This document shows, in pieces, positions 1 to 33,669 of a stretch of DNA of 33,669 bases (within the stretch, counting starts at the first letter, position 1; every line of letters begins with the position of its first letter). Under the pieces are notes generated by a model, which worked only from the letters and a program-made list of their open reading frames with translations, did not search any database and was not told the origin of the DNA. A program made the position numbers and the translations under genes. Origin of the DNA: Clostridia bacterium (GTDB taxonomy: Bacteria; Bacillota; Sulfobacillia; SLMV01); assembly GCA_007136565.1 (NCBI GenBank), contig SLGS01000074.1, positions 1 through 33,669 of the forward strand, given 5' to 3'.

Positions 1-2
1 AC

Positions 3-515
3 CTAGAAGAAGAGGATTGGGATTACCAGGTCGACGTCCAGCTGCGCGGGGCCTTCCTGATGGCCAGGGCCGCCGGTCGCATAATGATAGACCAGGGCAG
101 GGGTGGGCGCATCGTCAACATCGGGTCGACGTCGTCCGCGGTGGCGCGTTTCCACTCCGGACCGCACTCCGCCTCCAAGGCCGGTATCATAATGCTGACC
201 CGGGTGTTGGCCCTGGAGCTTGGACCCCACGGCATCACCGCCAACGTTGTGGCCCCGGGACTGACGGACATCCGGGACATATCCCACCACGGATCGTCCA
301 CCGACGACTACATCGCGAACTTCGTCAGAGAGGTTCCCATCGGCAGGCTCGGGCGCCCAGAAGAGATCGCCGAGGCCGTCATGTACATGTGCTCCGATGG
401 CGCGGCGTTCACCACGGGGCAGATCATATACATCGATGGTGGCTACAGCTCGGGCAAGATCGGCGTGCAGGGTACGCACACCCGATCCGTCACGCCGAAA
501 CCCGAAGGACAATGA
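3..515 (+). CDS. Short-chain dehydrogenase/reductase (SDR) family oxidoreductase, N-terminus cut off by the window edge
   Basis: The frame is open from the first bases (LEEEDWDYQVDVQLRGAFLMARAAG...). It shows SDR core motifs GRIVNIGS, HSASKAG (YxxxK position), NVVAPG, PIGRLGRPEEIA and GQIIYIDGG. The stop TGA at 513-515 overlaps the next ATG. Confidence 0.85.
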   Translation, partial: LEEEDWDYQVDVQLRGAFLMARAAGRIMIDQGRGGRIVNIGSTSSAVARFHSGPHSASKAGIIMLTRVLALELGPHGITANVVAPGLTDIRDISHHGSSTDDYIANFVREVPIGRLGRPEEIAEAVMYMCSDGAAFTTGQIIYIDGGYSSGKIGVQGTHTRSVTPKPEGQ

Positions 516-1735
516 GCTCGTCGCCCGTCGCTCGACAAACGCGGGGCCTGGTGCTTGTCAATTTGAACCTCGTGGATGTCGTGGGCAAGCGCGTACTGCC
601 GGACCACGTGGTCGTCATCGAAGATGATGCCATCGCCCGAGTCGGGCCCCGGTCGGATTTTGGTAGCTGCATTTCCTCGGTCGGGTGCGAGCGGCTGGAC
701 CTGGGGGGAAACTACCTGGTTCCGGGGATATCCGACGTCCACGTTCATCTCCTCTCGTCCTTCGCCGAAGACTTCGGGGGGAAGGATGCCCTGGAGGCGC
801 AACCGCCCGCGATACAGGCGCACCTGGCGTCCCTGCAGGCTCGACGGGCCCTGGATTCTGGCATCACTCTCTTGCGCGCCGTGGGAGAATCGTCCTACCA
901 GGATGTGGCCCTCAAGCACGCCGTGACGCGGGGTTGGACCATCGGCCCCCAGGTGGTGACGTCGGGTCACATCATCATCAGGACCGCGGGTCACGGCAGT
1001 GGGTCGTCGACGTGCACCGAGGTCGACGGGCCCTGGGAGATGTTGCGGGCCGTGAGGGAAGAGGCCCGAAACGATGTCGATTTCGTAAAGCTCATGGGCA
1101 CCGGCGGTGTGGCGTCCTTTAGGGACCCGCACAATGTACCCCAGTTCCTGGACGAGGAACTGGTGATGGCGGTGAAAGCCGCCGGGGGCCTGGGCAAGCC
1201 CGTAGCCGTTCACGCCGGGGAATCGCGGTTCATCGAGAGGTGCGCTCAACTCGGGGTGCGTTCCATCGAGCACGGCTACGAACTGGATGAACGCGCAGCC
1301 TCGGCCATGGCCGAAAACGGAACCTACCTGGTCCCGACGCTGGTGGTTACCTCCGACGAGGAATACATCGCCGAAAGACCTCCGTGGATACAGGAGAGGG
1401 CCAGGGCCGTGCGCGATGCCCACGTGCAATCCTATCGAACGGCGCTCGCCGCCGGGGTCAAGATCGCCGTGGGGACCGACGTACCCGACTTTTGGCGTTA
1501 CACTCACCGGGAGATGCGATTGCTGGCGGAGATGGGGATGTCCAACTGGGACGTCATGGCGGCAGCCGTCGTTACATCGGCGGAGCTTTGTGGCCTTCCC
1601 CGTGGTGGCGTCGAAGTCGGATCCCCGGCTAACCTCATAGCCGTATCCGTTGATCCATCGCAATCCCTGGACTTCGAGCACCCTTCGCTGGTGATCGCGC
1701 GGGGGGTTGTCGTGCGAAACGGCAGCGGCATCTAG
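512..1735 (+). CDS. Metal-dependent amidohydrolase (amidohydrolase superfamily, imidazolonepropionase/prolidase-like)
   Basis: ATG at 512 forms an ATGA overlap with the SDR stop. Motifs present are LVPGISDVHVHL (HxH), KLMGTGGV, VHAGE, IEHG and VGTDV. The long track ORF from 17 is an out-of-frame overlap with the SDR gene and is not the true start. Confidence 0.82.
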   Translation: MSSSPVARQTRGLVLVNLNLVDVVGKRVLPDHVVVIEDDAIARVGPRSDFGSCISSVGCERLDLGGNYLVPGISDVHVHLLSSFAEDFGGKDALEAQPPAIQAHLASLQARRALDSGITLLRAVGESSYQDVALKHAVTRGWTIGPQVVTSGHIIIRTAGHGSGSSTCTEVDGPWEMLRAVREEARNDVDFVKLMGTGGVASFRDPHNVPQFLDEELVMAVKAAGGLGKPVAVHAGESRFIERCAQLGVRSIEHGYELDERAASAMAENGTYLVPTLVVTSDEEYIAERPPWIQERARAVRDAHVQSYRTALAAGVKIAVGTDVPDFWRYTHREMRLLAEMGMSNWDVMAAAVVTSAELCGLPRGGVEVGSPANLIAVSVDPSQSLDFEHPSLVIARGVVVRNGSGI

Positions 1736-1740
1736 GTGCT

Positions 1741-1779
1741 CGCGTACGGGATGCAGTTCTCTTGGGCATCCCGTACGCG
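1741..1779 (+). terminator. Strong hairpin after the amidohydrolase stop (14-bp perfect inverted repeat, no clear U-tract)
   Basis: cgcgtacgggatgc (1741-1754) is the exact reverse complement of gcatcccgtacgcg (1766-1779), with an 11-nt loop. Confidence 0.5.
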
Positions 1780-1905
1780 GACTTACCTCTAGCGGTGATC
1801 GCGGGAGGTGTAAACCCCATCGCCGTGGGTCGAGAGGAGATGTCTCCGCGGTCGTAGGGTTCGTGGAATTATCCCGCTCGCCCACCCGACGAATGCGCCG
1901 TTCCC

Positions 1906-1934
1906 TTGACACGGAGCCACCGGCGTTATAGCGT
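1906..1934 (+). promoter_or_regulatory. Sigma70-type promoter for the riboswitch-controlled met operon
   Basis: TTGACA (1906-1911), a 17-nt spacer, then TAGCGT (1929-1934, fits TAnnnT). It lies about 20 nt upstream of the riboswitch P1 stem. Confidence 0.5.
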
Positions 1935-1949
1935 GAACCCCAAACTATC

Positions 1950-2065
1950 AGATTATCTCTTATCCAGAGAGGCTGAGGGACTGGCCCGATGAAGCCCGGC
2001 AACCGGCGATATCTCGCGACGGTGCCAAATCCTGCGATGTGCTAGCACATCGATAGATGAGGGGA
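1950..2065 (+). promoter_or_regulatory. SAM-I (S-box) riboswitch aptamer
   Basis: CTCTTATCCAGAGAGGCTGAGGGACTGGCCCGATGAAGCCCGGCAACC...GGTGCCAAATCCTGC...GATAGATGAG is nearly identical to the conserved SAM-I core (CUUAUCaAGAGaGGyGGAGGGAcUGGCCCgAUGAAaCCCgGCAACC...GGUGCcAAuUCC...AGAUgAG). It sits upstream of methionine biosynthesis genes. Confidence 0.94.
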
Positions 2066-2079
2066 AGCTTTTGTACCGG

Positions 2080-2116
2080 AGGTCCCTTCCATCACGAAGG
2101 GGCCTTTATTAGTTTT
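2080..2116 (+). terminator. Intrinsic terminator forming the riboswitch expression platform
   Basis: aggtcccttc (2080-2089) pairs with gaaggggcct (2096-2105) with one G-U pair and a 6-nt loop. It is followed by ttattagtttt. Confidence 0.7.
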
Positions 2117-2156
2117 CGGTCCTGCTGAGCAATGCATTGGCTCCGGATGGGGGAGA

Positions 2157-2777
2157 GTGTCCTTGGTGGATGACAGAGTATACCGGGTTGGCGAGGTAGC
2201 GGTTCACCCCGACGCAGGGGCCGTGGCCGCGGCCGCCGGTTATCCCGTTGGATCCAGCGATACGAGGATGGAGCGCACCCTGCGGCGTGCCCAAGGGCGG
2301 TACAGGGTCGAGCTCGCCTACTCCCGCGACTCAGTGGTCGTTAGCGGGGAGAGGATCGAAATCGGAGGGCATTCCACCCTTGATTCCCTTTCATTGTCGC
2401 GTTTCTTGCGGGGATGTACCGGCATCTTACTCCTGGCGTCCACGCTCGGTGCGCGAGTATCCGAGGATATCGAAAGGTTGGGCGAGACCGGGCGCATGGA
2501 CGAGGCCCACCTCCTCGATGCCGTCGCTTCCGAGATGGCCGACGAAGGGCTCGACGTCGCCCGGCGCATGGCCGTTCGCCATTTACTTAACCGGGGGGAG
2601 ATGGCCGCGCGTCGAAGGTTCAGCCCGGGATACGGGGATGTCGACCTCGGCTTTCAGCGGGTCTTGTTCGACCGATTGCGCCTGGGAGATCTCGGGATGT
2701 CGATACTGCCCAGTTGCATGCTGGTGCCAGAGAAGAGCGTCTTGGCGATGGTGGGGATTAGGAGGATGATGCGGTGA
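2157..2777 (+). CDS. Stand-alone methionine synthase activation (reactivation, SAM-binding) domain protein
   Basis: RRRFSPGYGDVDLGFQRVLFDRL and SCMLVPEKSVLAMVGI resemble the Met_synt_B12 activation domain (RxSPGYGDW ... MxPxKSVS). The start is GTG preceded by gggggaga. The stop overlaps the metH GTG (GTGA). Confidence 0.8.
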   Translation: MSLVDDRVYRVGEVAVHPDAGAVAAAAGYPVGSSDTRMERTLRRAQGRYRVELAYSRDSVVVSGERIEIGGHSTLDSLSLSRFLRGCTGILLLASTLGARVSEDIERLGETGRMDEAHLLDAVASEMADEGLDVARRMAVRHLLNRGEMAARRRFSPGYGDVDLGFQRVLFDRLRLGDLGMSILPSCMLVPEKSVLAMVGIRRMMR

Positions 2778-5179
2778 GCGAGAAGAGATTGTGGGAATTG
2801 CTGCGGGGTGGGCACATCCTGATGGATGGGGCGACCGGGCACGATTTGTTCCGGCTCGGGATGCCCCCGGGGGTGTGTCCGGAGGCGTGGATCCTGGAGA
2901 ACCCGGAAACGATCCGCGATCTGCAATCCCGCTACGTGGCGGCGGGATCCCGGGTGATCCTAACCCCGACCTTCGGCGCCAACCGCCGCAAGCTGGCCGG
3001 ATACGGTCTGGCGGATGACGTGGGGGAGATGAACCGAAGACTGGCCGAGTTATCGCGCTCGGTCGCCGGTCGGTCCCTGGTAGCGGGTGACGTGTCCATG
3101 ACCGGTGAATTCGTGCGACCGACGGGATCGCTGGATTTCGAGGAAGCCGTGGACCTATTCCGCGAGCAGATCGACGGATTGGTGCAAGGCGGCGTCGACT
3201 TGATATTCGTGGAGACCATGGTCGACCTCGCCGAGGCCCGGGCGGCACTCATCGCCGCTCGCGAGGCTTGTGATCTCCCGGTGATCTGCAGCATGACCTT
3301 CGAACCCGGTGGTGCCACGGTTACGGGCGTTCATCCCGCCAGCGCCCTCATCACGTTGCAGTCTTTGGGGGCCTTTGCCGTCGGATGCAACTGTTCCACC
3401 GGGCCCCGGGATATGCTGGGCATCATATCGGAGATGGTGCCCTACGCCGAGGTCCCGTTGGTGGCAAAGCCCAACGCCGGGTTGCCGAGGATGACGCTGG
3501 AAGGCGATGCACATTACCCGCTTTCCCCCGACGAATTCGCCGAGGAGTGCGCCCCGCTCCTGGCGGCCGGCGTGGAGATCATCGGGGGTTGCTGTGGGAC
3601 GAATCCCGGACACATCGCGGCTCTGGCCGCCCTCGACGATGGCTTCGGGGGACAACCTCCGCGATCCAGGGGTTCCCATCGCGGGATCGTTTGCTCGCCG
3701 AGGCGGCGGGTCGATCTCGGCGAGGCCCGACTGCGGATCATCGGTGAGCGCATAAACCCCAGCGGGAACCGCGAGCTATCGGAGGCTTTGAAACTCGGGC
3801 GTATGCACGTCGTGCGGGAATACGCCATCGAGCAGGAGGAGTGCGGGGCGGATCTACTGGACGTCAACGTGGGCTCACCTGCTTCGGGGGAACTACACAT
3901 AATCGACGCAGTCGTGGAGGAGATGGCCGCCCGAGATGTCCCTGTGGCCATCGACTCCGCGGATCCCGAGGTCATCCGCCGCGCCCTTCGTCACTACCCC
4001 GGGAGGGCACTGGTGAACTCCATCTCCCTCGAGCCCGAAAGGGCTGACGTTCTGCTGGATATCTGCCGCCAGTACGGTGCCGCCTTCATAGCCCTACCCA
4101 TAGGCGAGGATGGCATACCCGACACCGCGGAGGAACGCTTCGAAGTCCTCCGACGGATCGGGGAGAAAGCCACCGGGGATTACGCCATCGACCCCCGGGA
4201 CATCGTGTACGATTGCCTGATGCTACCGCTCTCCGCCGACCCCCGCGCCGCGGAGAAGGCTCTCGAGCTGGTGGAGCGGGTTCGGGACGAATTGGATGCC
4301 CCCGCCGTGTTGGGCGTGTCCAACCTCTCCTTCGGTCTGCCCCGCCGGGGTGCCCTCAACGCGACGTTTTTGGCCATGGCTTCCCGGGCCGGTTTGAACC
4401 TGGCCATAGCGAACCCCTGCGACGAGGCGGTAAGGGAGGTTCGGTTCTGCGTGGAAGCCATATCGGGTGGGGACGAGGGGCTTTCTGAGTACCTAGGCCT
4501 TTGGGTGAACGATGAAGATGGCGGGGACTTCGATTCCCTGGGTACGGCGGATAAGATCCGTTATTGCGTGCTCAGGGGGCTTCACGAGCGGGTGGTTGGG
4601 CTCGTCGGTACGGCCCTGGGCGAGATGGAGCCCGGAGACATCCTGGACTCCGCCGTGTTCCCCGCCATCCGCGAAGTGGGGACCCGCTACGAGGATGGTC
4701 GCATGTACCTGCCGCAGCTGGTCGCGTCGGCCCAGGCCGTGGAAAAGGCCGTCGCCTCCCTTCGCGAGTTGTATCCCGAGCGCGACGACGGGCGTGCACC
4801 CGTAGTGGTGATGGCTACGGTGAGGGGCGATGTCCACGACATCGGCAAGAACCTGGTTTGCATGATGCTCCGCAATCACGGCTTCCGTGTCATCGACCTG
4901 GGCCGCGATGTGCCCGCGGAGAGGATTCTCGACACACTGGTTCGGGAGAAGGCGGACCTGGTGGGGTTGTCCGCCTTGATGACCACCACGGCCGCCGAGA
5001 TGCGCAAGGTTGTCGCCGATATTCGCAGCCGGGAAATCCCCTGCCGCGTTTTGGTGGGTGGGGCGGTGATCACCGGGGATTTCGCCGAGGAGATAGGGGC
5101 GGATGGCTACGCATCCGACATGCACTCCGCCGTAGCCGTCGCCTCGCGCCTGGTGGGTGAGACGGGGGGTGCGCCATGA
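2774..5179 (+). CDS. metH: Cobalamin-dependent methionine synthase core (homocysteine S-methyltransferase + pterin-binding + B12-binding domains; no activation domain)
   Basis: The N-terminus shows the Hcy-binding pattern (ILMDGATGH ... GGCCGTNP). The middle is a pterin-binding region. The C-terminus carries the B12-binding motif GDVHDIGKNLV with LSALMTTT. At 801 aa it is too short to include the activation module. Confidence 0.92.
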   Translation: MSEKRLWELLRGGHILMDGATGHDLFRLGMPPGVCPEAWILENPETIRDLQSRYVAAGSRVILTPTFGANRRKLAGYGLADDVGEMNRRLAELSRSVAGRSLVAGDVSMTGEFVRPTGSLDFEEAVDLFREQIDGLVQGGVDLIFVETMVDLAEARAALIAAREACDLPVICSMTFEPGGATVTGVHPASALITLQSLGAFAVGCNCSTGPRDMLGIISEMVPYAEVPLVAKPNAGLPRMTLEGDAHYPLSPDEFAEECAPLLAAGVEIIGGCCGTNPGHIAALAALDDGFGGQPPRSRGSHRGIVCSPRRRVDLGEARLRIIGERINPSGNRELSEALKLGRMHVVREYAIEQEECGADLLDVNVGSPASGELHIIDAVVEEMAARDVPVAIDSADPEVIRRALRHYPGRALVNSISLEPERADVLLDICRQYGAAFIALPIGEDGIPDTAEERFEVLRRIGEKATGDYAIDPRDIVYDCLMLPLSADPRAAEKALELVERVRDELDAPAVLGVSNLSFGLPRRGALNATFLAMASRAGLNLAIANPCDEAVREVRFCVEAISGGDEGLSEYLGLWVNDEDGGDFDSLGTADKIRYCVLRGLHERVVGLVGTALGEMEPGDILDSAVFPAIREVGTRYEDGRMYLPQLVASAQAVEKAVASLRELYPERDDGRAPVVVMATVRGDVHDIGKNLVCMMLRNHGFRVIDLGRDVPAERILDTLVREKADLVGLSALMTTTAAEMRKVVADIRSREIPCRVLVGGAVITGDFAEEIGADGYASDMHSAVAVASRLVGETGGAP

Positions 5180-6057
5180 GGGTGAGCGAGATAGTCCGGA
5201 GGTCGCGCGGCTTCTCGTATTCCTTCGAAGTCTTCCCCGGTATGGGGAGAAATGGTCGGAATATCTACCGCGTAATCGATGAGATGGTAAAACTGGGACC
5301 CCGGTTCATCAGCGTCACCTACGGAGCGGGCGGGGGCAACCGGCGGGACCTGTTGAGCCTCTGTGGCCACATAGCCGCCCGGGGAGTCACTCCACTGCCC
5401 CATTTCACCGCCGTGGGGCACACCCGGCGCGAAGTGGACGAGGTGCTCTCCAGCTTCAGAGATCACCGATTCGAGAACGTCCTGGCCCTTCGCGGCGACC
5501 CGCCCCGGAATCACGAGGGTCCGGTGGAGGATCTGTTTCGGGACTTCTCCAACGCCTCACAGCTCATCCGCCACGTGAAGGAACACCACCCCCCGTGCGT
5601 GGGTGCCGCCGCTTACCCGGAGGGTCGTCCCGATTGTTCCCGGGAGGACAACCTGGGATATGCGCGGGAGAAACGGGATGCGGGGGCCGAATTCTTCATA
5701 ACGCAGATGTTTTTCGAAAATGATTGTTTCTACCGCTTCGTGGAGGAGTCCGGTCTCGGCGAGGCGGTGATCCCCGGGATACTGCCCATCTTCGGGCCGG
5801 GGCAGCTGGAGATGGCCAAGAATCTGGCCGGCGCCCATATCCCGCGGCCCCTACTCCAGCGATTGATGCGATGTCGAGATGACGCCGAAGCCTTTCGCGA
5901 AGTGGGACTGGATCACGCGTCGGCGCAGATATCCGAGCTGGTAGGGGCCGGTTTCGGTTTCGTCCACATCTTCACCCTGAACCGTTGGCGGGATACGGCG
6001 GAACTATTGGAGAGGGTCCGGTTGCGGGATCGGAGGAGGGCCAGTGGCCCTCGCTAG
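5176..6057 (+). CDS. metF: 5,10-methylenetetrahydrofolate reductase
   Basis: ATGA overlap with metH. MTHFR motifs present are SFEVFP, ISVTYGAGG, PHFTAVG, NVLALRGDPP and FFITQMFF. Confidence 0.9.
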   Translation: MRVSEIVRRSRGFSYSFEVFPGMGRNGRNIYRVIDEMVKLGPRFISVTYGAGGGNRRDLLSLCGHIAARGVTPLPHFTAVGHTRREVDEVLSSFRDHRFENVLALRGDPPRNHEGPVEDLFRDFSNASQLIRHVKEHHPPCVGAAAYPEGRPDCSREDNLGYAREKRDAGAEFFITQMFFENDCFYRFVEESGLGEAVIPGILPIFGPGQLEMAKNLAGAHIPRPLLQRLMRCRDDAEAFREVGLDHASAQISELVGAGFGFVHIFTLNRWRDTAELLERVRLRDRRRASGPR

Positions 6058-6183
6058 CGCGGAGATCGACCCCGGGACGCATCCTGGTCGTGTGGCCGGG
6101 GTTGGCACGGGTTCGCAGTGTGGGACCGATGAGTATTTCCTCGGTCGGAAAAGGCGAGCGAAGATATACCCACGACGGGAGGT

Positions 6184-7053
6184 ATGGAAGTGAAGACGGT
6201 AGCATTCCAAGGTGAAAGCGGAGCCTATTCGGAGGAGGCCATTCGAGAGCATTTCGGCGCTAAGGTGAGTACGCTGGCGCGCCAGAGTTTCGAGGGAATA
6301 TTCGCGGCGGTGGGTGCCGGGGAAGCGGACCTGGGTGCCTTGCCGGTGGAAAACTCCACGGCGGGAAGCATCAACCGCGCCTACGACCTATTGCTGCAAC
6401 ACGATTTCAAGGTGCACGGTGAAATGGTTCTCCGCGTGCGCCATAATCTCATGACTGTGGCCGGCGGGGACGGGGAGATCACCCACGTTCGCAGCCACCC
6501 CCAGGCCCTGGCGCAGTGCGAACGATTCCTCAACGAGCGGGGATACGTGGCCGTGCCCTGGTACGATACCGCCGGGGCCGCCCGGGATCTCGCCCGCGAC
6601 CCAGAGGGGGGAGTGGGTGTCATCGCTTCGGCCCTGGCGGCCGAGGAATACGGCCTGGAGATCATAACCCGGGACGTGGAGGACTCCCCGGACAACTTCA
6701 CCCGTTTCTTCCTGGTGGGTCGCGGCGAGGCCCCGCGCGCGGATCACTCCAAGACGAGCCTCATCTTCGCCGTTCCCCACGCCCCGGGTTCCCTGGTCGC
6801 GGCGTTGCGGGAGCTTTCCGACAGGGACATTAACCTCACCAAACTCGAGAGTCGTCCCCGCCGCGGCAGGACCTGGGAGTACTTCTTCTACGTGGATTTC
6901 GAGGGGCACTGGGAAGAGGATCGTTGTCGCGACGCCCTGGCGGGTCTCTTGAATCGGGCGGCGTTCCTGAAGTCGCTGGGTAGTTACCCGGCGGCGACGC
7001 CCTCGGACGATCCCGAGTCCGACGAGGGACAGCGGGAGATGCTTCAGATCTGA
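6184..7053 (+). CDS. pheA: Prephenate dehydratase with C-terminal ACT domain
   Basis: Motifs [40 protein letters not shown] and [18 protein letters not shown]...[11 protein letters not shown] gggagg RBS precedes the ATG. Confidence 0.9.
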
Positions 7054-7075
7054 GTAGTGGATAGAGCGATCAAGT

Positions 7076-7123
7076 GAACGGGCCCCGCCGGGAGCGGCAC
7101 CTTATCCCCGGCGGGGTCCGTTC
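7076..7123 (+). terminator. Long GC hairpin downstream of pheA (putative terminator)
   Basis: gaacgggccccgccgg (7076-7091) pairs with ccggcggggtccgttc (7108-7123). That gives 16 bp with one G-U pair. There is no U-tract. Confidence 0.45.
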
Positions 7124-7296
7124 ATCGGGCCGGAATCACCCCGGGGGGTGATGACAGGTCACCCTCCGCCCACCTACCGTTGAAACGGCGCTCTTGCCCC
7201 CGTAGAAGACTAACCGAGGGGCTCGGTGCGCGACGTCGAATCGAAGGTAATCCCGGACCGGAGAGGATTGGTGTTCTATTGCCCCAACGGAGAGCA

Positions 7297-8883
7297 TTGA
7301 ATTCGAAGGACCACATTCGCGCGCGCGGATCGCTGCGACCGAGGCGCGTCCGCGTCCTTGCGCTCGTCCCAATAATATTACTACTCGCTGCGACGACCAT
7401 GGTGGCCTGTGGAGGTTCCGATGACGGAGCGCCGAACGGGGCATCGGACTCGCCGGACGGCGGCACTCTCGCCGCCGGGGATGCGACCCCGGATACGGCG
7501 GGAAATGACTCCGCTGCTGCGGGCGAGCTCCCCTTCGATTCCGCGACCCTGGTGGAAGCCATCGAGGAAGCGCACGGCCCCCTGGGCGAGGGGGGAGAGG
7601 GGCGATTCCTCCTGGGTTTCATGACCACCGAAGTGGTGGACGGCATTCCCGTGGACGCGGTGGAGAGCTACAACACGGGGGAGGAAGAGATATTCGCCTG
7701 GGTTGTCTTCGATGGCCTGGACGCCACCGCCCTGGAGGGCGAGATCCGTATTCCCTCTCGAGATGACGAGGTGGTGGCCACCGCTGAAGTGACGTTGGCC
7801 CATGGCCATGGTTGGAGTGGGATCCAGTTCCCCAGGCCCGATGAGGGTTGGCGGGTGGCCCATTACGAGGCCGTCATCAGTTCAGGTGAAGCCGAGATCA
7901 CCATGGAGTTCGTCATAAACTACCACCCGACCGGGGGGTCGAGCCTGGTTGCGGCCGACGGCCGGGTGAGCCTGCCGGGCGCCGTCGCGGTCCCGGGGGG
8001 GTCCTCGGGTTCTTGGCAGCTGGCCGATATACCGACGCCCGAGGACGGGTTCGGTGGTCTCTTGGTGGAATCGGGCCGTTGCCTCGCCTTCAACTACAGG
8101 GGAGACCTGGCGGTCTCCGATGATGGGGTGACCTGGGAGTCCATTACCCCCGATTTCGAAGTGGCACCCACCTCCTTCGACTCGGCCAACGGTCGATTCT
8201 TCGGTTTCACGCAGTCCCGTCCCAACCAGTATTCGTCCGGCGACGGGGTAAGTTGGACGCGATTCGAGATGGGTAACCATGATCCCCTTTCGAACATCTG
8301 GCATACCCACGATGGATATGTGGGTGGGTCGCACAGGAACATGATGATGCACTCCGAGGATGGTGGCACCACCTGGTGGCGCTACGGCTACGAAAAGGAA
8401 GGCCACACCAGCACCCAAAACGTCTATCTGCATGAAGTTAACCAGTTCTTCTACCACGGTGGCGAGTACTGGTGGGTCAAAGAAGACGGGATCGAACGGG
8501 GGAGGGTGCTGCACGATCCAGACACCTGGATACCCTTCGGCGAGGATGAATCCCGCATAGCCGGCGCCCGGGTGATCATCAATGGCGATGACATAATCTT
8601 CTGGCGTCACGGCACCCGGGACCTATGGGAGTATACCGGGGGCGGGTTTGCCAGGATAGATACGGATCTCGGGGGCGATGCCCTCTCCTCGATACTCCCG
8701 GGGAACGGGGGATACCTCGGGGTTCGATGGGACGGGGCGGTATTGCGATCCCCCGACGCCAGGGATTGGCACCTGGTGGCCGAAAGTCCCGAGGTCAACG
8801 AAGCCCCGGGGGGCTCGGCCATCGTCGGGGATCGGCTGGTGGTCATCTTCGGGGGCGTACTGTACAGTACGCCCATCGATTGA
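7297..8883 (+). CDS. Secreted lipoprotein with BNR/Asp-box repeats (probable beta-propeller)
   Basis: Signal peptide plus lipobox: RVRVLALVPIILLLAATTMVAC-GG. Asp-box motifs are SDDGVTWESI, SGDGVSWTRF and SEDGGTTWWRY. The ORF is open from TTG 7180 and contains no ATG before the signal peptide. In-frame TTG codons at 7279 and 7297 are the candidate starts, so the start is uncertain. Confidence 0.72.
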   Translation: MNSKDHIRARGSLRPRRVRVLALVPIILLLAATTMVACGGSDDGAPNGASDSPDGGTLAAGDATPDTAGNDSAAAGELPFDSATLVEAIEEAHGPLGEGGEGRFLLGFMTTEVVDGIPVDAVESYNTGEEEIFAWVVFDGLDATALEGEIRIPSRDDEVVATAEVTLAHGHGWSGIQFPRPDEGWRVAHYEAVISSGEAEITMEFVINYHPTGGSSLVAADGRVSLPGAVAVPGGSSGSWQLADIPTPEDGFGGLLVESGRCLAFNYRGDLAVSDDGVTWESITPDFEVAPTSFDSANGRFFGFTQSRPNQYSSGDGVSWTRFEMGNHDPLSNIWHTHDGYVGGSHRNMMMHSEDGGTTWWRYGYEKEGHTSTQNVYLHEVNQFFYHGGEYWWVKEDGIERGRVLHDPDTWIPFGEDESRIAGARVIINGDDIIFWRHGTRDLWEYTGGGFARIDTDLGGDALSSILPGNGGYLGVRWDGAVLRSPDARDWHLVAESPEVNEAPGGSAIVGDRLVVIFGGVLYSTPID

Positions 8884-8939
8884 GCGAGATCGGATGAGGA
8901 GCGTTGAGCCCGCATCCCAGGTTACATAGAGAAGGGGAG

Positions 8940-8969
8940 GGTCCCGTGGGGGCGTGGCCGCGCGGGACC
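8940..8969 (+). terminator. Hairpin in the convergent intergenic region
   Basis: ggtcccg (8940-8946) pairs with cgggacc (8963-8969). Confidence 0.3.
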
Positions 8970-9136
8970 ACTCCTCGAGGTCGAGGGTTCCCTTGGGAAC
9001 GGGGGATGCGGAGGAAACCCAATGCGGTGAGCAGCTATCACCACCTCTATCTTCTCCTCTAACGTCCGTTGATGCTAAGCGTTCACGGATCCCCCTACGG
9101 GTATCGTGACCCGCAGGATCGATCGAGACGCCGATA

Positions 9137-9967
9137 TCAACTCTTGAGGTCCTCCTTGGCTGCGAGGTACTCCTCCCGGGATATGTCTCCCCTGGCGTAG
9201 CGCATATCGAGTCGCTCGCGCGGAGTCACGGAACCAGGCGCAGGGGATCCCGAGCCCGGCGAGCTCGAGAGAGCTTTCACGAGTAACCAGACCGCCAGGA
9301 CTATCAGCGCAAGCACTGCTATCAGTCCCACGACCATCAGGGGCATGAACCAACCCGACCATCCGTTCCACATCATCATGGATCCATCCCTCCTCCCCAT
9401 CATGGGTGCGCTCGAATACCATCGAAAGAGCCAGTCGCGCATCGTGGAGATTTCAGTCCTTTGATTGTCCCTGATTCGCACCGCCAAGGCCGCGACCTCT
9501 TCGTTTTGGGCCAATCTCCTCCCGAGGAGACGTTGTGACATCATAACCGCCTCCATGTGATGGACGATCATGTCCTCGAGGAAGGCGCGCTCCAGGTCTT
9601 CTCCCGCCAATCCCTCCAATTCGCGCATCATCGGAGTATAGGACACATCTCGATCTGCATCCGGATACCAGGTATCCAGATACGATTCCATGAGCTCGAT
9701 TTCTGCGCTTTGCGTCTCGATTATGAGATGGGCGAAATCCCTCAGGGGAGCGCGTTCTGTGTTTTCTGCCAGGACGGCGGCGGCGGATATCGCTTCCTCG
9801 TGGTGTGGGATCATATGTATGAGGAAGTCTCTCTCGTCCGAAATCACCCTCCCCATGCCCGGATGGATCTGAGCGGCGATCGGGGTTGTTCCCCAGAACA
9901 AGATAGATAGTCCCACCAATGCGATGAGGATAATCTTTATCGAAGGAATGCCTTGCAGCCTCTTCAT
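9137..9967 (-). CDS. DUF305 (four-helix, HH-motif, copper-associated) domain fused to a Met-rich segment, a TM helix and a C-terminal SHOCT domain
   Basis: N-terminal signal/TM segment. DUF305-like pairs FLIHMIPHHEEAI and FLEDMIVHHMEAV. These are followed by MMGRRDGSMMMWNGW, the TM helix FMPLMVVGLIAVLALIVLAVWLLV, and RYARGDISREEYLAAKEDL (SHOCT signature). A ggaaaggtg RBS is present. Confidence 0.8.
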   Translation of the reverse strand: MKRLQGIPSIKIILIALVGLSILFWGTTPIAAQIHPGMGRVISDERDFLIHMIPHHEEAISAAAVLAENTERAPLRDFAHLIIETQSAEIELMESYLDTWYPDADRDVSYTPMMRELEGLAGEDLERAFLEDMIVHHMEAVMMSQRLLGRRLAQNEEVAALAVRIRDNQRTEISTMRDWLFRWYSSAPMMGRRDGSMMMWNGWSGWFMPLMVVGLIAVLALIVLAVWLLVKALSSSPGSGSPAPGSVTPRERLDMRYARGDISREEYLAAKEDLKS

Positions 9968-10184
9968 CGCGACACCTTTCCGTGATCGTACCTTGAAATG
10001 ATGGGGCTTTGCCGTCGCAGTCCTTCACTTGATGCCGATGGGTCCGGGGGCCATATTCGCGAAATGGATAACCGGTGCTTGCCGTGCGATTCCCCGCCCA
10101 TCGGGGGTCCGACGGAGAAATCGCCATCTGTTAGGTGCATTCCCGATCGACAGTGAACACAAACTCGAGAGAGTGCGGTCATCG

Positions 10185-11144
10185 ATGAAGCGATACCGGG
10201 GCAACTCTGCTCTAGCGCGCACTCTCCCGCTCGCAATTCAGTTCGCCCCTCGGTCTTTTATCTTGGCCTCGGATCTGCGATATTCCCGGTAATCGGTCAC
10301 CTCGGAGTGCTTTCCGTCACCAGTCGGAGTTTCGTCGCGCTCCATCGGGTAGGTCCCGTCTAGCCCAATAGGCGAGTCGGGGTTGGGGAGCATCCCCGCG
10401 ATCCTTTCTCGCCTCCTGCCCCCGGAGTAACCGTTCAATCACGTCGCCACTACTCAAACGGCGCCGATACCTCGCCGCAGGCCCTTAAGTCACCTTGGAC
10501 ACCTCCGCCAGTCCTCGGCCGGGTTCGTTTCCGGGCCGCCGGGTTGAAGGATGCGGCCTCGGCCACCGCGTTTGCCCGGGGGATTATCGCCCGCGCGGTT
10601 TTGGGGCGGGGTGCTTGGGACTGGAGGTTAGCCTCAGCATAATGGGATTCGCCCAGGGCGGTTGGCGCCATCCTCGAGTCGCGTGCGCCCGCGAGCGCGG
10701 TATTCGGCGTTGGTAACCGGACGAATCAGGGGTGTTGCCGAACCAGTCTCAGCCTGGTCCGGGCTACGACCATCGTGGTCGCGAAAACTCGAGTGCCGGG
10801 AGCGAAGAAAGGGGCGACGGCGTCACTCGCCCGGAATCGACCATCGCCTCCGGTGTGGTAACTGCTCTCGGGATCCCGATCCACCGTTTATCCTTCCCCA
10901 TCGCCGGGATGTTCCTACCAGGTGGGGAGGCCTCGATCGCCTTCGTCGGCAAGTCCCTTCGGATGGGCACCTTCTCGTTCGGTTTAAAGGGGGTGCTCAT
11001 CGTGGCCAACCGCGCCTTCCAAGGTGCCGGACGGACGGTGGTTGTCACGACGTTTTCGCTTTGTCCCGTGTAGGAATTGCGCGTTCCCTTGGCGTACTCA
11101 TCGTCTCAGCCGGTAGAATGGGAAAGACCCGCATCATCGATCGA
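10185..11144 (+). pseudogene. Decayed MATE-family efflux transporter pseudogene (paralogue of the intact gene at 32233-33606)
   Basis: Pieces in three frames align by eye to the intact MATE protein:
- GLKDAASATAFARGII vs GVQGAAVATVFSRGLA
- AVFGVGNR...SLSLVRATTIVV vs AAFGVGNR...SLGLGQATTTMV
- GMFLPGGEASIAFVGKSLRMGTFSFGLKGVLIVANRAFQGAGRTVVVTTFSL vs GIFLPGEELAMGLASDYLRVAAFSYGFLGVLNVANGAFRGAGRTVTAMTFAL
- GRMGKTRIID vs GTWKGRIID
The terminal CGCATCATCGATCGA matches CGCATAATCGATTGA with the stop codon lost. The 5' boundary is uncertain; homology is convincing only from about 10455. Confidence 0.7.
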
Positions 11145-11506
11145 GATTCGCATATCGGGGGGAGGAGGACAACGACACTTGCTCCCGAAATCTGAATGAT
11201 GCTGGTCCGGCGTGTGCGCCTCACGCGCGTTCCGCCACCACAAATAATCCATACAATTCTCCGAATCGCCATCCCTAAGGTTGAAGTGCGCTACGGGTGG
11301 GCGATCGGTAGGGTCTCAGGGGGAAACCCCGGGGCCTCCCGTGCTAGGAAAGGAGAATCGATGTGATGCCGGATTCGTATGCCCCCTTCCGCGGGAGGTG
11401 GCCTTCCCATTTCAGCTAGCCTCTTCCATCGGGAACCAAAATAGGTACTCGCAAATGCCCGGGCGCAGTGAGCCCAGGGCGGATCAGTGTGGGGAGGCGA
11501 GCGTTT

Positions 11507-12418
11507 GTGCGAAAGACTTGGTTGGTAGTTATGGTCCTGGTACTGATGACGGCGGCGATCGGGTGCGGCGATACTTCGACCGATCCGGGCGATGCCGATG
11601 ATATCGGGCTCAATCCGGAGGAAACGGTGGTCCTGGTCACGCCGAATAAAGGGGAGTCGGAACTCAGTCTGCGTGAGATAACGGAACTGGAATCGATTAC
11701 CCTGGAGATCGAGAGGGACACCGATGACGGTCCCGAGGAATTCGAGATCACCGGCGTTACCCTGGACGCAATGGCGGAAGCCGTCGATGTCGATCCGGCG
11801 ACGCTGGAAGGGTTGATCTTGGTCGCGGGCGATGGGTACTCGGTGGAAGTGTCGGCGGAGGTCCTGTCCGATCACGAGGCGGTATTCGCCTACTACGTCG
11901 ACGGAGAGGCATTAAGCGGCGATAGCGCACCCCTTCGCGCCTTCTTCCCGGGTTCGGAGACCATGTACTGGGTGAGAAACCTGGTCCGGATAGAATTCAT
12001 TGGTTCCGCCGAAAGGGCCGTCGCGGCGTCGGAGATTTACCTCCTGGAGACCCTCTTCGCCACCATGGAAGAGGTAGATTACGGCGGCGAGGCCGCAGTG
12101 CGTGCGTCGGATATCCTCGAGTACGCGAAGGGAGAAGGAAGAGTGTTCATGGCGGCCACCGACGGTTTCGAAAAGAGCGAGGGCGCGGACATCTTCTCGG
12201 AACACTTCGTGGTCACGACGGGCGATACCGCGCCGGCTTTTAGGGGAGAGGAACTGCCGCGCGGTATGCACGTCCGCGACCTGGTTTGGTTGACCGTTGG
12301 TGAAACAGCTTTCTATTCCGCGGCTCGCGGAGGCGAGTTGCTGCAGATCCTGGATGTAGAGAACCTCCGGTGTTTCGTTGGTGGCCCTGGTGGACGCCGT
12401 GGGATTGGCCGAAGTTGA
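11507..12418 (+). CDS. Lipoprotein with repeated beta-rich modules (molybdopterin-oxidoreductase-like fold signature); 3' end disrupted by a frameshift
   Basis: The GTG at 11507 lies 9 nt after ggggagg and gives VRKTWLVVMVLVLMTAAIG-C-GD (signal peptide plus lipobox). The longest ORF starts at 11468. Modules end in VRNLVRIEF and VRDLVWLTV. The last ~20 codons (CFVGGPGGRRGIGRS) look like out-of-frame read-through. Confidence 0.7.
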   Translation: MRKTWLVVMVLVLMTAAIGCGDTSTDPGDADDIGLNPEETVVLVTPNKGESELSLREITELESITLEIERDTDDGPEEFEITGVTLDAMAEAVDVDPATLEGLILVAGDGYSVEVSAEVLSDHEAVFAYYVDGEALSGDSAPLRAFFPGSETMYWVRNLVRIEFIGSAERAVAASEIYLLETLFATMEEVDYGGEAAVRASDILEYAKGEGRVFMAATDGFEKSEGADIFSEHFVVTTGDTAPAFRGEELPRGMHVRDLVWLTVGETAFYSAARGGELLQILDVENLRCFVGGPGGRRGIGRS

Positions 12419-12587
12419 TGCTCTAGTGCTAGAGGCCGTCGACGGATACTCCGTCGAGATAGGGTGGGGCGACCTGTCCCGGGGTGTAATCTACATTCGC
12501 GACTCCGGCGAGGTCTCGGTGGCCTTTGACGATCTGCCCCGCAGTGCCAATGTGCGGGATCTCCTCCGCATCGGGACGGGGGAATGA
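12378..12587 (+). CDS. Third repeat module of the preceding lipoprotein, in the +1 frame (frameshifted continuation, no signal peptide of its own)
   Basis: (TSGVS)LVALVDAVGLAEVDALVLEAVDGYSVEI...VRDLLRIGT aligns with repeat 1, ITGVTLDAMAEAVDVDPATLEGLILVAGDGYSVEV...VRNLVRIEF. This frame is open from 12360. Confidence 0.55.
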   Translation: MVALVDAVGLAEVDALVLEAVDGYSVEIGWGDLSRGVIYIRDSGEVSVAFDDLPRSANVRDLLRIGTGE

Positions 12588-12594
12588 TGTCAAA

Positions 12595-14127
12595 GTGACG
12601 GTGCTTTCATACCTCTTTCGCCCGCCGTGGCGACGACGCATCTTGGGTAGGGGGCCGAGTGCCGGGATGATGCTGCCTTTCCTCGTCGTGTTGGGGCTAT
12701 CGGTGGTCGCTTGCGGTTTGCCCTTGGGCGAGACGGCTCCCGAAGTCTCGCACGGGCTGTGGATCGTGGGCGATGTCGAGGTTGCAACGCAGATCGATTC
12801 CCTCGACCCGCGAGATTGGAGCGTAGAACGCCTGGAGCGGGGCGATCGGACCATAACTGTAATCCCGCTGGCGGAGTTATTGGAGATGTCAGCGCCCCTC
12901 GCTACTGAGTATCGAGTGGCGTTCGCCGGACGTGATGGGCGCCTGGCGGTCGTAGGAGGCGGGCACCTGGCCGACAGCCGATTAGGGTGGAGCGAAGAGT
13001 ACGGTTGGGAAGTGGTCAATCCCAACCACCCCGTCAGCGGTAACATAAAGGATCTAGAGGAAATCGTGGTCCTGGCCGAGGATCCCGGTCCGCGACATAG
13101 CCTCAATGTCATACGGCTCGGCGAGAATATCGATCGATACACGGTCGGGGAATTGGCGGTCGGTGAATATACCGTCGGTGCGGAACCCATCGGCTCGGCG
13201 TCGAGGGAGGTGGATGGCGTAAACCTCGAGGCCAAAATATACCAGCGGGAGCGTTGGATCGATTTGGATCGATTCGTCCGAAACCGCGACTACGAGGAAC
13301 TCGTGGTCGTCGGAGAGGCTGGAGAGGTGGCCGTCCACGCGCCCGGGGGCAAGATGATGCTCGAGAGGACGTCGCTTGCGTACCGTGCGGCGGATGGTGT
13401 GGAAATATCGAGGGTTAAGGGTATCGTCTTGGACCCCCCGAAGAGGATGAATACGGCGATCTTCGGGGATGCCAAGGAATCCCTCGAGCGCGGGATCCCC
13501 ACCATGGTGGTCTTGGTCGATGGCCTCGGGTGGGATCAGTATCTCCACATGATAGAGAACGGTAGGATGCCCTTCCTCGGGGCCGCCGGAGAACCGGACC
13601 CAGCCCTGGCGATCTACCCCTCCATCACGCCGGTGAACGTGGCCGCCTCCATCACCGGTGCGCTGCCGCATGAGAGCGGAGTCGTGGCCAGGAACACCAG
13701 GATTCCCGAGGTTCCAACCCTTTTCCAATGGGCGCGCGAGCGAGGTATGGAGGAGAGCGCAGTCATCGGGCCCATTGCCCCCATCGATCTCGGTACCGAT
13801 CCGCATTTTCGTACCGACGAGAACGGGGATGGTTCCGAGGACGACGAGATATTCGACACAACCCTAAAGCTAGCTGGGGAAGGGTACGACTTTCTCTATG
13901 TGCACTTCAAGGGCGTGGATGTCGCGGGGCACGCCCACGGGGCGTTTGCGGAAGAGACCCTCTCTGCCATCGATAGAATCGACGGGTACGTGAGGGGATT
14001 GGCCCATGTGTGGGAGGGGAATATGATAGTCTACTCCGACCACGGCATGAAGACGACCCCGGACGGGGGAGAGCACGGTCTGTTCGTCCACGAGGACATG
14101 TTCGTTCCCCACTGGTACTTGCGCTGA
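12595..14127 (+). CDS. Lipoprotein: N-terminal repeat modules fused to a nucleotide pyrophosphatase/phosphodiesterase (alkaline phosphatase superfamily) domain
   Basis: Signal peptide and lipobox: WRRRILGRGPSAGMMLPFLVVLGLSVVAC-G. NPP motifs are VVLVDGLGWD, YPSITPVNVASITGALPHESGV (Thr nucleophile context), YVHFKGVDVAGHAHG and YSDHGM. The start is either GTG 12595 (gggggaa RBS) or ATG 12667. Confidence 0.8.
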   Translation: MTVLSYLFRPPWRRRILGRGPSAGMMLPFLVVLGLSVVACGLPLGETAPEVSHGLWIVGDVEVATQIDSLDPRDWSVERLERGDRTITVIPLAELLEMSAPLATEYRVAFAGRDGRLAVVGGGHLADSRLGWSEEYGWEVVNPNHPVSGNIKDLEEIVVLAEDPGPRHSLNVIRLGENIDRYTVGELAVGEYTVGAEPIGSASREVDGVNLEAKIYQRERWIDLDRFVRNRDYEELVVVGEAGEVAVHAPGGKMMLERTSLAYRAADGVEISRVKGIVLDPPKRMNTAIFGDAKESLERGIPTMVVLVDGLGWDQYLHMIENGRMPFLGAAGEPDPALAIYPSITPVNVAASITGALPHESGVVARNTRIPEVPTLFQWARERGMEESAVIGPIAPIDLGTDPHFRTDENGDGSEDDEIFDTTLKLAGEGYDFLYVHFKGVDVAGHAHGAFAEETLSAIDRIDGYVRGLAHVWEGNMIVYSDHGMKTTPDGGEHGLFVHEDMFVPHWYLR

Positions 14128-14469
14128 GTTGCCGGTACGAGACCGAATCGGCGCCGCGCATGACACCCGTGGTCACACTCACCCCGACCAGATGTCCCAC
14201 CACGCGCCCTCGACATACCCAGCCCCAGGTCGAGGACGCGCTGGCGCTCCCTCGCCCCGAGGGCTTCCGAGCCCGGCCCGGGAGGATATTCCCCTCGGCG
14301 ATCATGAGAAGCACCTCAAATGTTCCTACGGGGCAAGTCGCGGGGCACGCTGTCCCGGGCGCTACTTGCTGGTATACTGGATCGGAGTGATGGGTTTTCC
14401 CGCTGACCACCGGAGACTTCACCCGCCCGGGACCGGTTCCGAGCGGTCGTCGTAGGGGGTAACGACATC

Positions 14470-15588
14470 ATGGAATCGCGGCTTTGGCAGGTATTCCTCC
14501 TCGCAGCTCGCATGGGCGTAGCCGCATTCGGTGGGCCCGTGGCCCATCTCGCCATGATGGAAAGAGAGGTCATCGAAAAGAGGGGATGGATCGAGCGAGA
14601 CCACTTCATGGACCTCCTCGCCATCACCAACCTCGTTCCGGGACCCAACTCGACGCAAATGATAATGCACTTCGGGTTCGTCAGGGGCGGTGACCCCGGG
14701 ACCTGGATCGCGGGATTGGGATTCATCCTCCCGGCATTCCTGATCACCTTGGCCCTCAGCTGGTTTTACGTCCACCTGGGGATGCTTCCCGCCGTGGAGG
14801 CGATATTTTACGGCATCAAGCCCGCCATAGTTGCCCTCATAGTGACCGCTCTCTGGCGCATGAGCCGGAAGGAGATCCGAGGCGCGGAATCCGCGGTCCT
14901 TTTCTCCCTCGCCGTTTTCGCATCTTTCCTCGGGGTGAACGAACTCTTGGTAATGGCCGGGGGGGCTTTTTGGGGATTGGCACGTCACCTCCGCGGCAGG
15001 ATCCTGTCCGTGGTCCCCACCGGCATTCTCATGCTCGGGGCGACCTCTACCGCTCCCGGCGGCAGCACGTTGACGTCGCTGGGGCTACTGTTCCTGAGGT
15101 TTGGAGCCACGCTATATGGCAGTGGATACCTCCTCATCGCCTTCATACAAAGGGACCTGGTCTCGCGGATGGGCTGGCTAACGGGCCAGCAACTTCTCGA
15201 CGCCATAGCCATCGGTCAGATGACGCCCGGCCCGATACTCACGACCTCGACCGTAGTGGGTTACATCGTCTCCGGCGTTCCCGGCGCCATCGTAGCTACC
15301 ACGGCCATCTTCCTCCCGTCCTTTTTCTTCGTGATGATGGTGGGGCGCTGGATGGACCGCCTTAGGGACTCGCGCTTGGCTCGTTCCACCATCGACGCCA
15401 TACTGCCCACCATACTGGGCGTCATCGCCGTGGTCGCCTGGGGACTCGGGCGAGAGGCCCTGGTGGACCCCTTTTCCGTCGCGCTGGCCATCGGAGCCGG
15501 GATCGCGCTCATGAAGGCCCGGATGGACTCCGTGCTCGTGATCATCCTGGCCTCGGGAGTCGGCTACGTGTGGCAGGTACTGTTATAG
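14470..15588 (+). CDS. chrA: Chromate ion transporter (CHR family), two-domain form
   Basis: Motifs GVAAFGGPVAHLAMMEREVIEKRGWI, LAITNLVPGPNSTQM and, in the second half, IAIGQMTPGPILTTSTVVGY. Confidence 0.9.
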   Translation: MESRLWQVFLLAARMGVAAFGGPVAHLAMMEREVIEKRGWIERDHFMDLLAITNLVPGPNSTQMIMHFGFVRGGDPGTWIAGLGFILPAFLITLALSWFYVHLGMLPAVEAIFYGIKPAIVALIVTALWRMSRKEIRGAESAVLFSLAVFASFLGVNELLVMAGGAFWGLARHLRGRILSVVPTGILMLGATSTAPGGSTLTSLGLLFLRFGATLYGSGYLLIAFIQRDLVSRMGWLTGQQLLDAIAIGQMTPGPILTTSTVVGYIVSGVPGAIVATTAIFLPSFFFVMMVGRWMDRLRDSRLARSTIDAILPTILGVIAVVAWGLGREALVDPFSVALAIGAGIALMKARMDSVLVIILASGVGYVWQVLL

Positions 15589-15792
15589 GTTATGGAGGCC
15601 GAAGGCTGGCCTCGCTGCGTCGAGACCACCCACCGCACCCTCGAAGCATGCTATCTCGCGTCTCCCTACCGCCGATCTTATCGATACCGAATACTGGATA
15701 GTACGCGGGATTGCGAAGGATTCATTACCCCACCGTAGAAGCATCGAGGTAGCACATGCATTGTGCAATCATATATTGGAGGAGGTTCGAAA

Positions 15793-16398
15793 ATGTCCGA
15801 AGAGATCGCACGCGTCGGCAAGAAAGCACCCGACTTCAAAGCCAATGCATACGTGGATGGCGGCTTCGAGAAAGTCAGCCTTTCATCTCACGCGGGCAAG
15901 TGGGTGGTCCTCTGCTTCTATCCCGGGGACTTCACCTTCGTCTGACCTACCGAACTGGCGTCAGTTGGCGCCCATTACCCCGAATTACAGGAACTGGGTG
16001 TTGAGGTCCTGTCCTGCAGTGTGGACAGCCAGTACACCCACAAGATATGGCAGGAGCAGGAGCTCTCCAAGATGGTCGAGGGTGGAGTTCCGTTCCCCAT
16101 GCTCTCCGACACCGGCGGCAAGATCGGTCGCCTTTACGGAGTGTACGATGAAGAAGAGGGCGTGAATATCCGCGGCCGCTTCCTAATTGATCCCGACGGT
16201 ATCATCCAGGCGATGGAAGTATTGACGCCCCCCGTGGGCCGCAACTTCCAGGAGCTGGTGCGCCAGGTCAAAGCGTTCCAGCACGTCCGGGAAACCGGCG
16301 AGCCCACGCCTGCAGGCTGGCAGCCCGGAAAGAAGACCCTCAAGCCCGGTCCGGACCTGGTCGGTAAGGTATGGGAAGTGTGGAAGATAGGGGAGTAG
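15793..16398 (+). CDS. Peroxiredoxin (AhpC/Prx1-type) with in-frame UGA (selenocysteine) at the peroxidatic Cys position (codon 15943-15945)
   Basis: ggaggagg RBS 7 nt before ATG 15793. ORFs 15763-15945 and 16021-16398 share one frame. Read-through gives [50 protein letters not shown], a continuous Prx sequence of 201 residues. A hairpin lies directly 3' of the TGA. Confidence 0.85.
15950..15968 (+). promoter_or_regulatory. Candidate bacterial SECIS hairpin
   Basis: It starts 5 nt after the UGA. The stem is cc(g)aactg / cagttgg: 7 bp with one bulged G. The apical loop is GCGU and contains a GU dinucleotide. Confidence 0.5.
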
Positions 16399-16464
16399 CG
16401 GTTTCGAGGGAGGCAGTCGAAGTAATCTAAGCGACGGCTGCATATCCCCTCGCGGGCCGTCCGG

Positions 16465-16492
16465 CGCCCGTCCCGGGAAACCGGTTCGGGCG
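16465..16492 (+). terminator. GNRA-tetraloop hairpin downstream of the peroxiredoxin gene
   Basis: cgcccg-tc-ccgg GAAA ccgg-tt-cgggcg. Only a weak U-tract (tgttct) follows. Confidence 0.3.
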
Positions 16493-16650
16493 TCGCGTGT
16501 TCTCGGGCCCGAGATCTCCGCGGCCACTCTCCGCCGCCTCCGGGTATGCCCCGGCGATGGGATCGGTTCGTTTGAGCCGTCCGCCGTAAGGGGAAGGAAC
16601 GGGTGTAAACCCACCTTTCGCGCGAGGGGAAATGAGGAGAACGACGGGGG

Positions 16651-17610
16651 ATGAGAGCCGTGAAGATCAAGTGGATGATATCTTTTGTCCTGGTGATGGT
16701 CCTGGGACTTGCGCTGGCCTGCGGTGGCCAGGCTGCGGATCCGGATTCCGAGGCGTCGAAGGGGCCGATCACCATCGCCTCCATGATAGACTCCGAGGGC
16801 GCCATCCTCGGCCAAATGATGGTGTTGCTCCTCGAGGCAGAGGGCTTTGAGGTGGACGACAAGACCGAGTTCGGAACGCCGGACATCCTTCGGGGTGCCC
16901 TAATGGGCGGCGAGGTAGACTTGGTCCTGGATTACACCGGCTCTGGCCAGTATTATCATGACGTCGACGATACGGACCCCTGGTCCGATGCGGAGGCTGG
17001 CTACCAGCTGACCCGCGAGTTGGATGCCGAGGCTAACGACATACATTGGCTCACGCCGGCGCCGGCCAATAACACCGAGATGCTGGCCCTGCGGCGGGAC
17101 TTCGCCGAGGAACGCGGGATCGCGGACATGTACGATTTCGCCGAGTACGTGAACGCCGGTGGCGAGGTCAAGCTGATCTCATCGGCGTCCTTCGCCGAGA
17201 ACGTGAAGGGACTCCTGGGTTACGAGCAAGCTTACGGGTTCAATCTCTCGGGGGATCAGTTAATTCTCCTGTCGGCGGGTAACACCGCCGAGATGCTTCG
17301 GGCCCTGGTCGAGGGAACCAACGATGTCAACGTTTCGTTGGTCTACGGGACCGACGGTGCCCTGGAGCAAATGGACCTGGTGGTCATCGATGATCCCGAG
17401 AGCATACCCCCGGTGTACCTCCCGACACCCGTTCTCCGCGGCGAGATCCACGAGCGATATCCGCAGATCGAAGAAATCCTGGCACCGGTATTCGAGACGC
17501 TGACCCTGGAAACGCTTCAAGGTTTGAACGCCGCCGTGGCGTACGAGGGACGGGATCCCACCAGCGTAGCCCGGGAGTACCTGGTATCCCACGGATTCCT
17601 GGAGGAATGA
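16651..17610 (+). CDS. Osmoprotectant (glycine betaine/choline-type) ABC transporter substrate-binding lipoprotein
   Basis: Lipobox LGLALAC-GG. The sequence shows the OpuBC/OsmX-type pattern (ITIASMIDSEGAILGQMM...DLVLDYTGSG...VVIDDPESIPPVYLPTPVLR). Confidence 0.85.
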   Translation: MRAVKIKWMISFVLVMVLGLALACGGQAADPDSEASKGPITIASMIDSEGAILGQMMVLLLEAEGFEVDDKTEFGTPDILRGALMGGEVDLVLDYTGSGQYYHDVDDTDPWSDAEAGYQLTRELDAEANDIHWLTPAPANNTEMLALRRDFAEERGIADMYDFAEYVNAGGEVKLISSASFAENVKGLLGYEQAYGFNLSGDQLILLSAGNTAEMLRALVEGTNDVNVSLVYGTDGALEQMDLVVIDDPESIPPVYLPTPVLRGEIHERYPQIEEILAPVFETLTLETLQGLNAAVAYEGRDPTSVAREYLVSHGFLEE

Positions 17611-18800
17611 GCGCGGAGGCGATGCCGATGACCGACTCGCCGTTGGACAAGGTGACGATGCTCGGGGTACTCCTGTTCGGATTCGCCCTGGCGGTCCCGG
17701 CCTTCGTCACCTATCGCCCGAGTCGAATAGTGCGGGGGGAGCCCCTCTCCGCCCTGGAGTCGGCGGGACCGGCGTTTTGGGCCCTGGTGGCCTTGTTGCT
17801 GGTGATGGCGTTGGCCGCGACATCTCGGGGTTCGGTCCTCCGGGGTATGCCCACGGCCCTGGTCGGGGCCGTGGCGGCGGCGACGGTGGTCTGGGTCGTC
17901 GGATTGGCGGCCCAAGGGCTGGTGACATCCGAAGCACCCTACGCGCGGGTCTCGCTGTCCGCGGGTTTTTGGCTGGCCCTCTTCGGGGCCTACCTGGTCG
18001 TGGTGGGAGGTCTCAGGGGATACGGGGGAGCCGGATCGGCCGCTCTCTCGGTCGGTATCATGCCCCTCGCGTCGGTGGCGGTGATGCTCGTCGCAGGTCA
18101 CCTGGATGATCTATCGATAATGCGCGAATTCTTCAACCGGAGGGGAAGTTTTCTCTCCGAGCTTTCCACCCACGTGACCCTCTCCTTCTCGGCCGTGGGC
18201 GCGGGAACGGTGATCGGACTGATCCTGGCCTTCGTGATCTTTCGATACGTGGCCACCGAGCGTTACCTGTTCTTCTTCGTCAACCTATTCCAAACCATCC
18301 CTACCCTATCGTTTCTGGGACTATTGATGGCACCCCTGGCCTTCTTGGCGGCGCGATATGCTTTCCTCAGGGGGTTCGGCATCAGCGCCATAGGGTGGGC
18401 GCCGGCTTTCATCGTCCTCTTCGCGTACACCCTATTGCCGGTCACCAGTAACGCCCTCGCCGGTTTTCGCATCGTCGAGCCCAGGGTGTTGGAGGCGGCC
18501 CGGGGTATGGGCATGACCGGGAACCAGGTCTTTTGGAGGATACAGTTGCCCCTGGCGCTTCCCGTCATCGTTTCGGGCGTACGGACGGCGCTAACCCAGG
18601 CCATCGGAAACACCATCTTGGCCGGGTTGATCGGCGGCGGTGGGATGGGTACCATCATCTTCCTCGGTTTGGCCCAGGCCGCCCCGGACCTGATACTGCT
18701 GGGGACCATTCCTGTGGTGATCCTCGCCTTGGTAGCGGACTACGCCATGAAGGGATTATCCGAGATGCTGTCGAGAAGCCTGTTGAGGGGTTCGCAATGA
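17607..18800 (+). CDS. ABC transporter permease (BPD_transp_1) with an extra N-terminal multi-TM extension
   Basis: ATGA overlap with the upstream gene. The C-terminal half carries a permease EAA-like region (VLEAARGMGMTGNQVFWRIQLPLALPVIVSGVRTA). The first ~170 residues are additional hydrophobic helices. Confidence 0.85.
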   Translation: MSAEAMPMTDSPLDKVTMLGVLLFGFALAVPAFVTYRPSRIVRGEPLSALESAGPAFWALVALLLVMALAATSRGSVLRGMPTALVGAVAAATVVWVVGLAAQGLVTSEAPYARVSLSAGFWLALFGAYLVVVGGLRGYGGAGSAALSVGIMPLASVAVMLVAGHLDDLSIMREFFNRRGSFLSELSTHVTLSFSAVGAGTVIGLILAFVIFRYVATERYLFFFVNLFQTIPTLSFLGLLMAPLAFLAARYAFLRGFGISAIGWAPAFIVLFAYTLLPVTSNALAGFRIVEPRVLEAARGMGMTGNQVFWRIQLPLALPVIVSGVRTALTQAIGNTILAGLIGGGGMGTIIFLGLAQAAPDLILLGTIPVVILALVADYAMKGLSEMLSRSLLRGSQ

Positions 18801-19759
18801 TAGAAGTCAGGGGAGTCACCAAGGAATACGGGGAGGTAGTCGCCGTACGGGACGTATCCCTCGAGATCGGTCGCGGAGAATTGACCGTGCTCATCGGTCC
18901 CTCGGGGTGCGGCAAGTCCACGCTGATCCGCACCATTAACCGTATGATAGAACCCACCGAGGGGACGGTGGAGATAGACGGCGTCGATGTCCGCGAGAGC
19001 CGCGTGGAGGAACTCCGGCGAGGGATCGGATACGTGATACAAACGGTGGGGCTCTTCCCACACTTTTCCGTCAGGGAGAACATAGCCACGGTGCCGAGGC
19101 TCCTGGGTTGGGAGAGGGAGCGAACGGAGCGACGCGTCATGGAGCTTTTGGACATGATGGGGCTGCATCGCTCCTTCGCCGACAAGCGACCCAGGGAACT
19201 TTCCGGGGGAGAGGCCCAAAGGGTGGGCGTGGCGCGCGCCCTGGCCGCCGACCCCCCCATACTCCTCATGGATGAACCCTTCGGAGCCGTGGATCCCCAG
19301 AATCGGGCCCGACTCCAGGAGGAGTTCTATAGCATACAGAAGCGCCTCAAGAAGACCGTGGTGTTCGTCACCCACGACGTGGAGGAAGCTGTACGCCTGG
19401 CGGATCGCATTGCCTTGATGCGCGCCGGGCGGGTGGTGCAGTACACTACCCCGGAGCGCTTCATCCTGGAACCCGCGGAGGCCTTCGTCTCGGAGTTCCT
19501 CGGGATCGAGTACCCGCTGAGACTCCTGGGGCGACACAGCGTGGCCGACTGTTACCGTAAGGACGCCGCGCCCGGCGATACTCCAGGCCCGGGACAAGCG
19601 GTGCCCATGGATACCCCTACCCGGGAGGCCCTATCTTTGCTGGTGGCCTCCGGCCAGAAACGCCTGGACGTTGTGGATTCCGACGGTAGAGTCGTCGGCA
19701 CTTTCGACTTCGAATCGGTACTGGGTCTGCTCGGGGGTGGTCCCGGTGGCGAAGGCTAA
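18797..19759 (+). CDS. ABC transporter ATP-binding protein (OpuCA/OsmV-like) with a short C-terminal CBS-like region
   Basis: ATGA overlap with the upstream gene. Walker A GPSGCGKST, Q-loop, signature LSGGEAQRV, Walker B ILLMDEPFGAVD and H-loop VTHD are all present. Confidence 0.92.
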   Translation: MIEVRGVTKEYGEVVAVRDVSLEIGRGELTVLIGPSGCGKSTLIRTINRMIEPTEGTVEIDGVDVRESRVEELRRGIGYVIQTVGLFPHFSVRENIATVPRLLGWERERTERRVMELLDMMGLHRSFADKRPRELSGGEAQRVGVARALAADPPILLMDEPFGAVDPQNRARLQEEFYSIQKRLKKTVVFVTHDVEEAVRLADRIALMRAGRVVQYTTPERFILEPAEAFVSEFLGIEYPLRLLGRHSVADCYRKDAAPGDTPGPGQAVPMDTPTREALSLLVASGQKRLDVVDSDGRVVGTFDFESVLGLLGGGPGGEG

Positions 19760-20483
19760 CCGGGTCGGCTGGATCAAGGCCGCGCTACTTTTCGCCGCAT
19801 TCTTCTTCGTCGTATTCCGCTTTGCGACGCTCGAGTCCCTCTTCCCCTCCATATTGGTGCGTCGCGGGATCATGGTCGAACGGGTACCCCTTTGGATGAC
19901 CGCCTGGCAACACGTCTACCTTGTGGTCATATCCAGCGCCATGTCCGTGGCGGTGGCCGTCGCCCTGGGCGTGATCACCTTCTTCCCCTTCGCCCGGGAG
20001 TTTCGAGACCTGTTCATCGAACTGTCCAACCTGGGGGAAACTTTTCCCTCGGTGGCGATAATCGCCTTGACGGTTCCGATGCTCGGGTACGGATTCTGGC
20101 CCGTCCTCCTCGCCCTCTTCATCTACGGGATCCTGCCCGTACTGCGCAATACCATCACGGGAATCGAGAACGTGGACCCGTCGGTGCTGGATTCGGCCCG
20201 GGGCATGGGGATGGGCCAGGTGGAGACCATCCTTCGCGTGGCACTACCACTGGCGCTGCCAGTCATCGTCGCCGGGATCAGGACCTCGGTTATCATCAAT
20301 ATAGGGGCGGCCACCATCGGGGCTACTGTGGGTGCCGGGGGGTTCGGGATCCCCATAATCAGCGGTATCAGGAGCAACGATATGGCCCTGGTCCTGCGCG
20401 GGTCCATCCCCGTAGCCCTGCTGGCCGTGTCCGCGGACAGTCTTTTCGCCCTGGCCGAAGATGCGGTGTCCCGAGGGAGCTGA
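19746..20483 (+). CDS. ABC transporter permease (second membrane subunit)
   Basis: The in-frame GTG at 19746 overlaps the ATPase 3' end. EAA-like region VLDSARGMGMGQVETILRVALPLALPVIVAGIRTS is present. The track ORF from 19671 overlaps the ATPase gene extensively. Confidence 0.85.
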   Translation: MAKANRVGWIKAALLFAAFFFVVFRFATLESLFPSILVRRGIMVERVPLWMTAWQHVYLVVISSAMSVAVAVALGVITFFPFAREFRDLFIELSNLGETFPSVAIIALTVPMLGYGFWPVLLALFIYGILPVLRNTITGIENVDPSVLDSARGMGMGQVETILRVALPLALPVIVAGIRTSVIINIGAATIGATVGAGGFGIPIISGIRSNDMALVLRGSIPVALLAVSADSLFALAEDAVSRGS

Positions 20484-20626
20484 GGACACCCGGGCGGCAG
20501 GTCCGGGGCTTAGCCGGGTCGAAGGCGCGATGGGATGGTCGCGGGGTCCGCCGACCGGGGGTCCAGCGTATCGATGAAGGATCGAGATGTCCGGCGAAAT
20601 GACGCCGGTGCAGATGGGAGTGGAGA

Positions 20627-21592
20627 ATGGATAGATATCTAGTTACGGGAACCAGCGGGTTCGTCGGGGCCTCGGTGCTCGTGGAACTGTTGCGGGGCGG
20701 GGCCGAGGTGGTCGCCTGCGACTACGCCGAAGCCGACGCCGACTTGAAAGCGGAAGCGGAGGCCGCCGGTCGAGTCAGGTGGGTGCGAATGGACGTGAGC
20801 AGAGACAGCGATTGGGAGGCGTTACCCGGGGGAGACTACCGGGCCCTGATCCACACCGCCGCTGTTACCGCTCCCGAATCCGATTCGGATCCGAAGAGGA
20901 CGGCCGACGTCAATTTCACCGGAACCGTCAACGCCCTGGAGTGGGCTTTTCGCCGCGGAGTGCCGAGGACGGTGTGCACGAGTTCTTCGGCGGTATATAG
21001 GTATACGGAATCCACGGCTCCCCTCTCGGAGGAAATGTGCGTGGATCCCCGTTTCACCTACGGGTTGACCAAGATCTTCTCCGAGAGATATCTCTCGGTT
21101 TATCGGGAAAACCTGGGCCTCGACGCCTGCTCCGTCAGGCTACCCTCGATGTACGGTCCCAGGGAACGCCCCACGCAAACCAGGACCGACATGTCCCCGG
21201 TGTACCACATGGCGCGCGCCGTCGCCCGGGGGGAGGACATCGCCGTGTCGGGAGCCGACATCGCCCGGGATTGGACGTACGTGGGAGATGCGGCCGGGGG
21301 CCTGGTACACCTTTGCGGCGTGGAGGGTGGACCGGACGTCTTGAACCTCTCCACCGGTGTTTTCGTCCCCCTTTGGGAAATAGTGGAGGCCTTCCACCGG
21401 GTCCGTCCGGGCCACGGGATCGGCATCGTCGAGGATGGATGCGCGGACCTGGCCATGACAGGCACCAGCGGAGGGCAGCCCATGAATCCGGACCGGCTCC
21501 ACGAGACCGGGTTTTCCGCGGAAACCGGGATCGACGAGGGCCTTTCCGCGTACCTCGAATGGCTGGAGGCTGACCCCGGGCGCCTCGCGTGA
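20627..21592 (+). CDS. NAD-dependent epimerase/dehydratase (extended SDR) family protein
   Basis: VTGTSGFVGASV (GxxGxxG) and YGLTKIFSE (YxxxK). A ggagtggaga RBS precedes the start. Confidence 0.85.
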   Translation: MDRYLVTGTSGFVGASVLVELLRGGAEVVACDYAEADADLKAEAEAAGRVRWVRMDVSRDSDWEALPGGDYRALIHTAAVTAPESDSDPKRTADVNFTGTVNALEWAFRRGVPRTVCTSSSAVYRYTESTAPLSEEMCVDPRFTYGLTKIFSERYLSVYRENLGLDACSVRLPSMYGPRERPTQTRTDMSPVYHMARAVARGEDIAVSGADIARDWTYVGDAAGGLVHLCGVEGGPDVLNLSTGVFVPLWEIVEAFHRVRPGHGIGIVEDGCADLAMTGTSGGQPMNPDRLHETGFSAETGIDEGLSAYLEWLEADPGRLA

Positions 21593-21597
21593 ATGGC

Positions 21598-21615
21598 GCA
21601 TCCGGGAACGGATGC
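21598..21615 (+). terminator. Perfect 7-bp hairpin with a GGAA tetraloop directly after the epimerase stop
   Basis: gcatccg GGAA cggatgc. No U-tract follows. Confidence 0.35.
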
Positions 21616-21804
21616 CCGGCGGCGGTCGACGCATCCGCGAAGGTCGCATGCCGCCGGGCTTCTCCTGGTTGGTGATGGTAAGTTCCGCAGGAGATGTCTT
21701 GTCACGCGCGAATAGATCCGCGAAGGTCTTCGAATTCCGGGCGGCCCCGTTCCTTTGCGCACCGGGGGTCCAGGACCAGATCGGGTGGGAGTTGAGCGGA
21801 TAGA

Positions 21805-24150
21805 GTGAAGATCCTCGACCGTCGCCTCGTTAGAAATATGAATAGTTCCCGCGCTCAGATGTTGGCCGTCACCGTGGTCATCATCATGGGCCTGGTGGCG
21901 TTTACGATGCTCTCCACGATATCCGAGAACATGTCCGATTCCCTCTACAGCTACTACGAAAGCCAGGCCTTCGCCGACCTGCACCTGGAGTTTTCCTGGA
22001 CGGACGTGGCGACGGTGGACGAGATCCTCAGGGTGGAGGGTGTTCGCGGGGCCGAGGGTCGCGCGGTCGTGCAAACCAGGGCGCCCCTGGCGGAGGATCA
22101 CGAGCCCACCCTCCGATTGATCGGGACCCCTCCCGGGTCATCCGTCAATATACCCTACCTAGTCGAGGGCAGGATGCCCTCGGGAGACCTGGAGATCGCG
22201 CTCTTGCATTCTTTCGCCCGGGCGAACGATATCGGACCCGGGGACGAGATTCCGGTGGTCTTGAGCGGCCGGGAGACGAGTTTTACCGTGGTCGGCCTGG
22301 CGATGTCTCCGGAGTTCACCTACGCCATCGAAGACATCCGCTCTATGCTTCCCGACGATCGTGGTTTCGGCGTGGGGTTCGTCGCCCTGTCCGATCTCCA
22401 GGAGCGGGTGGGCGGCTACGGGAGGATGAATTCGGCCACCGTGCTTCTCGAGCCCTCGGCGGATCCCGACGACGTCGCAGATGCCATCGAGGACCGAGTG
22501 ACGGGTTGGGGATTGCGTTCGGTTATCACCCGGGATGATCACATCAGCCACACCATGGTGGAGATGGAGTTGGACGGGCTGGAGCAGGTATCGCAGATGA
22601 TCCCCGTCGCATTCCTCGGTATCGCCGCGGTGGTCATATACATGATGCTCTCTCGCATGATCCAAGATGATCGCGCTTCCATCGGGATACTCAAGGCCAC
22701 CGGCTATACCGACGGGGAGATCCTTTTCCACTACTTCAAGTACGCTTTGGTCATGGGGATAATCGGCGCGGTCATCGGGTTGGCGTCGGGGCAACTGCTC
22801 TCCATACCCTTTTCGGCGTTTTTCGTCGAGTTCTTCCACATACCGGACATCCGGGCCACCGTGGATCCGCTGTATCATCTCATCGGGTTCACCGTCACCG
22901 TCGCCTTCTGCGGAGCCACCGGGCTGCTCGCCGCCCGGGGTACCCTGGGAGTGGCGCCGGCCGAAGCCCTCCGGCCGCCGGCACCGCCGCCGGGGAGTAA
23001 GAATATGATCGAGATCCTAGCGCCCGCGAGCTGGGATGCCATTCCCTTCGCGTGGAGGACGGCCCTCAGGTATATCTTCCGCGGCAAGAGACGTTTCTTT
23101 CTCGGGATGATGGGAGTTGCCCTGACCTTCACCGTGGTACTCCTGCCCGTTTACGCCTACTCCGCCATGATGGGGATCTTCGTGGACCAGTTCCAGGAAC
23201 TGGACGTGTACGACTTCACGGTATCCTTCGATGCACCCGTCACCTTGGCCGGAGCCCGGGATATATTGCGGGACGTTCGGGTGGAGGAAGTCGAACCCTT
23301 CATGGAATACCCGGTATCTATAGAGTGGGGCTGGCGGGAGCAGGGTATGGTTGCCAAGGCCCTGCCCGCGGGGGCGGCCCTCCAGCGCTTCGAGGACCTC
23401 AACGGATCGGAGCGCACCGTGCCGGAGCGCGGGATCTTCATTTCCGAATACGTGGCGGACAGGCTCGGGGTGGCCGCGGGGGATTTCGTGGAAGTTTCTT
23501 CTCCGATGGTTCGCGACAGGACGGTGCAGATGCCGGTGCGAGCCGTGGTGGTGCAATACCTGGGTTCGGGAGTGTACATGTCCATCGATCAGATGCGCGC
23601 CCTGGTTGGTGGAGGAGCGGGGTACGACGGCGTCTTGCTCAACTCGGGCGACGACGTCTCCACGATACTCTCCGGCACGCGCGGCGTGGCCAGTGTACAA
23701 TCCACGCAGGAACTGGTGGATAGGTTCATGGATTACCTGGGGTTTTTCATCTTCGCCCTGGGCTTCTACTCCGTCGTCGGGGGCGTCCTGGGGTTCGCCA
23801 TCCTTTTCAACACGGTTTCCGCCAGCGTATCCGAGAGGCGACGGGAAATCGCTTCGCTTCGGGTCCTCGGGTATTCCAAGGCCGAGGTCTTCGGACTGTT
23901 GGTACGGGAGAACCTCCTGGCCATCATCATGGGATTGGTCGTGGGTTTACCCATGGGCTACAGCATGGTCGCGCTCATAGTTCACTACTTCAGCACGGAA
24001 CTATTCTCCTTGCCCCTGAAGATCAGTCCCGAGGCCGTGGCCTTCGCCGCGGCGATGACGGTGGGTTTCTCGACGATCACGATGTTGGCGGTGAGGGTTC
24101 GGGTTCGGAGGATGGGGTTCCTGGAGGCCCTGACCTCGAGGTTGAGCTGA
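21805..24150 (+). CDS. FtsX/MacB-type ABC transporter permease with two FtsX domains (about 780 aa)
   Basis: The N-terminus LVRNMNSSRAQMLAVTVVIIMG matches the FtsX-family pattern. Two 4-TM FtsX-like blocks are present (around ILKATGYTDGEILFHYF and LRVLGYSKAEVFGLLVRE), separated by large extracytoplasmic regions. The start is GTG. Confidence 0.85.
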   Translation: MKILDRRLVRNMNSSRAQMLAVTVVIIMGLVAFTMLSTISENMSDSLYSYYESQAFADLHLEFSWTDVATVDEILRVEGVRGAEGRAVVQTRAPLAEDHEPTLRLIGTPPGSSVNIPYLVEGRMPSGDLEIALLHSFARANDIGPGDEIPVVLSGRETSFTVVGLAMSPEFTYAIEDIRSMLPDDRGFGVGFVALSDLQERVGGYGRMNSATVLLEPSADPDDVADAIEDRVTGWGLRSVITRDDHISHTMVEMELDGLEQVSQMIPVAFLGIAAVVIYMMLSRMIQDDRASIGILKATGYTDGEILFHYFKYALVMGIIGAVIGLASGQLLSIPFSAFFVEFFHIPDIRATVDPLYHLIGFTVTVAFCGATGLLAARGTLGVAPAEALRPPAPPPGSKNMIEILAPASWDAIPFAWRTALRYIFRGKRRFFLGMMGVALTFTVVLLPVYAYSAMMGIFVDQFQELDVYDFTVSFDAPVTLAGARDILRDVRVEEVEPFMEYPVSIEWGWREQGMVAKALPAGAALQRFEDLNGSERTVPERGIFISEYVADRLGVAAGDFVEVSSPMVRDRTVQMPVRAVVVQYLGSGVYMSIDQMRALVGGGAGYDGVLLNSGDDVSTILSGTRGVASVQSTQELVDRFMDYLGFFIFALGFYSVVGGVLGFAILFNTVSASVSERRREIASLRVLGYSKAEVFGLLVRENLLAIIMGLVVGLPMGYSMVALIVHYFSTELFSLPLKISPEAVAFAAAMTVGFSTITMLAVRVRVRRMGFLEALTSRLS

Positions 24151-24210
24151 TCCCGCCGCCCGGCAGTGCATGAATACTGAGTTGTGTCCCGGGAAGGATG
24201 GTCTCACGTG

Positions 24211-25197
24211 ATGGATGGGCACCCGACCCCGAAGTTGAAGCCGCCCGAATTCCGCGATGTCTTGATGGCGAGAAAGAGAATCGAACCATACCTTCGTCCC
24301 ACCCCGGTCTTCCAATCCCCCCTGCTGGATGAATCCCTCGGTTTCCGCGCACACGTCAAGTGCGAAAACCTCCAACCCACCGGAGCCTTCAAGGTCAGGG
24401 GTGGGGTCAACCTCATGTCGGTACTGGCCGAGGAGTTCGGTGACCTCGATGTGATCACCGCGTCTACGGGAAACCACGGCCAGTCCATCGCCTACGCCGG
24501 GGCGCTCTTCGGAGCGGATGTCGCGGTCCACGTCCCCGTGGACGCCGAACCCCTGAAGGTGCGAGCCATGGAGACCATGGGCGCCCGGGTCGTGGCCCGG
24601 GGACGGGATTACGACGAGGCCCGAGAGGAGGCGCAGCGGATAGCGGAGCGCGAGGGCCGTTACTTCGTGCACACATCCAACGAACCGCACCTCATCGCGG
24701 GAGTGGGAACCTCCACATTGGAACTACTGGAAGTGGTGCCCGATCTCGACGTTCTGATAATCCCCATCGGCGGGGGAAGTGGGGCTTGCGGGGGAGGGCT
24801 GGTGGCCAAGACCATCAATCCCGGGATCCGCGTGATAGGGGTGCAATCCGAGGGTGCCGACGCTGTCCACCGTTCGTGGAAGAGCGGGACGCTTCAGACC
24901 ACGCCCGAGGTCCGCACCTTCGCCGGCGGACTGGCCACCCGGGTAGCCTTCGAATTGCCCTTTGGGATGCTTTCTGAACTCCTGGACGATTTCGTCCTGG
25001 TATCCGACGCGGAACTGTACGAAGCGATCCATTTCCTCGTCGAGATGACCCATCAGGTGGCGGAGGGCGCCGGTGCCGCATCCACCGCCGCGGCTTTGCG
25101 GATGAGGGAAGAACTGTCCGGCCTCGACGTGGGATTGATGCTCAGCGGAGGGAACATCGGGGTGGAGTCGATGTTCGGGGGAGCGAAACGCGGGTAG
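24211..25197 (+). CDS. PLP-dependent threonine/serine dehydratase family enzyme (fold type II)
   Basis: KCENLQPTGAFKVRG (PLP lysine), STGNHGQSIAYAG and IIPIGGGSGACGG. ATG 24211 follows ggaagga. The ORF is open from GTG 24184. Confidence 0.85.
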   Translation: MDGHPTPKLKPPEFRDVLMARKRIEPYLRPTPVFQSPLLDESLGFRAHVKCENLQPTGAFKVRGGVNLMSVLAEEFGDLDVITASTGNHGQSIAYAGALFGADVAVHVPVDAEPLKVRAMETMGARVVARGRDYDEAREEAQRIAEREGRYFVHTSNEPHLIAGVGTSTLELLEVVPDLDVLIIPIGGGSGACGGGLVAKTINPGIRVIGVQSEGADAVHRSWKSGTLQTTPEVRTFAGGLATRVAFELPFGMLSELLDDFVLVSDAELYEAIHFLVEMTHQVAEGAGAASTAAALRMREELSGLDVGLMLSGGNIGVESMFGGAKRG

Positions 25198-25236
25198 GCG
25201 CCCCCCCGAGATGGTTTCCTAAGAGCTCGAATCGTC

Positions 25237-26085
25237 CTAGTCCAGTGCACCTTCCATGACTATGAACTCGTGGGCGTCGAAGGAGAAACCCCATCGCCGC
25301 AATAGATCGCCGATATCCGTCCTGTGCGGAGGGAAGAGGCAGGCGATCTTGGAAACCCCGGTTTCGCGGGCCCGGGCGATGCCCTCTCGCAAGCCGACTT
25401 CGGCGTCGCCACCCAGGTAGGCGATGTGGAACTCGCGCTCGGGCATGAAACGGGCTCCCATGAACGCGATGTTCCCGAGGGAATCCCCGTAAAACTTGCC
25501 CTCCCGGGCCCAGACCCGGAGGGTGTCCGGGGAGAATGTGAAGAAGGTCCGGTTCATCACGGTGAAATCGCCCCATTCCCTTCGGCCCCGTGCCGCGGTC
25601 ATCCGGACCTCCCCGGGATCGTCGATGGGGGAGAGAGTCCCCGGGGGGCCGGTTTCCGGCAGATGTTCCGGCGCAGCGAGGGCACCGCGGAAAGTGGCCG
25701 CGACGGAGAAACCGAACAGCTCCGCCAGGCCCTTGCTGGCGGCATTGGTTACCCCGGTGTACATTCGCATGGTGGTAACGCCCCTCGGGCGCGCCAGATG
25801 AAAGAACCAGCGATAGAACTCCTTGCCGACTCCGAGCCCCTGGTACTCGGGCGAAACCCGAAGGGATTCCAACCACGCGGAACCGTCGGGAAGGATGGTG
25901 AACTTCCCGCAGCCGGCGGGTCGGCCATCGATCTCCGCGATACCGAACCCACCCCTCTCATCGGCGATGAACTCGTCGAAGACCTCTTCGAGATACCTGT
26001 GATTGGGCATGGCCCCGGCCTCGATGTGGGCCACGGCTTCGCGATCGGTGGGACGAACCGACCGCAATCTAATGTTCTCGGGCAT
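25237..26085 (-). CDS. GNAT family N-acetyltransferase with an additional C-terminal domain
   Basis: LESLRVSPEYQGLGVGKEF (acetyl-CoA binding Q/RxxGxG). ATG 26085 is preceded by GGAGG at 7-nt spacing. The track start, GTG 26121, has no RBS. Confidence 0.8.
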   Translation of the reverse strand: MPENIRLRSVRPTDREAVAHIEAGAMPNHRYLEEVFDEFIADERGGFGIAEIDGRPAGCGKFTILPDGSAWLESLRVSPEYQGLGVGKEFYRWFFHLARPRGVTTMRMYTGVTNAASKGLAELFGFSVAATFRGALAAPEHLPETGPPGTLSPIDDPGEVRMTAARGRREWGDFTVMNRTFFTFSPDTLRVWAREGKFYGDSLGNIAFMGARFMPEREFHIAYLGGDAEVGLREGIARARETGVSKIACLFPPHRTDIGDLLRRWGFSFDAHEFIVMEGALD

Positions 26086-26307
26086 GAAATGACCTCCAGT
26101 CAAAGTTGCTATCGACTCCACCAGATGAGTGTATCATTCTTCCCGGGTGACGTTCCTCCTTCGATCTCGTGGGTCGGAGAAGGTCTTTTCGCGGCGTGCG
26201 CCGGCCGCGCGGGCGTGGTAGACTCTACCCGTCGTCCGGGTGCACGGGGTGCAGTTCGTTTAGTCGTTGCCCGGGGATAAAACGAGTTTTCGGGGTGATC
26301 CCATACC

Positions 26308-27453
26308 ATGCGCCACCGATGCGTTGCCCTCATAGCGTTCCTGTCCATATTGTCCCTCGCGGGCTTCGTGGGTTGCGGTTTCGTCGAGGGCGATCCCGTC
26401 GCTCCTTCGCCGCCCGTTTCGCCCCGCACTCCGCCCCCGGAGATCAACCTGGTGGCAGTCCAAATGCGAGTCGACGAATCGATGTTCACCTCGGGGGACA
26501 CCTTCGAGGCGGGGCTGCGAAGCATGATGGATTTGGCAAGCGAGGAGACGGAGCTGGGGTCGGACACGCTGGTGGTCTTTCCCGAGGATATCGGCCTCCT
26601 CACAGTACTCTTCGGACAGGGAGATACCCTCTCCACCGCACGAGGGTTAGAGGACGGGATGGAGAAGGTGATCCGCTCGAACCTCGTGTCCGTCGGAAAG
26701 AACAAACTCTTTCACCGCGTTAGTTGGCCCCGGGCCCTCTTCTTGACCTTCGGTGAGGGCATGGCGGAAGCCTATTTTGAAACCTTTTCCACCCTGGCCC
26801 GCGAGTACGGAGTGTACATCGTCGGGGGATCGGTGGCGCTCAGCGATGCGAGCATGTCGCCCTATGTTCCCGACGGTATTCCCGGTGCCCCGGGGGAGAA
26901 GGAAAGGAGAAACTCGGCGGACGTCTACAACGCCGGTGCCGTCTTCGGTCCCGGGGGCGAGGTCCTGGGTGTAACCCGCAAGGCCAATCTCATCGAGTTG
27001 GAGGGTCCCGGCGGGTTGGACCTCGTCCCCGGTGATGTCGAGGCGGTGCAACCGATACCGACGTCCCTGGGATCCATCGGTTTGGCAATATGTCTCGATG
27101 GTTTCAGCCCCGGTGTGCTCGACGCTCTAGGGGAGGCCGATATCCTCGTCCAGCCCAGCGCGAACCCCGTCGAGTGGGAGCGCTGGCAACAGGAGGAATG
27201 GCTCGAGAGCAGTTGGACGGCGGTGGTCCAAGAGCGGCGCTTTCCCTATGCGGTAAATCCCATGCTCACCGGGAATATCCTGGATCTGTCCTTCTTCGGG
27301 CAAAGTTCCATCGTGGTCTCCGATGCTTCGCGGGAAGAATCCGTGCGGGGGTTCAAGGATCTCGATGATATGCCGGGCTTCGCGGCGGTGGCCTCCGATG
27401 ATTTCGAAGGGGAAGTGATTTCGGTAAGGGTTCCCCACCCCGATCATCGCTAG
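26308..27453 (+). CDS. Carbon-nitrogen hydrolase (nitrilase superfamily) with a lipoprotein signal peptide
   Basis: Signal peptide and lipobox: ALIAFLSILSLAGFVG-C-G. The Glu-Lys-Cys triad contexts are LVVFPEDIG, VTRKANLIE and GLAICLDG. Confidence 0.8.
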   Translation: MRHRCVALIAFLSILSLAGFVGCGFVEGDPVAPSPPVSPRTPPPEINLVAVQMRVDESMFTSGDTFEAGLRSMMDLASEETELGSDTLVVFPEDIGLLTVLFGQGDTLSTARGLEDGMEKVIRSNLVSVGKNKLFHRVSWPRALFLTFGEGMAEAYFETFSTLAREYGVYIVGGSVALSDASMSPYVPDGIPGAPGEKERRNSADVYNAGAVFGPGGEVLGVTRKANLIELEGPGGLDLVPGDVEAVQPIPTSLGSIGLAICLDGFSPGVLDALGEADILVQPSANPVEWERWQQEEWLESSWTAVVQERRFPYAVNPMLTGNILDLSFFGQSSIVVSDASREESVRGFKDLDDMPGFAAVASDDFEGEVISVRVPHPDHR

Positions 27454-27741
27454 GTGATCCCACTCGCCGCCCGCGCCTCCGGCGGTTGGAGCAACCGGCG
27501 GTTATCCGAAATACCGGGATGCCGCGCAGGATGAAGGATGGATGGCGTCGAATATTACCTATGTACAGGGGTTTTGCGTAGCGAAGCGGGTTTGGTTTCC
27601 GGGAAGGTATTCGTCACCCATCAGTAAGTTCCACATCCATTCGCCGCCCTCGGGCGCGTCTCGTCAACCTCAAGCGGATTTGTAGAAGGAACCATACACC
27701 AAGTCCCATGGTTATTTCCCCGGAGGGGAGGCGAATGGTCG

Positions 27742-28020
27742 ATGCTGTTTTTGGCGTTGATGTCGGTTCGGGATGGCACCGAAGATGAAAGGATCGGGCG
27801 TCGCGCGGCGTGGAAGGTCCCAGACGGGATGCGCATCCTCGGTGAATACTGGTTGATGACCCCTTCCCCGGAGTGCGTAGTCGTCTTCGAGGCCGAGGAT
27901 GTCGCGGGTATGCTGGAGTTCAGCGGGGCCTGGAACGATGTCTACCAGGTGGAGGTCTTCCCGGCGATGGATGCCGAGGAGGGATTGGAATTGGCCCAGA
28001 TGTTCGCCGGGAGCGGATGA
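27742..28020 (+). CDS. DUF3303 family small protein
   Basis: 92 aa, MLFLALMSVRDG...EYWLMT...VVVFEAEDVAGMLEFSGAWNDVYQVEVFPAM. This is the typical DUF3303 length and pattern. A ggaggggagg RBS is present. Confidence 0.65.
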   Translation: MLFLALMSVRDGTEDERIGRRAAWKVPDGMRILGEYWLMTPSPECVVVFEAEDVAGMLEFSGAWNDVYQVEVFPAMDAEEGLELAQMFAGSG

Positions 28021-28353
28021 GGCTTAATCGGGAAGCGACCGAGACGTGCCGGATGGGGGCGGTGAAGGTGCGCCGATACCCAGTTAGTGGTCGTTCACGA
28101 TATGCCCATGGGGCCAGAGGGGTTCGTCGAAATGGCTGAGACCGCGAAGACCGTGATTCCCGAGGGGTCGGAGTGGTTCGAGACCTAGTGCGCTTTCGAC
28201 GGGGGAAGGTCTTTCTGCCAGGGGCGGTCTCCGGGCGGTGAGGCCCCGGAGGAGGGATTTCCGCGGCGGAATGGGCCGTGGAGGGTGTATATCCGGCGAT
28301 GGTTTTCGATATCGAAGGCGGCAGGATCGAGGAGGACCAGGACGGTCGCACGC

Positions 28354-28383
28354 GGGGGCGGGAGGAAGGCCCGACCCGCCCCC
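28354..28383 (-). terminator. 9-bp GC hairpin immediately downstream of the AllA-like gene (minus strand)
   Basis: gggggcggg (28354-28362) pairs with cccgccccc (28375-28383). Confidence 0.4.
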
Positions 28384-28389
28384 CGTACT

Positions 28390-28899
28390 TCAGGTCCGGA
28401 TCTCGATGGGGAACTCCAGGTCCACTACCTCCAGGTCGTCCACCACCGTATTCCTCCTCACCACCATCACGAAATCGGCGCTCGGTGCCAGGGGGAATAT
28501 GCTCCAGTGCCAGGTTCCCGGCAACAGGCTCACCCCGGCGGTACCATCCAGCAGGAAAGCCCGGACGCGTGCGGGGTCCGGCCCCGACCCCGCCAGGGGA
28601 GCATCCGCGGGCGCCAGGGCGAAGATGCACGGTTCATCCGTGAGGGGGATGAAACTCTGGCTCGCCCTGCGATGGCGTTCCATCTTCTCCAGGATCGGTT
28701 CGCGTTGCATTACCCTCAGGTAGGCCAAGTCCACGGGGTCCCCGGAGAACTCGAGGCGCGCCATGCGGTCCCAATAATGGTATATCCCGAGATCCATGTC
28801 GGGAGCTTCGTCCCCGGGATGAAGCACGTCCCCGAAGGGCCTGAAGGCCTCCCGGGTCAGGGGTTCGGGTCTGACTATCGGTTTGTCCACTTCTCTCAC
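28390..28899 (-). CDS. Ureidoglycolate lyase (AllA) family protein
   Basis: Motifs PLTREAFRPFGDV, ERHRRASQSFIPL and LLPGTWHW. The start is GTG 28899, or GTG 28890, which has better spacing from GGGAGG. Confidence 0.78.
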   Translation of the reverse strand: MREVDKPIVRPEPLTREAFRPFGDVLHPGDEAPDMDLGIYHYWDRMARLEFSGDPVDLAYLRVMQREPILEKMERHRRASQSFIPLTDEPCIFALAPADAPLAGSGPDPARVRAFLLDGTAGVSLLPGTWHWSIFPLAPSADFVMVVRRNTVVDDLEVVDLEFPIEIRT

Positions 28900-29136
28900 C
28901 TCCCGCCATCACCTACGTAATCCTAGATCCGGGCGCGATTTCCTGCCGGGGATTCGTCGCGCGCGGTTGTCTAGCGGATAGATTCCGCTCGAATCCGAAA
29001 GGGTCGAGGGTGGATTCGGTCGAAGGTAGAATCCAGGTGCGGGGTGATATCCCATGGAGGTAGCCGGCGATTCGCCGGTAGAAATAGGATCGGCTCCGCC
29101 GTAAACCCCGGAGCCCGCGGAGGGGAAGGTGTCGAG

Positions 29137-30510
29137 ATGGGGATCTTGTTCGAAAACGCCACCGTTATCACGATGTCGAAGGACGGGGACATAATCCGCG
29201 GGGGAAGCCTTTACGTCGAAGGGGAGACCATCGTCGATGTCGGAGGTGCCCCGAGGATGAGGATGGAGTACGGCCGAAAGGCGGCGAGGATCGTGGATGC
29301 GCGCCGCAAGACGATCCTCCCGGGGTTCGTCAACGCCCACTGCCATTCGACGCAATTGGCCTGCAGGGGAAGGGCGGAGGACGTCAGCAACTGGGATGCC
29401 GTTTGGGGGATAATGGGAAGCATCGCCGACGCCATGACTCCCGAGGATGCCTACGCCGCATCTATGCTCGCCCACGTTGAGATGCTGAAGTCGGGTATCA
29501 CCACCGTGGTCGACAGTGGTCGCCATATGCCCAGGGCCGGGGAGGCCGCGGTGGATAGTGGCATAAGAGCCTTCCTGCACGTGGCCTTCCGCGATGCGGA
29601 CCCCGGCAAGGTTAGGGACGGCGGTATTTACGAGTACGTCCCTTCCATCGGGGAGCGGGGCCTGGGAGAGGCCGTCGCCCTGGTCGAGAAGTTCAAGGGG
29701 GCGGCCGATGGCCGCATCGATTGTCTCATGGGGCCCCACGCTACGGACGTCTGTTCCCCCGATCTGTTGGCCGCGGCCCGACGCGAGGCGGACAGGTTGG
29801 AGGTCGGGGTTACCATCCACCTGGCCCAAAACGAGGTGGAGCCCCGACAATGCCGGGCGGCCTGGGGGGCCTCCCCGGGACCCATGATGGAGCGCGCCGG
29901 TTTCCTGGGGCCGGATTTTTTGGGAGCCCATGCCATCTTCGTGGAGGAAGAGGATATCGCGGCGCTGGCCCGCAACGGGTGTTCGGTGTCTCACAATCCC
30001 CAGATCAACGCCAAGAGGGCTCACATCGCCCCCGCCGCCGACATGATGGAGGCCGGGGTCAACGTCGCCCTGGGCACGGATAACATGTTCTACGACATGA
30101 TGGAGGTCATCAAGACGGCGGGGATGGTCTGGCGCTTGAGGGCTGGCGACCCCACTCAACCCGAACCCATGCGTATCCTGGAGATGGCCACGATCAACGG
30201 TGCCAGGGCCCTGGGTATCGAGGATCGAGTAGGTACCCTCGAGCCGGGTAAGGTGGCCGATTTGATAATGATAGACTGCGATCGGCCTCGCTACATCCCC
30301 TCGGTCGAGGAAAATACCATCACCAACCTGGTCCATTTCGGTTCATCGAGCGACGTGCAGCTCACCATGGTGGGAGGTCGCGTCCTGGTGGACGATTTCC
30401 GCTACGTCGGGGGGAGCGAAGGGGACATAATGGATCGAGCCCAGCGCTCCGGTGAAGAGGTTTGGCAGCGGGCCAGGGGAGAGTGGTCGAGGAAACCCGG
30501 CGGTCGCTAG
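29137..30510 (+). CDS. Amidohydrolase of the chlorohydrolase/aminohydrolase group (TrzA / MTA-SAH deaminase / SsnA-like)
   Basis: ATG 29137 follows gaggggaagg. Motifs are ILPGFVNAHCH (HxH), IHLAQN, GAHAIF and ALGTDN. The track ORF from 29044 has an unsupported N-terminal extension. Confidence 0.85.
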   Translation: MGILFENATVITMSKDGDIIRGGSLYVEGETIVDVGGAPRMRMEYGRKAARIVDARRKTILPGFVNAHCHSTQLACRGRAEDVSNWDAVWGIMGSIADAMTPEDAYAASMLAHVEMLKSGITTVVDSGRHMPRAGEAAVDSGIRAFLHVAFRDADPGKVRDGGIYEYVPSIGERGLGEAVALVEKFKGAADGRIDCLMGPHATDVCSPDLLAAARREADRLEVGVTIHLAQNEVEPRQCRAAWGASPGPMMERAGFLGPDFLGAHAIFVEEEDIAALARNGCSVSHNPQINAKRAHIAPAADMMEAGVNVALGTDNMFYDMMEVIKTAGMVWRLRAGDPTQPEPMRILEMATINGARALGIEDRVGTLEPGKVADLIMIDCDRPRYIPSVEENTITNLVHFGSSSDVQLTMVGGRVLVDDFRYVGGSEGDIMDRAQRSGEEVWQRARGEWSRKPGGR

Positions 30511-30666
30511 TTTACTCCACCGTCCGACGGGACGGCTTCCCGGAGGATCGCGACGGGTGCACCCGGGAGCCTACCCCGACGTCTTCCCCTCGACGCGCCG
30601 CCGATCCCGTTTGAGATGCGGCGGGATCCGACGCGTCGGGGGGAGGAAGTAACGGTGGATGTCGGG

Positions 30667-31077
30667 TCAGCGAAGGAACTTCTGTATCTCTACCTTGTAG
30701 CCGTCGGGATCCCTGAGGAAGAAGTGATAGATTCCAAACCGGGGGTTCTCCCGCGGCGCGGACTCCACCTCGACCCCGGGTTGCCCCGACATCCTATCGT
30801 GGATACCGTCGACATCGTCCGTCAGGAGCGTGATGATGATTCCTTCCGTCGAGGCTTTCGGGAAATGGTCGCAGAAACCCAGCAGGCTGCCGGGCCTCAC
30901 CCGGTAGATGCGGCATGCCCCCTGGTCCTTGTAGAGGGGAAGGCCTATCATGTCGTGGTAGAATTCGTGGGTCGCGTCGAGGTTTGACGAGTGGTAAAAG
31001 GCCACCAGGCCGTCGAAAGACACGCTATCACTCCCCGCCGTTGTTGGAATTATCTTCCGCAGATTTTCACTTAGCAT
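30667..31077 (-). CDS. VOC (glyoxalase/bleomycin resistance/dioxygenase) family protein
   Basis: 136 aa, with FYHDMIGLPL...GIYHFFLRDPDGYKVEIQ, a typical VOC beta-alpha-beta-beta-beta module ending. Confidence 0.75.
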   Translation of the reverse strand: MLSENLRKIIPTTAGSDSVSFDGLVAFYHSSNLDATHEFYHDMIGLPLYKDQGACRIYRVRPGSLLGFCDHFPKASTEGIIITLLTDDVDGIHDRMSGQPGVEVESAPRENPRFGIYHFFLRDPDGYKVEIQKFLR

Positions 31078-31212
31078 CTACTTCATCGCCCGGGGTGATA
31101 CATCCTTCACCGATGGGTGGAGTTCTCGCCGATGGCCTTCGTGGAGCCGATGCGGAGTTTCCGTGGGGCGGTGCGGGGATGGATCGGAATCCAGGGGAGT
31201 GGATCCATACTC

Positions 31213-31530
31213 CTATCTCATAATCGCGGACATGAGGCCGAACATGTGGTAGACGGTGACCCAGGTGTAAGCCGCCAAGACGAATACCAGGAGCCCCCGG
31301 GAGATCCATTGCATCCCGTGTCTTACCATCCAGATCCGATAGAGCCCGGCGGGCACTACTATCAATTTCACCACGGCGAACCAGGGGGTACCGATGAGTG
31401 CGTCCATGTAGGGGTTGCCCTCCGGGATGCCCAGGGATAGCGCGCGCAGGGTCAGGAAGTAATCGGCGAAATTGAAGATGCCGATGCCGATCAGCGCTAC
31501 CTTTATCCATCGGTCTCGCGGTTTGTCCAT
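31213..31530 (-). CDS. Small integral membrane protein (DUF5658-like)
   Basis: 105 aa with 3-4 predicted TM helices. The motif NFADYFLTLRALSLGIPEGNPYM resembles DUF5658. Confidence 0.6.
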   Translation of the reverse strand: MDKPRDRWIKVALIGIGIFNFADYFLTLRALSLGIPEGNPYMDALIGTPWFAVVKLIVVPAGLYRIWMVRHGMQWISRGLLVFVLAAYTWVTVYHMFGLMSAIMR

Positions 31531-31640
31531 CGCTGGCCTCCCGGTTCAGTCATACCCCGGGGGACGGATTTCATTCTGGGCCCACGGAAATGATCCGACG
31601 ATGGCGGAGGCCATCCGCGGGGTTAAGTCCACTATTCCCT

Positions 31641-31669
31641 TTGACAACCCGATGGTATTCCTGAAAAAT
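31641..31669 (+). promoter_or_regulatory. Candidate sigma70-type promoter of the marR-MATE operon
   Basis: TTGACA (31641-31646), a 17-nt spacer, then AAAAAT (31664-31669). The perfect palindrome GAACGTTC at 31676-31683 lies just downstream and is a candidate MarR operator. Confidence 0.4.
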
Positions 31670-31706
31670 ATTCGTGAACGTTCCATTATGGTCCCGGGAG
31701 GCGGAT

Positions 31707-32177
31707 ATGAGTGACGAAGTGAAGGATGCCCTTATACATCGACTCGATTACCTGGTTTCCGGCGTGGGCAGACATTTCACCAACGCCCGCCGGGCTTTTC
31801 GCGATTTCGACGTGACCGGCCCCGAGTATTTTCTCATCAGGCTCCTATCGGTCGAGGGCACCAAGAGTGTCTCGGAGATCGCAAGCCACCTCAGCCTGAC
31901 ACAGGCGACCGCCTCAAACGTAATCAATGCCGCCCAAAGCAAAGGGCTGGTCGCGAAGGTGAAGGATCCCGACGACCGGCGAGTAACCCTGATCAGCCTC
32001 ACCGAGGAAGGAGAGATCTTGCTCGAGCGGGTCAAGAGGGAACGCCTGAAGCGCACGGGGAAGATATTGCGACGTCTATCCGAGTCCGAGCTCGAAGATC
32101 TGGTTCGCATCTTTTCCAAGTTGAAAGAGTCCCTGGTGGATGGTGAATCGCCGCCGGATCGAAATGAAGCCCAATAG
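31707..32177 (+). CDS. MarR family transcriptional regulator
   Basis: gggaggcgg RBS. The winged-HTH pattern is SVSEIASHLSLTQATASNVINAAQSKGLVAKVKDPDDRRVTLISLTEEG. Confidence 0.88.
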   Translation: MSDEVKDALIHRLDYLVSGVGRHFTNARRAFRDFDVTGPEYFLIRLLSVEGTKSVSEIASHLSLTQATASNVINAAQSKGLVAKVKDPDDRRVTLISLTEEGEILLERVKRERLKRTGKILRRLSESELEDLVRIFSKLKESLVDGESPPDRNEAQ

Positions 32178-32232
32178 CGAGGATGGGATCCCAGGAGATC
32201 CCCCTTCGAATCGAACGGGAGCGTTATAGTAG

Positions 32233-33606
32233 ATGGCACAGCAAACTCGCGGCAGGAAGGTCGAGGGACTGACAGACGGTCCCATCCTCCCGGCACTTCT
32301 CACATTGTCATGGCCCATCATCCTGAGCAACTTGCTTCAGACGGCGTACAACCTGGCCGATACTTTCTGGCTCGGTCGACTGGGGGACTGGGCGGTGGCG
32401 GCGATCTCGGTCAGCTTCCCCATAGTCTTCCTCTTCATCTCCTTGGGCCTTGGTCTCACCATCGCCGGAACGGCCCTGGTGGCACAGCATATCGGCGCCG
32501 GGCAACACAGGCGCGCCAACTACCTTTCCTCGCAAACCCTGGGGTTCGTCGGCGCGATGGCCGTGGTTCTCAGTTTCCTAGGCTACTTTCTCTCGGGACC
32601 CATCCTCGGGCTCATGGGACCCGAGCCCGAGGTGATCGTGGCCGCTGAAGCCTACCTCCGCACCTGGTTCCTCGGCATCCCCTTCATATTCGGTTTTTCC
32701 GTATTCCAAGCCTTGATCAAGGGATACGGCGACACCATCAACCCCATGAAACTCATGGTGGCTGCGGTGCTACTAAACATTGTGCTGGATCCTCTGTTGA
32801 TCTTCGGGTGGGGACCCTTCCCGGCCCTGGGAGTCCAGGGTGCCGCCGTGGCGACGGTGTTTTCCCGGGGTTTGGCGGCCGTGGTGGGATTGCATCTACT
32901 TTTCAAGGGGACCCTGGGAATCAAGGTAAGCCTGCGCCACATGAAACCGGACTGGCCCACCATCGCGACGATATTGAAGATAGGAGTGCCGGCGGCGGCC
33001 GAGCATTCGATGAAAGCCGTCGGAATCAGCGCCATGACGGCCACCGTGGCCTTGTTCGGCACCCCGACGCTGGCGGCCTTCGGGGTGGGCAATCGCATAG
33101 GTTCGGTGGTATTCCTGCCCAGCCTGGGGCTGGGTCAGGCTACCACCACCATGGTGGGTCAAAACCTCGGTGCCCGTAGGGATGACAGGGCCGAGAGTGC
33201 GACGAAGCTCGGCTCGGGTATCGCCTTCGGGATCCTAACCCTTTTCGGGCTTTTCACCTATACTTACTCCAATTTCGTCGCAGGCATATTCCTCCCCGGC
33301 GAAGAGCTGGCCATGGGGCTCGCCAGCGACTACCTCAGGGTAGCCGCCTTCTCGTATGGATTCCTCGGGGTTCTCAACGTGGCCAATGGAGCCTTTCGCG
33401 GGGCCGGGCGCACGGTCACAGCCATGACCTTCGCGCTGCTTTCGATGCTCGGCATCCGGGTTCCCCTGGCCTACATCCTGTCCACCCTTACACCGATGGG
33501 TGTGGACGGTCTCTGGTGGGCGGTTAATGCTAGCAACGTCCTAGGAGGGGGATTGGCGTTCCTTTGGTTCACCAGGGGTACCTGGAAGGGGCGCATAATC
33601 GATTGA
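32233..33606 (+). CDS. MATE family multidrug/toxic compound efflux transporter
   Basis: 457 aa with about 12 TM helices. The N-terminus is ILPALLTLSWPIILSNLLQTAYNLADTFWLGRLG. Also present are GYGDTINPM and NGAFRGAGRT. Confidence 0.92.
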   Translation: MAQQTRGRKVEGLTDGPILPALLTLSWPIILSNLLQTAYNLADTFWLGRLGDWAVAAISVSFPIVFLFISLGLGLTIAGTALVAQHIGAGQHRRANYLSSQTLGFVGAMAVVLSFLGYFLSGPILGLMGPEPEVIVAAEAYLRTWFLGIPFIFGFSVFQALIKGYGDTINPMKLMVAAVLLNIVLDPLLIFGWGPFPALGVQGAAVATVFSRGLAAVVGLHLLFKGTLGIKVSLRHMKPDWPTIATILKIGVPAAAEHSMKAVGISAMTATVALFGTPTLAAFGVGNRIGSVVFLPSLGLGQATTTMVGQNLGARRDDRAESATKLGSGIAFGILTLFGLFTYTYSNFVAGIFLPGEELAMGLASDYLRVAAFSYGFLGVLNVANGAFRGAGRTVTAMTFALLSMLGIRVPLAYILSTLTPMGVDGLWWAVNASNVLGGGLAFLWFTRGTWKGRIID

Positions 33607-33630
33607 CCTTCGTTGGTCGCGACGTGGTTT

Positions 33631-33655
33631 CGGGGGTCCGGTCACCGGACCCCCG
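33631..33655 (+). terminator. Intrinsic terminator-like hairpin after the MATE gene
   Basis: cgggggtccgg tca ccggacccccg is a perfect 11-bp stem. It is followed by agcgtttgcg. Confidence 0.6.
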
Positions 33656-33669
33656 AGCGTTTGCGTGGC

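Follow-up and report, generated by a model that had tools for sequence, protein, structure and literature searches.

The window, that is the whole stretch of 33,669 nt analysed here, very probably contains an intact gene of the expressed type for a selenocysteine (Sec)-containing peroxiredoxin of the PrxU family with Prx1/AhpC fold. The peroxiredoxin frame contains a single TGA, and this TGA is located at FTFV-U-PTE, the site of the peroxidatic residue. The gene is a member of a known family and nothing new in kind, because its score against the curated NCBIfam model NF040737 (peroxi_PrxU) lies above the cut-off and because Sec-containing peroxiredoxins of the TxxU type are established in the literature. 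The gene is of value for correct annotation and for inferring selenium use of the host; the Sec-peroxiredoxins themselves date back to 2001 in the literature and are covered by a curated NCBI model. prxU also provides indirect evidence that an uncultured, high-GC Bacillota-like organism uses selenocysteine. The features of the gene are compiled in Table 1.

Table 1. Features of the prxU region, in window coordinates.
Feature	Position	Strand	Description
Shine-Dalgarno sequence GGAGGAGG	15778-15785	+	7 nt before the ATG; read from the sequence
prxU CDS	15793-16398	+	201 codons including Sec51, stop codon TAG 16396-16398; from translation and HMM matches
Cys41 (TGC)	15913-15915	+	10 residues before Sec; near-invariant
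UGA codon, predicted Sec residue 51	15943-15945	+	peroxidatic position of P44-x3-T48-x2-U51; TGA conserved in the family
Predicted bacterial SECIS hairpin	15957-15972	+	5' arm GGCGUC 15957-15962, loop AGUU 15963-15966, 3' arm GGCGCC 15967-15972
C-terminal 125-aa piece called as a gene of its own	16021-16398	+	GTG start, no RBS
Thr172 (ACG)	16306-16308	+	canonical position of the C-terminal resolving Cys; GEV-C-PAGW replaced by GEP-T-PAGW; from alignment to human Prx2 (1qmv/5ijt)

One reading frame interrupted by a single TGA

The first-pass annotation of this DNA had noticed that two ORFs share a frame and are separated only by a TGA and 75 nt. The ORF listing and the translation bear this out: the ORFs at 15763-15945 (60 aa) and 16021-16398 (125 aa) lie in a common frame, and the gap between them consists of the TGA and 75 nt that code for 25 residues. 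Read through from the ATG at 15793, the frame comprises 201 residues including the TGA position, and no second in-frame TGA occurs within it. The full-length protein behind a strong ribosome binding site that had been proposed is thus found, with the Shine-Dalgarno sequence at the spacing given in Table 1 and an in-frame stop 11 codons 5' of the ATG. A gene call in L081, a related metagenome contig, begins at the same ATG and ends as a 50-aa fragment. The identical 125-aa product is recorded in two ENA assemblies, in each adjoining an N-terminal fragment of 50/52 aa. A scan for sigma-70 promoter and intrinsic terminator consensus sequences around prxU found none, and the aligned upstream regions of the closest relatives contain no conserved upstream operator.

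Family membership and active site

Translated with Cys for the TGA, the read-through protein matches both Pfam HMMs that had been suggested for a check, AhpC-TSA (3.9e-40, residues 8-140) and 1-cysPrx_C (1e-8, residues 161-194). Its score against NF040737 is 369.2 bits (E = 8.7e-111), above the equivalog cut-off of 270 bits, and the Cys-forms P0017, P0024, P0047 and P0063 likewise pass this model. The match spans profile positions 34-231; positions 1-33, which represent an N-terminal extension, are absent, and the cut-off does not require them. The AhpC equivalog TIGR03137 gives 201.8 bits, below its cut-off of 272, which leaves the protein outside AhpC. Human Prx2 is the best match among solved structures (PDB 1qmv/7kj1, with 5ijt also aligned; E = 1.7e-51, residues 6-188). 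P44, T48, R127 and residue 51 are found in the same register as in human Prx2, and the TGA corresponds to the peroxidatic Cys51 of that enzyme. The protein contains the motif PxxxTxxU with P44, T48 and U51. The Pfam matches and the register with human Prx2 both agree with the original placement of the TGA at the peroxidatic cysteine of AhpC/Prx1 enzymes.

With PrxU of Eubacterium (Peptoclostridium) acidaminophilum and with the NF040737 family the window protein shares the Prx1/AhpC fold, a UGA for Sec in TxxU and a SECIS within the CDS just downstream, where the likeness to the E. acidaminophilum enzyme is drawn via the family model NF040737 and not from direct sequence identity. It differs from most members of NF040737 by the absence of the ~33-residue N-terminal extension with C-x-x-P-A-x-G-P-I. 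In contrast to typical 2-Cys peroxiredoxins (human Prx2, AhpC of TIGR03137), it has Sec for the peroxidatic Cys, Thr172 for the resolving C172 and Cys41 for Phe41. The Prx-like thiol:disulfide oxidoreductases (UxxC/UxxU) and Prx-SUH (NF045827, CxxU) share the thioredoxin fold and a PF00578 match with the window protein (PMC13188914). However, the UxxC/CxxU selenoproteins carry Sec in a redox motif, whereas the window protein carries a peroxidatic TxxU in TFVU-PTE and therefore is not of those types.

The statement that Sec-containing peroxiredoxins exist is well founded in the literature, the family being known since 2001 and represented by NF040737. A TxxU peroxiredoxin is listed as an experimentally verified prokaryotic selenoprotein, citing Sohling et al. 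2001 (Biol Chem 382:979) for PrxU of E. acidaminophilum (PMC13188914), and the Sec-Prx (TxxU) family as such is established and verified by experiment (PMC13188914, PMC1794560, PMC1088965). Syntrophomonas wolfei and Symbiobacterium thermophilum are among the organisms with members of the family (PMC1794560), and Sec-peroxiredoxin is among the commonest families in selenoproteome surveys.

Conservation of the TGA codon

A genome scan with one genome per species yielded, as the best 80 loci, homologues with 70-90% protein identity; the closest of them, with 80-90% identity, are from Bacillota, Clostridia and Syntrophomonadaceae MAGs. These 80 loci hold 84 family copies, with two copies at three loci. 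TGA is found at the peroxidatic codon in 83 of the 84 copies, and only L038 carries TGC. The loci are distributed over about a dozen phyla (Bacillota, Chloroflexota, Desulfobacterota, Actinomycetota, Acidobacteriota, Nitrospirota, Planctomycetota, Zixibacteria, Ignavibacteria and Armatimonadota), and Syntrophomonadaceae are included. Among the best 120 matches in the protein database, 73 have W at this site, 26 (strict motif) or 30 (broader pattern) have Cys, and 6 are C-terminal fragments of 147 residues with 86-90% identity. The alternation of Cys and Sec in orthologues that had been named as a test is therefore seen, with TGA in nearly all copies on the genome side and Cys in up to a quarter of the proteins. 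The W calls stem from short contigs for which the gene caller chose code 4 (a code 4/25 reading). For P0001, the stored W was checked at the DNA level and is encoded by TGA in an otherwise code-11 context.

Downstream of the TGA, the window and its relative L001 differ at 11, 2 and 60 sites in codon positions 1, 2 and 3, respectively, with 53 codons changed only synonymously against 11 that change the amino acid. This divergence, dominated by third positions, argues that the part after the TGA is translated. Purifying selection acts on both sides of the TGA. Disabling mutations in relatives, which had been put forward as a sign of a pseudogene, were not found. The same TGA is found in two independent ENA assemblies (ERZ27301263, ERZ27301261; loci L081, L082), which share 99.7% identity with the window. 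Within the window, TGA is the terminator of 11 of the 21 confident genes, and prxU is the only gene in which it occurs internally. The genetic code of the organism is the standard bacterial one. The scan for in-frame TGA codons in the window gave no credible candidate for a second selenoprotein gene.

Three related loci carry two Sec-Prx genes a few kb apart, and every one of these genes has a TGA and a hairpin of its own: L024 (5700, 11042), L043 (6662, 7537) and L071 (7584, 10133). In a pair of Acidobacteriota MAGs, L038 (10139, TGC) and L034 (8282, TGA), the catalytic codon differs while the intact SECIS hairpin is identical. This pair looks like a recent Sec/Cys conversion, and the full hairpin kept in the TGC form L038 is as expected if the conversion is recent.

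A conserved SECIS hairpin downstream of the TGA

A hairpin with a GU-containing loop had been noted after the TGA. The hairpin is present and conserved, but its stem starts 11 nt after the TGA and not 5 nt, as first given, and its loop lies 17 nt after the UGA. G15964 and U15965, at +22/+23 counted from the U of the UGA, are conserved in the loop. The consensus model for bacterial SECIS elements (bSECIS) of Zhang and Gladyshev 2005, as summarised in PMC13188914 (Fig. 2A), allows apical loops of 3-9 nt with a G among the first two nucleotides and upper stems of 4-16 bp, at a distance of 16-37 nt to the UGA, and calls for an MFE <= -7.5 kcal/mol. The hairpin agrees with this published model on all four counts: the loop has 4 nt, with G in second place and U after it, the stem has 6 bp, the spacing from the UGA is 17 nt, and the MFE is -9.8 kcal/mol. 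The proposed search for a SECIS element downstream of the TGA thus has a positive outcome.

The significance of the hairpin derives from comparative data and not from the stability of the single sequence, as the window hairpin alone is only weakly better than shuffled sequences (z = -1.55, 14/200). We aligned 83 TGA-containing homologues in codon register over 75 columns (alignment A1). The consensus helix of 8 bp comprises columns 22-29/34-41, corresponding to 15955-15962/15967-15974 of the window. Across the 83 Sec-forms, 85% of the cells pair, and compensatory changes on both sides are observed in six of the eight pairs. Double-change cells number 50, compared to 21.3 +/- 3.3 after shuffling, with none of 500 shuffles reaching the observed value, and slid controls give covariation scores far lower than the true helix. 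Covariation is strongest between synonymous third positions, namely at columns 27:36, which contain GC 68 times and AU 9 times, and at the loop-flanking columns 30:33 (15963:15966), which are AU in 55, GC in 25 and GU in 2 sequences. The family loop is AGUU or, second commonest, GGUC; its U is invariant and its G is found in at least 90% of the 83 Sec-forms. This covariation points to a hairpin that is kept by selection and not by coding constraint. In the window copy, the two lowest consensus pairs are mismatched. Five Cys-form homologues, a small control, keep just 4-5 of the 8 pairs, with only one of them retaining the loop-closing pair.

RNAalifold returned an empty consensus for the 83 sequences and 75 columns; the helix was seen by eye and then tested by explicit pair counts. 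Rfam gave no match at the hairpin site, neither at the gathering threshold nor with E up to 10, and evidently contains no fitting bacterial SECIS model. An MFE fold of 15940-16005 that places the UGA inside a stem was rejected, being neither conserved nor better than shuffles.

The apical loop of the SECIS element of E. coli fdhF is GGUC, and its G23 and U24 contact SelB. The window hairpin shares with this element and with the bSECIS model the location within the CDS directly 3' of the UGA, a small loop with G followed by U and a covarying N1:N2 pair. It differs from the fdhF element in its stem of 6 bp (8 bp in the family consensus), and no equivalent of the bulged U was identified. Codon 59 (15967-15969) is of particular relevance for the stem. 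It is GGC (Gly) in the window, L001 and L002 and GCC (Ala) in the nearest relatives, and GGC turns a U-C mismatch opposite the Ser codon TCA into a U-G pair. Here, RNA structure apparently shapes the protein sequence, and the change suggests ongoing selection on the hairpin in the window, L001 and L002.

Proposed decoding of the UGA and alternative explanations

Bacterial Sec insertion uses a UGA together with a SECIS hairpin immediately 3' of it. From this established pathway, we infer that the UGA of prxU is decoded as Sec51. The UGA would then not be read as a stop during translation; the hairpin would present the exposed G-U in its tetraloop, closed by the covarying pair, and recruit SelB-GTP-Sec-tRNA(Sec) to the ribosome with the UGA in the A site, so that selenocysteine would be inserted as residue 51. 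The initial reading as a Sec-peroxiredoxin gains support from the HMM matches, the fit to the bSECIS model, the Sec/Cys alternation, the intact frames of relatives and the two further assemblies.

The host genome would be expected to encode selA, selB, selC and selD. As already stated by the first-pass annotation, these genes are absent from the window, where we find no selA, selB, selD or tRNA-Sec over 33.7 kb. Scans for tRNA-Sec gave none in the window and 60 related loci, and motif searches for SelD and SelA gave none in 1.25 Mb of flanks. A single Sec-machinery gene was seen close to a prxU, 6 kb downstream of it in a Desulfobacterales MAG (L072, 16644-16919). It encodes the N-terminal 92 residues of a SelB-like GTPase, is cut by the contig end and matches TIGR00475 with 114 bits over 89 positions.

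This lack of Sec machinery in the window would also fit a host without working Sec insertion, in which the gene and its SECIS are intact, the UGA leads to termination or near-cognate misreading as Cys or Trp, and prxU is a recent relic. The absence of another selenoprotein gene from the window and the mismatch of the two lowest helix pairs also speak for this reading. We nevertheless consider a relic very improbable. No damage is seen in frame, RBS or SECIS, most differences from close relatives are synonymous, and the U-G pair restored by GGC at codon 59 in the window, L001 and L002 suggests that selection on the hairpin continues.

Further explanations dispense with Sec altogether. TGA is one base away from TGC and TGT, and gene callers report two fragments, as would be the case for a nonsense mutation in an ordinary Cys-peroxiredoxin. 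The same TGA in 83 of the 84 copies from the best 80 loci across about a dozen phyla, the lack of further frame disruptions, the purifying selection downstream of the TGA and a covarying SECIS specifically tied to TGA forms effectively refute such a pseudogene, to which we assign only a minimal probability. An error of sequencing or assembly at this one base is just as hard to sustain, as the assemblies ERZ27301263 and ERZ27301261, 99.7% identical to the window, have the same TGA and the codon is conserved across the family. The W at the site in 73 of the 120 database homologues could be read as an alternative code with TGA as Trp or Gly (code 4 or 25). This reading is refuted, with a negligible chance left to it: TGA ends 11 of the 21 confident window genes and is internal to no other, and the W calls come from short contigs with a caller-chosen code 4, the codon being verified as TGA in a code-11 context. 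Moreover, given the established peroxiredoxin mechanism, an enzyme with Trp or Gly in place of the peroxidatic residue would be catalytically inactive. Taken together, the conservation of the TGA, selection, independent assemblies and stop codon usage therefore leave no room for a pseudogene, an error of sequencing or a deviant genetic code.

Proposed catalysis and the resolving residue

From the active-site residues and the established pathway, peroxidase catalysis by Sec51 can be proposed for the PrxU-type enzyme. Sec51, in the active site formed by P44-x3-T48-x2-U51 and R127, would attack peroxides and be converted to a selenenic acid, which a thiol partner would reduce back; the NCBI family name suggests thioredoxin as this reductant.

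Less clear from the family pattern is the resolving residue. At the canonical C-terminal resolving position, occupied by Thr172 in the window protein, no PrxU family member among the database matches has Cys. Cys is found instead at -10 relative to the catalytic residue in 72 of 73 TGA-forms and 23 of 30 Cys-forms among the database matches, as well as in nearly all genome loci. This Cys41, for which ordinary Prx1/AhpC enzymes have Phe, is placed on the beta-strand that runs up to the active-site loop. Outside the clade of the window, most PrxU homologues have an N-terminal extension of ~35 residues with K-D-x-C-V-x-P-A-[KRAG]-G-P-I, and the Syntrophomonadaceae-like clade starts with MSCEEG or MSCAEG, in which Cys is the third residue. 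Besides the window, the loci L001, L002, L005, L007, L022 and L054 lack the extension, which most other loci contain; in the window, L001 and L002, the MSCEEG-type start is missing as well, and there is no N-terminal Cys. The N-terminal Cys of the relatives may be the resolving Cys of the family. Because Thr172 replaces the canonical resolving Cys and the window clade has no N-terminal Cys, Cys41, Cys75 or direct reduction are the candidates left for this clade.

Resolution by Cys41 would involve an intrasubunit selenenylsulfide with Sec51. We regard this role, suggested by conservation and placement of the residue, as rather unlikely. Alternatively, the protein could be a true '1-Sec' enzyme, in which the selenenic acid is reduced directly. 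To our knowledge, a resolving position of the Cys41 type has been described for no peroxiredoxin class; if true, resolution by Cys41 would represent a new resolving-residue position among peroxiredoxins.

Examples of the N-terminal extension among L009-L080 and beyond are seen at L013 (upstream of 10001), at L065 and at L087 (1001-1100), and the corresponding stretch of the window, 15760-15792, has none. Some database members carry a signal-peptide-like leader before the extension.

Annotation and genomic context

Pipelines of the Prodigal type split the gene (50 + 125 aa) or turn the catalytic Sec into Trp, an error present in 73 of the 120 best database homologues. An antioxidant selenoenzyme, and with it the selenium dependence of the host, is therefore easily missed in MAGs. 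The expectation that standard annotation would split the gene applies to metagenome callers, which report 50 + 125 aa in L081, 54 + 147 aa in L083 and W in the JGI calls; it does not extend to NCBI, where the curated equivalog NF040737 already exists. For the PrxU family as a whole, Trp at the catalytic site and fragments of 147 aa represent a systematic annotation artefact.

In the window, prxU is flanked by a chromate transporter (14470-15588) on one side and by an ABC transporter of the glycine-betaine type (16651-20483) on the other. Long ORFs that have no Pfam match are located at 7180-8883 (567 aa), 25324-26280 (318 aa) and 10662-11195 (177 aa). The window also contains two riboswitches. 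A SAM riboswitch (RF00162, 1957-2063, 93.8 bits) is followed by an ORF without Pfam match (2157-2777), a MetH-like homocysteine methyltransferase with B12-binding domains (2774-5179) and MTHFR (5176-6057). A Moco/Tuco riboswitch (RF01055, 11247-11371, 65.8 bits) precedes two genes, one (11468-12418) whose product contains a weak molybdopterin-oxidoreductase domain and one (12526-14127) for a phosphodiesterase-like protein.

At related loci, a gene of the FUR family (PerR-like) adjoins prxU in L084 (9315-9770), L085 (3131-3586), L086 (2674-3129) and L087 (277-759). In the closest JGI metagenome contigs, L092 (859-1203) and L093 (650-994), a gene of the ArsC/Spx family (PF03960) is located 22 nt downstream of the Sec-prx gene, and its product could serve as redox partner or in regulation.
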